Position numbers and translations under genes: made by a program. The notes beneath the pieces were generated by a model. That model saw only the letters and a program-made list of their open reading frames with translations, did no database searches and was not told the origin of the DNA. Below, one piece after another: positions 1 through 64,000 of a DNA stretch of 64,000 bases. The stretch is from Desulfatiglandales bacterium. GTDB lineage: Bacteria; Desulfobacterota; DSM-4660; Desulfatiglandales; Desulfatiglandaceae. Positions within the stretch are counted from its first letter, which is position 1, and every line of letters starts with the position of its first letter. Location: the NCBI GenBank assembly GCA_963662465.1, contig OY759599.1, positions 192,001-256,000 of the forward strand, given 5' to 3'.

Positions 1-132
1 ATTCCCGGCGATCAGATTCGATTTGAAATTGAACCCTTGAGAACGGGATCAAAGGTTTGGAAGGTGGCGGGAAAAGCGCTTGTGGAGGGTCAACTGGTGG
101 CCGAGGCGGTTTTGGTGGCAACCATTGGTTAA
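1..132 (+). CDS. fabZ: 3-hydroxyacyl-ACP dehydratase, 3' end (truncated by window edge)
   Basis: Frame 1 reads IPGDQIRFEIEPLRTGSKVWKVAGKALVEGQLVAEAVLVATIG*, a typical FabZ C-terminus (PGDQ..., G.LVAEA). It lies directly upstream of lpxA. Confidence 0.85.
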   Translation: MPGDQIRFEIEPLRTGSKVWKVAGKALVEGQLVAEAVLVATIG

Positions 133-133
133 T

Positions 134-161
134 TGCGGAATGCGGAGTGCGGAATGCGGAA
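134..161. repeat. 4 tandem heptamers TGCGGA(A/G)
   Basis: tgcggaa tgcggag tgcggaa tgcggaa, between the fabZ stop and the lpxA RBS. Confidence 0.9.
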
Positions 162-180
162 TATTTTGGAGGAACAATCC

Positions 181-981
181 ATGAATCAATCTCAGGAAAA
201 ACGCTCCGCATTCATCCATCCTTTAGCGGTGGTGAGTCCCGGCGCGAAGATCGCTTCCGGGGTTAAGATTGGTCCCTTCAGCAATGTGGGGGATCAGGTA
301 ACCATTGGTCGGGATACTGAGATCGGCAGTCATGTGGCCATTGAAGGGCACACGCGCATTGGAGAAAGGAACCGGTTTTATCCTTTTTCTTCCATCGGCA
401 CGCCGCCCCAGGATATCGGCTACGGGAATGAAGATACCCGCCTGATTATGGGGGATGACAATACCGTCAGGGAATATGTTACCATCAATCGGGCCACCAC
501 CAAAGAGGCATGGGAAACGGTCATTGGGAATCATAATTATTTGATGGCCTATGCCCATGTGGCCCATGACTGCAACCTGTCGGATTGGGTAATCCTGGGT
601 AATGGCGCTACCCTGGGAGGGCATGTTCATATTGGTGAGTACGCTATCCTGAATGCTTTTCTGGCGGTTCAGCAATTTGTGAGAATCGGCGCCCATGCTT
701 TTTTAGGCGCTAAAGCGGGAATTGACCGGGATGTTCCCCCCTATATGATAACGGCGGGGCCCCGGGCCAAACTCTATGGCGTCAATCAGAAGGGGCTTTT
801 AAGAAGGGGTTTTTCCCAGGAAACCATCGATATCCTGAAAAAAGCGTACCGTATTCTGTGGCGGGAAAATAAAAGACTGGATGTGGGTATTTTGCAGGTG
901 AAACAAGAGTTGGAGATGATCCCCGAATTGGCGGTTCTTCTGGACTTTCTGGGTGGGTCGAAACGGGGGGTGATCAGGTGA
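181..981 (+). CDS. lpxA: acyl-ACP--UDP-N-acetylglucosamine O-acyltransferase
   Basis: Hexapeptide repeats with GTPPQD, IREYVTINR-like and AHVAHDC motifs; GGAGG RBS before ATG 181; fabZ-lpxA synteny. Confidence 0.95.
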   Translation: MNQSQEKRSAFIHPLAVVSPGAKIASGVKIGPFSNVGDQVTIGRDTEIGSHVAIEGHTRIGERNRFYPFSSIGTPPQDIGYGNEDTRLIMGDDNTVREYVTINRATTKEAWETVIGNHNYLMAYAHVAHDCNLSDWVILGNGATLGGHVHIGEYAILNAFLAVQQFVRIGAHAFLGAKAGIDRDVPPYMITAGPRAKLYGVNQKGLLRRGFSQETIDILKKAYRILWRENKRLDVGILQVKQELEMIPELAVLLDFLGGSKRGVIR

Positions 982-1793
982 TGTCGGACCCGGATAAAAC
1001 CATCGGATTGATTGCGGGGGGTGGCCAGTTCCCGCTTCTGGTGGCGGATGCGGCAAGGAAACAGGGAACCCGGGTGATAGCCGTGGCCCATCATGGTGAA
1101 ACGGATGCGGCTTTGGCGGATAGGGTGGATGAGATTGTATGGATCAAACTGGGTCAGTTGGGTCAACTCATCAAGACGTTTAAGAAATTCGGGGTCAGAA
1201 AGGCGCTGATGGCGGGGTCTATCGCCAAGAGAAGGATGTTTGAAATGCGTCCCGATCTTAAAGGACTTGCCATCATGAGCAAACTGGCGATTTTCCATGA
1301 TGATGACATCCTGCGGTCGGTTACGGAGGAATTTGCCAAGGAAGGGGTGGAGATTGTCAGTTCCACCCTTTATCTGCCGGAACTTCTGGCGCCTGAAGGG
1401 TGTTTAACCCAAAGGCGGCCCACCAAGAGTGAATGGACGGATATTCATTTCGGGTGGAAGATTGCCAAAGAATTGGGTCGGCTGGATATTGGGCAGAGTG
1501 TCGTGGTGAGGAAAAAAACGGTTTTGGCGTTGGAGGCCATTGACGGTACGGATGCCACGATTCTTCGTGGGGGAAGCCTGGCAAAAGAAAAGGCCGTTGT
1601 GGTCAAAGTCAGTAAGCCTAAACAGGATCTTCGTTTTGATGTGCCTTGCGTGGGCATGGAAACCATTCGCGTCATGTCGCGGATCAAGGGGGCTGTTCTG
1701 GCGGTTGAGGCCGGCAGGACGCTGATGTTTGACAAGTTGGATATGATAAAGGCCGCGGACAGGGAAAAAATTGCGATTGTTGCCATTGAGTGA
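981..1793 (+). CDS. lpxI: UDP-2,3-diacylglucosamine diphosphatase LpxI (DUF1009)
   Basis: IGLIAGGGQFP, LDIGQSVVV, EAIDGTD and KPKQDLRFDVP motifs; follows lpxA. Confidence 0.92.
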   Translation: MSDPDKTIGLIAGGGQFPLLVADAARKQGTRVIAVAHHGETDAALADRVDEIVWIKLGQLGQLIKTFKKFGVRKALMAGSIAKRRMFEMRPDLKGLAIMSKLAIFHDDDILRSVTEEFAKEGVEIVSSTLYLPELLAPEGCLTQRRPTKSEWTDIHFGWKIAKELGRLDIGQSVVVRKKTVLALEAIDGTDATILRGGSLAKEKAVVVKVSKPKQDLRFDVPCVGMETIRVMSRIKGAVLAVEAGRTLMFDKLDMIKAADREKIAIVAIE

Positions 1794-1862
1794 AAAGTGA
1801 AAAGTGAAAAGTGAAAGGTGAAAAGTGGACCACTCTTAACTCTTCACTTTTCACTCTTCACT
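1790..1862. repeat. heptamer inverted-repeat hairpin: 5x GTGAAAR followed by 4x T(C/T)TT(C/A)AC
   Basis: gtgaaaa x3, gtgaaag, gtgaaaa, gtg-gac-cac, tcttaac tcttcac ttttcac tcttcac. The first unit supplies the lpxI TGA stop. Confidence 0.9.
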
Positions 1863-1877
1863 AACATGGAGACAAGG

Positions 1878-2852
1878 GTGAAAAAGGATAAGCTTAGAGT
1901 TGCGGTGATCGGTGTGGGGCATCTGGGTGAGTTTCATGTGCAGAAATACAAGGCCTTGCCTGAGGTAGAACTCGTGGGTGTTGTGGACGTGGACCGGGAA
2001 CGCGTCAAAGAGATTGCGGGCCGGTATGGTATTGTGGGCCACGCGACCCATTCAGAGATCCTGACGCAGGTGGATGCCGTGAGTCTGGCGGTGACCACCG
2101 AGATGCATTTTAATGTGGCCAAAGACGTTTTGGCAAACAATGTCCACATGCTCATTGAAAAGCCCATTACCTATGACTTGAAAGAAGCGGATGTGCTGAT
2201 CCATATGGCCCGTGAACGAAATCTGGTGTTGCAGGTGGGGCTCATCGAGCGGTTTAATCCGGCCATCAAAAAGTTGGAACCCCTGCTCAAAAATCCTGTT
2301 TTTTTAGAATCCCACCGCATGAATCTGTTTACGACCCGGGGTCTGGATGTAGATGTGGTGCTTGATTTAATGATTCATGATCTGGATATTATTCTTCACC
2401 TGGTGCGTAGCAAGGTGAAGTCGGTACACGCGGTTGGGATGCCGGTCATCACGGAAAAGACGGATATTGCCAATGTGCGCCTTATTTTTGAGGACGGGAC
2501 CGTGGCCAATCTGACCGCCAGCCGTGTTTCAGGGAAAATGTTGCGAAAAATTCGGGTGTTTCAGCCTGATGCCTACTTTTCCGCCGACTGTGGAAAACGG
2601 CAGCTCACCGCCATTAACCTGGATTCAACGGTGAAAGACGTCAATGATTTTCCTCAAGTCGCCACCACCAAAGTGAAATTTGAGGCGAGCGATCCTCTGG
2701 CCGATGAGATTTCTTCCTTTGTGAACGCCGTCAAAAGTGGTTCCGAGCCGGTGGTGACGGGTGAGGATGGGCGGAATGCCCTGAGCGTTGCCTTGAGTAT
2801 CATTCATCAGATTGAGCGAGGCTGTCAGAATTTCGAGCCCATCTTCACATAA
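1878..2852 (+). CDS. Gfo/Idh/MocA family oxidoreductase, GnnA-like
   Basis: VIGVGHLG Rossmann motif, EKP, ERFNP and DLMIHDLD; sits between lpxI and lpxB; GTG 1878 follows GGAG (alternative start 1866). Confidence 0.85.
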   Translation: MKKDKLRVAVIGVGHLGEFHVQKYKALPEVELVGVVDVDRERVKEIAGRYGIVGHATHSEILTQVDAVSLAVTTEMHFNVAKDVLANNVHMLIEKPITYDLKEADVLIHMARERNLVLQVGLIERFNPAIKKLEPLLKNPVFLESHRMNLFTTRGLDVDVVLDLMIHDLDIILHLVRSKVKSVHAVGMPVITEKTDIANVRLIFEDGTVANLTASRVSGKMLRKIRVFQPDAYFSADCGKRQLTAINLDSTVKDVNDFPQVATTKVKFEASDPLADEISSFVNAVKSGSEPVVTGEDGRNALSVALSIIHQIERGCQNFEPIFT

Positions 2853-4014
2853 CAGGAATCACAAACTGGTCCTGATGGTGGCGGGAGAGGCTTCCGCTGA
2901 TTTGCACGGCGCAAATCTGGTCCATGCCATGAAACGGTTATGCCCCGGGGCCGTTTTTTGCGGCATTGGGGGAGATCACATGGCGCAGGCGGGGGTCAAC
3001 TGTTTTGTTTCTGCCTCCGATTTGGCCGTGGTGGGCTTAATGGAGGCTTTTGGAAAGTTCCACACCCATGTAAAAGCTGCCAATATTCTGAAATACGTCT
3101 TGAAAATCCACCGTCCCGACCTCCTTATTCTCATCGATTATCCCGGTTTTAACCTCTATATGGCGCGAATCGCCAAGGAACTGAAGGTCCCGGTTCTCTA
3201 TTATATCAGCCCCCAGGTATGGGCATGGCGGCGGGGCAGGGTCAGGAAAATCGCCAAACGGGTGGATCGAATGGCGGTCATCCTGCCCTTTGAGAAACCG
3301 TTTTTCCAGAAAACCGGTTTACAAGTGGACTATGTGGGTCATCCCCTGATGGACGCCTTTGAAAAAAGGATGGAACAGGTGAAACCGGACGCCGCAATCC
3401 GCAATCCGCAATCCGCAATCCGCAATCCCATTGTGGGATTGGTTCCCGGCAGTCGACGGGAAGAAGTTAAAAATCTCCTGCCCGTCATGCTTGATGCCTG
3501 CGAAATACTTAAAACCGAATTCCCCCGTATTCGTTTCATTCTGCCTCTTGCGAAAACCATTTCTCCGGAATGGCTGTTCCCGTTTCTGGAAAACACTGCC
3601 CTCGATATAGAGATTTGCCGTGAAGGCATCTATAGTGCATTAAGCGGGTGTCATCTGGCCCTGGTGACGTCGGGCACCGCCACGTTGGATGCGGCCATCA
3701 TGACCGTTCCCATGGTGGTTCTCTATAAGGCGAAGGCCCTGACGTACCAGGTTGCGAAACGGGTGATCAAGGTGCCCTATCTGGGCTTGGTCAATCTTGT
3801 GGCGGGAGAAAGAGTGGCGCCGGAGTTGCTTCAGGATGAGGCGACCCCCGAAAGGCTGGCCATTACCGGTAAGCGGTTTCTGATGGATGAAGACTTCAGA
3901 CAACAGACCATTCGCAAGCTTCAAGTAGTAAAAGCGAAGCTTGGCAGGGGAGGAGCGTCGGAAAGAACCGCCCGAATCGCCCTTGAGATGATGGGGTGTT
4001 CCGAATTAAGTTGA
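2812..4014 (+). CDS. lpxB: lipid-A-disaccharide synthase
   Basis: AGEASADLHG, IDYPGFN, YYISPQVWAWR, VGHPL, PGSR and SGTATL motifs; start codon uncertain. Confidence 0.95.
   Translation: MSEAVRISSPSSHNRNHKLVLMVAGEASADLHGANLVHAMKRLCPGAVFCGIGGDHMAQAGVNCFVSASDLAVVGLMEAFGKFHTHVKAANILKYVLKIHRPDLLILIDYPGFNLYMARIAKELKVPVLYYISPQVWAWRRGRVRKIAKRVDRMAVILPFEKPFFQKTGLQVDYVGHPLMDAFEKRMEQVKPDAAIRNPQSAIRNPIVGLVPGSRREEVKNLLPVMLDACEILKTEFPRIRFILPLAKTISPEWLFPFLENTALDIEICREGIYSALSGCHLALVTSGTATLDAAIMTVPMVVLYKAKALTYQVAKRVIKVPYLGLVNLVAGERVAPELLQDEATPERLAITGKRFLMDEDFRQQTIRKLQVVKAKLGRGGASERTARIALEMMGCSELS
3392..3428. repeat. 5 perfect tandem heptamers CCGCAAT inside lpxB
   Basis: ccgcaat x5 plus cc; translates as AIRNPQSAIRNP. 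Confidence 0.95.
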
Positions 4015-4026
4015 GAGGCAGACGCA

Positions 4027-5406
4027 ATGGCCAAAACAATCCTTGTGGTCGATGATGAAACCAGTATTTTGCAATCTTTGGAGGGAATCCTTTCCGATGA
4101 GGGCTTTGAGGTTGCCGGCGCTGAGAGTGGCCTTGGGGCATTGGGAAAAATTGAAGAAATGATGCCCGATCTGGTGCTGCTGGATATATGGATGCCGGGG
4201 ATGGACGGGATTGAAACCCTTGAAAAAATAAAGTCCCTCTATCCGAGTCTTCAAGTGATCATGATGTCGGGGCATGGAAACATTGAAACGGCTGTTAAGG
4301 CGACCAAAGTGGGGGCCTACGATTTTATTGAGAAACCCCTGTCATTGGAAAAGCTGCTGTTGTCCATCAGCAACGCATTGGAGCATTCCCGGCTTGAGGA
4401 AGAGGTTTATTTCCTGAAGGACAAGGCCGAAAACAAATATAATATTGTGGGAACCAGCGAGGCCATTACAGCGTTGAAGGAACAGATTCGAATCGTTGCC
4501 CCGACCAATGCCTGGGTCCTCGTTTCAGGGGAGAATGGTACCGGAAAAGAACTGGTCGCCCATACCATTCATCGATTGAGCCGTAGAGCCCGAAAACCCA
4601 TGATTGAGGTAAATTGCGCGGCGATCCCTGAAGATCTCATTGAAAGCGAACTTTTCGGGCATGAAAAGGGGGCCTTTACCGGCGCCTCCACCATGAGAAA
4701 AGGGAAATTTGACTCAGCTCACGAGGGGACGATATTTTTGGACGAAATCGGGGATATGAGCCTCAAGGCCCAGTCCAAGACGCTCCGAATCCTGCAGGAG
4801 CAGAAGTTTGAACGGGTGGGGGGTACAAAGACCATTGAGGTGGATGTCAGGGTAATTGCTGCTACCAACAAAGACCTGGAAACAGAGATTGGAAAAGGGA
4901 CTTTCAGGGAAGATCTCTATTTCCGATTGAATGTGATTCCCATGCGTGTTCCTTCACTGAAGGAGCGTGTGGAAGACATTCCCAGTCTTGTGGATGAATT
5001 TGTGTCGGAATTTACTCTCAGTGCCAAGGTTGATCCCAAGGAGTTCCCCCCCGAGACCCTGGCGTTGCTGCAAAAATATGACTGGCCTGGCAATGTGAGG
5101 GAATTGAAAAATCTCATTGAAAGATTGATGATCATGACGCCGGGGGGCGTCATTCGCAAGGAAGATATCCCGGCGCCCTATAATCGAAGCGCCCAAACGG
5201 TGAGGGCGGGGCTTGAGCCGGGGTTCGGAGTCTTCGCTTACCCTGCCCTGGATTCTCTCAAGGAGGCAAAGGGCGAGTTTGAAAGGGCCTTTATTGAGGA
5301 AAAACTCAATGAGTACAACGGAAATATCTCTCAAACCGCCGAAGCCATCGGCATTGAGCGGAGCAACCTCCACAAAAAAATCAAACAATATAACCTGGGC
5401 CGGTAA
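4027..5406 (+). CDS. sigma-54-dependent response regulator (NtrX/NtrC family)
   Basis: REC domain (LDIWMPGMDG), GENGTGKE, GAFTGA, WPGNVRELKN and a Fis-type HTH; the position after lpxB is typical of ntrX-like genes. Confidence 0.92.
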   Translation: MAKTILVVDDETSILQSLEGILSDEGFEVAGAESGLGALGKIEEMMPDLVLLDIWMPGMDGIETLEKIKSLYPSLQVIMMSGHGNIETAVKATKVGAYDFIEKPLSLEKLLLSISNALEHSRLEEEVYFLKDKAENKYNIVGTSEAITALKEQIRIVAPTNAWVLVSGENGTGKELVAHTIHRLSRRARKPMIEVNCAAIPEDLIESELFGHEKGAFTGASTMRKGKFDSAHEGTIFLDEIGDMSLKAQSKTLRILQEQKFERVGGTKTIEVDVRVIAATNKDLETEIGKGTFREDLYFRLNVIPMRVPSLKERVEDIPSLVDEFVSEFTLSAKVDPKEFPPETLALLQKYDWPGNVRELKNLIERLMIMTPGGVIRKEDIPAPYNRSAQTVRAGLEPGFGVFAYPALDSLKEAKGEFERAFIEEKLNEYNGNISQTAEAIGIERSNLHKKIKQYNLGR

Positions 5407-5409
5407 GGG
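5391..5409 (+). repeat. 19-bp direct repeat, left copy (TAACCTGGGCCGGTAAGGG)
   Basis: Identical to 6792-6810; covers the last codons and stop of the regulator gene. Confidence 0.9.
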
Positions 5410-5419
5410 GATATAAGAA

Positions 5420-5806
5420 ATGATCAAATTCCGGTTAAAGATTGCAAGTGCGTATCTGGATGATGCGATGATGCTGTTCAGAGAAAAACGATTTAACAGT
5501 GCTGCCTCAAGAGCCTATTATGCATCCTATCAGGCCATGTGGGCGGCGCTTGGAGAACCGAAAGAGGGAAAAGTCTGGCGGCACCTCGGCATTATAAAGC
5601 ATTTTGTAACAGGATACTGGTTTGAATCGGGTCAAAAAGGGATTGGCCCCGGTTTGCTGGAGGAAAAACGGCTGCCGTTGAGGAGGCTATATTCCTACCG
5701 TATCAGAAGCGATTATGAAGCAACGTTTGTAGATGAAGATCAGTTGGCGGGTCTTCTGGAAATTGTAAGGCAGGTTATTCAATTCATTGAAGAAAAAGTG
5801 AGGTGA
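5420..5806 (+). CDS. HEPN domain protein (UPF0332-like)
   Basis: SRAYYASYQA, H.GII and RIRSDY motifs; 128 aa, helical. Confidence 0.8.
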   Translation: MIKFRLKIASAYLDDAMMLFREKRFNSAASRAYYASYQAMWAALGEPKEGKVWRHLGIIKHFVTGYWFESGQKGIGPGLLEEKRLPLRRLYSYRIRSDYEATFVDEDQLAGLLEIVRQVIQFIEEKVR

Positions 5807-5810
5807 GCAA

Positions 5811-6086
5811 ATGCTGGAAGCGAAAACCCTGGATAAGCGTCTGGCCGAAGCAGTTGCCAGGTTTGTCGATGCACTTCACCATATGTATCCGGGAATCAAT
5901 ATAAAGCCTATTGCCGGTTTTGAAGAAGAAGACTTCACGTTTGAGGTCGCAATTCCGAGAAGCCTTTCCCTCGAAGATGTTCTTGAGGATTGTCACAAGG
6001 AATGTATTAAGGTAGAGGATGAATACGATCTCTTTATTCTTCCCCATGTCATCTATGAGGGTGATCGAAAAATGCATGTTGTTTGA
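5811..6086 (+). CDS. small acidic protein, possible degenerate MNT-like partner of the HEPN protein
   Basis: 91 aa with GAGGTG RBS, 4 bp after the HEPN gene; acidic EEED motif but no GS motif. Confidence 0.55.
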   Translation: MLEAKTLDKRLAEAVARFVDALHHMYPGINIKPIAGFEEEDFTFEVAIPRSLSLEDVLEDCHKECIKVEDEYDLFILPHVIYEGDRKMHVV

Positions 6087-6106
6087 GAAGGACAGCATAA
6101 GGCTTG

Positions 6107-6135
6107 CTTTTACCACAAACTCCAAGTGGTAAAAG
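6107..6135. terminator. stem-loop after the HEPN pair
   Basis: cttttaccac-N9-gtggtaaaag, a perfect 10-bp stem. Confidence 0.45.
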
Positions 6136-6420
6136 AGGCACTCTGGAAGGGAAGGACTTCGGCAAGAACCGACCAAACGTAAGCTCAAACAGGTCGAAAG
6201 TTTCAGAGATCGTCATTGGGCAGCAATATGCTTCAGAGGCATGGCAAATGCCAGAAATTTTGTGCCATTTATGTCTGGGGCAAAAAATGCGCACAAAAGT
6301 CCATTTATGTTGGCAAACGGAGAAACATATGACTTGCCATGGATTCAAGTTATGAACATGCATAATGCTTTCCTGTTTAATGATGCTTGAGAGCAATATT
6401 GCTCTCGCATATACTTATAG

Positions 6421-6765
6421 ACCTGTGCCGTCATTGTAAATACGAGGGATGCCATTGAAGCTGTGCGCCTGTGCGAAGATGCCGGCGGCGTTATTGAAGT
6501 GCTAACTCGCGTCGGTAAAACCGTCCCCACTGATGTCAAAATTCTCATCAAGGATACCGGATGCGGGATTAAGGCCGATGTGGATAAAATTTTCGACCCG
6601 TTTTTCACCACTAAAGAAGTCGGAAAGGGAACCGGGCTCGGGTTATCAATTAGCTATGGGATCATCAACGCGCACAAAGGCAAAATTGAAGTGACCGAAA
6701 CCGGCCCGGCTGGGACGATATTCCGCATTGCGTTACCGGCCATAATTCCCCTGAACGAAAAATGA
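6421..6765 (+). pseudogene. orphan HATPase_c fragment of a histidine kinase
   Basis: N-box remnant IVNTRDAI, DTGCGI and FDPFFTTKEVGKGTGLGL; in-frame TAG at 6418-6420 and no H-box upstream. Confidence 0.85.
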
Positions 6766-6791
6766 AAGGGGATTTCGGAGCCCTCGCTCAC

Positions 6792-6810
6792 TAACCTGGG
6801 CCGGTAAGGG
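6792..6810 (+). repeat. 19-bp direct repeat, right copy
   Basis: Identical to 5391-5409. Confidence 0.9.
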
Positions 6811-6816
6811 CGAGAC

Positions 6817-8391
6817 TTACTGAATCACCAGGTTCCAGCCGGAAATGACCCCTTTCAAAATACTTAAGGATTTAACGTTTGAAAATGAAGTTCTTGTCGT
6901 GAATGCGGCATCCCATCCTCCATCCAGGTCGATGTGCTTGTCGCTGTTCAGGACCAGGTCCTCATCATAGGCTCCCTGTTCCACTTTCAGGGTATAAGAG
7001 ATTCCCCCCGCCCAATCAAGGCCTTCCTGGATGCTGGAATAGCAGGGGGTGTGCTTTCCACATAGCCCGCCGGGTGAAATGTAGATAATTGCCGCGGATT
7101 CGTATTCATAGGCGCCCATGTCCGGTGCTGTGCCGGAGGGTCTTATGTTTCCTGCGATATCCGGCGTGCAGGAATGGGCAGGTGTGCCGGCGTCAATGGC
7201 CGGACTTCCCGCTTTCAATTGATAATCATTGCCGGCAGGGTTTTGAAAGGTTTCCCAGAGGGCGCCGGTGACCGAATGGTTATCGTAACCCAGGGATTGC
7301 CATTCACTGAAGAGGAACCGGCCGTTGCTTGTTTCGGCTACTTGCCCCTGATTGGGCAGAAGGTTGTAGTTTGAGGTGATTTTCAGTTCGCTGGTGCTGC
7401 TGGTGGAAGAGAAGCTGGGCACGGATCCTTCCGTCAGAATAATATTGTTGTAAAAACTGTTCCGGTTGGCGCCGTAGTTGAGACCGATTCCGTAGTAGGC
7501 GCCGTCGGGCGTGATGATGGTATTCTGGTAGGCTTCATTGTCGTTTGAGGGGACGGCGCCGTCCTGTTGGAAAAAGGCGATACCCCTGAATTTGTTGTCG
7601 TAAACCAGGTTGTTTCGGAAGGTGGACCAGGTGACGCCGTCCAGGTTTATTCCCGTGGCATTGTTGTTGTGTATCCAGTTGCCGTCCACCATGGCGTAAG
7701 AGATGGTGCCGTCTCCCCCCGAGCTGATATCTCCGTTCATGTGAAGTCCGATGGCTGTGTTGTCATGGAGCCGGTTGTTTTTAATGGTGGGATAATCAGA
7801 GCTGTCGGCCACGTAGATGCCGATGGCCCCGTTAAAGGCCTCGTTGTTTTCAAAGGTTACGCAGTCGCTCAGGGAGCAGAATAGATTGGCATGATTTGCG
7901 CCTGATACGGTGTTGTTGCGAATGATGCAGCCTTTGGCATGGGTCAACCGAATTCCCCGGCTGTTGGGATCCAAGGAAGCATAGACCGTCAGGTTGTCAA
8001 TGATGATGTAATCAGCAAAAAATATTTCCAGACCGTTTCGGCCGGCATATGCTGTTAGATCAACCACTACACCTGTGCCATTCCCCTTGAATGTAATGGG
8101 ATTTCCAGCGGTTCCGGAGGTGGTGATGCTGATTTGTTGAGACGCTGAATAGATTCCGGGATTGATTAGCACCGTGTCTCCCGCTACGACCGTTTCCACG
8201 GCGTGGTGGATGGTTTTCCATGGTCTGTCCGATGCCCCGTCGTTTGCATCGTTCCCGTTGTTGTCGACATAGTAGGTGGCGCCGCCTGCTGATTCCAAAG
8301 CAAGGGTATATGACTTTTGAGCCGCTCCCGCTGTGAGCAGAACTAAAAACAGGCAAGTCAATACGCGCATTAGGTTTGCGGTAATTCTCAT
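6817..8391 (-). CDS. secreted right-handed beta-helix (pectin-lyase-like) protein with choice-of-anchor Q-like segment
   Basis: Signal-like N-terminus, YYVDNNGNDANDG..PWKTI, repeated N-rich beta-helix rungs, LKAGSPAIDAG...PDMGAYE; start 8391 or 8370. Confidence 0.8.
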   Translation of the reverse strand: MRITANLMRVLTCLFLVLLTAGAAQKSYTLALESAGGATYYVDNNGNDANDGASDRPWKTIHHAVETVVAGDTVLINPGIYSASQQISITTSGTAGNPITFKGNGTGVVVDLTAYAGRNGLEIFFADYIIIDNLTVYASLDPNSRGIRLTHAKGCIIRNNTVSGANHANLFCSLSDCVTFENNEAFNGAIGIYVADSSDYPTIKNNRLHDNTAIGLHMNGDISSGGDGTISYAMVDGNWIHNNNATGINLDGVTWSTFRNNLVYDNKFRGIAFFQQDGAVPSNDNEAYQNTIITPDGAYYGIGLNYGANRNSFYNNIILTEGSVPSFSSTSSTSELKITSNYNLLPNQGQVAETSNGRFLFSEWQSLGYDNHSVTGALWETFQNPAGNDYQLKAGSPAIDAGTPAHSCTPDIAGNIRPSGTAPDMGAYEYESAAIIYISPGGLCGKHTPCYSSIQEGLDWAGGISYTLKVEQGAYDEDLVLNSDKHIDLDGGWDAAFTTRTSFSNVKSLSILKGVISGWNLVIQ

Positions 8392-8408
8392 CTTGGAATG
8401 ATAACCTC

Positions 8409-8459
8409 GTGGGAGCGGCTTTCCTGCCGCGAAAAGTCGCGGCAGGATGCCGTTCGTAC
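8409..8459. repeat. REP-like palindromic doublet
   Basis: GTGGGAGCGGCTTTCCTGCCGCGA-aaag-TCGCGGCAGGATGCCGTTCGTAC; GTRG-headed imperfect hairpin. Confidence 0.65.
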
Positions 8460-8541
8460 AGCGTTTTGAAACAAACACAGCGTCTATCGAGAATCGCGGT
8501 AATTTGCGGGATGTCTTGGCGGCATTCCCGCGGTTACCAAC

Positions 8542-9207
8542 TTAAATGCCGACTTCGGTTTTGAACCGGTCAATACCCATGTCTTCGATCACTTTGGTAA
8601 GCCGCTGTTTTTTGGGAAAGTCCTTATACCAGTTCATGATTTTATCAATGGCGGCCAATGCTTCATCATCTGATAATTCCTCCGCCACGGGTTGCGCAAG
8701 GGCCGGCTTGGATGCGGCGTTGCCGCCCACCACCAGTTTCCATCCTTTTTTGGCGCCAATGAGGCCCAAATCCTTTATGTAGGACTCGGCACAACAATTC
8801 TGGCAGCCGGAAACGCCCATTTTAAATTTGCTCGGCAACTGCATCCCGCAATAGAGTTCGTCCAGTTTGATGCCCATGGTTACGGCGTCCTGAAGCCCCA
8901 GTTTGCAGAAAGTCGTTCCCGGGCAGAGTTTTACGCTGCGAACACATAACCCCACCGGGTTTGCGGATTGCATGCCCAATTCTTCCCAAATGGCGTCAAT
9001 GTCTTCTTCTTTGATGCCCACAAGAGCAATTCTGGCGGCGCTGGTGAGTTTGACGGCTGCCAGTGCATATTTTTCAGAGATGTCCGCGATTTTTCGCAGA
9101 ACTTCCGGCGTACAAAGGCCGCCCTTGATGTCCGGTACGATGGCGTAGGTTTCGCCATCTCTTTGAATCAGTGCGCCTTTTTCAAGAATGCTTTTTTTGT
9201 TTCCCAA
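8542..9207 (-). CDS. low-molecular-weight siroheme/[4Fe-4S] sulfite/nitrite reductase (assimilatory-type Sir-like)
   Basis: GALIQRDGETYAIVP; CPGTTFC and KFKMGVSGCQNCC ligand motifs; AGGAG RBS before TTG. Confidence 0.8.
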   Translation of the reverse strand: MGNKKSILEKGALIQRDGETYAIVPDIKGGLCTPEVLRKIADISEKYALAAVKLTSAARIALVGIKEEDIDAIWEELGMQSANPVGLCVRSVKLCPGTTFCKLGLQDAVTMGIKLDELYCGMQLPSKFKMGVSGCQNCCAESYIKDLGLIGAKKGWKLVVGGNAASKPALAQPVAEELSDDEALAAIDKIMNWYKDFPKKQRLTKVIEDMGIDRFKTEVGI

Positions 9208-9232
9208 TTTTTTTCTCCTTTCTTATTTGTTT

Positions 9233-10693
9233 TTACAGGAGTGGCCCCACAAGTTGAGCCGCGTTTTCCATAAATCGCTGAACCATCGAACGTTTTCGCC
9301 ATTGTTCCAGATCAAGCCGGGTGGAATTAGAGATATACTTCATCTGCATGTCCCGCACCTGTTCCGTAAACGCCAGGTCATATATAAAAAGAGAGACTTC
9401 AAAGTTAAGCCAGAGGCTGCGCATGTCAAGATTGACCGTGCCGAACACGCAGATCTCATCGTCCACCGTAATGGATTTGGTATGCAGCAATCCTCCGTTA
9501 AATGCCGCGATGGTGACCCCCGCACGCATGAGGTCGTCAAAAAGAGAGCGACTGGCGTAATGGACCAACCTTGAGTCCACTTCCGCGGGTACCACGATGG
9601 TGACGTCCACGTGGCGATGGGCTGCGGAAATAATGGCGGTCAGGAGTGCATCATCGGGTACGAAATAGGGTGTTGTCAGCACCAGTTTTTTTCGGGCGCC
9701 GTAGATGGTGGTCAGTAGGAGCTGATGAATGATTTCCGGTCTGATGGCAGGTCCCGAAGGGACCACCTGAACCGGCGTGGCGCCTTTTTTGGCGAGGGAG
9801 CGAATGTCGCTTGTTTCTTCAAGGGCTTTCAGGCCTTCACCCGTATCCAGTTCCCAATCCTCGATAAAGGTTCCGGCAAGGGCCTCCACGCTGGGGCCTT
9901 CCATGCGAACCATGGCGTCGATCCATTGACCCACGCCCTCGTTCTGCTTGAAAAATCGTGGGTCCACCAGATTCTGACTTCCCGTATAGGCAATTTCTCC
10001 ATCGATCACAACGATTTTTCGATGATTGCGTAGATCCGCCCTGGTCATCAGCAGACGCAGGGGACCGACCGGAAGGGATGCCACAACCTGAATGTCTGCA
10101 TCCCGAAGCTGTTGGGCCAGTTCGCTCCTGAGAAAGTCTTTGCTGCCGACGGCATCCACCAGCACCCGACAGATTACGCCTCGCCCTGCAGCCCGAATCA
10201 ACGATTTTGCCACGTCGTCGGCTTTTCCGCCCACGGTCCAGATATAAAATTCCAGGTGACAGGTGCTTTTTGCCTGGTCCACATCTTTAATGATGGCGGC
10301 GAAAACCGACTCAAAATGGTCCATGAGATGCATTTTGTTGCCGCTCATGGTCGGAAACCCCGCCACGGTTTCGGCGTGAAGCTGGATGGCTTTCATTTCG
10401 TTGTGCCCCGCGGGCGGCTTCTCCCGAGAAGCCCGCTTTTGAAGCGTTATCTGCCAGACTCGGTATAAATCATGGATTTTTGCCGCACGGGCGAGATATT
10501 TCTCGCCGATGCGGTTTTCGCCAATAAAAAAATAGAAAAGAGCGCCCGCAAAAGGGATGCTGAAAATGACCGTGAGCCATGCCAGGGATACCCCCACGGG
10601 TCGCCGTCGCATGATGACGCGGATGGAAAGCCCGATGACAATCAGCCAGTGGGCTGTAAAAAACAAGGTGGTGGTTAGGGTGAAATCATTCAT
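9233..10693 (-). CDS. cls: cardiolipin synthase
   Basis: Two N-terminal TM helices and two HKD motifs (HRKIVVID, HTKSITVD). Confidence 0.93.
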   Translation of the reverse strand: MNDFTLTTTLFFTAHWLIVIGLSIRVIMRRRPVGVSLAWLTVIFSIPFAGALFYFFIGENRIGEKYLARAAKIHDLYRVWQITLQKRASREKPPAGHNEMKAIQLHAETVAGFPTMSGNKMHLMDHFESVFAAIIKDVDQAKSTCHLEFYIWTVGGKADDVAKSLIRAAGRGVICRVLVDAVGSKDFLRSELAQQLRDADIQVVASLPVGPLRLLMTRADLRNHRKIVVIDGEIAYTGSQNLVDPRFFKQNEGVGQWIDAMVRMEGPSVEALAGTFIEDWELDTGEGLKALEETSDIRSLAKKGATPVQVVPSGPAIRPEIIHQLLLTTIYGARKKLVLTTPYFVPDDALLTAIISAAHRHVDVTIVVPAEVDSRLVHYASRSLFDDLMRAGVTIAAFNGGLLHTKSITVDDEICVFGTVNLDMRSLWLNFEVSLFIYDLAFTEQVRDMQMKYISNSTRLDLEQWRKRSMVQRFMENAAQLVGPLL

Positions 10694-12756
10694 GATATGG
10701 GTTTATCCAGTTCTGTTCTGACTGCAAAGCCTATCTTTTCCATGGCGTAGGGCTTTTTCACGTATTCCCCCGCGCCCAGGCGCTGGGCCTCTTTTACCCT
10801 CCATGTTTCTGAAAATCCGCTCGCAATAATGGCTTTTTGCTCCGGTTTCCATTTGATGATTTCCCGGAAGGTCTCCAGCCCATCCATGCCTCCCATAATC
10901 ATATCGAGTACCAGCAGATCAACGGAATTTTTCTTGATGTATTCAATCGCATCCTCTCCGCACGAAACGGTCTCAACCCGGTACCCGAGGTTTGACAAAA
11001 TAGCAGCGGCAATCATCCGCTGCTCTTCCAGATCATCCACAACGAGAACGGATTCACCATGCCCCCTGTAGTCGTCAATGGCAACCGTTGACTTTCCATG
11101 GGGTAAATCTCCCCTGTTTGCGGGAAAATACAAGGTGAAAACACTCCCTTTTCCTTCGAGGCTCTGAACATCGATATATCCGCCATGGTCTTTGACGGTT
11201 CCCCAGACCACCGCCATCCCCAGGCCGGTTCCGCTTCTCCCCATGACTTTCTTGGTATAAAAGGGCTCAAATATTTGTTTTATATCCTGGGGAGAAATGC
11301 CGACGCCTGAATCGGCTACGGTGAGGACCACATAGTCGCCTTCTTTCACTTTATCGAAGCCTTTCACGGGTCGGTCAACATGTCGGTTTTCCGTTGAAAT
11401 ACGGACCTTCCCACCGTCGGGCATGGCCTCCACCGCATTGGAAATCAAGTTCATGACCGTCTTGGAAAGATGAACCGGCGAACCCATGAGATAAAGGAGA
11501 TCGTTCGCGAGGAGAACCTCAATTTCAACGCTGGGATGAAATGAAAGAAGCCGTTGGTATTCCGGACTTCGCAAATGCTCGGTAACGATAGGGTTCAAAT
11601 CAACCACTTCTCTCGGCGCGGCGCCTCTTCTGGCCAGGGTGAGAAGATCCTGCACAATGGCGGCGGCTCTTTCTCCGGATTTTCGGATGGTGGAGATCGG
11701 TTTTCGCAAAGGGCTGTCCTCCGGTAAATCCAGTAACAGGATTTCCGGATAGGTCACGATTCCCGAAAGGATATTGTTCAAGTCATGGGCGACGCCCCCG
11801 GCAAGTGTGCCGATGGCTTCCATTTTTTCAGACCGCTGAAGTCTGGCTTCAAGTTCACGTTTCTCCATATCGGCCAGTTTCCTTTCGGTGATATCCTTCA
11901 CCGTTCCGATGCTCGCAATCTTATCTTTATAAGTGATGGTATCGATGTTGATATTCAGATAAACACGGGTTTTGCCATCCTTGTGAAGCATTCGGAATTC
12001 GTATTCCTTTTCCACTTTTTCTCCGGCCTGTCGCCGGCTGTTACGCTCTGCCAGGATGTTCCGGTCTTCCGGCGCCACAAGCTTTTGAAATTCCATCCCG
12101 ATGATTTCCGCCAATGGGTGCCCGGACATCTTGGCCAGGGCATCATTTGCAAACAAAAATTTGTTGTCTTGAATAATAAAGACACCATCCTGGATATTTT
12201 CAATGAGGGTGCGGTATTTTTCCTCGGACTGTTTTATGGCCTCCTGTGTTTTGGCGCGTTCTTTGATTTCCTCATGAACACTTTTGATCATCTGATTGGT
12301 CACATGCTTGAGAGATTCCAGGAGTTCCACAGTGGAGTCTCCTCGAACCCGTGCCGTCAGGTCACCCCTTGTGAGACGGTGCATTACATCGAAATGCTCG
12401 GCCAGTCCCATGGCAAACTCGTGGGACAGGTCCACCATCTCTCCCAGATTCTCGGCGGTTTTGTTGACAAGTTGCTTCAACTTGGAAATCAGTTCAAGAC
12501 TGGAATTTTCAGAGATCCTGACCATGGGATCTCCGGAAGAAATCTTCTTCAAAGCTTCGAAAACTTCTGAAAGCCCCAACGCCATTTCCATGCTGATGGT
12601 TTCCAGTTCTCGATCCCTTTTTTCAAGTGTCTTCTTTGCTTCTAAAAACTGCTCGGAAACGGTTTTGTAAGATGGTTCCATGGCTGCGAAATCCATATTT
12701 TCAGGGTTGCTTGTGACAATGCACTGCCGGCTTTCCAAGCAAAATTCCCAGTTCAT
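10690..12756 (-). CDS. cytoplasmic hybrid histidine kinase (tandem HAMP-like, PAS, HisKA, HATPase, REC)
   Basis: GGVAHDLNNIL, GRSGTGLG, C-terminal REC (LDMIM); no TM segment; ATGA overlaps with tusA upstream and cls downstream. Confidence 0.9.
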   Translation of the reverse strand: MNWEFCLESRQCIVTSNPENMDFAAMEPSYKTVSEQFLEAKKTLEKRDRELETISMEMALGLSEVFEALKKISSGDPMVRISENSSLELISKLKQLVNKTAENLGEMVDLSHEFAMGLAEHFDVMHRLTRGDLTARVRGDSTVELLESLKHVTNQMIKSVHEEIKERAKTQEAIKQSEEKYRTLIENIQDGVFIIQDNKFLFANDALAKMSGHPLAEIIGMEFQKLVAPEDRNILAERNSRRQAGEKVEKEYEFRMLHKDGKTRVYLNINIDTITYKDKIASIGTVKDITERKLADMEKRELEARLQRSEKMEAIGTLAGGVAHDLNNILSGIVTYPEILLLDLPEDSPLRKPISTIRKSGERAAAIVQDLLTLARRGAAPREVVDLNPIVTEHLRSPEYQRLLSFHPSVEIEVLLANDLLYLMGSPVHLSKTVMNLISNAVEAMPDGGKVRISTENRHVDRPVKGFDKVKEGDYVVLTVADSGVGISPQDIKQIFEPFYTKKVMGRSGTGLGMAVVWGTVKDHGGYIDVQSLEGKGSVFTLYFPANRGDLPHGKSTVAIDDYRGHGESVLVVDDLEEQRMIAAAILSNLGYRVETVSCGEDAIEYIKKNSVDLLVLDMIMGGMDGLETFREIIKWKPEQKAIIASGFSETWRVKEAQRLGAGEYVKKPYAMEKIGFAVRTELDKPIS

Positions 12757-12980
12757 TCGAACCGGATCTGTATCCTTTTCTTGCCGCCCCCCTCATCCCT
12801 GATGGAAAGGAACGTTTTCCCCAACCGTTCACACCATACACGCACATCCCTTTCAAAGGTCGGGCAGTCTCCCAATACCTCGAGGATATCGCCGGGGTTC
12901 ATGTCCGGGGCCTTTACCGCAATCTTAAGAACGGGCTGCGGGCATTTCATCCCCAGCATATCCAAAATTTCAATGGCCAT
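12753..12980 (-). CDS. tusA: TusA/SirA family sulfur carrier
   Basis: LDMLGMKCPQP motif; 75 aa. Confidence 0.88.
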   Translation of the reverse strand: MAIEILDMLGMKCPQPVLKIAVKAPDMNPGDILEVLGDCPTFERDVRVWCERLGKTFLSIRDEGGGKKRIQIRFE

Positions 12981-13002
12981 GTTATAATCTCCTTATAAAC
13001 AA

Positions 13003-14388
13003 TCAGTGGGTCGCACATGCCAGACACGGATCATAGGCCCGATAAGCCATCTCAATCCGGTTCAGAATCGCATCTGAAACGTTTCCTTCTTTGATGAATG
13101 CTCGGGCCGCTTTTAGAACGGACAGGTTTATGGCGCCTGCATTGTTCTGGGTGGCGACAATCAGATTCAGTCTCTTCAGGATGGCCGCTTCATCCGTTTC
13201 ATAGTGATGAATCAGGGTGCCTCTCGGGGCTTCGCAGATCCCCACCCCTTCATGAGGAAGCTGCTCCGGAATATTTCTGACGTTCGGATCGGTCAGTCGA
13301 TCATCTGAAGCAATTTCAGTCATCCGCTCCGCCGCAAATAAAACTTCAATCAGCCGCGCCCAGTGATACAGAAGGGTATTGTGAGCGGGTTTTCCCCCAC
13401 ATGCCGCAAACATCCGGTCATAGGCCTGTTGTGCCAAAGGCGTTGCCATGCCGTCTGATGCGTTCAACCTGGCAAGGGGACCCACTCTGTACAATCCGCT
13501 TTCCTCACCATCAGACAGGCCATGCCATCCGACGCTTTTCAGATAGAGGGTTTTCATATAACTCCAGGCATCCACTCGTTCTTCCAGATGCTTCACATAA
13601 TCTCCCGCACCAAATTTTTCAAACTCACCGCCTTGGGGATCGACAACCCGTATGTCGCCATCATAGAAACTCACGTGATTTTTCCGGTCAACCATGCCCA
13701 TGTAATAGGTTTGAAGGGAAAATATTTCCGAATGCATCAGCTCAACATATTCCCGGTCTGTCAGAACCTCTTCTTCAAAAATATTCAGGCACAATTGCGC
13801 AAACACCAGCGCATCCCTGGCAATTTCTTTTATCCCGGCTCGTTCTTCTTCGGATACCGGTTTTGACACGCCGCCTGGGAGCCCGCAAACCGGATAGAGC
13901 GGACTGCCACTGATCAGGGTGTTGAGCCCGCGAACACGCTTTCGAATCTCAATCACCTGTTTTCCGATTTTTTTCCCCAGTTTCCCAATCACCCCGAAAA
14001 TATTTTTCCCTAACCCCTCGTCATGAGACCCAATCAAAAGATCCGGTCCCCCGAGATAGAAAAAATGCAGGAGATGGTCTTCATAGATGAAGGCCGTGTG
14101 CATCAATTCCCTGATTTTTTTTGCCGCCGCCGTGGGTTCCACGTCAAAGAGAGCGTCCAGTGTCTTTACGGATGCGATATGATGTGCCGTGGGGCATACC
14201 CCGCAAATCTTCTGGGTCAGGGTGGGCATTTCCTCCGCGGCTCTGCCTTCGCAGAATTTCTCAAACCCCCTGAACTCCGGAACCTGGAAAAAAGCATGAT
14301 CAACCCGGCCCAGAGCGTCAAGGCGTATCTCGATATTTCCATGCCCTTCAATCCGGGTCACCGGATCTATGATGATTCTGCGGCTCAT
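13003..14388 (-). CDS. mvhA: [NiFe] hydrogenase large subunit, group 3c/MvhA-like, without C-terminal extension
   Basis: DPVTRIEGHG, KICGVCPTAH, VGPLAR, EAPRGTLIHHY, then DPCLACATH followed directly by the stop. Confidence 0.9.
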   Translation of the reverse strand: MSRRIIIDPVTRIEGHGNIEIRLDALGRVDHAFFQVPEFRGFEKFCEGRAAEEMPTLTQKICGVCPTAHHIASVKTLDALFDVEPTAAAKKIRELMHTAFIYEDHLLHFFYLGGPDLLIGSHDEGLGKNIFGVIGKLGKKIGKQVIEIRKRVRGLNTLISGSPLYPVCGLPGGVSKPVSEEERAGIKEIARDALVFAQLCLNIFEEEVLTDREYVELMHSEIFSLQTYYMGMVDRKNHVSFYDGDIRVVDPQGGEFEKFGAGDYVKHLEERVDAWSYMKTLYLKSVGWHGLSDGEESGLYRVGPLARLNASDGMATPLAQQAYDRMFAACGGKPAHNTLLYHWARLIEVLFAAERMTEIASDDRLTDPNVRNIPEQLPHEGVGICEAPRGTLIHHYETDEAAILKRLNLIVATQNNAGAINLSVLKAARAFIKEGNVSDAILNRIEMAYRAYDPCLACATH

Positions 14389-15359
14389 ATGTCAGTCCCT
14401 TTTATACTCCCCAGAATGGAGCGGGGCGCACTGTAGCGATAAAAAAGTCCCCCCGGATCAGGAATCGAAGCCGTAATCTCCCTGATTTCATTTTCCTGGT
14501 GGGCATCGATTATGGAAGCCAGAAAAGACACCATGGCGGCCCCATGATCTTCTGTGTTGTCAAGGGGGCCAAAACAGCCCCGACAGGGCATATTGGCCCG
14601 GATACAGCGGCTGCCGCATCCCCCCCTTGTTGCGGGTCCCAGACAGATCAACCCCTGGGGGAGAAAACATTTTTTGGGGTCCCATTCGGTTTCATGCACC
14701 CTTCTGAATCTTTTGACCCGTATGCGCTCAGGGTAGCTGTCCCGGCGGGGACAGGTATGACAAAGCGTCTTCCTGTCGCCGAATACGAAACCTTTTTCCG
14801 GAAGCTTTCCCTCAAGTACCGCTCCTATGGCTTCGCCCACGAGTTCAGGGGGCGGCGGACATCCTGGAATATAACCGTCTACGGCAATAACCTGGTCCAG
14901 GGTCATGACCTTGTCCAAAAGACCGGAAAGTTTCGGCGTTTTCCCTGAATCCGCCACCTGTTTCCCCGGTAGAATGGCCCCCGGGTTTTTGATGGTGGAA
15001 ACTTCCACAAAGGACCGCGTCAGAAGTTCTTGAACACTGTGAAAATTGCCTAGTCCCACAATGCCGCCCAGGTGAGCGCAGGTCCCATGGGCAAAAACGC
15101 GTTTGGATTTTCGACGGAGCAGTTTGGCCATATGAGCCTGCTCATGCGTTCTTATGGCGCCGTTAATCAAGGCTAGATCAATTTCACCATCCCCCAATGC
15201 TTCCACGTCCTTTCGTCTGCCGTCCATGGCCACGGGCCAGAAAACGACGTCTACGCGCATTGAGAGTTCCAGAAGATCTTCGGAAAGATCGATCACCGAT
15301 TCCTCGCATCCGCCGCAACCAGAACACCAGTAAAGGGCAATTTTCGGCTTATTAGACAT
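14385..15359 (-). CDS. mvhG: [NiFe] hydrogenase small subunit, MvhG-like
   Basis: WCSGCGGCE, GTCA, PGCPP, CHTCP, CLGPATRGGC and PCRGC motifs; no Tat signal. Confidence 0.9.
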   Translation of the reverse strand: MSNKPKIALYWCSGCGGCEESVIDLSEDLLELSMRVDVVFWPVAMDGRRKDVEALGDGEIDLALINGAIRTHEQAHMAKLLRRKSKRVFAHGTCAHLGGIVGLGNFHSVQELLTRSFVEVSTIKNPGAILPGKQVADSGKTPKLSGLLDKVMTLDQVIAVDGYIPGCPPPPELVGEAIGAVLEGKLPEKGFVFGDRKTLCHTCPRRDSYPERIRVKRFRRVHETEWDPKKCFLPQGLICLGPATRGGCGSRCIRANMPCRGCFGPLDNTEDHGAAMVSFLASIIDAHQENEIREITASIPDPGGLFYRYSAPRSILGSIKGTDI

Positions 15360-15792
15360 GGTTTAAGTGCCCCAGTTCTTTCAATATATTGACCATTTGC
15401 ACAACGATGCGGGCATATTTTTCTCCGTCGTTCGCTGAAACGGAATTGAAGGATATCCTTTCTTTTTCAATGCCGTAGTGTTGGAGGACCTGCTCTAACA
15501 ACGGGATGCGTTTCAATGCCTCAATATTGCCGCTCTTGTAATGGCAATCGCCCGGGGCGCAACCAAGAATCAGAACCCCGTCGGCGCCGAGCCTGAATGC
15601 TTCCAGAACGAATCGGGGATCAACCCGACCACTGCACATGACGCGGATTTCCCGCAGATTGCCGGAGGGAAATTCTTTCCGACTTCTTCCCGCGGCATCG
15701 GCGCCTTCGTAGGAACACCAGTTGCACAGAAAAACGACGACCTTCGGCTCAAAGCTTTGCATGGCGGATCCATTTTCGTCTTCATATTTCAC
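15352..15792 (-). CDS. mvhD: hydrogenase iron-sulfur subunit MvhD
   Basis: FLCNWCSY, VMCSGRVDP and GCAPGDCHY motifs. Confidence 0.92.
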   Translation of the reverse strand: MKYEDENGSAMQSFEPKVVVFLCNWCSYEGADAAGRSRKEFPSGNLREIRVMCSGRVDPRFVLEAFRLGADGVLILGCAPGDCHYKSGNIEALKRIPLLEQVLQHYGIEKERISFNSVSANDGEKYARIVVQMVNILKELGHLNHV

Positions 15793-15793
15793 G

Positions 15794-17749
15794 TTACGCC
15801 AGCAGACCCCTTAACTCCGAAAGGATGACGCCCGTGGAAAAATGTCTCCCATTTATGGCGCCGCTGGGACAGGCAGCGACACAAACGCCGCATCCCCTGC
15901 ACATGGCCTGGTTGATGGAAACCGTTGCCCCACCATCCTCCATGGCAATGGCTTTGAATGCACAGAGGCTGATGCAGAGCAGGCATCCTGAGCAGATTGC
16001 CGGATCAATTTCACAGGCCATGGGCTCCAGCGCCAGTGGTTTTCCCGGCTGCAGTTTTCCCATGATTTTGCCGGCGGCGGCATGCCCCTGGGCCACCGAA
16101 GAGGGAATATCTTTAGGTCCCTGTGCGCATCCTGCCATAAAGATACCTTCCCTGACGGTGGAAACAGGATCTAGTTCAGTATCGGCCTCCTCAAAAAATC
16201 CGTCTTCCCCAAGTTTTACATCCAGAATCCCGGCTATTTTCTCTGTTCCCTCATCACGCTCCATGGCCGTCGCCAGAACCACCATATCGAATTCCCGTTG
16301 TTTCAGTTTCCCCGAGACATCGGTATGGGTAACGTTGATCCGTTCGGCGCCTTTTCGGATTTCAATGGCGTCCGGTTGCAACATGCGAAAAAAATCAATG
16401 CCATCCTTTTCCAGAACCTTCCGGTAGAAACGCTGAGCATCTTTTCCGGGAAGACACAAATCGGCATGAAACTCGCTAATCCCGGCTTCCGGCAACTGCA
16501 TCCTGGCCTGGTGTGCATGCTTGAGGGTCACCAGACAGCAAACGCCGGAACAGTAGTCATTGAATTTTTCCGTCCTCGACCCCACACAATGGATAAAGGC
16601 GATGTTTCGGGGAGGTTGACCGTTTTCCAGCAGAATTTTCCCCTCCGTGGGACCGGCTGAATTAACCAGTTGCTCAAATTCAAGACCGGTTAAAATGTCT
16701 TCGGACTTTCCATACCCATACCGGTCGTCTTTTTTCGGGTCAAAGGGGACGAAACCCGTGGCAATCACAAGAGCCCCCACCTTTAATTCCCGGATGCCGG
16801 CGGCTTCCTCATAGTGAATCGCGCCAAAGGGACAGGATGCCAGGCATGCGATGCATGGCTCATCCTGAAACCGCAAACAGTTCTTCTCGTCTATCAGCGC
16901 TACGTTGGGAAGGGCGCCCGGATAGGGGATATAGATGGCTTTGGGAACGGCCATTCCCCTCGTGAATGGACCGGGCACGGAAACGGGACAGGCTTCGAAA
17001 CAGGCGCCGCAGCCGATACAGGCATCAAGGTCCACATGACGCGCCTTTTGCCGGATCGTCGCGACAAAATTTCCTAAATATCCCTTTACCTCAAGGAGTT
17101 CGGTCAATGTCAGTACTTCAATGTCATCATGATGCAATACGGCATCCAATTGGGATTCCATCAAACAGGATGCACACACCATGTTCGGATAGAGATCTTC
17201 ATGCCGAGCAACCCTGCCTCCGATACAGGGCTCTTTCTCCAGGAGATATACCTTCCGGTTCTTTTGTGCAATGGTCAGCGCCGCGCTGATCCCCGCAACA
17301 CCCGCGCCCACCACCAGGACATCCGCACAGCATGCGATGGTTTTCATCTCGATAGGCGCATGCAGGCTCACCCGTTTGATGGCCCCACGAATCAGTGCCG
17401 CGGCTTTTTGGGTAGCGTTACGCTTATCTGTTATTACCCAGGCGCACTGTTCCCGAATGTTGGCTATCTGCAGGAGAAAAGGATTGAGCCCTGCCGCTTT
17501 CAAGACCTCCCGAAAGGTGGCTTCATGTTCCTTAGGCGAACAGCCTGCGATGACAACCCGCGACAACTTGTGGGCTTGAATGTCTTCCTTCAGGAACTTT
17601 TTCCCATCCGGCGAACACAGAAAATCGAAAGATTTCGCCATCACCACATCTTCTTGCGCCCTTGCGGTTTCCAGCAACGCCGCAATGTCCACGGTATCTT
17701 TGATATTGGGACCGCATTCGCAAATATATATGCCGATTCTTTGAAACAT
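15794..17749 (-). CDS. hdrA: heterodisulfide reductase subunit A-like flavoprotein
   Basis: YICECGPNI, NIREQCAWV, GAGVAG, HCVGSR, YCSGVCC and GCAQGPKDIP motifs; inserted and C-terminal ferredoxin domains. Confidence 0.92.
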   Translation of the reverse strand: MFQRIGIYICECGPNIKDTVDIAALLETARAQEDVVMAKSFDFLCSPDGKKFLKEDIQAHKLSRVVIAGCSPKEHEATFREVLKAAGLNPFLLQIANIREQCAWVITDKRNATQKAAALIRGAIKRVSLHAPIEMKTIACCADVLVVGAGVAGISAALTIAQKNRKVYLLEKEPCIGGRVARHEDLYPNMVCASCLMESQLDAVLHHDDIEVLTLTELLEVKGYLGNFVATIRQKARHVDLDACIGCGACFEACPVSVPGPFTRGMAVPKAIYIPYPGALPNVALIDEKNCLRFQDEPCIACLASCPFGAIHYEEAAGIRELKVGALVIATGFVPFDPKKDDRYGYGKSEDILTGLEFEQLVNSAGPTEGKILLENGQPPRNIAFIHCVGSRTEKFNDYCSGVCCLVTLKHAHQARMQLPEAGISEFHADLCLPGKDAQRFYRKVLEKDGIDFFRMLQPDAIEIRKGAERINVTHTDVSGKLKQREFDMVVLATAMERDEGTEKIAGILDVKLGEDGFFEEADTELDPVSTVREGIFMAGCAQGPKDIPSSVAQGHAAAGKIMGKLQPGKPLALEPMACEIDPAICSGCLLCISLCAFKAIAMEDGGATVSINQAMCRGCGVCVAACPSGAINGRHFSTGVILSELRGLLA

Positions 17750-17809
17750 ATTGTAATTCCGATGCCCGAAGCCTGGTGGCATGCCAACGGTACACAAGCT
17801 GTTTCGGGG

Positions 17810-17911
17810 TTATTTGTTCTTCTTCTTTTCCTGTTTGGCCAGCTTCTTTTCCTTCGCGGTTTTTTGTGGTTTTTTCTTCTCGGCTTTTTTGGCGTTTTCT
17901 GACTTGGACAT
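17810..17911 (-). CDS. 33-aa lysine-rich small protein (not in the ORF track)
   Basis: GGGAGG RBS, then ATG: MSKSENAKKAEKKKPQKTAKEKKLAKQEKKKNK*. Confidence 0.7.
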   Translation of the reverse strand: MSKSENAKKAEKKKPQKTAKEKKLAKQEKKKNK

Positions 17912-18218
17912 GCGGCACCCTCCCTTTTATATGCTTATGAATTCATAACAATACCATCTATCTCCGATAAATACAAACAACAAGCTTGATAATCCTGTCA
18001 ATAAGAGCGCGGAACCTTGCGAGGGGAATATGGCATTCATATGGGACTCGATGTGGATGGTGGTTGTTTCGGCCCCGAGGATCCGGGCCTGGAACAGCGG
18101 GGACCCGATCGGAATTGTGAAAGACCGAGTACGGTTTTCCTTGACATGCCGTCACTTTTATTATTCCATCAGTTCCAGTTTTGAACCCATATGCCGCTAA
18201 ACCAACCGAAAGATACTC

Positions 18219-20510
18219 ATGTCGCTGAAATTAAAGGCCGGACTCATTTTCCTCGGGATTTTCATTTTATACTGTGCCACTGACTATGCGCTTCAGAAAT
18301 TCGTCATTTTCCCAAGCTTCATTGAATTGGAACACGCCGAAGCCGGTAAAGACCTGGAACGGGCAATAGCGGCGATAAAGGGGGAAGTTCAACATCTCAA
18401 CACCTTCTGCTGGGATTGGTCCGCATGGGATGACACCTATGAATTCGTTGCAGACCCATCACGCAAATATATCGAAAGCAATCTGACCACGACCACCTTC
18501 ACCGATAACCGCATCAATCTCATCTATTTCGTTAATAGTGTCGGAACCGTTGTCTGGGGTGAAATCCGTGATCTGAAAAGTGAAAAACGGATAAGCCTGA
18601 AGGGTTTTGAAGTGGGTACGCTTAAAGACCGGCATGCCCTTTTTCCTCCGGAAAAGGGCGGCGGGAAACTTTCGGAGAATTCCGTCTCCGGGTTGCTGGC
18701 CACCGAAAAAGGACCCATGCTGGTTGCCTCTCGGCCCATACTCACCAGTGAAAATGAGGGACCTGCTCGGGGAACCCTGATTATGGGTCGGTTTCTGGAT
18801 GACCGTTTGATTGAAAATCTCGTGAACCAGTCCAAGGTCTTTTTTCGAATTCAGCCGGTTCTTGCGGGCTCACTTCCTGGGTTTGAGAAGAAAACGGCCG
18901 CCGGAAAGGACTCGAAATATTCCATCGAACAGCAAGGAAAAGAGCATCTGTGCATTCAGACGCCGTTGCCCGATGTGATCGGCAAAGATAACTTTTTGAT
19001 ATCCGCGGTGGTCCACAGAACGATTTCCCTGAAAGGTTATGAAACAACGCGGTATGCCTTCGTTACGGGTTTTGTTTCCGTGCTGGTGATGCTGATCATG
19101 ATGTTGTTCGTTTTGCAGCGGACCATTCTCAGGCCCATGGTAAGGTTAAAGAATCATGCGCTTGCTGTTGGAAAGACCGGCGATCTTTCGTCCCGCCTCA
19201 AAATGCGACGCCGGGATGAAATCGGCGAACTGGCCGGAGGATTTGACGCCATGTTGGAGAAGCTGGAAGAGCGGACGGAAAAAGTTGCGCGATTGAACCA
19301 GGACATGAAAAAAGACATGGCGAGGCGTATCGAGGCGGAGGCGGCTTTGCGGGAAAGTGAAAAGAAACGCTTCAGGTCAAAAAAAATGGAATCCCTGGGC
19401 CTCATGGCCGGGGGCATTGCCCACGATTTGAACAACATTCTCTCGGGAATCGTCAGTTATCCGGAATTGCTGCTCATGGATTTGCCGAAAGACAGTTCTC
19501 TAAGGAAGCCCATCAACACGATCCGTGAATCCGGTTTGAGAGCAGCGGGTGTGGTGGCGGATTTGTTAACTGTGGCTAGGGGCGTTGCCGCGGATAAGCA
19601 GGTTATGAATTTAAACCGGATAGTTGAAGAATACCTGCATTCGCCTGAACACAAAAAAAATGCCGCGGTGCATTTTTCGGTCCGGTTGAAAGTTGATCTT
19701 GATTCTTCTCCGTTTAATATATGGTGCTCGCCGGTTCATATCAAAAAAATCCTGATGAACCTGGTTTTGAACGCTTTGGAGGCCATTGAAGACCGGGGTA
19801 CCGTGACGATTTCAACGGTAAACCGGTATTTGGATGAGCCGTTAAAGGGATATGCGGAGGTCCGTATTGGCGAGTATGCAGTACTGAGGGTGTCGGATGA
19901 TGGGTCGGGGATCTCTTGTGCGGATCTGGATCGTATTTTCGAACCGTTCTATACCCGAAAAGTAATGGGCCGAAGCGGCACGGGCCTGGGGTTGGCGGTG
20001 GTCTGGAATACGGTTCAGGAACATGATGGATATATTAATGTCCTGAGCAACGAAAAAGGCACCCTGTTTGAGCTTTATTTCCCGATTACCCGAAATCAAC
20101 CGACGATGGCGCAAGAGGAGATTCCACTTAAAGAATATCTGGGTCATGGGGAGAAAATCCTGGTGGTTGACGACGAGGCTCAGCAAAGAGAAATCGCCCG
20201 CGGAATGCTGGTTCGTCTGGGCTACCATGTTGAATCTGTGGCCAGTGGGGAAGAGGCCGTTGAATATGTAAAACACCATGCCGTGGATCTTATGGTTCTG
20301 GATATGTTGATGCCCGAAGGGATCAATGGCCGTGAAACATACGAGCGGATTTTGGCTATTCGTCCCTCCCAGAAGGCGATTATCGCCAGCGGATTTTCTA
20401 AAACAGAGGATGCGAAAGTTACGCAACGGTTGGGCGCGGGAAAGTACCTCCAAAAGCCCTATACCCTTGAAACCATGGGGCTTGCTGTTAAGGGAGAACT
20501 GGATAAATAA
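18219..20510 (+). CDS. membrane hybrid histidine kinase (CHASE4, HAMP, HisKA, HATPase, REC)
   Basis: DWSAWDDTYEF CHASE4 motif, two TM helices, GGIAHDLNNIL and a C-terminal REC. Confidence 0.92.
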   Translation: MSLKLKAGLIFLGIFILYCATDYALQKFVIFPSFIELEHAEAGKDLERAIAAIKGEVQHLNTFCWDWSAWDDTYEFVADPSRKYIESNLTTTTFTDNRINLIYFVNSVGTVVWGEIRDLKSEKRISLKGFEVGTLKDRHALFPPEKGGGKLSENSVSGLLATEKGPMLVASRPILTSENEGPARGTLIMGRFLDDRLIENLVNQSKVFFRIQPVLAGSLPGFEKKTAAGKDSKYSIEQQGKEHLCIQTPLPDVIGKDNFLISAVVHRTISLKGYETTRYAFVTGFVSVLVMLIMMLFVLQRTILRPMVRLKNHALAVGKTGDLSSRLKMRRRDEIGELAGGFDAMLEKLEERTEKVARLNQDMKKDMARRIEAEAALRESEKKRFRSKKMESLGLMAGGIAHDLNNILSGIVSYPELLLMDLPKDSSLRKPINTIRESGLRAAGVVADLLTVARGVAADKQVMNLNRIVEEYLHSPEHKKNAAVHFSVRLKVDLDSSPFNIWCSPVHIKKILMNLVLNALEAIEDRGTVTISTVNRYLDEPLKGYAEVRIGEYAVLRVSDDGSGISCADLDRIFEPFYTRKVMGRSGTGLGLAVVWNTVQEHDGYINVLSNEKGTLFELYFPITRNQPTMAQEEIPLKEYLGHGEKILVVDDEAQQREIARGMLVRLGYHVESVASGEEAVEYVKHHAVDLMVLDMLMPEGINGRETYERILAIRPSQKAIIASGFSKTEDAKVTQRLGAGKYLQKPYTLETMGLAVKGELDK

Positions 20511-20541
20511 GCGGTCTTCCAGGTCCTCACCTGCTACTTAT

Positions 20542-21033
20542 CTATGATTCGCCGCAAAGTCCCGTGAAGATGCGTCTGAGGATCTTCTCATCAATTCGTT
20601 CCATGAGAATATCATCGTAATCCGGTTCATATGTCTCAACTTCCGAATCGCCTGGATGGGTTGATGCCGGGTTTTCCAACGTAAATAGGGGACCGTTGTG
20701 GGAGGGAAGTTCGCATTCGAAGCCCCGGTTGTTTTCAATCCATCGGTCGCAATCGTCATGGCTTCCCACATAGGCGGCAATCAGATGGCCTCCCTGTTTG
20801 ATGCAAACCAGCCGGTATCCGCCTCCCAGATTGTATTTTCGGCAGCCGTTGATCCTGAGTTCACCATGTTTGGTTCGCCGGTTGACGATTTCAACTGTCT
20901 GGTAATCGCCGGAAGCGAATCTTTCAATGATGTCTTCCGCTCGAAGAGCCGCCTGTGAGGCGGTTTTGTCACCCCTGGAGAGGGCATCCAGGGATTTTTT
21001 AAAGCTTGCCTCGCGATGAATGTAAAGGTCCAT
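20542..21033 (-). CDS. hypothetical protein with RelE/ParE-like N-terminal region
   Basis: F.KSL..L N-terminus, CRKYNLGGGYRLV...YVGSHDD, acidic tail; GGAGG upstream. Confidence 0.5.
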   Translation of the reverse strand: MDLYIHREASFKKSLDALSRGDKTASQAALRAEDIIERFASGDYQTVEIVNRRTKHGELRINGCRKYNLGGGYRLVCIKQGGHLIAAYVGSHDDCDRWIENNRGFECELPSHNGPLFTLENPASTHPGDSEVETYEPDYDDILMERIDEKILRRIFTGLCGES

Positions 21034-21067
21034 TTTTGATTGCCTGGCCTCCGGTTTGTTTTCAGTT

Positions 21068-21820
21068 TCAGGATGCCGTTCGGCCGGACAACAGGGCAGC
21101 ACCCAAGGCGCCCATCATCTGCGGATTTTCCGGTATGAGAACTTCCTGGTTTAATGTCTCTTCCAGCAATTGACGCATGCAGGGGTTATTGGCGACCCCG
21201 CCGGCGAATACGATGGGACCGTGTGAGGAGACCCGTTTGATCATTCCCACGGCCCGGCGGACCACGCTGCGATGAAGCCCCAGGGCAATGGCGCGTCTGT
21301 CCTGTCCCCTGGCCACGAGGGAGGTAACTTCCGATTCCGCAAATACGGTGCACATGCTGTTGATGTGCAGGTCTTTATCGGCTTTCAGGGCTTCGGGGCC
21401 GAATTCCGCCAGTTGAAACCCCAGGGTGCGGGCCATGATCTCCAGGAATTTGCCTGTTCCCGCCGCACAGCGGTCATTCATTTCGAATTTTTTGACGGTT
21501 CCATTTCCGTTCATGGCAATGGCCTTGCTGTCCTGTCCCCCGATGTCCAGAATGGTCCCGACTTCCGGGATAAGGGCGCTTACCCCCACCCCGTAAGCTT
21601 TGATTTCAGTTACCGTCGGGGCGTCAAAGGCAATTTCAAAGAGGTTCCGACCGTAGCCTGTGGCCATGATCCTGTCGAACGTAATGTCCTTAAGCACTTC
21701 CCCGACCTGGGCCATGGGGTCGAAACCGGTATCCGTTTGTCTGCGGATCAAAACCTCCCCGTTTTCCACAACCACGACTTCAATGGATCTGGAGCCGATG
21801 TCGATGCCAGCATGCCTCAT
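21068..21820 (-). CDS. ASKHA-type [4Fe-4S] ATPase activator (HgdC/BcrAD family; DCCP reductase-like)
   Basis: GIDIGS, ATGYGR, DIGGQDSK, MNDRCAAGTGKFLE and CTVFAESE motifs. Confidence 0.92.
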   Translation of the reverse strand: MRHAGIDIGSRSIEVVVVENGEVLIRRQTDTGFDPMAQVGEVLKDITFDRIMATGYGRNLFEIAFDAPTVTEIKAYGVGVSALIPEVGTILDIGGQDSKAIAMNGNGTVKKFEMNDRCAAGTGKFLEIMARTLGFQLAEFGPEALKADKDLHINSMCTVFAESEVTSLVARGQDRRAIALGLHRSVVRRAVGMIKRVSSHGPIVFAGGVANNPCMRQLLEETLNQEVLIPENPQMMGALGAALLSGRTAS

Positions 21821-21833
21821 GTAAATCCCCCGG

Positions 21834-23114
21834 TTACGGTTTCACCATTTCAATAAAGGCTTCCACCCGCGTTTTTAGCTGACCCACATCCTCCATGCCG
21901 TAGTCCGTGTCGATGCGCAGGGTAGGGATCCCTTTTGCTTCAAGGGCCTTTTCAACGGGCATGGATTCAGCAATATAGGGCTGGCAGAACTGAAGCCCGT
22001 AATGGATGATGCCGTCCGCTTTATATTCTCGGAACATCTCTTCCACATGGGCTAGCCGATCCGGGTTGGGGGTGAAAATGGCGCAATCGACCTTGAAATG
22101 ACGGTCAACAATGGCTTCCATGAGTTCTTCCATGGTGTTGCCGCCGGCATCCGTCAGATTTCGCGTTCCCCGTTCCCCCACGCAGGACTCCTCCCCCACG
22201 ATTACCGCTCCCGATGTTTCGATGATCCAGGGCAGCTTCCAGTTGGGGACCGCCATGGGGCATCCGGACATAAGGATTCTGGGAGCGCCTTTGGGAAAGG
22301 GGCCTTCCATTTTTTCAATGCGGCGTTCCAGTTCATCACAGATTTTGTTGACGGAATCCGTAAATCGGACCGGATCATCATAGAAAAACACCTGGTTGGC
22401 CAGAAGCGCATCCAGGCCGGAGATAGGGGCCGGATCCGCTTTCCTGAGCAACGCGAGCCTGTGAATGGCTTTCCGTTTGTTGTTGACGATTTCGATGCCT
22501 TTTTTAAGCCTTTTCGCATCGATGGTCACTCCGGTCAGTTTTTCCACCGCCTCCTTGAAGCGGAAATACTCGGCTCGAAGAAGCGCGAGCCCCTCGGAGG
22601 ATTTCGTTTGGGGCAGGTCCATTACATAGAGATTGGGCACCAGATCTTTTAGAATTTCATAGGATTTTTTCTTGCCGTCACAGGTGTTTTCTCCCACAAT
22701 CATGTCCGCTGACTCAAGATAGGGACACACCTTTCCCAACTTGAACCCGAAGGCGGATTTGATCAGGGAACAGGTGTTTCGGGGAAGGATCTTTTCCACG
22801 TCCTCCGTGGCAAAATCAGCACCGGTACACAACCCCACCAGTGTGGCGTCGGCGGCTCGTACGATTTCCTCGGGCACAAAGACGCAGAAAGAACCGATGA
22901 CCTTGCGGTCGGCCGCTTTTTCATCCATCAGTTCCTTGATGCGCAGGCCATGGACTTCGCTGATGACAAAATCGAAATATCCCATGCCTTCCGGACGGTC
23001 TTTCTGGGCCAGATAAATATCCTGGTATCCCTTTCCCAGAACTTCCAGGAGCATATCATGAGCCGCTAGATCAAGGTCCAGGTCCTTCCACATACTTCGG
23101 TATGGTTCACTCAT
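21834..23114 (-). CDS. double-cubane cluster-containing anaerobic reductase (2-hydroxyacyl-CoA dehydratase superfamily)
   Basis: Cys pattern FCVFVPEE, GLC, NTCSLIKS, CPY, ENTCDGKKK, GCP, EESC, CAIFTPN, QFCQPY; adjacent activator gene. Confidence 0.82.
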   Translation of the reverse strand: MSEPYRSMWKDLDLDLAAHDMLLEVLGKGYQDIYLAQKDRPEGMGYFDFVISEVHGLRIKELMDEKAADRKVIGSFCVFVPEEIVRAADATLVGLCTGADFATEDVEKILPRNTCSLIKSAFGFKLGKVCPYLESADMIVGENTCDGKKKSYEILKDLVPNLYVMDLPQTKSSEGLALLRAEYFRFKEAVEKLTGVTIDAKRLKKGIEIVNNKRKAIHRLALLRKADPAPISGLDALLANQVFFYDDPVRFTDSVNKICDELERRIEKMEGPFPKGAPRILMSGCPMAVPNWKLPWIIETSGAVIVGEESCVGERGTRNLTDAGGNTMEELMEAIVDRHFKVDCAIFTPNPDRLAHVEEMFREYKADGIIHYGLQFCQPYIAESMPVEKALEAKGIPTLRIDTDYGMEDVGQLKTRVEAFIEMVKP

Positions 23115-23170
23115 TTGTTATTTTCCCCTTTTCGAAAATTATGATATGTATATTTTTAGAAATCAGGTAG

Positions 23171-23199
23171 AAATTATTCCAGGCAGTCCTATATGTCAA
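23171..23199 (-). promoter_or_regulatory. possible sigma-70 promoter of the double-cubane operon
   Basis: Minus strand TTGACA-N17-TAATTT. Confidence 0.4.
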
Positions 23200-23277
23200 A
23201 CTGGAAAGTCCGATGTTTTATCGGATAAGCGCGGGTGATTCCGATGCTTGATGATCATCAAAGGAGGATTGAAAAAA

Positions 23278-23829
23278 ATGAATGCGCATGTTTGCCCCTG
23301 GTGGCTGGCTTACACCTTTGACCACCGATTGAGGCTTTGGGCTCACAATCCGGAAAAACTGTTCGGAAGATATGTCAAGCCCAACATGACGGCGGTGGAC
23401 CTGGGATGCGGCATGGGGTTCAACACCATGGGCCTGGCTGGGCTGGTGGGGCCTGGTGGTCGTGTGGTGGCGGTGGATATTCAGCGGAAAATGCTGGATG
23501 TGGTCATGAAAAGGGCGAAAAAACAGGGGATGGAAGACCGCATTGACACCCATCTAGCGCATCCTGACGATCTGATGCTGCATGTGAAAGCGGATTTTAT
23601 CCTAGCCTTTTACATGGTACACGAAGTCTGCGATCCGGCGCGATTGATGGCGCAGGTAGCGGAAAATCTGAATGTTGAGGGTCGATTTATAATGATTGAG
23701 CCGCCCTTTCATGTTTCCAGGCGTGGGTTTGACAAAAGTATCGCCGCAGCCCGGGATTCTGGCCTGGTTCTGGAAGATCGGTACAAAATTCGTTTTGGTC
23801 GCACTGCGGTAATGACCAGAAAAACGTAA
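23278..23829 (+). CDS. class I SAM-dependent methyltransferase
   Basis: VDLGCGMG motif I and VAVDIQ; GGAGG RBS. Confidence 0.88.
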   Translation: MNAHVCPWWLAYTFDHRLRLWAHNPEKLFGRYVKPNMTAVDLGCGMGFNTMGLAGLVGPGGRVVAVDIQRKMLDVVMKRAKKQGMEDRIDTHLAHPDDLMLHVKADFILAFYMVHEVCDPARLMAQVAENLNVEGRFIMIEPPFHVSRRGFDKSIAAARDSGLVLEDRYKIRFGRTAVMTRKT

Positions 23830-23899
23830 GGGGTGTTGACCGTAACACCAGCTCCAAAAGAAACCGTTGTTGGAGCTGGTGTTGTTTATCACATCCGAC

Positions 23900-25222
23900 C
23901 TACCACTCCTGATCAAGGTCCACGCCCAGGGCTTCCCACTGGGCTTTTCCCTCAGCATCTCCCTTAGCAATTTCCTCCTCCGTCCACGGCTCCAGGATGA
24001 GAGAATCGGCAATCAGCTCCCAGATGTATTTCACTTCGTAGGGATAATCCGGGTAATATTTGGGAACGCGCTTCATCAGTTGATCATGGCAGTTGGAACA
24101 GGCGGTGAGCATTACGTTGGCGCCGCTGTTTTTGATGCCTTCATATTTTTTCCGGCCCTGAAAGGCCGCTTCATCCTCATAGGGTCCGGGCCACATGCCG
24201 CCCCCCGCGCCACAGCAGAATGCATTGGCTCGATTCGGTTCCATGTCCACAAAATTATCCACGCACTGCTCGATGATCCATCGGGGTTCCTCATAATAGC
24301 CCTTGCCGAAGTGACGCTCCAGTTCCCTGCCGTGCTTACAGGAATCATGCCATGTGAAAATTTTCCCCTCATTTACGCTTTTATCAATTTTAATCCTTCC
24401 CGATTTAATGAGTTCTATCAGGTAGTCATAGAGATAGATATATTCAATCTTATTTTCGGGATTTTCCTCAAGGCACGTTTTCATTCCCACGCGACAACCA
24501 TAGGAGCCGCCACCGCAGTCGGGCATGATCATCCGCTTGATCCGGTGTTCTTTCATAAAGTCGATTTTGCGTTGGGCAAAGGTCTTCATGTATTCGTAAT
24601 TGCCGGTAAAAAGACCCCAATCCACCGATTCCCAGTCTTTGGAAGGAACGGTCCAGTTTTCCCTTGCCGCATAAAATATTTTCCACCACCACTTCATATC
24701 ATCATTGTCGGCAAAGACCTCTTTGGAATTGGGGAAAAAAAGGATGTCCGCGTCATCCTTATCAACGGGCACATAAAATCCGGGGTATTCCTCTTCCGCC
24801 ATTTCCACGCCCATGTCTGACAGCAGGAAAAAATAGTCCTCCTGGGGAATGGCCATATTGTTTCCGGTATTAAAGTTGTTCTCCGCCCCTTTGTGAAGAA
24901 TGCCCGGCACCTCGTCCCTGGGCCGCAAATGCTTCATATGGAGCATGACATAAGGGATATCAATGCCCATTGGGCAGGCAAAGGCGCAACGACCGCAACC
25001 GGTGCATACCCACGGGAATTTGGATTCCACCACTTCATCTACCAGACCTAAGGCCAGCATTCGGATGACTTTTCTCGGATCCCAGCCTTCCATGCCGGGG
25101 GTTCCCGTGACGGGGCAGCCATTGGTGCAGGTGCCGCAGGTAAAACAGGCGTTTAGATCGAATTTTGACAAGTGTGAGGCAATATCTTCCGGTAATCTTC
25201 TGGGTGTGACAATTTCCTGCAT
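23900..25222 (-). CDS. HdrD-like (Fe-S)-binding protein (two 4Fe-4S motifs plus CCG domains)
   Basis: CFTCGTCTNGCP, CTGCGRCAFACP, HDSC, CCGAGGG and ACSNC motifs. Confidence 0.85.
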   Translation of the reverse strand: MQEIVTPRRLPEDIASHLSKFDLNACFTCGTCTNGCPVTGTPGMEGWDPRKVIRMLALGLVDEVVESKFPWVCTGCGRCAFACPMGIDIPYVMLHMKHLRPRDEVPGILHKGAENNFNTGNNMAIPQEDYFFLLSDMGVEMAEEEYPGFYVPVDKDDADILFFPNSKEVFADNDDMKWWWKIFYAARENWTVPSKDWESVDWGLFTGNYEYMKTFAQRKIDFMKEHRIKRMIMPDCGGGSYGCRVGMKTCLEENPENKIEYIYLYDYLIELIKSGRIKIDKSVNEGKIFTWHDSCKHGRELERHFGKGYYEEPRWIIEQCVDNFVDMEPNRANAFCCGAGGGMWPGPYEDEAAFQGRKKYEGIKNSGANVMLTACSNCHDQLMKRVPKYYPDYPYEVKYIWELIADSLILEPWTEEEIAKGDAEGKAQWEALGVDLDQEW

Positions 25223-25329
25223 GGGGGGGTCCTCCATAAATAAATAATTAAAGACATCTCATTTTAATGAAACCGTAAGATGAAAACATGCGAACCGCTT
25301 TTTTAACTGCATTTCATAAAGCTTTGCAG

Positions 25330-25358
25330 AAATTATTTCAAGTATCTCCGTTTGTCAA
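25330..25358 (-). promoter_or_regulatory. possible sigma-70 promoter of the HdrD-like gene
   Basis: Minus strand TTGACA-N17-TAATTT. Confidence 0.4.
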
Positions 25359-25417
25359 GTGGTAAAGCCCGATAGATCATTTGGGGCCTGCCGATTTCGC
25401 CTACCTTAGAGCGTTAT

Positions 25418-27727
25418 TTACCAGCTTCCCGCAGCTCCCAATCCCACCAGGCGAACCGCTACGATAACGGTGGTGTCGCCACTCTCTTTTCCCGCGCCCA
25501 GTCTAACGCCCCAGCATTGTCCCTGGTAGCCCAGCCATCCGGCGCTGGAAATATTTTTTTCCACATCCAGATCCCTTTGAAGGGATCCGCCCAGCGAAAA
25601 CCCATAGCCCAGGTTTATGTTGGTGCGAAAATTGATGTTGGTTTGCCCGTCTTCCTCATATGGGTAGTGTTGATAATTAATTTCGTAGTAGTCGCTTCTG
25701 CCGCCGTATCTTGGAACGGAGAGTTCTCCGGAAAGTGTTGTTCGGGAAAATGTTTTCGCATAGTAATCCCACCCTGTGCTCCCTCTGAGGTCCAGTGATG
25801 GAAAAGGCGTTACGATCAACTCCGCCATCAGGGGGGTGAAGGGTTCGTTTTCACCGGCATCGGTTTCTTCATGAAGATCGTAGCCCTGGTATAGCCGAAA
25901 AGTGGTCCATTGACTGTAGGCGACATTCCCTTTTTTGTCCTCCATTCGTGCATCCAGGAAATTCTCAAGGGAAAATGTCACCCGGTTCCTGCTTTGGTTT
26001 TCCCCATCCTCATCAAAGGTGAGGTACCAGGGTGTTCCATAGTCGTCCTGATCGATGGGACTGAACCAGGGTGTTTCTTCACCGTTGTTGCTATAACCCT
26101 GATAGGTGTAATAAAGGGTTGGGGAAACCTTGTGTCGTAATCTTTTGGCATTGCCCCAGGACACGTCGTAGAATTTTTCGGCGTTGGTTCCCAGCCGGGC
26201 GCCGGCTTCATAAAGTGATTGATGTTGCCGGTTGCCTTCGCCCTGGTTGTTATCCACCCACTGGGATTTGTAGGTATATCGAAAAGAGGGCTCAAATTCC
26301 ACATAGGGGCCGAGCCAGAACGGAAAGTTCACCTGGGGAGAAAGCGCGATTTCATGTCCCCTGTTGGCTTCATCGCTCCAGACATAGTTATAATCCGTTT
26401 CCAGATTAAAAAATGCCGGCCACCCCATGAACTGCTCCGGGAGCAGGTTAAAGTTCAGACCTCCAACGGGTTGCTCCATCAAATCTTTGGTTTCAGGGTC
26501 TTCAACTTGCTGATAATAGGCGGCAATGCCTTGAAGTGCATAGGATTCTCCATCACGGCTGAACCTTAAGGCGGATCTTCGGGTGGGGGAGCGTTTTTCC
26601 TGAAAGGGTCGATTGGATTCATCCTGAAGGCTCGATCGCATGCCAAAACCGTAGAGCTTTTCTTCGAACTCCCTGAGATAGTCCTGATCACTGACAAAAT
26701 CGCCATCAAGGCGGGCGACAACGTCTAAGGGGAGATCCTGATCCGATCGTCCCCTCAGCCAGTATCGGGTTTGATTGGTGCGCGCATAGGGACTGATATT
26801 CAGCGCATCCTGATCATTCATATTCTTCTGTTTTTCCTTGTCTGAAAGGATGTCGAATTCCAGAACGCCTTTTGAATTTTGGCCTTCAACGTATCGAAAT
26901 TCCAGGCCCTGCATGTAGCCCCGTTTGCTCATGTAACGCTGGTAAAAAGTGGCATCGGTCTGGTCGGAAATGGCCCAGTAAAAAGGAACCAGCGCTTCCG
27001 CCCCATTGAGGGTGGAGTAGCCCAGTTTGGGAGGGAGCAGGCCGGTCTGGCGTTTGGTTTTGGCCGGAAAAATCATATAGGGAATGTAGATGATGGGGAG
27101 ATCCTTAACCCGAAAGGCGGAATGCTTTACGGCGCCGTAGCCTTCAATGGTGACTTTGACTTCCGATCCCGTGATAGTCCAGTCGGGATTTTTACCATCG
27201 CAGGTTGTGAGGGTGCAGTCGTTGATCACATAGGTGCTTTCCCCTGTTTTTTGCATTTGGCTGCCGCTGATATAGTAATGGTTCGCCTTTATGAACAGGC
27301 TTCCATCAATTATTTCTCCGGTCTGGCTGTTGAGGTTGAAAGTGCCTTTCTTTCCGGTAATGATGTCGCCGTCCGTTTCAATTCTCAGCCCTCCGGAAAC
27401 GTTGGCAACGCCTGTTTTTGTGTTGAAAACAGCATATTCCGTGTAAAGGGCCTGACGTGCTTTTTTGATAACGACATTTTTTTGTGCCAGGTAGGTTCCT
27501 TCTTTCTCATTATAGCTGAGGCTGTCGGCTGATATTTCCCAAGGCGTATCATCATTTTCAAGGGCCTTTTTTTTGGATGACAGGTCGATTGCCGGACTGT
27601 CCTGAACAAAAAAGGGCGCCATGAAAAAGAGGTTCAGGCATAACGCCAACCCAACTGTAAGGGCCAATGGCGAAATCCCCGCGGGAACAACGTTGCCTTT
27701 TTTTATGATTTTTGAATAAATTTTCAT
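25418..27727 (-). CDS. lptD: LPS assembly protein LptD
   Basis: OstA-like N-domain (EISADSL), LTTCDG.NPDW, RQTGLLPP, beta-barrel C-terminus with QCWG. Confidence 0.9.
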   Translation of the reverse strand: MKIYSKIIKKGNVVPAGISPLALTVGLALCLNLFFMAPFFVQDSPAIDLSSKKKALENDDTPWEISADSLSYNEKEGTYLAQKNVVIKKARQALYTEYAVFNTKTGVANVSGGLRIETDGDIITGKKGTFNLNSQTGEIIDGSLFIKANHYYISGSQMQKTGESTYVINDCTLTTCDGKNPDWTITGSEVKVTIEGYGAVKHSAFRVKDLPIIYIPYMIFPAKTKRQTGLLPPKLGYSTLNGAEALVPFYWAISDQTDATFYQRYMSKRGYMQGLEFRYVEGQNSKGVLEFDILSDKEKQKNMNDQDALNISPYARTNQTRYWLRGRSDQDLPLDVVARLDGDFVSDQDYLREFEEKLYGFGMRSSLQDESNRPFQEKRSPTRRSALRFSRDGESYALQGIAAYYQQVEDPETKDLMEQPVGGLNFNLLPEQFMGWPAFFNLETDYNYVWSDEANRGHEIALSPQVNFPFWLGPYVEFEPSFRYTYKSQWVDNNQGEGNRQHQSLYEAGARLGTNAEKFYDVSWGNAKRLRHKVSPTLYYTYQGYSNNGEETPWFSPIDQDDYGTPWYLTFDEDGENQSRNRVTFSLENFLDARMEDKKGNVAYSQWTTFRLYQGYDLHEETDAGENEPFTPLMAELIVTPFPSLDLRGSTGWDYYAKTFSRTTLSGELSVPRYGGRSDYYEINYQHYPYEEDGQTNINFRTNINLGYGFSLGGSLQRDLDVEKNISSAGWLGYQGQCWGVRLGAGKESGDTTVIVAVRLVGLGAAGSW

Positions 27728-27756
27728 TTCCGGGTTTTGGGTAGATGATCCATCAT

Positions 27757-29082
27757 TTATTGGTAATCGGGTTTGTAGCGGACCGGATCCAAACAGGTCA
27801 AGGCTTCGCCAACGGTGAAAAGAGAGCCGCAAACGACGATTAAATCCCTGGGCGATGCGATTTCCCGGGCTCTTACAAGGGCCTCCGCAAGGGTTGGGAT
27901 TACCTCTCCGGGCGTGTCCAATGGAAGCGCTTTTTCCATCAGAACGTGGGGGTCCGCCGCCCTTGAATAAACCGGTCGGGTATAGAGGACCCGATCGCTC
28001 ATGGGCACTATGGCGCGAAGCAGACCAAAGATATCCTTGTCCGCCATGATGCCGATGACCAGAATCATTCGTTCATATGAAAAGCAAGCCTTAATGGACC
28101 GGGCCAAAACCTTTACCGCGGCGGGATTGTGAGCGCCGTCAAGGAGGATTGTGGGATTTTCCTCGATCACCTGCATTCGACCCGCCCATGTCGCTTTTTT
28201 CAGGCCTTCCCGGATCTGATCGGTTGAAAGGGGAAAACCCTTTGTTTCGATTCGTTCCATCATCCCCAGGGCCAGGGCCGCGTTACGCGGCTGATGGATT
28301 CCCCGGAGGCCCAGTTCCAGGCCTTTGATGGTGCGGTTTTCTCCGAAGTAATGAAGGCCGGCCGCAGTGCTGCGGTATGTCATGTTTTTGCCCACCTGCC
28401 ACAGGGCTGCCCCTCTTTCCTCGGCGATGGCCTTCAACTGTTGAATGATTTGGGGCTGGGTAACGGACGTCACCACATCAACCCCTTTTTTAATGACCCC
28501 CGCCTTTTCTTCGGCAATCTGGGAAAGCCGGTTTCCCAGGTATTCTTGATGTTCCATGGAAATGTTGGTAATGCCGGTAACCAAGGGGGTAATCACATTG
28601 GTGGCATCGAGTCTTCCGCCCATTCCCACTTCCATGATGGCCACATCCGTTTCCTCCCTTGCAAAATATAGGATTGCCATGGCCGTTACGGCTTCAAAAA
28701 AGGTGGGCGGTTCGTCGGGGTTGAAGGCGGCCCGCAATTCGTCAATTAATCGGGCGGTTTTTTCTCGGCTGATCTCTTCGCCATTGATCTTGAAACGTTC
28801 CGTGAATCGCACCAGGTGGGGCGAAACATACATGCCGACTTTAAAGCCCGCCTCCCGGAGCATGGACCCCAGGAAGGTTGCCACAGATCCTTTTCCGTTG
28901 GTGCCGGCGATGTGGATGTAGTTTTGGCCAAGGTGGGGATTTCCGAATGCCTTCAGCAGATTCTCAGTCTTTGAAAGCCCGAACTTTATGCCGAATTTCT
29001 GAAGACTGAAAAGATATTGAATTGCCGCTTCATAGGTTCCCAAGGTTGCATTTTCGGATTTATCAGAATTTTTCATATTCAT
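27757..29082 (-). CDS. folC: folylpolyglutamate synthase/dihydrofolate synthase
   Basis: HIAGTNGKGS, SPHL, EVGMGGRLDATN, DGAHNP and GSLF motifs. Confidence 0.95.
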   Translation of the reverse strand: MNMKNSDKSENATLGTYEAAIQYLFSLQKFGIKFGLSKTENLLKAFGNPHLGQNYIHIAGTNGKGSVATFLGSMLREAGFKVGMYVSPHLVRFTERFKINGEEISREKTARLIDELRAAFNPDEPPTFFEAVTAMAILYFAREETDVAIMEVGMGGRLDATNVITPLVTGITNISMEHQEYLGNRLSQIAEEKAGVIKKGVDVVTSVTQPQIIQQLKAIAEERGAALWQVGKNMTYRSTAAGLHYFGENRTIKGLELGLRGIHQPRNAALALGMMERIETKGFPLSTDQIREGLKKATWAGRMQVIEENPTILLDGAHNPAAVKVLARSIKACFSYERMILVIGIMADKDIFGLLRAIVPMSDRVLYTRPVYSRAADPHVLMEKALPLDTPGEVIPTLAEALVRAREIASPRDLIVVCGSLFTVGEALTCLDPVRYKPDYQ

Positions 29083-29203
29083 CCATAATAAAGGTTATAT
29101 TATATCACCTTTCACTTTTCACATCGGCATACTTGCTAAATTTCAGGTGTTTTGTCAATCCAAAACACCTTCATTTCAGGTACGGCGATTTGAACAGGGA
29201 CAC

Positions 29204-31354
29204 TCAAATCTTTTCCAGGGTGGTGTAGGCCATGTGCAACAGCTTCCTTCCGGCGGTTTTGAAAAATATCTCCACCTTATCGCCCGCAACGAATTTGGAA
29301 ACGACCCCGGGGCCAAAGGCCGGGTGTCTCACCCGGTCGCCCTGGGAAAAGGGATGAGATGAGTTTTTGATGATCGGTGTGTTTTTGGGTTCGAGCCGCG
29401 CAGATGCTTCGAAGGCGCCAAACCGCGAGGCCCTTGCCGATTCGTGAGAGTAGACGTCAGGGGGGAGGGAGGTGATAAAAGAGGAGAGCCCTTCCCCACA
29501 GGTATTGTAGTTGGACCAGGCAGGCCGTTCCGAACCGGGGTACGAGATCATCAACCGGTCTTTGGCCCGGGTGGTTGCCACATACATCAGGCGGCGCTCT
29601 TCTTCCAGGTCGAGAGGATTGTTGTAGCTCCTGGCGGACGGAAATTTTCCTTCCATGACCCAGATGACAAAGACCTCCGGCCATTCAAGCCCTTTTGAGG
29701 AGTGAACCGTGGACAGGGTCAGTTTCTGTTTTTCCCTTCCCTGGATGATATCCTCTGAACTGCCGGGGGGGTCCAGAACCAGATCATCCAGGAAAGACCT
29801 GAGCTTTCCATAACGTTCAGCCATGGGGGCCAGCTGCGCCAGTTCTTTTTCACGTCTCGGGTAGTCGTCGTATCGCTCCCTGAGAACCGGGATATAATAG
29901 GCCATCACCTGGCTGACCGCTTCTTCGGGCGTCAGGTGCTGGGGCGAAAGCCGTTCAAGCAGCGCCCCCAGCGGTTTAAGACCGGTATCCCTTTTCCCCA
30001 GTTTGGGCCATTTGACCAGATCGTGGGGGGGTATCCGGTTGTCTTTCATCCATTTGATGATGGTTTGGCTCTTTCCCTGCCCGATGTTCTTAACCAGCCT
30101 GAGTATTCGAAGCCAGCTGACGGTTTCGTCAGGGTTTACCATGACCCGCATGTGGGCCAGAAAATCCTTGATATGGGCGGATTCCAGGAATTTGAAGCCG
30201 CCGTGTTTTGTGTAGGGGATGTTGTGCCGGGTCAATTCCGCTTCCAGCTCGAAAGAGTGATAAGCCGCCCGGAAAAGAACCGCGAAGTCCTGAAGGTTGC
30301 CGCCTTCCGCCATGGCCCGCCGCAGATATCCGGAAATATACGCCGCCTGTTCCTGTTCCGTATGGGTGTCGATCACTTTGGGTTTATCTCCGCCCTCCCG
30401 TTCGGTAAACAGGCATTTGGCGTATTTTTCGTTCGCATGGTCCATCAAGGCGTTGGTGAGCGCCAGGATCGGTTGAGTGGACCGGTAATTCTGTTCCAGT
30501 TTGATCACTTTGGTTTTGGGAAACGTTTTCGGAAAGTCCAGCATGTTTCTGAAATTGGCGCCGCGAAAGGAGTATATGGATTGGGAATCATCACCTACCG
30601 CCATGACATTTTGATGCTCATGGGCCAGCCATTTGATGATGTCCGCCTGAATGCAGTTGGTGTCCTGGTATTCGTCGACCATCACATATGCGTATTTTTC
30701 ACTCAGTTCCTTTCGAATCGCGCTGTTTTCCATGAGAAGATTTCGAAAACAGATAATGAGATCATCGTAGTCCATAAGTTGATGGGTTTTTTTGTAAACG
30801 GCATACAACGCGCTCAGATTTTGTATGTGGGGCGCCACTTCCATGAATTGCCCATATTCATTGAGCATGAGTTCTTCAACCGGCTGCTGTAGATTAGCGG
30901 CTTTGCTGATGATATTGGCCAGGGTGCCCCGTTTGGGAAATCTCGGCGGCTTTCCATCCATTTTGAGGTCGGGAATCAGGGTCCGGAGAACTTCCTCCAT
31001 GTCCGAGCGGTCCAGGATGGTGAAGCTGTTGGCGTAGCCTAAGGCCTTGGCATGGGTTCTGAGGACCTTGAAGGCAAGGCCGTGAAATGTGCCGCCGGAA
31101 ACAAACCGGCATCTCGTGTCGGACAATTCCGATGCCCGATCCAGCATTTCCTGAGCGCTTTTCCGGGTAAAGGTCAGCAGGAGAATGGACTCGGGCGGAA
31201 TCCCGGATTCCACCAGGCGGGCCACGCGATAAATCAAGGTTCTGGTTTTTCCGCTTCCGGCGCCCGCGATGACGAGGACGGGTCCCTTAAGGGTCGTGAC
31301 GGCTTCCAGTTGGGCAGGGTTTAAAAGGTTTTCGTAATCAATTTCGTGGGTCAA
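29204..31354 (-). CDS. UvrD/PcrA family SF1 DNA helicase
   Basis: AGAGSGKT, VDEYQDTN, GDDSQSIY, QNYRS, TVHSSKGLEW and EERRLMYVATTRA motifs; C-terminal Tudor-like RVRHPAFGPG. Confidence 0.93.
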   Translation of the reverse strand: MTHEIDYENLLNPAQLEAVTTLKGPVLVIAGAGSGKTRTLIYRVARLVESGIPPESILLLTFTRKSAQEMLDRASELSDTRCRFVSGGTFHGLAFKVLRTHAKALGYANSFTILDRSDMEEVLRTLIPDLKMDGKPPRFPKRGTLANIISKAANLQQPVEELMLNEYGQFMEVAPHIQNLSALYAVYKKTHQLMDYDDLIICFRNLLMENSAIRKELSEKYAYVMVDEYQDTNCIQADIIKWLAHEHQNVMAVGDDSQSIYSFRGANFRNMLDFPKTFPKTKVIKLEQNYRSTQPILALTNALMDHANEKYAKCLFTEREGGDKPKVIDTHTEQEQAAYISGYLRRAMAEGGNLQDFAVLFRAAYHSFELEAELTRHNIPYTKHGGFKFLESAHIKDFLAHMRVMVNPDETVSWLRILRLVKNIGQGKSQTIIKWMKDNRIPPHDLVKWPKLGKRDTGLKPLGALLERLSPQHLTPEEAVSQVMAYYIPVLRERYDDYPRREKELAQLAPMAERYGKLRSFLDDLVLDPPGSSEDIIQGREKQKLTLSTVHSSKGLEWPEVFVIWVMEGKFPSARSYNNPLDLEEERRLMYVATTRAKDRLMISYPGSERPAWSNYNTCGEGLSSFITSLPPDVYSHESARASRFGAFEASARLEPKNTPIIKNSSHPFSQGDRVRHPAFGPGVVSKFVAGDKVEIFFKTAGRKLLHMAYTTLEKI

Positions 31355-31372
31355 GGTGATTTTCCTTATCTT

Positions 31373-32188
31373 TTAATAGAGAAGCATGAGCAGGGGGCCC
31401 AGGGAGAGGATCAATAAACCGAAAAAAATGAAAACCGGCAATAAAAAGGCCATAATGGCCCTCAAATAGGAGATGTGATGGACTTCGTGAAGGCCTGCAA
31501 TCTGAATGGTCAGTCTCCAAAAGGTTCCGATCCAACTGCCGATAAAGGGTATGATATTCCATGCCAGGGCTGCCTGGGAATAGGCCACCACCTTGAATGT
31601 GGCGTTGAATCCTTCTTTCCCTCCCCGCACAATCAGCAGCATCAAATGTAGAATGCCGCTGTAAAAGAACATCTTCAAGACGACGGCAATCGGGATTGCC
31701 GCCATGAGAATCACTATCCAGATGCCGTCTATTTGACCCAAAAAAGTTTCACCAAACGGCATAAGCCCCCCGGAAAATAACAGCACGGACCAGAAAAAGG
31801 CCAGCATGTCCCCGAGGCCTCCGAGTAAAAGGCCGAAGGTCAGCGATGCTTTGAGCCCGTTTTCAGGGGTTTGGGTTCCGAAAAACCGGCCGGGTTGAAA
31901 AAGTACCTTTTTAGTGGTCGGCAAAATGCTGTTCAAAAATCCCGGGTCGCCCTGGTTTTCCAGTGGGGCGTCATGGGTGTCGGAATCCCTTTGAAATTGC
32001 GGTTTGGGGGTGTTTGAGTCAGAATGTTTCGGCGATTTTTCTCTGGGGATATCCGGCTGGTCCTGGCGTAAAAACGGGAATTTCTCTTGACAGCGCGGAC
32101 AGACCGCCATTTTCGCCGTGGCGGGGATCTTTTTTTCGGAGAGTTTTTTTGAAAAGCCGCAAAAAGGGCAGATCAGTTGAACGCTCAC
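31373..32188 (-). CDS. zinc-ribbon plus YIP1 family membrane protein
   Basis: CPFC...CPRC N-terminus followed by about five hydrophobic helices. Confidence 0.75.
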   Translation of the reverse strand: MSVQLICPFCGFSKKLSEKKIPATAKMAVCPRCQEKFPFLRQDQPDIPREKSPKHSDSNTPKPQFQRDSDTHDAPLENQGDPGFLNSILPTTKKVLFQPGRFFGTQTPENGLKASLTFGLLLGGLGDMLAFFWSVLLFSGGLMPFGETFLGQIDGIWIVILMAAIPIAVVLKMFFYSGILHLMLLIVRGGKEGFNATFKVVAYSQAALAWNIIPFIGSWIGTFWRLTIQIAGLHEVHHISYLRAIMAFLLPVFIFFGLLILSLGPLLMLLY

Positions 32189-32457
32189 TTTCTCTCTCCT
32201 TTATGCTGTTTATTGCGTTTGCTGAGTTCTTTTTTGTCGGACCAGCGTTTCAGGCGGCCCAGAAATCCGCCCGAAGACGATCGATCCAGGGCTTCACTTC
32301 TCAGTTGAAAGCCTGATTCAGTTTGCAGGGCTGCCTGTAAACATTCTTTTCGATCATCGCATTGGAAACATTCGGGCACAATTTCCCTGAGGCCTTCATT
32401 TCCCATGGGAAAGACGTTATCCAGAATTCCGAAGCAGTCTTTATGGGGATGATTCAT
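32185..32457 (-). CDS. small Cys-containing hypothetical protein
   Basis: DCFG..., CFQC....CL; 4-bp overlap with the next gene; start 32457 or 32466. Confidence 0.65.
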   Translation of the reverse strand: MNHPHKDCFGILDNVFPMGNEGLREIVPECFQCDDRKECLQAALQTESGFQLRSEALDRSSSGGFLGRLKRWSDKKELSKRNKQHKGERK

Positions 32458-32482
32458 GACGTTCACGCCTTATTTACCTTTA

Positions 32483-32534
32483 GTGAAAAGTGAATGGTGA
32501 AAAGTCTCTTCACTCTTCACTCTTCACTCTTCAA
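32483..32534. repeat. heptamer inverted-repeat hairpin: 3x GTGAAWR followed by 4x TCTTCA(C/A)
   Basis: Same repeat family and layout as 1790-1862. Confidence 0.85.
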
Positions 32535-32626
32535 TGTCGGCAATATACACTATTTGTTTGGATGAATAAACCCTGATCTTAAAATAAAAGGCAACCGTGA
32601 ACCATAAACCGTTGCTGGTAATTCCG

Positions 32627-32655
32627 TTGACATGGGGAACATGAAATCCTATGAT
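32627..32655 (+). promoter_or_regulatory. sigma-70 promoter
   Basis: TTGACA-N17-TATGAT, 7 nt upstream of ATG 32663. Confidence 0.7.
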
Positions 32656-32662
32656 TCAAACC

Positions 32663-33265
32663 ATGGAAAGAGAAACCAAAGTTTATCTGGTCCGGCACGG
32701 TCAGGTTAAAAACTATGAAGAAATTCCCATATACGGTCACACGGATGTGGATTTGACCGAAATCGGGGTGCTTCAGTTGGAGAAGGTGGCTGAACGTCTT
32801 CGTTCGGCGGAAATCGGGACTATTTTTGCCAGCGATCTTAAACGGGCTGAAACCGGCGCCCGTCAGATCGGTTCCCATCATCATGTGCCGATTCGTTCTA
32901 TCCCCGAGCTTCGGGAGATGTATTTCGGCGACTGGGAAGGATCCAACCTGGGGAAAATCATCAAAAATTACCCGGAGGAACTGGAGAAAAGAAAAAGAGA
33001 TCCTGTCCATTACGCCTGTCCGGGGGGCGGCGAGTCCATTTCCCAATTGTCGGACAGGGTCATGCCGGTTTTCGAGAGAATACGGGGTGAAGAAGCCGGA
33101 AAAGAGATTGTTATCGTGGCCCATGGTGGTGTTACCCGGGTCATTTTGTGCCATGCATTAGGGCTTGATCTATCCCGCATGTTCAATATTCAACAAGATT
33201 ATGGGTGCTTGAACATCATCGATTTTTTTCCTGATTCGACCCTGGTTCGACTGATCAATGGATGA
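32663..33265 (+). CDS. histidine phosphatase family protein (CobC/alpha-ribazole phosphatase-like)
   Basis: LVRHG, SDLKRA, LREMYFGDWEG and VAHGGV motifs. Confidence 0.85.
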   Translation: MERETKVYLVRHGQVKNYEEIPIYGHTDVDLTEIGVLQLEKVAERLRSAEIGTIFASDLKRAETGARQIGSHHHVPIRSIPELREMYFGDWEGSNLGKIIKNYPEELEKRKRDPVHYACPGGGESISQLSDRVMPVFERIRGEEAGKEIVIVAHGGVTRVILCHALGLDLSRMFNIQQDYGCLNIIDFFPDSTLVRLING

Positions 33266-35522
33266 GGATGATGATGTCGGTAGGGGGAGTTCGGAGAGGA
33301 TGCACGGCAATGTTGAACCAAGCCCTCGTGCTGCTGTAAACGACGTCAAGATGACGGATGGGCCGAAAACGGCGATTCCCGATCTTGTGGCTAAAAATGG
33401 TCTTTCAACGTCAAACGGGGTTGAAGAAATTCTGGAGCGGGCCGCTTCACTGCGGGAATTGGGTTTGTTGGGCAAAGCGGCAATTGAATATGAAAGCCTT
33501 CTGAAAACGGATTGTCCGCCCTCAAAAATCATTCCGGCAATTATGGCCTGCCTTTCAAAAACCCATTCTCCCTCGAAGATCATCAACAGAATCGATGATA
33601 TCGTTAATGGGTTGCGGTTAAGCGATTTGAGGATCGCCCAGATCAGGTTTATCCTCGGGCTGGAAAATGAAATCCGGGGGCATGAAGATCTTGCCCTGGA
33701 AATGTACAAGGCCGCTTCAGAAGCGGACCCCAAAAACGAAAAGATCAAACAGAAAATTAAGCAGGTCATTTCAAAATTATATTCCGGTTCCAGATATGAT
33801 TATCTGCTTCGGAAAAAAACCATCACCTCCGACCAGCTTCGAACAGCGTTGGCACTTTCCAAAAAGACAAATCAAAGCGTTGAACACCTGTTGATTGAAC
33901 ATTTCAATCTTCCGAAAAGCGAGGTGGGAAAGTCGCTCTCTCTTTTTTATGGATGTCCTTTCAGGTCTTTTGATCCCGATATTGCGGTTCCCGTGGAACT
34001 GATTGGAAATTTGAAAAAGACCTTTCTGCTGCACGATTTGTGGGTTCCCATGAGTTGGGGAAAGCAGGGTGTGGAGATTCTGATCGATGATCCGGGAGAC
34101 CTTAGGAAAACCGGTCAGATCCGGGGATTGACCAAAACCACCAAGATTATTTTTTCCGTGGGCATCAGGGAAGATATCGAAAAATACGTTCTCCATTTTT
34201 TTGACAAGAAGGCTGAAGCATCCGCAGAAGATATGATATCCGAACTGGATATGATTCCCGACATCTCTTTTGAAGAGGAGGAAGACGATGATCCGGAGGA
34301 AGACGATCTTTTAAACGAAGACTCCAGCCAGGTGGTTCGGCTGGTGGATCAAATTATTATCAACGCCTACAGAAGCAATGCCTCTGATATTCACATCGAA
34401 CCATCGCCCGAGACTCGGAAAACCAGAATTCGATTCAGAATGGATGGCGTTTGCCAGGAATACGCACAGGTTCCCGAGTATATGTCACGAGGAATCCTTT
34501 CGCGAATAAAAATCATGGCGGGTCTCGATATCGCCGAGAGGCGTTTGCCCCAGGATGGGAAACTAAAGTTCAGGCGAAAAGGGGTGCCTCCCTTCGAACT
34601 TCGACTGGCGACCATTCCCACTGCGGGCGACCGTGAAGATGCGGTTTTGAGGCTTCTGGCCCGTGCCGGGGCCATGGCTTTTTCCGATATGGGGTTAAAC
34701 GAGCGAAACATGCGAATTATGGAACGAATTCTCGAACAACCCTACGGGATGATTCTGGTGGTGGGACCTACGGGTTCGGGGAAAACGACCACGCTGCATT
34801 CCGCCCTCGGCCGCATCAACAAACCCGGCATTAAAATCTGGACGGCCGAAGATCCGGTGGAGATTACTCAGGAAGGACTCAGGCAGGTGGAGGCGAAACC
34901 TAAAATCGGTCTTGATTTCCCGAGGATCATGCGTTCTTTTTTAAGGGCCGACCCCGATGTGATTATGATCGGCGAGATGCGGGATTTTGAAACGGCATCC
35001 ATCGGGATTGAGGCATCCCTCACCGGACATCTGGTTTTTTCCACGCTTCATACCAACAGCGCTCCCGAAACCGTGACCCGACTCCTGGATATGGGGTTGA
35101 ACCCTCTCAACTTCTCGGATTCCCTGTTGGGGGTCCTGGCCCAGCGTCTGATTCGAAGGCTGTGCCCCAAGTGCAAGAAGCAATACCATCCCACCCGGGA
35201 GGAATTTGATGAGATCGCGGCTGAGTACGGTCTTGAAGTTTTCGCGAAAACCAATATCCAATACACCCCTGAACTGACCTTGTATCGTCCCTGGAAATGC
35301 GATGCCTGTTCCGGGACCGGCTATAAAGGGCGTTTGGGGATACATGAATTGCTGGAAGGAACCCCGGAGATCAAAAAACTCATCAAAAAAAGGGCGACTT
35401 CCGAGGATCTTTTGAAGGTCAGTGTAAATCAAGGGATGACGACGCTCAAACAGGATGGTATTATGAAGGCCTTTTTAGGGTCGACGGATATGAGTGAAGT
35501 GAGACGGGTCTGTATTAATTGA
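33258..35522 (+). CDS. GspE/PilB family ATPase with N-terminal TPR-like region
   Basis: ASDIHIEP, RLPQDG, GPTGSGKT, EDPVE, MIGEMRD, STLHTN and CPKC/CDAC zinc motif. Confidence 0.92.
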   Translation: MDEDDDVGRGSSERMHGNVEPSPRAAVNDVKMTDGPKTAIPDLVAKNGLSTSNGVEEILERAASLRELGLLGKAAIEYESLLKTDCPPSKIIPAIMACLSKTHSPSKIINRIDDIVNGLRLSDLRIAQIRFILGLENEIRGHEDLALEMYKAASEADPKNEKIKQKIKQVISKLYSGSRYDYLLRKKTITSDQLRTALALSKKTNQSVEHLLIEHFNLPKSEVGKSLSLFYGCPFRSFDPDIAVPVELIGNLKKTFLLHDLWVPMSWGKQGVEILIDDPGDLRKTGQIRGLTKTTKIIFSVGIREDIEKYVLHFFDKKAEASAEDMISELDMIPDISFEEEEDDDPEEDDLLNEDSSQVVRLVDQIIINAYRSNASDIHIEPSPETRKTRIRFRMDGVCQEYAQVPEYMSRGILSRIKIMAGLDIAERRLPQDGKLKFRRKGVPPFELRLATIPTAGDREDAVLRLLARAGAMAFSDMGLNERNMRIMERILEQPYGMILVVGPTGSGKTTTLHSALGRINKPGIKIWTAEDPVEITQEGLRQVEAKPKIGLDFPRIMRSFLRADPDVIMIGEMRDFETASIGIEASLTGHLVFSTLHTNSAPETVTRLLDMGLNPLNFSDSLLGVLAQRLIRRLCPKCKKQYHPTREEFDEIAAEYGLEVFAKTNIQYTPELTLYRPWKCDACSGTGYKGRLGIHELLEGTPEIKKLIKKRATSEDLLKVSVNQGMTTLKQDGIMKAFLGSTDMSEVRRVCIN

Positions 35523-35550
35523 TGATCCAGCGTACCGGGAGGTATTGACC

Positions 35551-36339
35551 ATGGCAAAGAAGGCTCTGGTTGTGGATAATGATTTTTTCTTTGTGGAATT
35601 CCTTGCCGAACTTCTTGAAAATAGGGGATATGAGGTGGTTAAGGCCTATGATGGCAAAGAAGGCATTACAAAGCTGGATGAAGCGACGTTTAACGTCCTT
35701 TTTGCCGATCTTATCATGCCCAAAATCGATGGATTACAGTTGATCAAATTTGCACGCAGGAAGTTTTCCCATGGCAAGTTTGCCATTATTGCGGTTTCAG
35801 GTACCCTGATTGAGCAGATGGAAGATGTCAAAAATATCGGTGCGGATTATTGTGTGGTAAAGGGGCCGCTGGAAACAATGACGCGTACCCTCAATGATGT
35901 TTTGGATAATCTGGAGATTCGCGGCGATCTTGAATCACCCCATGGCTTTGTTGATTCCGGGAATCTGTATCCCCGCCAGGCTACCGTGGAGCTGGTTAAG
36001 GAAATGAAATTTCAGAGGGCGGTCCATGATAGTATCGGAATCGGCATTCTGGTCCTCGACAAAGATGCCAGGGTCATGAGCGCCAATGCCATGGCCCTGG
36101 AACTCCTTAATAAACCCCTTGAAGATGTGTTGAACCAGCGGATTACCGCCATTTTTCCTAAGGGAGAACAGGGTCGATTGGTTCATGCGCTTAAGGATGT
36201 GGCCAAGAATCTGAATTTAAGGAAGCGCAGTCTTTTCTTGACCCGCGGGTTCGAGGAAATAAGACTGGTGGTATCGGTTCTTAAAATGGGCAACGACCTG
36301 GAAGGATGGGTCCTGGCAATGGAGGATAAAAACCCATGA
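35551..36339 (+). CDS. response regulator with C-terminal PAS-like domain
   Basis: REC (ADLIMPKIDG) followed by GILVLD...SANAMA PAS; GGAGG RBS. Confidence 0.82.
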   Translation: MAKKALVVDNDFFFVEFLAELLENRGYEVVKAYDGKEGITKLDEATFNVLFADLIMPKIDGLQLIKFARRKFSHGKFAIIAVSGTLIEQMEDVKNIGADYCVVKGPLETMTRTLNDVLDNLEIRGDLESPHGFVDSGNLYPRQATVELVKEMKFQRAVHDSIGIGILVLDKDARVMSANAMALELLNKPLEDVLNQRITAIFPKGEQGRLVHALKDVAKNLNLRKRSLFLTRGFEEIRLVVSVLKMGNDLEGWVLAMEDKNP

Positions 36340-37595
36340 GTCGAACAAGTATCAGAAATAAACTTATTCTCAGCTTCCTCATTTTACTCCTGCTGCTGAT
36401 GATGGTGGTGGCTGTCATTAACCGGCTGACCCATGACTTTTATACGGCACAGGCCATTTCCGTTGCACTGGCCCTGGCCGCGGGCGTCGTTTTCGGGAGC
36501 TTTTTTTCCAGATCCATCGTGCGCCGTTTGAACAGCTTGAGCAGCGTGGCCCGAGAGGTCAGCAGAGGTGATCTTTCAAAGGACATCCCCTTGCTGAGCC
36601 AAGATGAAATTCGGGATCTGGAAGAGGTCTTCGCGTCAATGGTTATTGATCTTCGAGAGATGATTTCGGATATTAAAAACGTTTCTGGTAAAATGGAGGA
36701 AACCAATAAAACGCTCAGTGCCCTGGCGAAAAAGGTTTTGGTCAGCAGTGAGGGCATTGATCAATCGGCCATGGCCATTGCCAAGGGGTCGGAACAGCAG
36801 ACCATGATTGTTCAGAAGACATCTCTGATCATTAACAACAGCCTCGACCAGATGGATGCGGCGGGTCGGCAGTCAGCCAAGACGGTATCGAAAATCAACA
36901 ATGCACTGGTGAAGACGGAAAGCGGCGAAACCAAAGCCCGGGAAACCCTGGGGTACCTTGAAAACGTTCTCAAACAGATGGTGGAAAATGCAAAACCCAT
37001 CTACCGGTTGAGCAACAAGGTGGAAAAGATCAGGATGGTCATGCATGTTATGGACGAAGTCGCTCAGAAAACGGATCTCCTTTCTCTGAATGCTTCCATC
37101 GAGGCCACCCGGGCCGGTGAAATGGGAAAAGGATTTGCACTGGTGGCCAATGAGATCCGGAACATGGCGGAAAACTCCAAGCAGTCTTCCCGGGAGATCA
37201 AACGGATCGTGGATGATATATTTCAGGACAACAAGGCAGTGATTGAGGCTCTCCGGAAGAGCGAAGAAGATATAGGGAAGGGGCGCGGCATCATTACCGG
37301 CATGGTCGGCACTTTTAAGGAGATGCTTTCAGGCGTTGCGGAAATCTCTTCCGAGGTCAAGGGGGTAGAAGACGTGACTCGACACCAGGTCAAGGAAATA
37401 CGCGGGTTGCTCGATCACTTTGAGGAGCTTTCACGGTTGGCCCAGGAAAATTTTGTGTCCACCCAGAAGACCACCGTGGGGACCCGAAGCCAGAAGGAGG
37501 GGATGAAGGAGATTGTAGAATTAATGCAGTCTTTGAATGCGCTTTCAGATAGGATGATGGCATCTCAGCGGCGTTTCAGGCTTCGTGGGGACTAG
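36336..37595 (+). CDS. methyl-accepting chemotaxis protein lacking a periplasmic sensor
   Basis: Two adjacent TM helices, HAMP, and QKTDLLSLNASIEATRAGEMGKGFALVANEIR. Confidence 0.92.
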   Translation: MSRTSIRNKLILSFLILLLLLMMVVAVINRLTHDFYTAQAISVALALAAGVVFGSFFSRSIVRRLNSLSSVAREVSRGDLSKDIPLLSQDEIRDLEEVFASMVIDLREMISDIKNVSGKMEETNKTLSALAKKVLVSSEGIDQSAMAIAKGSEQQTMIVQKTSLIINNSLDQMDAAGRQSAKTVSKINNALVKTESGETKARETLGYLENVLKQMVENAKPIYRLSNKVEKIRMVMHVMDEVAQKTDLLSLNASIEATRAGEMGKGFALVANEIRNMAENSKQSSREIKRIVDDIFQDNKAVIEALRKSEEDIGKGRGIITGMVGTFKEMLSGVAEISSEVKGVEDVTRHQVKEIRGLLDHFEELSRLAQENFVSTQKTTVGTRSQKEGMKEIVELMQSLNALSDRMMASQRRFRLRGD

Positions 37596-37598
37596 GGG

Positions 37599-37994
37599 AT
37601 GGACATTTTTATTTTTGCGGCGGCGAAAAAATATATCGGTATCGAGGCCAAATACATCTACCGCATAGCGGATCACGTGAAAATTGTACCCGTGCCTTTG
37701 ACGCCTACCTGCTATGAGGGCTTGATCTACTACCGGGGAGATCTATTCGACGTGATCGATATGGGACGCCTGATGGAAAATAACCCGTCATCGCTTCACG
37801 GAGACCCTTATATTATCCTGCTGAAATGGGACAGCGGAAAGCTGGGCTTAATCCCGGACAGGATTGTGGGCATGAAGTGGATTGAAGAAGACAGCGGAAA
37901 ACGGGCTGTCTTTAATCGACAAGGGGATGTGGCAATCCTGATGACGCCCGATGAAATCTGGAAGATACTGGCAGGGTTGGCCTATGGAACTTGA
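37599..37994 (+). CDS. cheW: CheW-like adaptor
   Basis: PVPLTP..EGLIYYRG..VID and LGLIPDRIVG motifs; lies between the MCP and CheA genes. Confidence 0.75.
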   Translation: MDIFIFAAAKKYIGIEAKYIYRIADHVKIVPVPLTPTCYEGLIYYRGDLFDVIDMGRLMENNPSSLHGDPYIILLKWDSGKLGLIPDRIVGMKWIEEDSGKRAVFNRQGDVAILMTPDEIWKILAGLAYGT

Positions 37995-39558
37995 AAAATA
38001 TCAGAAAATTTTTATCCAGGAATCCAACAAGTATCTTGATGCGTTGGATGTCGTTTTGATTCAGGTGGAAAAAGACCTTCAAAACCGCCGGTTGTGGGGT
38101 GATATCCATGGCAAAATTCACTCTATGAAGGGAATGGCGAGAGCCCTCAGTATGGATGAATTGGCCACCTTCTGTCATGCCATGGAGGAGTGGTGCAAGC
38201 TGTTTCAGGAGGGCGTTAAAACCCCGGGCGAGCGGGTCGTTCAATTGTTTTTTGACGGTACGGACCTGTTAAAACGCTTTGTGGCGGGTAAGGGCGAACT
38301 TAGCGGGCCTGAGGATTTAAAACGATTAAAGGGGATCACCGCCGACCTGGCAAAAAACCCCGACGACCTGGTTGACCCACCGGAACCGGAGATCCGTCCC
38401 TCTTATGCGCCCGCGAAAATTGATCGTATCCGGGTGGATTACGCATTGATCGAATCGCTCCTGGCCCGTTCCCAGGAAATCATGATGTTGGAAAAGATGC
38501 TCCCACCCCTGACCCAGGATCAGATATCGTCCGGGTTGAGGGCCTGGGTCAATAATTTCATTGCCATGTTGAAAGGTCTCTATTTCCAGTTGGCCCAGCT
38601 CAGGTTGATGCCGGTCCAGGATTTCGGGGATTTGTTTGCAAAGACGATTCGCGATCTGGCAAAAACCTACAACCGGGAGGTAACGCTTGAAATTGTGGGA
38701 GGGGAAATTGAGGTGGATATCGGGTTGATGGATCGCCTGAGAGAACCCTTCATGCACCTGTTGCGCAATGCCGTTGCCCACGGTATCGAGCTGCCGGATG
38801 AACGGGAGCATGCGGGGAAGCGCCGGGAAGGGAAAATTACCCTGGAAGCCGAAAGGCGCGGGGACCAGCTGGTGCTCAAGATCAGCGACGATGGTCGGGG
38901 TATCGACCTGGATGCCATCAGGACTTACCTGAAAGACAAGATCGGCATGTCCAATGAGGAGATGGGCGAACTTTCCAGTGATGAACTTCTGAACATTATT
39001 TGTCGAACGGATTTTTCTTCCGCAAAGGAAACGACGCAACTGGCGGGAAGAGGCATCGGGATGAATGTCATTGTCCAGGCCATCGGGTATTTGGGTGGGG
39101 CCATGAAGGTCCATTCGGAACCTTTAAAAGGGACGCAATTCATTATAACGCTCCCCCTTTCGCTATCCATTATTTATGCGGTTCTGTTCAGGTTGGGGGA
39201 ATATACCCTGGCGATTCCCACGTCTCATGTGGAGGCCATTGAAAAAGAGGGTTCGGATTCACCCGATAAAGATGGGGGATTCTGTGATCTCAGAAGTCTT
39301 TTGCGAATGGATGCCGATGCCGATGGCAAGGGTCAAATTATCAGACTGCGACCGCCTGCAACATCTGATATGCTATTGCCCCAGAAGGGTGGCCTCGGCA
39401 TTGCCGCTGACGCGATTGTTGGAAATATGCCGCTGATGGCCATTCCGTTGGGAGAATTTCTGGCCAAAACTCGCCTTTTTGCCGGAGTGGGAATTATGGA
39501 AAACGGTGATATTTCCCTCATCCTTGACCTGGAAAAGATTCAAGCGGCCGCAGCGTAA
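37984..39558 (+). CDS. cheA: CheA-like chemosensory kinase (HPt, dimerization, HATPase, CheW)
   Basis: HSMKGMA, HLLRNAVAHGIE, DDGRGID and GRGIGMNVI motifs. Confidence 0.88.
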   Translation: MELEKYQKIFIQESNKYLDALDVVLIQVEKDLQNRRLWGDIHGKIHSMKGMARALSMDELATFCHAMEEWCKLFQEGVKTPGERVVQLFFDGTDLLKRFVAGKGELSGPEDLKRLKGITADLAKNPDDLVDPPEPEIRPSYAPAKIDRIRVDYALIESLLARSQEIMMLEKMLPPLTQDQISSGLRAWVNNFIAMLKGLYFQLAQLRLMPVQDFGDLFAKTIRDLAKTYNREVTLEIVGGEIEVDIGLMDRLREPFMHLLRNAVAHGIELPDEREHAGKRREGKITLEAERRGDQLVLKISDDGRGIDLDAIRTYLKDKIGMSNEEMGELSSDELLNIICRTDFSSAKETTQLAGRGIGMNVIVQAIGYLGGAMKVHSEPLKGTQFIITLPLSLSIIYAVLFRLGEYTLAIPTSHVEAIEKEGSDSPDKDGGFCDLRSLLRMDADADGKGQIIRLRPPATSDMLLPQKGGLGIAADAIVGNMPLMAIPLGEFLAKTRLFAGVGIMENGDISLILDLEKIQAAAA

Positions 39559-39593
39559 GATTTAAACTCTATCCTTGATTCAGAGAGAACAAA

Positions 39594-40148
39594 ATGGCAG
39601 AGATCGGCAGGATCAACAAGCTTAAAATAAAACGAAAGCGGGACTATGGCGCTCACCTTGATGGGGGTGCGTCAGATAAACAAACCAATTGCATCACAGC
39701 CTCTTCGAAGCTGGATAAATTTCTAGGTTTGCAACCGCCGCGCTACGATGAGGGTCAAGAGGTCGATCTGCTTATTTGTGAAAAAACAGATTTGGGTTAT
39801 AAAGCGGTTATTAACAATTCTCATTGGGGCATGATCTATCAAAACGAAGTATTTCAGAAGCTTTACATCGGCCAGCCGCTGAAAGGCTACGTAAAATTAA
39901 TTCGCGAAGACCTTAAAATTGACATCACCCTGCAACCATCAGGCTATCAAAGGGTGGATGCTGTTTCCCGGGACATTCTGGAAAAGATAAAAGATTTTGG
40001 CGGCGGTATTGCTGTTACGGATAAAAGCCCGCCGGAAGAGATCTACTCCCTGTTCGGGGTCAGTAAAAAAATATTCAAAAAGGCAATCGGCACACTCTAC
40101 AAGAAAAGACGGATTACCATTGATGTCAATGGCATCAAACTTGCCTGA
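39594..40148 (+). pseudogene. CvfB-family S1/winged-helix RNA-binding protein with an in-frame internal deletion
   Basis: N-terminal EIGRINKL...YGAHLDGG runs straight into ITASSKLDKFL, TDLGYKAVIN and SKKIFKKAIGTLYK; only 184 aa. Confidence 0.7.
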
Positions 40149-40254
40149 AAATTCGGCTAAAAAAAGGACCGGATCTATTGGTTTTTGCTTTTAACTTATC
40201 CCTGCTTATTGACTTACCGCAGATTTCCCCGCAGCTGAATAGGAATATTATGAA

Positions 40255-40750
40255 ATGAGAATTTACCTTGATTGTTGTTGTTTACAACGACCCTTTGATG
40301 ATCGGTCTCAGCCAAGAATTTCAGTTGAGGCTGAAGCGGTGCTTGTTGTTCTTGCATTGTGTGAATCTGATTATTTGAAGCTCATCTCATCAGATGCTCT
40401 GTCATTCGAAATCAATCAAATTCCCGATCAGGTTCGTAAAGAAGATGCTTTTGCAATTCTTACCCTTTCGGAACAAAACATTTCAGGTTCGTAAAGAAGA
40501 TGCTTTTGCAATTCTTACCCTTTCGGAACAAAACATTGAGTTGACATCAGAAATTGAAGCATTGGCCATGGAATTTGGTGGATACGGTATAAAAACATTT
40601 GATGCTTTGCATCTTGCATTTGCATCTTTTTCAAAAGTTGATTATTTTTGTACATGCGATGATAAATTTTTAAAAAAGGCAAAGCGTTTAGGCGGATTAA
40701 ATACCAAGGTGGTATCCCCCACCGAATTGGTGATGGAGTTAGACATATGA
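40255..40750 (+). pseudogene. PIN-domain (VapC-like) toxin frameshifted by a 55-bp tandem duplication
   Basis: IYLDCCCLQRPFDD in one frame and DALHLA...TCDDKF in another; removing one repeat copy gives an intact 146-aa ORF. Confidence 0.88.
40428..40537. repeat. perfect 55-bp tandem duplication
   Basis: 40428-40482 equals 40483-40537 (tcaggttcgtaaagaagatg...gaacaaaacatt). Confidence 0.95.
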
Positions 40751-41037
40751 ATACAGTTATACGGCCAATATCTGAAATTAACCGCCAAGCTACTCACCTT
40801 CTATTCAAAGAAATGGGGGTGGTTGAAACCATCCGTTTTTTGAATCAGTTTTCGGTAGGCCAAGGCAACTATACCAAAGATCGTGAGAAATGGTTGGATA
40901 AGATATCCCTGGATGATGCCATCTCTCGAATGAAATCAGGGGAAAAAAACCTGCCCAACCAGAAGTTTTATCGGTCGGGGTCGAACCACGCTAACTACTT
41001 ATTACCCCGAGGAATAGACCGTGTAAACACAGCATAA
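40747..41037 (+). CDS. putative antitoxin partner of the PIN gene
   Basis: ATGA overlap with the PIN gene; L.KEMGVVETIRFL.QF..G.GNYT..R pattern seen in small PIN-associated proteins. Confidence 0.65.
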   Translation: MNTVIRPISEINRQATHLLFKEMGVVETIRFLNQFSVGQGNYTKDREKWLDKISLDDAISRMKSGEKNLPNQKFYRSGSNHANYLLPRGIDRVNTA

Positions 41038-41071
41038 AGATAGTTTAAATAAGTGTTCTTTTTTGCCGTGG

Positions 41072-41638
41072 CTAATAAAAATGCCGATCCTTTTTGTCGG
41101 TCCATGCCTGGTAGGCGTTGAGTCCCAGGTCTCGGCGATATTGCTTAATCTTGATACGGCGTCGCTCCAGGGGCAAAAGAAAATCCTCGTATTGAAAGGC
41201 GTCGTCAAAACCGATTTTCCGGGTATCTTCAAGGTCGCAGGCAAAGTACACCGCGTCTATTCTGGCCCAGTAGATGGCGCTCATGCACATGGGACAGGGT
41301 GCGCCGCTGATAAAGATTTCATGTCCCATGAGCATCCTAGCACGTTCGGGAACGGGATCGGGGGAGCCGTCGGGACGCGCCACAAACGCGAGGGTCGACT
41401 TGTTTTGGTTTCCTGGGCTGATGGTGGGCGAATAGGGGTTGATTACCCTGACTGCTTTGCGAATGGCTTCAAGCTCGGCATGGGCTGTGATGTCTCCTGT
41501 GAGCAGCACCCGGTTCTGGCCTCGGGCGATAATCTCTCTATTCCTGGCAATGACCGCGCCAAAGGGGCCGCCCCAATTGTTGTCAACGGATTCCTTGGCC
41601 AGCCGGCAGGCTTCTGCAATTAATTCATCGTGGGTCAT
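41072..41638 (-). CDS. zinc-dependent nucleoside/guanine deaminase (GuaD-like)
   Basis: GGPFGAVI, HAE, PCPMCMSAIYWAR and GFDD motifs. Confidence 0.88.
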   Translation of the reverse strand: MTHDELIAEACRLAKESVDNNWGGPFGAVIARNREIIARGQNRVLLTGDITAHAELEAIRKAVRVINPYSPTISPGNQNKSTLAFVARPDGSPDPVPERARMLMGHEIFISGAPCPMCMSAIYWARIDAVYFACDLEDTRKIGFDDAFQYEDFLLPLERRRIKIKQYRRDLGLNAYQAWTDKKDRHFY

Positions 41639-41813
41639 GATTTTGCTCCTTATGGGGTATTTTTGAGTTTCTAGTATAAAAAATTGATTGAGGAGATCAT
41701 TTCCCTTGAGAGGGTCGCGGATCTGATGCCGGATATCTTTAGGGAGAAAACCCTTAAATATGTCATTGATTTCAAGCGAGGGCTATGAAGTAAACAACAA
41801 TTGGCGGAACGTA

Positions 41814-43358
41814 TTACGCCCCAAAGAAATCCGTGATGGCCAAAGTTAGGGCTTCAATCGTATAGTCTGTGGGCATGATGTCCACGGAAAACCCCTTTTC
41901 CCTGGCGGTGTCCGCCGTGATGGGGCCGATGCAGGCCACTTTTACCCCTTTCATCCATTCACTGACGGACCTCTGTTCCCGGGAATCGAACATGTTCACA
42001 AAATTGGCGACCGTGGAGGAACTGGTGAAGGTGACCATGTCGATAATTCCCTTTTCCAGCATGTCCCGAATTTCGGCGGTATTTCCGTGTGGGCTGACGG
42101 TTTTATAGGCATCTACCACGTCCACCCGGGCGCCCATGTTTCGCAATTGGTCGGGTAGGATCTCCCTGGCTTTTTCGGCCCTGGGGATCAGGATGCGGAC
42201 CCCTTTGGTATCCCATTTTTTGAGGGCTTCCACCACCGCTTCGGCCCGGTACTCGTCGGGGACCAGATCCGGCTTGATTCCCAGGTTGTGCCACTGCTCG
42301 GCGGTCTTGGGGCCGATGGCGCCGATTTTTACGCCTTTAAGATCCCGAACGTCTTTTCCTTTAAGATGGAGTCTCTGAAGGAAATATTTGACGCCGTTGA
42401 CCGAGGTGAACAACAACCAATGGTAGAATCCCAGATTTGAGATGGCCGTGTCCAGGGGGTCCCAGCTGTCGGGGGGGATGATTTCGATGGTGGGAAACTG
42501 AATGCACTCCGCGCCGAGGGAGGAGAGTTCCTGAAGGAATCCGCTGGCCTGTTCCCGTGCCCGGGTCACCACGATTCGTTTGCCGAAGAGCGGTTTCGTC
42601 TCAAACCAGTTCAGCTCATCCCGCAACCGCACCACATCTCCCACCACAATGATGGCTGGTGGGCGCAACCCGGTTGTTTCCACCCGTTCGGCAATGTTTT
42701 GGAGGTTCCCCGAAACGGTTTTCTGCTCCGCCACAGTGCCCCTGCGAATGACCGCCGCAGGCGTATCCGGATTTCGACCGTGGTGAATCAGGTTTTCAGC
42801 GATTTTTGAAAGATTCCCCACGCCCATGAGAAATACCAGGGTTCCTACCCCCGTGGCCAGTTTGTCCCATTGAATGTTTGATTCTTCTTTGAGGGGATCT
42901 TCATGGCCGGTGACAAAGGCCACTGTGGCGGTGTAATCCCTGTGTGTCAGGGGAATGCCGGCGTATGCCGGGACGGAAATGGCCGACGTGATGCCCGGCA
43001 CCACCTCGAAGGGTACCCCTTCCGCCACCAGCTCCTGGGCTTCTTCTCCCCCGCGGCCGAAAATGAAAGGGTCCCCGCCCTTGAGCCGGGCAATGGTTTT
43101 CCCCGTTTGGGATTTTTCGACGATCAAGTGGTTGATCTGTTCTTGGGCCATGGTGTGATCACCGCCCTTTTTTCCCACATAGATCAGTTCAGCCTGGGGT
43201 TTCGCGTATTCAAGGAAAGCCTTGTTGGCCAGGTAGTCATAAATAATAACATCCGCTCGGGAGAGAATATCTTTTCCCTTGAGGGTCATTAACCCCGGAT
43301 CCCCGGGTCCGGCTCCGATCAGATATACTTTTCCCTGTTTGGTCCCTTGTACAGCCAT
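41814..43358 (-). CDS. cobA: fused uroporphyrinogen-III C-methyltransferase / uroporphyrinogen-III synthase
   Basis: GAGPGDPGL and [16 protein letters not shown], then a HemD domain ([21 protein letters not shown]). Confidence 0.93.
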
Positions 43359-43816
43359 GTTTTCCAATTCCTCATTGTATGTCGTCAGCTTTTAGCGGAT
43401 CAAAAGCAGCTTCTTAGTCTCAGCTGGAATAATATTTAATAGCTTGCTCACAACGTACCTCGTATTGTATCGCTACATGTAACATCAAATGTGGCATATT
43501 GCAAGAGGCTGCACGAAAGCCGTAGATACGCCAACGTTCTGCTCAGATGCTTTGAAGCCGAGCGATAGCCAAGTTTTTTGCAATAGATTTTTTGCGACCT
43601 CCAGCCATTTTGCCGGCCTGCCGGGAGGCGGCATTAAAGTGCATCAATTATTGCTTGATTGAATCGAACAACGGGTGTAGCATGCGACCCTTCCAGGCGT
43701 AGAATGGGTTTTGAGAAGCCCCGGGATGGTTTATTTATTTTAACATGTTTGGATGAAGTAACCTTAATGCTTTGTCCGGAACTAATTGTTCAATTTTAGA
43801 GATAGGGAGTTTTGAA

Positions 43817-44752
43817 ATGTCAAAAGTAATACTGGTTGCCACCGAAAAACCGTTTGCCAAAGCCGCCGTGGATCGTATCAAGGAGGTTGTTGCGAAAAAT
43901 CCGGATTTCGAACTGCGGTTGCTGGAAAACTATACGGATAAGCAGGCATTGCTGGATGCGGTGAAAGATGTGGATGGCCTCATTATTCGCAGCGACAAAG
44001 TCACCCGGGAAGTTCTGGATGCCGCCAAGAACCTGAAAGTGGTGGCGCGCGGTGGGGCCGGATACGATAATATCGACTGTGAAGCGGCCACCGAAAAGGG
44101 CATTTGCGTCATGAATACGCCGGGGCAGAACAGCAATGCGGTTTCAGAGCTGGTCTTCGGCATGATGCTCAACCTGGTTCGGCATCAGTATGCCGGCAAG
44201 CCCGGTACGGAGTTGAGAGGAAAATCAATCGGCATTCATGCGTATGGCAATGCCGGAAAATGCGTGGCACGGTTGGGCAAGGGATTTGGCATGGATGTTT
44301 ACGCCTATGACCCCTATGTGGACAAGAGCATCATGGATGCGGATGGGGTGAAGCCGGTGGGCTCAAGGGAAGAACTCTATTCCACCTGTGATTTCGTCAG
44401 CCTCCATATCCCGGGGAATGCTGAAACCGTCAACTCCATTAACTTTGAACTGCTTTCCAAAATGAAAGAAGGGGCGGCCCTCATCAACACGGCTCGCAAG
44501 GAAGTCATCGATGAGGAAGGGTTGAAGAAGATGTTTTCCGAAAGGCCGGACTTTTGCTACGGTTCGGATTTGACCCCGGACTGCAAGGATGAAATTTGCG
44601 CCACCTGCGGGGACCGGAGCTTTTTCACCGCCAAGAAGATGGGCGCCCAGACCGCCGAGGCCAATATCAATGCAGGCGAAGCCGCCGTTACCCAGATTAT
44701 CAACTTCCTTGAAAAAGGGGATGAGACTTTCAGGGTGAATAAGAAGGCGTAG
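43817..44752 (+). CDS. D-isomer 2-hydroxyacid dehydrogenase, short 3-phosphoglycerate dehydrogenase-like
   Basis: IIRSDK, GAGYDNID, NTPGQNSNAVSEL, INTARKE and GAQTAEAN motifs. Confidence 0.85.
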   Translation: MSKVILVATEKPFAKAAVDRIKEVVAKNPDFELRLLENYTDKQALLDAVKDVDGLIIRSDKVTREVLDAAKNLKVVARGGAGYDNIDCEAATEKGICVMNTPGQNSNAVSELVFGMMLNLVRHQYAGKPGTELRGKSIGIHAYGNAGKCVARLGKGFGMDVYAYDPYVDKSIMDADGVKPVGSREELYSTCDFVSLHIPGNAETVNSINFELLSKMKEGAALINTARKEVIDEEGLKKMFSERPDFCYGSDLTPDCKDEICATCGDRSFFTAKKMGAQTAEANINAGEAAVTQIINFLEKGDETFRVNKKA

Positions 44753-44762
44753 TATAAAAGAA

Positions 44763-44853
44763 GCTGTTAGCCATTAGCTGTTAGGTATTCGTTTTCCACC
44801 GGGGTTGATCCAGAATGCGCAGCTAACCGCTAATAGCTAACAGCTAACAGCTA
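44763..44853. repeat. inverted heptamer arms (GCTGTTA-type / AGCTAAC-type) between convergent genes
   Basis: gctgtta gccatta gctgtta ... agctaac cgctaat agctaac agctaac agcta; the recQ C-terminus and stop lie in the right arm. Confidence 0.8.
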
Positions 44854-46591
44854 CTCTCAAAGATTTGCAGGCTTCGAATCGAAAGGCTTTTCCCTTTCGG
44901 GTTATCTCGGCCCTTCTGTAATGAATCCGTTTGCCGTTTTTTTCAAAGGCATCTTCCCGAAGGGTGATCAGTAATGCGCCGGCGAGGGCCTTGAGCAGGT
45001 TTTCAAATTCCGTTCGGGAAATGGCGGCATTCGGGCATGACGCTTCAAAAAGTCTCCCTGTGCTGAGAGAGCCCAGCTGTTTCAGTTTGGTCATGGTGCG
45101 CATGATGATTTTTTCTTCCGGCTTATGGGGTTTGCGATAGGAAACCGTGATGGCGTTTAGCGGGGCGCAGAAATCACAGATGCCGCAGGGGCGGCCATCG
45201 TCTTCACGATCTCCGAAATGCCGAACCAGGTGAAGCATGCGGCACGAAGAAGAGCCCGCAAAACGGGAGATTTCCTCAATCTGGCTGAGCTGGTGGTCTC
45301 TCTGAGCCCGGTAGGAACGCCTCCATTGGTCATGGCCGCGATGCACGGTCTTGTCCGGGTCTACCCGTGCGCCCCCGTGAATTCTCAGTTTTTCCATGGC
45401 AGTAGCAAATTCTTCCTTCTCCATATCCAATGTTTCGGCCAGACTTTCCAGGGGGATTTTTTCCTTTTTCAATTTCTTGAAAATCTCTTTCAAGAGGCTT
45501 TCAGGGGGGTAGCCTTTTTCGTGAAAAAACTGGTGCATACGGCGGTCGCCGTAGGAGTGGAGAAGAATGGCGCGGGAAGGCTTGCCATCCCGTCCCGCAC
45601 GACCGATTTCCTGGTAATATCCTTCCAGGCTGCCGGGGAGCGCCGTGTGGATTACGGTGCGAATATCGGGTTTGTCGATGCCCATGCCAAAGGCGATGGT
45701 GGCCACGATGATGTCTATCTTTCCCGAAAAAAAGGCGGCCTGGACGCCGTCGCGAGTGTCCGTCGACAGGCCCGCGTGGTAGGGCGCCGCTTTAAGATCA
45801 CGGGCCAGTTCCGTTGCCAGGGTTTCGGTTTTCTGTCGGGTCGGTGCGTAGATGATGGCGGGACGGCATTCAGGTGCTTTTAGAATATCCATCACTTTTC
45901 GGGTTCGATCCGCCGGGGGAATTTCCACCAGTTCAATGGCGATGTTGGTGCGCCTGAAACCATGGATGCGCAGCTCCGGCTTGTTCATACGCAATTGCCG
46001 GACAATGTCCGTTTGAACTCTGGGGGTTGCCGTGGCCGTCATGGCGATAAAGGGGGCGGGACGCAGAAGCGGAAGTCTTTCTCCCAGCAGTCGATAGTCA
46101 GGTCGGAAATCATGTCCCCAATGGCTGATGCAATGGGCTTCATCGATGGCCACCAGTACGGGTTTCCCTTTGGCCAGCATCTCGGGAAAGCCGGGGACCG
46201 CCAGCCGCTCGGGGGCCATGAAGAAAAAATCAAGCTTTCCGTCCAGGTATTCTCTGCAAATTTGTCGGGATTTCAGGCGAGTGAGTCCGGAATGAATGCG
46301 GTCCGCTCTAAAGCCCTTTTGCCTGAGGCCCGCGGTCTGATCTTCCATCAGGGCGATGAGGGGACTGATCACCAGGGTGGCGCCTTTTCGTGCGATGCCG
46401 GGGAGTTGGTAGCACAGGGATTTCCCGGCCCCCGTGGGCATGACCAACAGGAGGTCCTTCCCTTCTATGACGGATTCACAGACGTTCCTCTGGTGGGGCC
46501 TGAACCCATGGAAATGAAAAATATCCGTCAGGATGCTTTTTAAATTGCCGGAAATGGGACCGGGGTCGTTGATTTTTTGATCATGGTTCAT
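44837..46591 (-). CDS. recQ: RecQ family DNA helicase
   Basis: MPTGAGKSLCYQ, DEAHCISHWGHDFRPDY, AFGMGIDK, QEIGRAGRDG and CR...CGICDFC motifs; no HRDC domain evident. Confidence 0.93.
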   Translation of the reverse strand: MNHDQKINDPGPISGNLKSILTDIFHFHGFRPHQRNVCESVIEGKDLLLVMPTGAGKSLCYQLPGIARKGATLVISPLIALMEDQTAGLRQKGFRADRIHSGLTRLKSRQICREYLDGKLDFFFMAPERLAVPGFPEMLAKGKPVLVAIDEAHCISHWGHDFRPDYRLLGERLPLLRPAPFIAMTATATPRVQTDIVRQLRMNKPELRIHGFRRTNIAIELVEIPPADRTRKVMDILKAPECRPAIIYAPTRQKTETLATELARDLKAAPYHAGLSTDTRDGVQAAFFSGKIDIIVATIAFGMGIDKPDIRTVIHTALPGSLEGYYQEIGRAGRDGKPSRAILLHSYGDRRMHQFFHEKGYPPESLLKEIFKKLKKEKIPLESLAETLDMEKEEFATAMEKLRIHGGARVDPDKTVHRGHDQWRRSYRAQRDHQLSQIEEISRFAGSSSCRMLHLVRHFGDREDDGRPCGICDFCAPLNAITVSYRKPHKPEEKIIMRTMTKLKQLGSLSTGRLFEASCPNAAISRTEFENLLKALAGALLITLREDAFEKNGKRIHYRRAEITRKGKAFRFEACKSLRVAVSC

Positions 46592-46761
46592 TTTTTACTC
46601 ATGGTTTATAAAACCTCTGGTTTAGAGGCTTTCTCTTTGTTGACATGCAACCCTACTTATCATAAATATATTTATCTAGGAAATGGTATTCAAAAGAGAT
46701 GTTCAGAAAAGGACCTCCAACCCGCCGGATAGAAACTCTAAATTAGAAAAAAGGAGACCCC

Positions 46762-48432
46762 ATGACCACAGCAAGTGCGTATCAAAACAAACCATGGCTG
46801 GCCTATTATGATGAAGGCGTTCCGGAATCCGTGAATTATGAGGCCATATGCATACCGGAATTTCTGGACCGCTCGGCTGAGAAATTCCCCCGGAATATGG
46901 CGCTTCTTTTTCAGGGATACGCTGTGACATATGGAGAACTCAAGGAAATGGTGGATCGGTTTGCGGTCTGTCTGGCCAGCTTCGGCATCCGGAAAGGAGA
47001 CAGCGTGGCCATTCTGCTTCCCAATGTTATTCCATGCGTTGCGGCATACTATGGTATTTTGAAAACCGGCGCTACGGCGGTTATGAACAACCCCCTTTAT
47101 ACGGATCGGGAACTGGAACATCAGTTCAACGATTCAGGTTCAAAGGTGCTGATTACCCTGGATCTTCTGGGAAACCGCATGATTGATCTGCGGCCCAAAA
47201 CCGGTATCAAACAAATCATCTATACCTCCATCGGCGATTACCTGCCTTTTCCCAAAAATCTCCTGTTTCCCCTGGTGGGCAAGAAGAAGGGGCTGAAAGC
47301 GGATGTCAAAGCCGCGCCGGATGTGTATCGTTGGAAAGATGTGTTGGCAAGGTCCACGGGCCAGGCGCCCATGGTGAAGCTGTCTTTCGATGATACGGCC
47401 ATGTTTCAGTACACCGGGGGCACAACAGGGGTCAGCAAGGGCGTCATGCTGACCCACGCCAATCTCAGCAAGCAGGTGCAGCATCTCAGAGTATGGTTTC
47501 CCGGATTTAACGATGGTGAAGAAATTATGCTGGGGGCCTTGCCGTTTTTCCATGTGTTCGGTCTGTCAACGGCCATGAATTTAGCCCTCTATGCGGGCTG
47601 GGGAAATATCCTGATTCCCAAGCCGCAGCCGGCGCAGCTCCTGGAGGCCATCATCAAATTCAAACCGACCTTTGCCCCGCTGGTGCCCACCATGTTTATT
47701 GGATTGTTGAACCATCCCAAAATCGACCAGGCCGACCTCACCTCCATCAAGGGGTGCTTTTCCGGAAGCGCACCCCTGCCGGTGGAAGTGATTCGGGATT
47801 TCGAGGCCAAGACCGGGGCCACCATTGTCGAAGGCTTCGGTATGACCGAATCATCTCCGGTGACCCATATCAATCCGTTTACGGGGCAGCGTAAGGTGGG
47901 AAGCATCGGCGTGCCTATCCCCGATACCGAGTGTCGTATTGTGGAACTCAATGATGGGGAAACCGATATGTCGGTGGGGGAATCGGGTGAATTGCTGGTC
48001 AGGGGGCCTCAGGTCATGAAAGGGTACTGGAACAAGCCGGAGGACACGGCGGAGACCCTGACGGACGGGTGGCTTCATACCGGCGATATCGGCAAGATGG
48101 ATGAGGAAGGGTATTTCTATATCGTTGATCGTAAGAAGGATATGATCATCAGCGGCGGATACAATGTTTATCCGCGTGATATCGAGGAGGTGTTTTTCGA
48201 ACATCCCAAAGTTGTAGAGGCTGCGGCCCTGGGTGTGCCGCACCCGAAAAGGGGAGAACAGGTGAAGGTATTTGTGGTGTTGAAGGATGGTGAAACGGGA
48301 ACCGAAGAAGAATTCCTCACTTATTGCAAAGACAAACTGGCGGCCTACAAGCTTCCCACCATGATTGAATTCAGGGATGAGTTGCCCAAGACCAATGTGG
48401 GTAAAGTGCTGAAAAAGGATTTGAGGAAATAA
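46762..48432 (+). CDS. long-chain-fatty-acid--CoA ligase
   Basis: [23 protein letters not shown] and PKTNVGK motifs. Confidence 0.93.
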
Positions 48433-48460
48433 CCGCTTAAATTTGTGGAGGAAAAACCTC

Positions 48461-51190
48461 GTGCATAATCATGAGCAGTTTAAACATCTGGCGGAATGTT
48501 CTCCGTTCGGCATGTCCATTTCCAATGAGGAACTGGTGATTGAATATGTGAACCCCATGTTTACCGAGATTTTCGGGTATGAACTCCAAGATGTTCCCAC
48601 CAAGGAAGTCTGGTTTCAAAAGGCGTACCCGGATGAGGCTTATCGAGAGATGGTGTTCCGGGCATGGAAGGCCGATTCGGAAATTGCACGAGAGACCGGC
48701 AATTTGGAATTCCGAGTTTTCAGGGTGCGGTGTAAAGACGGCAGCGATAAGATGATTCGATTCAGGGCCGTTGATCTTGGAAATGCCAGGCAGCTTCTAA
48801 CCTATGAGGATAAAACCTCCGAGATGGTGGTTGAAGAAGCGCTCAAGGTATCGGAAGAGGCCTCAAAACATGAAGCCGCCAAACTCTCTTCCATGATCTC
48901 CGGTATGGAAGAGGGGGTTGTTTTTGCAGACAGCGATAACCGGATTGTGGAAGTCAACGCCTATTTCTGCAATTTTGTGGGGAGTTCCAGAAAAGATATT
49001 CTGAGCAAAAGGCTTGAGGATATTCATTCGGGAAAAATTCTGAAAACAGTGATGGGGCATGTGAAAGAATTTCGGAAAAACCCCGAATCAAAGGCTGTCG
49101 TCATTCAAAGGGCCATTGGGGATGCGGAAACCATCCTTCGGGTTCAGCCCATATACCGGGAAAAAAACTATGACGGCGTACTCTTAAATGTCATCAATGT
49201 GACCGAACTGGTGCGGGCCCGACGTGAGGCCGAAGCCGCCAGTATGGCCAAAGGTCAGTTCCTGGCCAATATGAGCCATGAAATTAGAACCCCCATGAAT
49301 GCCGTCATCGGTATGACCGGTCTATTGCTGGACACGGAACTTGACCCTGAGCAACGGGAATATGCCGAGACCGTGAGAATGGCTGGAAATGGACTGCTCA
49401 CCCTGATTAACGATATCCTTGATTTTTCAAAGATAGAGTCGGGCAAACTGGAATTCGAGGAAATCGGCTTTGATCTCCGTTGTGTGGTAGAGGGGGTCGG
49501 CGAAATGATGGCGCCCGTTGCTCAGGCCAAAGGCGTTGAATTCACGTGTTTTGTGGACCCGTTCAGCGAAGTCAGACTGCTGGGGGATCCGGAACGGTTG
49601 CGGCAGATTCTGGTGAACCTGTCCGGGAACGCGGTTAAATTCACGGAAAAGGGGAATGTGGATATCCATTCGAAAATGTTGCGTGAAGAGGGTAGCCTGG
49701 CCGTGATTCGGTTCGCCGTAAGCGATACCGGCATCGGCATTCCCATGGACCGGTTGGATGCCGTATTCAGCAGTTTTACCCAGGTGGACGGTAGTACGAC
49801 ACGCCGGTTTGGCGGCACGGGCCTGGGACTCAGTATTTCAAAACGGCTGGTGGAATTGATGGGGGGGCAGATCGGTGTAGAGAGTGAAAAGGGCAAAGGG
49901 AGTACCTTCTGGTTCAGCATTCCCTTTGAAAAACAGGATAAAAGCAAAACACTCCCCATGAAAACCCGCCAAAGCGTCAGGGGAACCCATATCCTGATTG
50001 TGGACGACAATGCCACCAATCGCACTATTTTGAATAAAACCCTGGTTTCCTTTGGGTGTTTCCCTGAAGAGGTCGAAGGCGGACGGGATGCATTGGACCT
50101 GGTGAATCTGAGGATGTTGGAGGATCGTCCTTTTGATGCCATTTTGCTGGACCACCAGATGCCGGAAATGGATGGTGAAGATGTGGCCCGTGCCTTCCGT
50201 TCCCAACCCCGTTTGGATCATACCCGTATTTTGATCCTCACTTCCGTAGGAGAGCGGGGCGATGCGCGTCGGTTTAAAGAACTGGGTTGCGACGCTTACC
50301 TCACCAAGCCGGTTCGTCAATCCCAGCTTTTGGACGCCCTGGCCGAGACCCTGGTGGACCCCGATGGCGAGGATGATGCTGAGCAGAAGGTGCAGGGGAC
50401 GGGCATCATTACCCGACACAGCATGGTGGAGGATTCCGTGCGAGGGGCACGGGTGCTTCTGGCGGAAGATAATCTGGTCAATCAGAAGGTGGCGCTTCGC
50501 ATTATTGAAAAGGCCGGTCACAAGGTGGATGTGGCGGGTAACGGCAAAGAGGCTTTGGAAGCGCTCAAAAATGCATCCTATGATATGGTCTTTATGGATG
50601 TTCAGATGCCGGAAATGGATGGATATGCGGCAACCCGTGAAATACGGAAGATGGCACAGGAATACAGGGAGTTGCCCGTAATTGCCATGACGGCCCATGC
50701 CATGAAGGGCGATCGGGAAAAGTGTATTGCATCCGGCATGGACGACTATCTTTCCAAACCGGTGAGCCCCAAAGGGTTGCTGGATATGGTTCAGCGTTGG
50801 GCAGGGAAAAAAGTACTCAGGCCATCGGTGGGGATCGATCGGTTTCAATCCGATGCCGGCCTCCCAGTGGACATGAGGCGGTTGTGGGGATTAACCGGCG
50901 GGGATAAAGAGTTTGAAAACGAAATCATAGATCTTTTCCTTAAAGATACGCCGCTTCAGTTGATGCGGCTGGAAGCGGCCATTAGCGAGGGGAATTCAAC
51001 GCATGTGGAAGAGGCAGCCCATTCCATCAAAGGCGCCGCGGCCAATATGGGCGCTGAAGCGTTCCGTAAACTGGCCCATGCTCTTGAGCTAAAAGGGAAG
51101 GCAGTCTCCCTTCAGGGGGCGGCCCGGGATTTCGCTGATCTAAAATCAGCTTTTAAGGAAGTCGAACGGTTTTTTGAGGAATCGGCATGA
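48461..51190 (+). CDS. hybrid histidine kinase (2 PAS, HisKA, HATPase, 2 REC, HPt)
   Basis: [17 protein letters not shown], two REC domains and AHSIKG HPt; GGAGG before GTG 48461. Confidence 0.92.
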
Positions 51191-51612
51191 TCATTTTTAA
51201 TGGAAAATATTCCTGGGATGGTAAAAAAGATGGTAACTATAAGCCGGTAAGTTGGTGGCCCGGTTCTCACTATCTGACCATTGTTGATTTTTCTCTCGAA
51301 AAACCGGATGTGGTGATGCTCAAGCCTGTCATTGTCCTGGCGGCGGAAACGAAAGAGGGATATTCCATTGAAAAACGTTATCAGGATCTCATCATTTGCG
51401 TATGCAGGGAATTTAATCTTGATATTCCAAAGGTACTTTGGGTGAAATATAATCGTGACGCTGAAAATGAGATGAAGGTTGCGGTTCTTAAGTTGTTGTC
51501 CCGAATCGGCCCCAACGTTTTGTATGATCTCAAGTGGCGATTGTTAATGCCCAATGAGAGGAAACTGATTGATGCGATTCGGCTGATGTCGTTCAAGCCG
51601 GTTGAAGTCTAA
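51187..51612 (+). CDS. hypothetical protein
   Basis: 141 aa; ATGA overlap with the kinase gene. Confidence 0.65.
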
Positions 51613-51631
51613 CGGTACGGAGATAAATAAA

Positions 51632-52540
51632 ATGCAATTAGCCATGATCGGTCTGGGTCGCATGGGAATGAATATGGCCGGACGTCTTCTGCTGGAAGGC
51701 CACCGGGTGGTGGCCTACAATCGAACGGTGGAGAAGACGGATCAGCTGGTGAAAGACGGCGCCATCGGCGCCTATTCACTTTCCGAGGTGGTGAAGGCGC
51801 TATCTCCGCCCCGTATCGTGTGGATCATGTTGCCCGCAGGGTCTTTGGTGGATGCGCATCTGGAACAGTTCCGCGAAAGCCTGTCTTCGGGGGATATCAT
51901 CATCGATGGCGGGAATACCCGTTACAAAGACGATATCCGACGTGCCCGATTCCTGGGTGAAAAAGGGATTCAATTCGTTGATGTGGGGGTGAGCGGCGGT
52001 ATCTGGGGATTGAAGAACGGATATTGTTTGATGCTGGGGGGAGATCCGGAAACCTGCCGATTTCTCGACCCCATTTTCAAGTCCCTTGCCCCGAAAGAGG
52101 GGTATCTTCACTGTGGCGACACGGGAGCAGGACATTTTGTGAAAATGGTCCACAACGGTATCGAGTACGGTTTAATGCAGGCTTACGGCGAAGGGTTTGA
52201 AATGCTGAAAGCCTCTCCCTATTCGGACTCCCTGAACTTTGAGGACGTTGCGCACTTATGGAATCAGGGGAGCGTGGTTCGGTCGTGGCTGCTGGAACTG
52301 ATGGTATCCGCCTTTAGCAAAGATCCGCGCCTGGCCAATATCAGAGGCGTTGTGGCGGATTCCGGTGAGGGACGTTGGACCATTGAGCAAGCCGTTGAAT
52401 CCGGCGTGTCCGTTCCGGTGATTGCTTTGTCGCTCATGGCCCGCTTTCGCTCTCAGACTGATGATGCTTTTTCAGACCGGGTGGTTGCGGCCCTCAGGCA
52501 AGAGTTCGGGGGGCATGCCATCCTGAAAAAGACGCCATGA
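51632..52540 (+). CDS. gnd: 6-phosphogluconate dehydrogenase (decarboxylating, short form)
   Basis: IGLGRMG, DGGN, GVSGG, KMVHNGIEYG, DSGEGRW and FGGH motifs. Confidence 0.93.
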   Translation: MQLAMIGLGRMGMNMAGRLLLEGHRVVAYNRTVEKTDQLVKDGAIGAYSLSEVVKALSPPRIVWIMLPAGSLVDAHLEQFRESLSSGDIIIDGGNTRYKDDIRRARFLGEKGIQFVDVGVSGGIWGLKNGYCLMLGGDPETCRFLDPIFKSLAPKEGYLHCGDTGAGHFVKMVHNGIEYGLMQAYGEGFEMLKASPYSDSLNFEDVAHLWNQGSVVRSWLLELMVSAFSKDPRLANIRGVVADSGEGRWTIEQAVESGVSVPVIALSLMARFRSQTDDAFSDRVVAALRQEFGGHAILKKTP

Positions 52541-54042
52541 CGGAAAGGCTTGAATCATGCCTTTGGGAGGGGATTCCTGACCCCTGCATGGTTGTTGTCG
52601 TGGGCGCATCGGGAGACTTGACCGCTAGAAAAATAGTTCCCGCCCTGTTCAATCTTTACCTTAATGGTGGATTGCCGCACCCTTTTTTCGTGGTGGGATG
52701 CGCCCGCACTCAATTGACTACCGAATCTTTCCGGAACAAAATGAAAGAGGCCTTGCGGGAAGCCAATATTTTGGATGAAGCGCAGTGGCGGGGTTTTGCT
52801 TCCCTTTTGTTCTATCATGCCATCGAATATGAGGATCAAGCCTCTTTCGAGGCCCTGGCGGGATATCTTGATCTACAGGATCGGGAATTCGGGACCGGCG
52901 GAAATAAAGTCTTTTACTTGGCCATCCCCCCCTCCCTGTATCCAATTACAGCTGGAATGCTGGGGCGGGCAGGCCTTTCCGCCAAGGGAAAAGGGAAGCG
53001 GGGCTGGGCAAGAATCGTGGTGGAAAAACCCTTTGGCCGTGATCTGAAAACCGCCATCGATCTGGACCGCACCCTTCACAAACATTTTGAGGAGCGCCGG
53101 ATTTTCAGGATTGATCATTACCTGGCCAAGGAAACGGTTCAGAACATCTTGATGTTCCGGTTTGCCAATGCCGTTTTTGAACCCATCTGGAACCGGCGTT
53201 ACATCGATTCCGTGAGCATTATGGCCGCGGAAACCCTTGGGGTGGAACATCGGGCGGGTTATTATGAACAGGCCGGTGTGTTGCGGGATATGTTCCAGAA
53301 CCACATGATGCAGCTTTTGGCCCTTATGGCCATGGATCCGCCCTCCCTGTTTGAAGCGGACCGGGTACGCGACGAGAAATCACGGGTTTATCGAACCCTG
53401 AGGCCTTTTCCAACGGATAACCTGTGGGACTACCTGGTGTTGGGGCAATATGGCGCCGGAACGGTGGATGGAATTCAGGTTCCCGGTTATCGTCAGGAAA
53501 TGGGGGTGAATTTTAATTCCCTGATTCCCACCTTTGCCGGCATGAAAGTCTTTCTGGATAGCTGGCGCTGGCAGGGGGTGCCTTTTTATCTCACCTCGGG
53601 AAAAAGACTGGCCCGAAAATTGACGGAAATCACCATTCGATTCAAGGAGGTTCCCTATTCTCTCTTTCGCAGCACCCTCGGGGAAAATATTACGGCCAAC
53701 CGGTTAATCATGGGGATTTATCCCGAAGAGAAGATTACCCTGACCTTTCAGACCAAGAACCCCGGCGCCCGGGTGTGTTTGAGATCCGCTACCATGGATT
53801 TTCAATACGATCAGAATTATACGGGTCCCGTGCTGGATGCCTATGAAAAAGTACTCCTGGACTGCATGCTGGGGGACCAGATGCTTTTCTGGCGGCAGGA
53901 CGGCCTGGAGTTGTGCTGGTCTTTCCTGACGCCGATTCTGGAGGAGTGCGAGACCTGCAAAGGGAGATCCGGTATGTTGCTGCCGTACGAATCGGGTTCC
54001 TGGGGACCCGAGGCTTCTCAAAGGCTTGGGAGGAGAAAATAA
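52537..54042 (+). CDS. zwf: glucose-6-phosphate dehydrogenase
   Basis: GASGDL, EKPFG, RIDHYLAKE, DMFQNH and RWQGVPFYL motifs. Confidence 0.95.
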   Translation: MTERLESCLWEGIPDPCMVVVVGASGDLTARKIVPALFNLYLNGGLPHPFFVVGCARTQLTTESFRNKMKEALREANILDEAQWRGFASLLFYHAIEYEDQASFEALAGYLDLQDREFGTGGNKVFYLAIPPSLYPITAGMLGRAGLSAKGKGKRGWARIVVEKPFGRDLKTAIDLDRTLHKHFEERRIFRIDHYLAKETVQNILMFRFANAVFEPIWNRRYIDSVSIMAAETLGVEHRAGYYEQAGVLRDMFQNHMMQLLALMAMDPPSLFEADRVRDEKSRVYRTLRPFPTDNLWDYLVLGQYGAGTVDGIQVPGYRQEMGVNFNSLIPTFAGMKVFLDSWRWQGVPFYLTSGKRLARKLTEITIRFKEVPYSLFRSTLGENITANRLIMGIYPEEKITLTFQTKNPGARVCLRSATMDFQYDQNYTGPVLDAYEKVLLDCMLGDQMLFWRQDGLELCWSFLTPILEECETCKGRSGMLLPYESGSWGPEASQRLGRRK

Positions 54043-54201
54043 CCCGATTACGCCTGTTATTCGTCCTTCAGTCGTCACGCTAAACCGATTCCTTACGGGA
54101 GATGAAGGGGAGAGGGCGGTTCGGGGGGATTTTCCTTGATGATGGTCTCTGTAATCGCTATCATTAAAGAAGCCGATCATGAAAATCACGGGAGGAACGC
54201 C

Positions 54202-54765
54202 ATGGACAAGGAATTGACTGCTTTTATTGAAAAAACCATACAAGAGAAGGTTGATAGCCTTGTTGACAGGAAGGTAAGGGAAGCCCTTAAAGCGCAGGGG
54301 GAACAGAATCGTGCGGCCTTCATTGCTTCCAAAGGGACCCTGGATATGGCGTATCCCCCGCTGATTCTGGCGGCGAGTTGCGCGGCCATGGATATGGAAG
54401 CATCCATCTTTTTCACCTTTTATGGACTCGACATTATCAACAAGAAGAAAAATACAAACCTTAAGGTCCCTCCTCTGGCCAATCCCGCCATGCCCATGCC
54501 TGTCCCCAATATTGTGGGTGTATTGCCGGGGATGACCGCCATGGCCACCATGATGATGAACAAATGGATGAAAGCGCAGAATGTGTCAAGTATCCCTGAG
54601 TTTTTGAAGATTTGTATCGAGTCGGGCGTCAAAATGATCGCATGTCAGATGACCATGGATGTCATGGGTATCAAGAGATCGGATCTCATCGACGAAATAG
54701 AGGTTGGGGGTGCCGCCACATTTTTGGAATTCGCCTCTCGTTCCAACATTACCCTGTTTGTCTGA
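54202..54765 (+). CDS. DsrE/DsrF/DrsH-like protein (DsrE2-type)
   Basis: SKGTLDMAYPPLILA, FFTFYGL, ACQMTMDVMG and GGAATFL motifs. Confidence 0.87.
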   Translation: MDKELTAFIEKTIQEKVDSLVDRKVREALKAQGEQNRAAFIASKGTLDMAYPPLILAASCAAMDMEASIFFTFYGLDIINKKKNTNLKVPPLANPAMPMPVPNIVGVLPGMTAMATMMMNKWMKAQNVSSIPEFLKICIESGVKMIACQMTMDVMGIKRSDLIDEIEVGGAATFLEFASRSNITLFV

Positions 54766-54775
54766 AAAAGGATCG

Positions 54776-54865
54776 TTACAGGTCAAGGGGGACAAGTTCA
54801 AAAGCCCGTTTCACAGCCTGACGCATATTTTCGTAGGTTGCAGGGTAAATCATTACCTTGGACAT
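54776..54865 (-). pseudogene. 29-codon 5' remnant resembling the N-terminus of DUF362 Fe-S proteins
   Basis: GGGAG RBS, then MSKVMIYPATYENMRQAVKRAFELVPLDL*; the family assignment is from memory. Confidence 0.45.
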
Positions 54866-54935
54866 GTTTCGGATCTCCCTTTTCGCTTCTCGCCCCATTA
54901 TGCCGCTCTTTTCGGAAAGCCATCAAGTTCAAGGC

Positions 54936-55727
54936 TCAAATGAAAGCCGCCAGTCGTTCGTTGAATGCCTGTGCATTGGTCAAGAAGGGTGCATGCCCCT
55001 TGCCGGAGAAAGTGTGGATTTGGGTGTTGGGGATCATATGAGCCAGACATTGCCCCGCTTTCGGCGAACAAACTGCATCATTCTCCCCGTGTAGGATCAG
55101 GGTGGGAATTTTAACTTGATCAAGCATGGGCCGTAAATCGGCGGATCCGGCGTTGCCCACGCTTTCCAGAGCAATCGGCGCTGTTGTTTGCTGCGTGATG
55201 GCGTGAATTTCATCCTTCAGCGCCTCAATGTTCGGTTCGGGGAACATCATTTCCACAAAACCGCGGGCGCCCGCGCTGAAATCGCTCTGGAGAGCGCCCG
55301 CAAGCTGATCGGCGGTTTCCGGCGGTATCGAATGTTCAAAAATATCAGGCGGCGCTATTAGAAGCGGTGTACTGTCCACAAGCACCAATTTTGACAGTGC
55401 TTCCGGTCGGGACGCTGCGTAAGCAATTCCGATAGCGCCGCCCATGGACCAGCCGATTAATATGGGTTTATCCAGATTAAGATGTTCAATCAGCGCATCC
55501 AGGTCGTCAAGCCAAAGATCCGGGGTGTATGCCAGGCCGTCCGGTTTGGCGGATTGTCCATACCCTGTCAGATCAAAAGTGACCACCCTATTATTTCTTG
55601 AAAAGTAGGGAGCCTGTTTTCGCCATACATCGCTGCTCGCCATCCAGCCGTGAACAAACAGCAGGGTCGGTTCCCCCTCGCCTTGCACTTCATAGTATAA
55701 GTTTTTTCCCGCTTTCTCCAAAAACAT
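54936..55727 (-). CDS. alpha/beta hydrolase
   Basis: HGW, GWSMGG nucleophile elbow, HGEND and GHAPF motifs. Confidence 0.9.
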   Translation of the reverse strand: MFLEKAGKNLYYEVQGEGEPTLLFVHGWMASSDVWRKQAPYFSRNNRVVTFDLTGYGQSAKPDGLAYTPDLWLDDLDALIEHLNLDKPILIGWSMGGAIGIAYAASRPEALSKLVLVDSTPLLIAPPDIFEHSIPPETADQLAGALQSDFSAGARGFVEMMFPEPNIEALKDEIHAITQQTTAPIALESVGNAGSADLRPMLDQVKIPTLILHGENDAVCSPKAGQCLAHMIPNTQIHTFSGKGHAPFLTNAQAFNERLAAFI

Positions 55728-55909
55728 GATCCGCTCCTTTCTCACAAATGAGTTATCAACGTTTCAAGATGCTAGCACATTCTTTGTATGAATGTAAGTA
55801 TCACGTGGTATCCTGCCCGAAATATCGTTACAATCCTTCTCCATTGGGTTTGATCTGCTCAGCTAAACAAAACAGGGCGATACAAATCGCTGTTTTCTGG
55901 GATACATGC

Positions 55910-55938
55910 TTGACCAACTTGATCTAAATAGCTATATT
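55910..55938 (+). promoter_or_regulatory. possible sigma-70 promoter of the sigma-54 activator gene
   Basis: TTGACC-N17-TATATT. Confidence 0.45.
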
Positions 55939-55952
55939 CGGCCATTGCTTTT

Positions 55953-57371
55953 ATGGAATCAGGAGTGGGCAACGATTATCAATCCTTTGGACCCAATCGC
56001 CTCAACCTATTGGATATGAAAAATTCTTCGCAAGGTCCATGCCAACAGGCCGGTCGCATCTTTGTGGTGGACGACGATCCGGTTTCCCTGCGAAACCTGC
56101 GTCGCATCCTGGAAAAAGCCGGACACAAGGTATATACTTACAGCAATCCACTCAGGGCCCTGACCCGGCTGGAACAAGAGTCTTGCGACCTTCTCATCAC
56201 CGACCTGAAAATGCCTTACATGAACGGTCTGGATCTGTTTAACCGGATGCAACGTGCCCACCCTTCTCTGGAAGGTATCATTATTACGGGATACGCGAGT
56301 CTGGAAGGCGCGGTAGAAGCGACCAAGGAAGGGGTTTTTCATTATCTGGCCAAACCGTTTGACCCGGATCAGTTGAGAGACCTCGTAGGCCAGGCCCTGG
56401 AACACATCCTTCGGGAACCTCTGTCCGAGTCCCTGCCTGGTCCCGTTATGATTGGAAACAGTCCCGGAATGGCCCGCCTCAAAGAGATGGTGGCTCAAAT
56501 TGCCCCCGCTGAGTGCAGTGTCCTCATTACGGGGGAATCGGGTACGGGAAAGGAGTTGGTGGCGCGCTCCATTCACGCGCTGAGCCCCCGCGCCGCCGGT
56601 CCGTTCGTGGCCTTCAACTGCGGAGCCTTCAGTGAAGATCTCATCGCAAACGAACTTTTCGGTCACGAAAAAGAGGCCTTTACCGGCGCTCACAGCAGAA
56701 AAGCCGGACTCATAGAAAATGCGGAAGGCGGCACCCTCTTCCTGGATGAAATCGGAGATATGCCCTTTTCCATGCAAGTGAAATTGCTCCGCGTCATTCA
56801 GGAGCGTGAGATCCTTCGGGTCGGTTCATCTCACCCCATTGCGGTAAATGTCAGGTTCCTGGCCGCCACCGCCAAAGACCTCAAGAGTGCCGTGAGGGAA
56901 GGGGCTTTTCGGCAGGATCTTTATTTTCGTCTCAATGTGTTTGAAATTCACATCCCTCGACTCTCGGAACGGCAGCAGGATATTCCCTTGCTGGCCTATC
57001 ACATCTTGCGCAAATTTCTCCACCAGACTGAAAAGCGGATTCAGGGGATTTCAGCCGAGACCCTGGAACTCCTGAAGTCCTATCCATATCCCGGAAATGT
57101 CAGAGAGCTGGAAAATATCCTTGAAAGGGCCGTCGCTGTGTGCAACGGAAAAACCATCCGGGTCAAAGACCTGCCTTCCGACCTGGCGAACCTGAATCTC
57201 TATACCTATGAACGCGCAGATGGTTCACTTTTAAATCTGGAAGAATTGGAACGGGACTATATCCGCCATATCCTCAACCTTACCGGGGGCATCCGTGTTC
57301 GTGCCGCTGAAATCTTAGGCATTGACAGGGCCAGTTTGTGGCGAAAGATAAAAAAATACGACCTGGAATAG
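55953..57371 (+). CDS. sigma-54-dependent response regulator
   Basis: REC, GESGTGKE, EAFTGA, YPGNVRELEN and HTH; alternative start 56016. Confidence 0.92.
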   Translation: MESGVGNDYQSFGPNRLNLLDMKNSSQGPCQQAGRIFVVDDDPVSLRNLRRILEKAGHKVYTYSNPLRALTRLEQESCDLLITDLKMPYMNGLDLFNRMQRAHPSLEGIIITGYASLEGAVEATKEGVFHYLAKPFDPDQLRDLVGQALEHILREPLSESLPGPVMIGNSPGMARLKEMVAQIAPAECSVLITGESGTGKELVARSIHALSPRAAGPFVAFNCGAFSEDLIANELFGHEKEAFTGAHSRKAGLIENAEGGTLFLDEIGDMPFSMQVKLLRVIQEREILRVGSSHPIAVNVRFLAATAKDLKSAVREGAFRQDLYFRLNVFEIHIPRLSERQQDIPLLAYHILRKFLHQTEKRIQGISAETLELLKSYPYPGNVRELENILERAVAVCNGKTIRVKDLPSDLANLNLYTYERADGSLLNLEELERDYIRHILNLTGGIRVRAAEILGIDRASLWRKIKKYDLE

Positions 57372-57374
57372 ACC

Positions 57375-57479
57375 ATTCGTTTTTGAAACGGAACCGTTCG
57401 ATTCTGCAACATTTCATTCTTATCCTCTTTTCTACGGGGAAAACGGCCTCCATGCGGGGCTACAGTTTCATTTCGCAAC
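57375..57479. promoter_or_regulatory. three candidate enhancer (UAS) sites
   Basis: ATTCGTTTTTGAAAC 57375-57389, GTTCGATTCTGCAAC 57396-57410 and GTTTCATTTCGCAAC 57465-57479. Confidence 0.55.
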
Positions 57480-57555
57480 GTTTTAATCCCCAACCCCGTT
57501 GGCGAAAGCCCCTATTACATTAATATTTTCAATAAATTATCCGCAAATCTTCCGA

Positions 57556-57571
57556 TGGCACAATCTTTGCT
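57556..57571 (+). promoter_or_regulatory. sigma-54 (-24/-12) promoter
   Basis: TGGCAC-AATCT-TTGCT, an exact consensus match, upstream of the USP gene. Confidence 0.85.
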
Positions 57572-57606
57572 GTACTGTTTTCACAATCAGTATCAAGGGT
57601 GGACCC

Positions 57607-58065
57607 ATGTTTAAAAAAAACCTACTTGTCTTTGAAAATGAGAAGGTGTGCCAGGCGGCATTGACCTATGCGCGTGAGCTTGCGCTGAGGATGGATTCAG
57701 AAGTCACTTTTCTGATGTTGGTGGAAATTTCTTTCCCCGATCGATCTTTCCTCGGTTCGAAGCGAAACGCGCTGAATGTTCTGGAGGAGAGGGTGGGCAA
57801 AATGCTTTCAAGCTTTTCCTCCCGGTTCCTCAAGGATGGCATAGAGACCAGCATGGCACTCCGGGTGGGAGATCCAGCTCGGGAATTTTTGAAATTTCTG
57901 GCTGAGAAAGATCCCTTTCAAGCCGTCATCTGGGGGAGCGGAGAAAAACTGCCTGACCACCGCCAACTTCCCCGGGGCCACTGGCTTACCAAGGTGATTA
58001 CAACCCTTGAGTGTCCTCTGCTCACGGTAAGCAGTAAGGGAGTGAAAAAAATGGGGCCCCCATAG
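57607..58065 (+). CDS. universal stress protein-like
   Basis: ALTYARELA, VGDPA, WGS and LECPLLTV, a USP-fold pattern. Confidence 0.7.
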   Translation: MFKKNLLVFENEKVCQAALTYARELALRMDSEVTFLMLVEISFPDRSFLGSKRNALNVLEERVGKMLSSFSSRFLKDGIETSMALRVGDPAREFLKFLAEKDPFQAVIWGSGEKLPDHRQLPRGHWLTKVITTLECPLLTVSSKGVKKMGPP

Positions 58066-58158
58066 AGTGCAAACAACGAGATTTTTTGCGGCAAACAAGA
58101 AAACACCGGCGCAAAGCGCCATAAACCCATAACGCCAATACAATTCGGGGACTTCTTT

Positions 58159-59967
58159 ATGGAGACACTGACGCCTCAGATGATTCTGGTCATGATTATG
58201 ATCGGCATTGCTGTTTTTCTTTTTATCGTGGAATGGATTCGCGTGGATGTGGTGGCGATTCTCATGATGGTTTCTTTGCCCCTTCTCCACCTGGTTACAC
58301 CAAAAGAGGCTTTTCTCGGCTTGGGCAGCAACGCCGTAATCTCCATCATTGCGGTTATCATTATTGGGGCCGGATTGGACAAAACAGGCCTGATCAATCG
58401 ATTGGTGAGCCCCATCCTGCGGATCGCCGGAAACAGTAAATCCCGCGTTATCATCGCCATCTCCGTGACCGTGGCCGGCATTTCAAGCTTCATGCAGAAC
58501 ATCGGCGCTGCAGCCCTTTTTCTGCCTGCCATCCAGCGCATCAGCAAGAACATGAAGATCCCCTTGAGCCAGCTCCTCATGCCCATAGGGTTTTCGGCGA
58601 TCCTGGGCGGGACCATCACCCTGGTGGGCTGCAGCCCCCTGATCCTGTTGAATGATCTCCTGGAACCCTTTGGGTTGAAACCCTTCGGTCTCTTTGATGT
58701 GACCCCCATCGGTCTGGCCCTGGTGGCCAGCGGCATCGGCTGTTTCATTGTGCTGGGCCGGTTTATTCTTCCCAAAGGAAGCGCGGACGATGCCGAAGAA
58801 AAGCCCCAGAGTTCTCTTGAAAATACCTTGAAGGAAATAGGAGAGACCTACGAGATCCAGACCCAGGCTGATTTCACGGATTACAGGGAACCGGTGTTGG
58901 TGGACGACCTGAGAAGGCGTTATCTGGTCAATGTCCTGGCCATGACCGAGCCGCCCGATTTCAAGACCCTCTCTCCCACTGGAGATCAGGCGATACGCTC
59001 AGACGTTCATTTGCTGGTGTATGGCCGCAAAAAGGACGTCCTGCGCATGGTGGAAGAAGAAGAAATGCAGCTTAAGGGAGCTCCCGAAATCTTCAAGGGC
59101 GAAGCTGAAGAAGGCGCTTCCGGCACCGTCGAAGCTGTGGTGGCGCCCCGCTCTCCATTGGCGGGAAAAACCCTTCGCGAGATCAATCTGCGGGATCGAT
59201 TCCAGGTTGTTCCTTTGGCCGTATATCGGGGCGAGGAGACTTATCGGGCGGAAATCGGAGACATCGTCCTTTCCGTGGGGGACGCTGTCCTGATTCATGG
59301 TGAGTGGCAACGACTCCGGGTGTTGCAGCAGGAAAAGAGTCTCCTGTTTACGACCCCCATTGACGTGGAGTTGTTACGTCCCGAAAAGGCCATTTTCGCC
59401 GGCTTCTGGTTGGCCGTTGCCCTGTCCATGGTACTTATTTTCAAGATCCAGCTCTCCGTCAGTCTTATGACGGGCGCTCTGGGCATGGTGATCACCCGCG
59501 TCCTCTCCATTGATGAGGCCTACCAGTCCGTGGATTGGCGCACCATTTTCCTCCTGGCCGGGCTGATTCCCCTGGGAATTGCCACGGAAAAAACCGGCAC
59601 GGCGGCATGGATCGCCCATGCCATCTTACACACTATCGGGGATGTTCAACCCATTGTCCTTTTAACGGTTATCGGGTTGCTTTCCACCATCTTTACCCTG
59701 GTCATCTCCAACGTGGGCGCCACGGTTCTTCTGGTCCCCCTGGTGGTCAACATGGCCATTGCGGCCCACACAGACCCCAGAATGGCCGCTCTCGTCGTGG
59801 GGCTCGCCACCAGCAACTCGTTCATGCTGCCCACCCACCAGGTGAACGCCCTGTACATGGGTCCCGGGCGATATCGCAGTGTGGATTTTATGAAGGCCGG
59901 GGCGGTCATCAGTGTTGTCTTTATCGTGGTCATGATCGGCATGATCAAGCTTGTTTACGGTGTCTAA
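58159..59967 (+). CDS. SLC13/DASS family permease with TrkA-C domains
   Basis: SSFMQNIGAA, LGGTITLVGCSP, central soluble TrkA-C region, ISNVGA and PTHQVNAL. Confidence 0.9.
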   Translation: METLTPQMILVMIMIGIAVFLFIVEWIRVDVVAILMMVSLPLLHLVTPKEAFLGLGSNAVISIIAVIIIGAGLDKTGLINRLVSPILRIAGNSKSRVIIAISVTVAGISSFMQNIGAAALFLPAIQRISKNMKIPLSQLLMPIGFSAILGGTITLVGCSPLILLNDLLEPFGLKPFGLFDVTPIGLALVASGIGCFIVLGRFILPKGSADDAEEKPQSSLENTLKEIGETYEIQTQADFTDYREPVLVDDLRRRYLVNVLAMTEPPDFKTLSPTGDQAIRSDVHLLVYGRKKDVLRMVEEEEMQLKGAPEIFKGEAEEGASGTVEAVVAPRSPLAGKTLREINLRDRFQVVPLAVYRGEETYRAEIGDIVLSVGDAVLIHGEWQRLRVLQQEKSLLFTTPIDVELLRPEKAIFAGFWLAVALSMVLIFKIQLSVSLMTGALGMVITRVLSIDEAYQSVDWRTIFLLAGLIPLGIATEKTGTAAWIAHAILHTIGDVQPIVLLTVIGLLSTIFTLVISNVGATVLLVPLVVNMAIAAHTDPRMAALVVGLATSNSFMLPTHQVNALYMGPGRYRSVDFMKAGAVISVVFIVVMIGMIKLVYGV

Positions 59968-59991
59968 AAAAAAAGAGAAAGGAGGGAACTT

Positions 59992-60804
59992 ATGGCCATT
60001 ATCACTATTTCTCGCGGGTCTTACAGCAAGGGAAAAGAGGTTGCCGAGAGGGTCGCATCCCGTCTGGGATACAAGTGCATCAGCAGGGAGGTCCTCTTGG
60101 ATGCCAGCGAACACTTTCATATTCCTGAAATTAGATTGGTGCGGGCGATCCACGATGCGCCATCCATTCTGGAACGGTTTTCCCGCAGCCGACAGGCCTT
60201 TATCGCCTATATTCGGTCTGCGCTGGTCCAATATGTGAAAGAGGACAACGTGGTCTACCATGGGTTGGCCGGGCACCTCCTGCTCAAAGGTATTCCGCAT
60301 GTATTGAAAGTGCGGGTGATTGCCGATTTGGCCGACCGTGTCCAGGCCGAGATGGAACGGGAAAAAATTTCAAAAACGGAGGCACGAGCCCTCTTGTTAA
60401 AGGACGATGAGGAACGCCGCAAATGGACCCAAACTCTTTACGGGGCGGATCCCCGTGACAGTTCGCTGTACGACCTGGTGGTTCATATTCACAAACTCAC
60501 CATAGCGGATGCCGTGGACATCATTTGTGATACGGTCGTTAGAGAGCCTTTCAAGACCACTAAACAGGCTCAACAAAAGATAGAAGATTACGCAATGGCC
60601 TCGGAAATGAAAGCCGCCCTGTCCGATTCTTTTGACAATATTGGCGTCAAAAGCGAATATGGCAACATCCTGGTGTATGCCAAGGGAAACGATCACCATA
60701 TTCAAAGAATCAGAAAAAAGGCGAAAGAAGTCGCAAACAAGATGGAAGGGGTCAACGATCTGGAGGTTCACGCCGCCCAGAAATTGCCCCCGAAATCCGT
60801 GTAA
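59992..60804 (+). CDS. cytidylate kinase-like family protein with C-terminal BON-like domain
   Basis: ITISRGSYSKG, VYHGLAGH, LKVRVIA, DEERRKW and YDLV motifs. Confidence 0.8.
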   Translation: MAIITISRGSYSKGKEVAERVASRLGYKCISREVLLDASEHFHIPEIRLVRAIHDAPSILERFSRSRQAFIAYIRSALVQYVKEDNVVYHGLAGHLLLKGIPHVLKVRVIADLADRVQAEMEREKISKTEARALLLKDDEERRKWTQTLYGADPRDSSLYDLVVHIHKLTIADAVDIICDTVVREPFKTTKQAQQKIEDYAMASEMKAALSDSFDNIGVKSEYGNILVYAKGNDHHIQRIRKKAKEVANKMEGVNDLEVHAAQKLPPKSV

Positions 60805-60858
60805 TCATCCAAACGCCATGAAACCAGAGGACCATCTTTTTACAATGAGGATTCGATT

Positions 60859-61680
60859 ATGTCTATTATCCTGATTTCTTCAGATCGTTATGAGACCGGC
60901 CGTGCAATCGCACAGAAGGTGGCAAAAGCCACGGAGTATGCTTTCCTGGACCGAGAAATACTGGGTGATGCGGCCCGGGCATCCGACATCCCGGAGCCCA
61001 AAATCCTTAAGTCCCTGGAACCGTCCTCCTCCACCATAGGCTTTTCCGACAAGGTGAAAAACCGTGCTTTGGCAACCATCCAGGCAGCGGTTATGGCGCG
61101 TCTCTTGGACGACAATGTGGTTTGTCACGGCCTGGCGGCTCACCTCTACGTCCTGGGCGTTTCTCATGTACTCAAGATCCGGGTCCTTTCCAATGGAGAC
61201 GAATGGGCTTCCCAGATCGCCTCGGAAAGAAAGGTGGGGATAGAAAAGGCCAGGAAAATCCTTAAAAAGCAGGAGGCTGCCGGCAGACGCTGGTCCCTGG
61301 ACGTTTTCAGGCGGGACGAAACGGACCCCTCTGAATATGACATGGTCATCAGTCTGAGTCAGATCGAGCCTGATGAAGCGGTGAGGACAATTGCGGAGAC
61401 GGTTTCGTACCGAAAGTTCCAGCCCATGACCTATTCCATCAAATGTTTGAAGGACAAAGAGCTTTCCATTCGGGTAAGGTTGGCACTCATGGAAAAATAT
61501 TCGGATGTAAACGTAACGGCGGAAGGCGCCACGGTGGTGGTGCGTACCAAAGCGCTCAAAAGGGAAAAGCGAAAAAAGACGGAAAATATTCGGGCCTTGG
61601 CAGGTGAAATTCCAGGTGTGGGTTATGTAGAGGTCCATGTGGTCAGCAATGTTTTTCGGCAGGCCGCGGAAAGCGCCTGA
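60859..61680 (+). CDS. cytidylate kinase-like family protein, second paralog with degenerate P-loop
   Basis: ILISSDRYETG, VCHGLAAH, LKIRV and YDMVI motifs. Confidence 0.78.
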   Translation: MSIILISSDRYETGRAIAQKVAKATEYAFLDREILGDAARASDIPEPKILKSLEPSSSTIGFSDKVKNRALATIQAAVMARLLDDNVVCHGLAAHLYVLGVSHVLKIRVLSNGDEWASQIASERKVGIEKARKILKKQEAAGRRWSLDVFRRDETDPSEYDMVISLSQIEPDEAVRTIAETVSYRKFQPMTYSIKCLKDKELSIRVRLALMEKYSDVNVTAEGATVVVRTKALKREKRKKTENIRALAGEIPGVGYVEVHVVSNVFRQAAESA

Positions 61681-61779
61681 CGTCATCACGCGCCTATCCA
61701 AAACGAAACGGCTGTTTCGTCTCATACATCTTTGGTGAGGCGCCTGGGTGTTGGAACCCAACATATGAGGAGGTAAAAA

Positions 61780-62193
61780 ATGCCAGAGGGATTGGAAGTG
61801 CTGTTGTTGGATGATGAGCCCATTGTGGGGAAGAGGCTGAAACCAGCCCTGGCCAAAATCGGGTGTAACGTGGAGGTTTTTGAAGATCCGAGAAAGGCCT
61901 TGGAGCGAATCGATCAAAAAGAATTTGACATCGTGGTAACGGACATTCGAATGGACGAGGTCGATGGCTTGCAGGTGTTGCAACATGTGCGTAAGACATC
62001 CGAACGGACCAAAGTCATTATGATCACCGGCTATGCCATGATGGCCGTGGCCAGAGAGGCCATGGAAAAAGGCGCCTTTGATTTCATCGCCAAACCCTTC
62101 AAACCGGACGATTTACGGAAGGTCATCGCAAAGGCCGCCAAAGCATTGGGTTCTGATATTGAATTTGAAGTTTCAGGGGCCGACGTATCCTGA
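61780..62193 (+). CDS. single-domain response regulator
   Basis: LLDDE, TDIRMDEVDG, ITGY and KPF motifs; GGAGG RBS. Confidence 0.9.
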   Translation: MPEGLEVLLLDDEPIVGKRLKPALAKIGCNVEVFEDPRKALERIDQKEFDIVVTDIRMDEVDGLQVLQHVRKTSERTKVIMITGYAMMAVAREAMEKGAFDFIAKPFKPDDLRKVIAKAAKALGSDIEFEVSGADVS

Positions 62194-62232
62194 GTCAGGG
62201 GGTTACGGGGGTCGTCCATCACGGAGAGTCAC

Positions 62233-63804
62233 ATGCATCCCAAAAATGAAGCTGCTCAAGGCCACGCGGAGGGGACGGAGAAAGGGAAAAGCCTTGACGG
62301 TCGATATGATCGGATCAAGGCGGTAGAGCTTGCCAGAGAGGCCCTCATCTCTCGAAAACGGATCAGCCTTCGCTTGCAGATCTGCGCCAGTTTTTTCCTC
62401 GTTTTTCTTTTCGCGGTTGTAGCTGCCTTTGTACTCAGCAACGCCAACTCCAAAGTAGAAAAGAAGCTCCATTTCCTGGAAATCAGCAACGATTTTATTG
62501 TGGAAATCATTCAGGCAAGGCGGTTTGAGAAAAACTTCTTTCTTTATACCACCAACCTGAATGACGCCCTCGAAAATGTCTACCAGGCCAAGGCCATCTT
62601 TGATAAAAATACCGGGGAGCTGAAGCAGGTCCTTGGCCCGGACAGTTACGAGAAAATGGTATCCGGTCTCAATCATTACGGAGAGATTCTGGAGCATCTT
62701 CTGACGTCGGAAAAGAGCGGCCCCTCCGACAACAAGGGAAAAGCCATCAAAGAACAAATGGAGATGGAGGCCAGAAAGTCGGGACGAAAATTGGTTTCCC
62801 TGGCGCAGGACCTCATGGAACGGGAAAGGACCAGCCTGGGAAAGATGCTCGCCCGTTCCAGACAACTCCATTTTTATTCCCTTATTTTTCTCATGGTGTT
62901 TCTGGCTGCCAACGCTTATTTCCTGGGGAGCCGCATCCTGCGCGACGTCAGCCGCTTTTCCGCTTATGCTCGGCGCATTGCGTCGGGCAACTTTACCCCC
63001 ATTACCCCGGCCAGGCGTTATAAGGACGAGTTTACGGAACTGGCCCTGGCTATCAATCAGATGATTCAGGAACTCGAAAACCGGGCAGCGGTCCTGGTTC
63101 AATCCCATAAAATGAGGGCTGTGGGGACCCTGACCGCGGGAGTGGCCCATGAACTCAATAATCCCCTAAACAACATCACCCTCACGGCTCACATGCTTTT
63201 GGAGGACTATGAAGAATTGGACGAAAGCGAAAAAAAGGATATGATCAAGGATGTGGTCCAGGAGGCCGGCCGATCCAAAAAAATCATCAGCAACCTTCTG
63301 GACTTTGCCAGGGAGAGCAGTTCGGAATTGGAGCCGCTCGCGTTGGACGAACTCATTCAGGGCACCATCGCCCTGGCTTCCAACCAGGTCAAGCTTTCCG
63401 GGATCAAGATTCTGTTTCAATCGACCGGGAACCTGCCCCGAGTGCACGGCGACAGCCAGCAATTGCAGCAGGTCTTTCTGAACCTCATCTTAAACGCCAT
63501 CGACGCTTCTCCCAAGGGGAGCAAGATAGAAGTTCTGGTACTCCCCGCGGATGACCCCAAGTATGTGGCGGTGAAAGTCATTGATTTCGGAAGCGGTATT
63601 CCAGAGCATATCCTCCATTCCATTTTCGATCCCTTTTTCACCACCAAACCGAAGGGAAGCGGCACCGGTTTGGGACTGAGTGTATCTCAGGGGATCGTGG
63701 CCAAACACGGGGGTCAAATTCGTGCCGCCAGTCAGGAGGGAAAAGGCGCCACTTTCACGGTGACCCTGCCCATTACCACCATTCCCGCGCTGATCGATAA
63801 GTGA
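62233..63804 (+). CDS. membrane sensor histidine kinase (four-helix periplasmic domain, HAMP)
   Basis: Two TM helices, ARRFEKNFF, AHELNNPL and DPFFTTKPKGSGTGLG. Confidence 0.92.
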   Translation: MHPKNEAAQGHAEGTEKGKSLDGRYDRIKAVELAREALISRKRISLRLQICASFFLVFLFAVVAAFVLSNANSKVEKKLHFLEISNDFIVEIIQARRFEKNFFLYTTNLNDALENVYQAKAIFDKNTGELKQVLGPDSYEKMVSGLNHYGEILEHLLTSEKSGPSDNKGKAIKEQMEMEARKSGRKLVSLAQDLMERERTSLGKMLARSRQLHFYSLIFLMVFLAANAYFLGSRILRDVSRFSAYARRIASGNFTPITPARRYKDEFTELALAINQMIQELENRAAVLVQSHKMRAVGTLTAGVAHELNNPLNNITLTAHMLLEDYEELDESEKKDMIKDVVQEAGRSKKIISNLLDFARESSSELEPLALDELIQGTIALASNQVKLSGIKILFQSTGNLPRVHGDSQQLQQVFLNLILNAIDASPKGSKIEVLVLPADDPKYVAVKVIDFGSGIPEHILHSIFDPFFTTKPKGSGTGLGLSVSQGIVAKHGGQIRAASQEGKGATFTVTLPITTIPALIDK

Positions 63805-64000
63805 ACATCGCGTTCAGATCCCTGCTCTTTCCGTGGAACCATCAGGAAGGCTCTAAAAGTGGTCTTCAAACAATTTCCCGAATTGTTTTCGGAGCCAGTG
63901 TGCAGTTCCTGAAGGAATCTCATGCTTCTTTGTCGTTTCCATTGTAATTCGCTTGCTGAAAGAGAGGTCATTCTGTTCAAAAAAATCGGTTAATTGTTTC

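What the first reader, a model, noticed from the sequence alone, without database searches (positions are those of the whole stretch)
10690..17749. Candidate sensory Hdr/Mvh system: hdrA-mvhD-mvhG-mvhA-tusA-cytoplasmic hybrid kinase
Seen: six tightly packed minus-strand genes. The junctions are a 1-bp gap (hdrA/mvhD), an 8-bp overlap (mvhD/mvhG), ATGA overlaps (mvhG/mvhA and tusA/kinase) and a 22-bp gap (mvhA/tusA). No hdrB/hdrC, hyp gene or hydrogenase protease gene is present, and the kinase has no TM segment. Known: canonical MvhAGD-HdrABC bifurcates electrons to a heterodisulfide at HdrB, and the known H2-sensing hydrogenases (group 2b HoxBC/HupUV) lack a C-terminal tail and pair with a soluble PAS kinase (HoxJ/HupT). 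Inference: a group-3c-derived hydrogenase/flavoprotein module may feed H2 or redox state, possibly through the TusA cysteine, into a phosphorelay. That would be a sensing architecture independent of group 2. I do not know of a description of it.
Basis: partly seen in the sequence, partly recalled or inferred. Interest (0 to 1): 0.85.

Follow-up and report, generated by a model that had tools for sequence, protein, structure and literature searches.

The report
Hydrogenase-TusA signalling cassette in sulfate reducers
A hydrogen-splitting enzyme complex, a small three-cysteine sulfur-carrier protein and a soluble signalling protein are encoded together across many anaerobic bacteria, which suggests an undescribed way of turning hydrogen or redox state into a cellular signal, although this genome's copy of the signalling protein has lost part of its input end.

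Summary
The six genes and all five junctions are as described. The cassette is conserved: hdrA-mvhD-mvhG-mvhA-tusA-sensor. MvhA-tusA-sensor adjacency occurs in 37 of 74 TusA-anchored loci, each a different assembly (Desulfobacterota, Nitrospirota; includes cultured Desulfosarcina). TusA-linked MvhA form one clade (IQ-TREE 99.9/100). It never has a protease gene nearby (0 of 51), rarely has hdrB (1 of 51), has often lost its tail, and has Tyr at the normally invariant proximal-cluster His. That input stays fixed behind tusA while the output is swapped (several kinase types, sigma-54 activator, STAS). A TusA-input complex model gives weak support only (0.46, best control 0.17). Corrections: the tusA/kinase ATGA overlap comes from a 170-190 bp deletion that removed the two-CW domain; a sister species has lost the cassette; tail loss is not diagnostic of sensing. 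Best reading (0.5): an H2/redox-sensing group 3c module relayed through TusA. Sensing itself is inferred, not shown. No description found in ten literature searches.

The parts
15794..17749 (-). hdrA, 651 aa, canonical full-length HdrA (FAD plus all Fe-S cysteine motifs); clade-enriched extra Cys543, 142, 177, 434
   Evidence: 5ODC_A E 1e-157, 8RVU E 7e-165 over residues 4-649; cysteine columns (only 7 non-clade rows)
15352..15792 (-). mvhD (FlpD); likely true start 15762
   Evidence: PF02662 E 9e-46; five conserved Cys; homologue starts
14385..15359 (-). mvhG small subunit; all cluster ligands kept; clade marks Cys12, His91, His96 beside proximal-cluster ligands Cys15/18/94
   Evidence: 5ODC_E E 5e-67; Cys12 in 37 of 42 clade versus 1 of 41 other rows
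13003..14388 (-). mvhA, group 3c-type [NiFe] large subunit, 461 aa, four Ni-site Cys intact, no C-terminal tail; Tyr165 at the His229-equivalent, Cys168, Cys385
   Evidence: best PDB hit 5ODC_F E 3e-107; tree; signature columns; Tyr165 aligns with the His of the group 1 enzyme's GKNPH-like loop
12753..12980 (-). tusA-like protein of a three-cysteine subfamily (Cys13, Cys39, Cys50); most constrained gene of the cassette
   Evidence: PF01206; TusA fold TM 0.87 to 3LVJ_C; three motifs in 120 of 120 top homologues; dN/dS 0.01-0.03
12697..12752 (-). remnant spacer holding the deletion point (about 12715) where 170-190 bp, including the kinase's start and two-CW domain, were lost
   Evidence: DNA alignment with L017, L018, L054, L055; lengths; contigs of two studies cross it without a gap
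12150..12696 (-). kinase input module that remains: coiled coil plus two HAMP-like repeats with conserved His; no Pfam hit
   Evidence: model of an intact homologue best matches Aer2 poly-HAMP 3LNR, Z 8.6, rmsd 3.0, 129 aligned, Foldseek E 0.7; His columns 46, 44 and 41 of 46
10690..12756 (-). soluble hybrid histidine kinase: HAMP pair-PAS-HisKA-HATPase-REC, CckA-like core, H box, ATP boxes and receiver Asp intact, no Hpt

Best explanation
The cassette encodes a cytoplasmic H2/redox-sensing system derived from the group 3c Mvh-HdrA complex. Step 1 (components shown, activity inferred): MvhAG, matured by Hyp proteins in trans and without a protease, equilibrates with H2. Step 2 (inferred): electrons pass via MvhD into HdrA; without HdrBC there is no stoichiometric heterodisulfide sink, so the complex reports the H2 versus ferredoxin/flavin poise instead of carrying flux. 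Step 3 (inferred): the state is written on the three-cysteine TusA (thiol/disulfide, persulfide or metal loading). Step 4 (weakly supported): TusA docks on the two-CW/HAMP-pair input module. Step 5 (domains shown, regulation inferred): the HAMP pair switches whatever output is fused behind it, here a hybrid kinase. One hydrogenase-TusA unit may serve many such receptors in trans. The window's copy is a derived form without the two-CW domain that is still under purifying selection.
For: TusA-anchored: of 74 loci with at least 600 bp on both sides, 37 have mvhA before and the input module after, 16 input only, 11 mvhA only, 10 neither. MvhA-anchored in species genomes: 7 of 7 clade members have tusA next, 6 of 7 the sensor after it; 0 of 53 other MvhA rows have tusA next (4 of the 53 had under 600 bp room). 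Independent metagenome set of 80: 3 of 4 Tyr165 enzymes with room have tusA plus two-CW next; 2 of 62 others have tusA next and 0 of 62 the HAMP pair. Same 401 genomes: TusA subfamily in 11, HAMP pair in 9, all 9 inside the 11; all 11 have an MvhA hit (141 of 401 overall). Clade support 1.0 (51 rows, FastTree) and 99.9/100 (22+20 rows, IQ-TREE). Protease gene 0 of 51 versus 46 of 75 non-clade loci; hdrB 1 of 51 versus 17 of 62. Outputs swapped behind a fixed input in full cassettes: kinase cores 22-85% identical with at least four H-box types, a sigma-54 activator in L088, STAS/RsbR in L050. Four of 5 genomes with mvhA-tusA but no adjacent sensor hold 8-11 matches to the input module elsewhere. 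Proximal-cluster surroundings changed on both subunits; that His is called invariant in PMC3940037 (passages). Complex model: score 0.46, best of 3 controls 0.17, runs agree in at least 90% of contacts, partner pLDDT 86-87; mark reached by 116 of 157 solved and 2 of 215 mismatched pairs, but at 0.60 or under by only 18 of the 157 and by both mismatches. dN/dS 0.01-0.19 for all six genes.
Against: No functional data. HdrA looks fully canonical and the genome has 4 HdrB and 3 HdrC paralogues, so a bifurcating complex could assemble in trans. 16 of 74 loci have TusA-sensor without mvhA and G223's only MvhA hit is a distant enzyme 2 Mb away, so the pair can exist apart from this hydrogenase. G451 keeps hdrA-mvhDGA-tusA with only a two-CW match; G127 and G192 keep mvhGA-hycI-hdrA-mvhD-tusA with no HAMP-pair hit; L208 is a Tyr165 enzyme without tusA. 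Either half can be dropped: five loci lack hdrA-mvhD, L126 lacks mvhGA, which blurs what is sensed. His165 is also replaced (M, Q, S, N) in 4 of 75 non-clade enzymes. The TusA-anchored set was seeded with these contexts and is the best 80 of 460 hits; kin are not independent. The window kinase lacks the two-CW domain, and the sister species has deleted the cassette.
Confidence: 0.5

Rival explanations
1. Metabolic enzyme with an attached monitor: HdrA-MvhDGA carries real flux (H2 to ferredoxin plus a high-potential acceptor, either HdrBC in trans or TusA-bound sulfur), and the sensor merely reads the TusA pool or controls the operon.
For: Canonical HdrA and intact Ni site; HdrBC paralogues in the genome; sister operons mvhG-mvhA-hycI-hdrA-mvhD-tusA without the HAMP-pair sensor; an HdrBC-less Mvh/HdrA cluster was given a metabolic reading in PMC4053972 (passages).
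Against: Loss of hdrA-mvhD in five loci that keep mvhGA-tusA-sensor; loss of protease and tail; changes at the proximal cluster; no conserved metabolic neighbours.
Confidence: 0.25
2. TusA plus the two-CW/HAMP-pair receptor is a self-contained sulfane-sulfur, sulfide or metal sensor; the hydrogenase genes are a regulated target or a reset system, and H2 is not the signal.
Against: All 11 TusA-subfamily genomes of 401 have an MvhA hit and in 10 the tusA lies in or beside an mvh cluster (G223 is the exception); a dedicated MvhA clade with its own substitutions; two-CW distances track MvhA distances (Spearman 0.80, shared descent not removed).
Confidence: 0.17
3. Whatever the family does, the window's copy is an uncoupled relic: the kinase lost its input domain and start, and the cassette is on the way out.
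For: 170-190 bp deletion of start and two-CW domain; no obvious ribosome-binding site before the remaining ATGs; the sister species with the same deletion has lost most of hdrA, mvhD, mvhA and the kinase core (same joints in run X5); no other input-module copy in the genome.
Against: All six frames intact; dN/dS like that of congeners, and 0.04 (tusA) and 0.11 (HAMP part) since the split from the sister species, equal to flanking genes at 0.05-0.22; natural two-CW-less HAMP-pair proteins are common.
Confidence: 0.2

Closest known systems
MvhAGD-HdrABC, [NiFe] group 3c (PDB 5ODC, 9SW2; HydDB '3c heterodisulfide reductase-linked', PMC5037454 table passages)
   Same: MvhA, G, D and HdrA are full-length homologues with Ni and Fe-S ligands kept.
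   Different: No hdrBC or protease in the cassette; tail often lost; Tyr for the proximal His; extra Cys/His in MvhG; linked to TusA and a receptor.
Group 2b regulatory hydrogenase HoxBC-HoxJ-HoxA (PMC8229454 and PMC5037454 passages); HupUV-HupT recalled
   Same: Cytoplasmic [NiFe] enzyme, tail-less here, encoded beside a soluble PAS-containing kinase.
   Different: Group 3c ancestry; HdrA/MvhD and TusA present; input is two-CW/HAMP pair; outputs vary; no cognate HoxA-like regulator or regulated hydrogenase operon beside it.
Putative sensory group 2c [NiFe] and group C [FeFe] hydrogenases (HydDB table passages)
   Same: Sensing inferred from linkage to varied outputs (kinase, cyclase, chemoreceptor, phosphatase).
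   Different: Different hydrogenase lineage; a separate small cysteine protein stands between enzyme and receptor.
TusA/YedF/YeeD sulfur carriers (3LVJ, 8J4C); TusA with sHdr in sulfur oxidisers (recalled)
   Same: Fold (TM 0.87) and the CPxP cysteine; second Cys at the YedF position.
   Different: Three near-invariant Cys; no DsrE, rhodanese, YeeE or HdrBC beside it; linked to receptors.
Aer2 poly-HAMP soluble receptor (3LNR)
   Same: Tandem HAMP-like units in a soluble receptor (best structural match).
   Different: No sequence match; capped by a seven-cysteine two-CW domain; fused to kinases, cyclases, sigma-54 activators.

Membership tests
[NiFe] group 3c | Large subunit closest to MvhA, with four Ni-site cysteines | tested here: met
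   Best PDB hit 5ODC_F; Cys62/65/455/458 in 51 of 51; nested among hdrA/mvhD-linked MvhA in the tree. HydDB classifier itself not available.
[NiFe] group 3c | MvhG with three-cluster ligands, MvhD and HdrA adjacent | tested here: met
MvhAGD-HdrABC bifurcating complex | HdrB and HdrC subunits | tested here: inconclusive
   Absent in cis (1 of 51 loci); 4 hdrB and 3 hdrC elsewhere in the genome.
MvhAGD-HdrABC bifurcating complex | HdrA with FAD site and all Fe-S motifs | tested here: met
   Aligned over 4-649; the Glu and Lys recalled as flavin-binding are present in that alignment.
MvhAGD-HdrABC bifurcating complex | H2-dependent coupled reduction of ferredoxin and heterodisulfide | not testable with these tools
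   needs purified protein
Group 2b regulatory hydrogenase | Group 2 large-subunit ancestry | tested here: not met
   PDB and NCBIfam hits are group 3.
Group 2b regulatory hydrogenase | No C-terminal tail, no protease | tested here: met
   Window tail 0; clade 26 of 51 tail-less, protease 0 of 51. Not diagnostic: 3 non-clade rows are tail-less.
Group 2b regulatory hydrogenase | Adjacent soluble PAS kinase | tested here: met
   0 of 36 cassette sensors exceed hydropathy 1.9
Group 2b regulatory hydrogenase | Small-subunit C-terminal domain that binds the kinase; low H2 turnover; H2-controlled phosphorylation | not tested
   MvhG aligns with 5ODC_E to residue 315 of 324, so no long extension; activity needs experiments.
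TusA family | TusA fold and CPxP cysteine | tested here: met
   PF01206 above cut-off; fold. NCBIfam TusA and YedF equivalog cut-offs not reached.
TusA family | Persulfide transfer from IscS | not testable with these tools
   needs biochemistry
two-CW domain proteins (NF045718) | N-terminal two-CW domain | tested here: not met
   Met in congener L018 (36.1 bits, cut-off 35) but absent from the window kinase; present in 36 of 37 sensors adjacent to mvhA-tusA.

The most novel reading that the evidence does not exclude
A third, independently evolved kind of hydrogen sensing: a group 3c hydrogenase with a retuned proximal cluster and an HdrA stripped of HdrBC sets the redox or sulfur state of a diffusible three-cysteine TusA, which acts as a protein messenger that docks on a family of two-CW/HAMP-pair receptors (up to about ten per genome) driving kinases, cyclases, sigma-54 activators, stressosome proteins and chemoreceptors in anaerobes.
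Probability: 0.35. Interest if true: 0.9.

Novelty: new variant of a known kind. Interest (0 to 1): 0.74.

Why it matters
How sulfate reducers and syntrophs sense H2 or internal reducing power is largely open; the sensory [NiFe] classes in HydDB are groups 2b and 2c only. This would add a group 3c sensor, give TusA a signalling role, give the unannotated two-CW/HAMP-pair module a ligand, and warn that some genomes scored as 'H2-bifurcating 3c' hold a sensor. It is directly testable: the intact cassette is in cultured Desulfosarcina widdelii PP31 (L057) and D. variabilis Montpellier (L062), and three residues (Tyr165, Cys385, MvhG Cys12) mark the clade.

Tried and rejected
Translational coupling at tusA/kinase as evidence: rejected, it results from a deletion. 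Assembly artefact at that junction: rejected; the sister assembly shares it and contigs of two studies cross it (run X1 may be the window's source). Tail loss as a sensor mark: rejected. Cardiolipin synthase and the NIR_SIR gene as members: not conserved. Promoter and terminator scan: 2 promoters against 7.6 expected, 16 terminators against 14.2; uninformative. Expression: the one RNA run gave only short, divergent contig pieces; no evidence either way. Two-CW family search in the own genome rang nowhere, controls included, so it shows nothing. PDB sequence search with the input module gave only chance coiled-coil matches; the two-CW part was not covered by fold matches. Plasmid search for the TusA: no match. 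The support value 0.143 printed was a re-rooting display error; the bipartition value is 1.0. The hdrA dN/dS against L054 (0.61) was not used because the slice appears misaligned. The first protease count used one weak query and was repeated with a 69-sequence profile. Rows dropped before the tree: L020, L029, L030 (no C-terminal motif), frameshifted or partial MvhA, and exact duplicates. Literature searches with no description of the cassette; the HdrA review by Appel et al. 2021 is not held and may bear on novelty; no supplements were read.
Full report
Observation. MvhA stops right after the last Ni-site motif, and the kinase has no transmembrane stretch. The window lies on a single 8.16 Mb contig; its closest neighbour locus, L054 (about 91-93% DNA identity in the flanks), is titled Desulfatiglandales. 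The genome has one other [NiFe] hydrogenase (group 1 type, with the only hycI protease gene beside it), hyp genes elsewhere, about twenty HdrA-like proteins and four HdrB. The cassette's TusA type and kinase input module are single-copy here.

Aligned with two congeners, the window's kinase is short at the front. Relatives begin with a seven-cysteine two-CW domain (NF045718, 36.1 bits against a cut-off of 35), then a coiled coil and two HAMP-like repeats that Pfam misses. A model of the intact module (pLDDT 88.8) matches Aer2 poly-HAMP best (Z 8.6, rmsd 3.0, 129 aligned, modest for a helical protein). In the window 170-190 bp are gone near 12715, taking the start codon and two-CW domain; the first codons of the annotated kinase are old spacer, so the ATGA overlap is incidental. 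The deletion is real: L054 shares it and contigs from two studies cross it. L054 has gone further and lost mvhD, mvhA, most of hdrA and the kinase core. The window's six genes nevertheless show dN/dS of 0.01-0.19 against congeners, and tusA (0.04) and the HAMP part (0.11) stayed constrained after the split from L054.

Conservation. A TusA-subfamily scan of species genomes gave 460 hits; I examined the best 79 loci. Of 74 with at least 600 bp on both sides, 37 have mvhA directly before and the input module directly after tusA, 16 the input only, 11 mvhA only, 10 neither. The 37 come from 37 assemblies, titled Desulfobacterales, Desulfatiglandales, Desulfosarcina, Syntrophobacteraceae, Nitrospirota and unplaced Deltaproteobacteria; hdrA is seen in 24 of them. 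This set was seeded with such contexts, so I ran the converse. Anchored on MvhA in sampled genomes, 7 of 7 clade members have tusA next and 6 of 7 the sensor, against 0 of 53 other rows (I examined the top-scoring matches and 20 chosen others, not all 179). In 80 new metagenome loci, 3 of 4 enzymes with the clade signature and room downstream have tusA plus two-CW; the fourth (L208) has a sigma-54 activator instead; 2 of 62 others have tusA next. In the same 401 genomes the TusA subfamily is in 11, the HAMP pair in 9, all among the 11, and all 11 have an MvhA hit. Kin are not independent, so I give no P value.

A dedicated hydrogenase clade. All 51 tusA-linked MvhA group to the exclusion of 51 others (FastTree 1.0; IQ-TREE 99.9/100 on 22+20 rows). 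None has a protease gene in the locus (0 of 51, against 46 of 75 non-clade loci), one has hdrB, 26 have no tail and the rest have tails of 7-50 residues, against 24-30 in nearly all others. Clade marks: Tyr165 in 48 of 51 where 49 of 49 others have His; Cys385 in 51 of 51 against 0 of 49; Cys168 in 37 of 51. Tyr165 aligns with the His of the group 1 enzyme's loop, the residue that PMC3940037 (passages) describes as pointing at the proximal cluster and conserved to invariance. MvhG adds Cys12, His91 and His96 (each 37 of 42) next to the proximal ligands. That these cluster in space is inferred from sequence; I had no coordinates. Against over-reading: 4 of 75 non-clade enzymes also replace this His, and three non-clade enzymes are tail-less.

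Fixed input, swapped output. Behind tusA the two-CW/HAMP-pair module stays while the rest changes: kinase cores 22-85% identical to the window's with at least four H-box types, a PAS-sigma-54 activator in the otherwise complete cassette L088, a one-HAMP STAS protein followed by RsbS- and RsbT/SpoIIE-like genes in L050, a convergent soluble chemoreceptor after tusA in L256. Among 79 of the 150 best representatives, 44 have HATPase, 8 GGDEF, 3 HD and 2 MCP domains. Four of five genomes whose mvhA-tusA has no sensor next door hold 8-11 matches elsewhere, including full-length ones. A kinase that only regulated the operon would not need this one input kept and outputs exchanged; this is the main argument (inference) that something made by the cassette acts on the input. 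TusA is the best candidate: it travels with the input without the hydrogenase, travels with the hydrogenase without the input, is the slowest-changing gene, and keeps three cysteines (120 of 120 top homologues). A 2:2 model of TusA with the intact input scored 0.46 against 0.17 for the best of 3 controls, runs agreeing in at least 90% of contacts, partner pLDDT 86-87; the mark is reached by 116 of 157 solved and 2 of 215 mismatched pairs, but at 0.60 or under by 18 of the 157 and both mismatches, so this is weak.

Modularity cuts both ways. Five loci keep mvhG-mvhA-tusA-sensor without hdrA-mvhD, which points to H2 as the signal; L126 keeps hdrA-mvhD-tusA-sensor without the hydrogenase, which points to general redox poise. 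A neighbouring lineage has mvhG-mvhA-hycI-hdrA-mvhD-tusA with His165, tail and protease, still without HdrBC, in two genomes with no HAMP-pair hit, so TusA joined Mvh-HdrA before the Tyr clade arose and may have a metabolic role there.

Mechanism and odds. Shown: gene content, intact cofactor motifs, clade, linkage, swapped outputs, selection. Inferred: H2 oxidation at low flux, electron passage to HdrA, change of TusA cysteines, docking, control of the kinase. I put the relay model at 0.5, a metabolic complex with a monitor at 0.25, and a sulfur or metal sensor that merely neighbours the hydrogenase at 0.17; separately, about 0.2 that the window's own copy no longer signals.

Known systems and novelty. 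By descent it is group 3c; it fails membership of group 2b but may work like it. HydDB (PMC5037454, table passages) lists sensing only for [NiFe] 2b/2c and [FeFe] C. PMC8229454 (passages) gives the tail-less HoxC and HoxB-HoxJ binding. PMC4053972 (passages) notes an Mvh/HdrA cluster without HdrBC and proposes a metabolic role. PMC13490349, PMC7117923 and PMC9304861 (passages) treat Mvh/Hdr as metabolic and do not describe this cassette. Ten searches of the held library found no description (other papers seen as listings only); subscription journals, including the 2021 HdrA review, were not readable. Earlier notes of this scan describe related clusters in other genomes; they are leads, not support. 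Verdict: real, conserved, apparently undescribed; new variant of hydrogenase-linked sensing with a possibly new TusA relay; interest 0.74.

Noticed in passing
window 18219-20510 (+): CHASE4-HAMP hybrid kinase divergent from hdrA, 55% identical to the cassette kinase's core; deleted together with the cassette in sister locus L054; not beside the cassette in congeners.
   Followed up: partly
window 9233-10693 and 8542-9207 (-): Cardiolipin synthase overlaps the kinase stop by ATGA; a small NIR_SIR Fe-S protein follows. Similar NIR_SIR genes lie in tandem near another Hdr/Mvh cluster in L029.
   Followed up: partly
L029 9550-10896; L030 2905-4254: hdrCB-hdrA-mvhD-mvhG-mvhA clusters whose MvhA-like protein lacks the recognisable Ni-binding motifs at both ends, followed by a ferredoxin and a 630-aa gene; possibly a nickel-free Mvh variant.
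   Followed up: no
L108, L110, L113, L116, L127: Sub-lineage with an MscS channel gene in place of hdrA-mvhD, and 3-hydroxyacyl-CoA dehydrogenase and thiolase genes after the kinase in four of the five.
   Followed up: partly
L050 2866-10486: hdrA-mvhD-tusA-RsbR-like-RsbS-like-RsbT/SpoIIE-like genes followed by mvhG-mvhA: stressosome-type output inside the hydrogenase cluster.
   Followed up: partly
L192 and L048: mvhG and mvhA are separated by two signalling genes, with a Tll0287-GGDEF gene and tusA-sensor just upstream.
   Followed up: partly
L222, L231, L232, L262: Other group 3c large subunits replace the proximal-cluster His by Met, Gln, Ser or Asn; L231 and L232 sit among Etf-like genes.
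   Followed up: no
G452-G455: 8-11 paralogues carrying the two-CW and/or HAMP-pair module per genome, many without tusA beside them.
   Followed up: partly
window 6463-6765 (+); 5420-6086 (+): Orphan HATPase fragment of a kinase; a HEPN gene with a small partner gene (order HEPN first), toxin-antitoxin-like.
   Followed up: no
L020 7184-10637: Decayed Mvh cluster: mvhD fragments and an MvhA cut inside its last motif.
   Followed up: no
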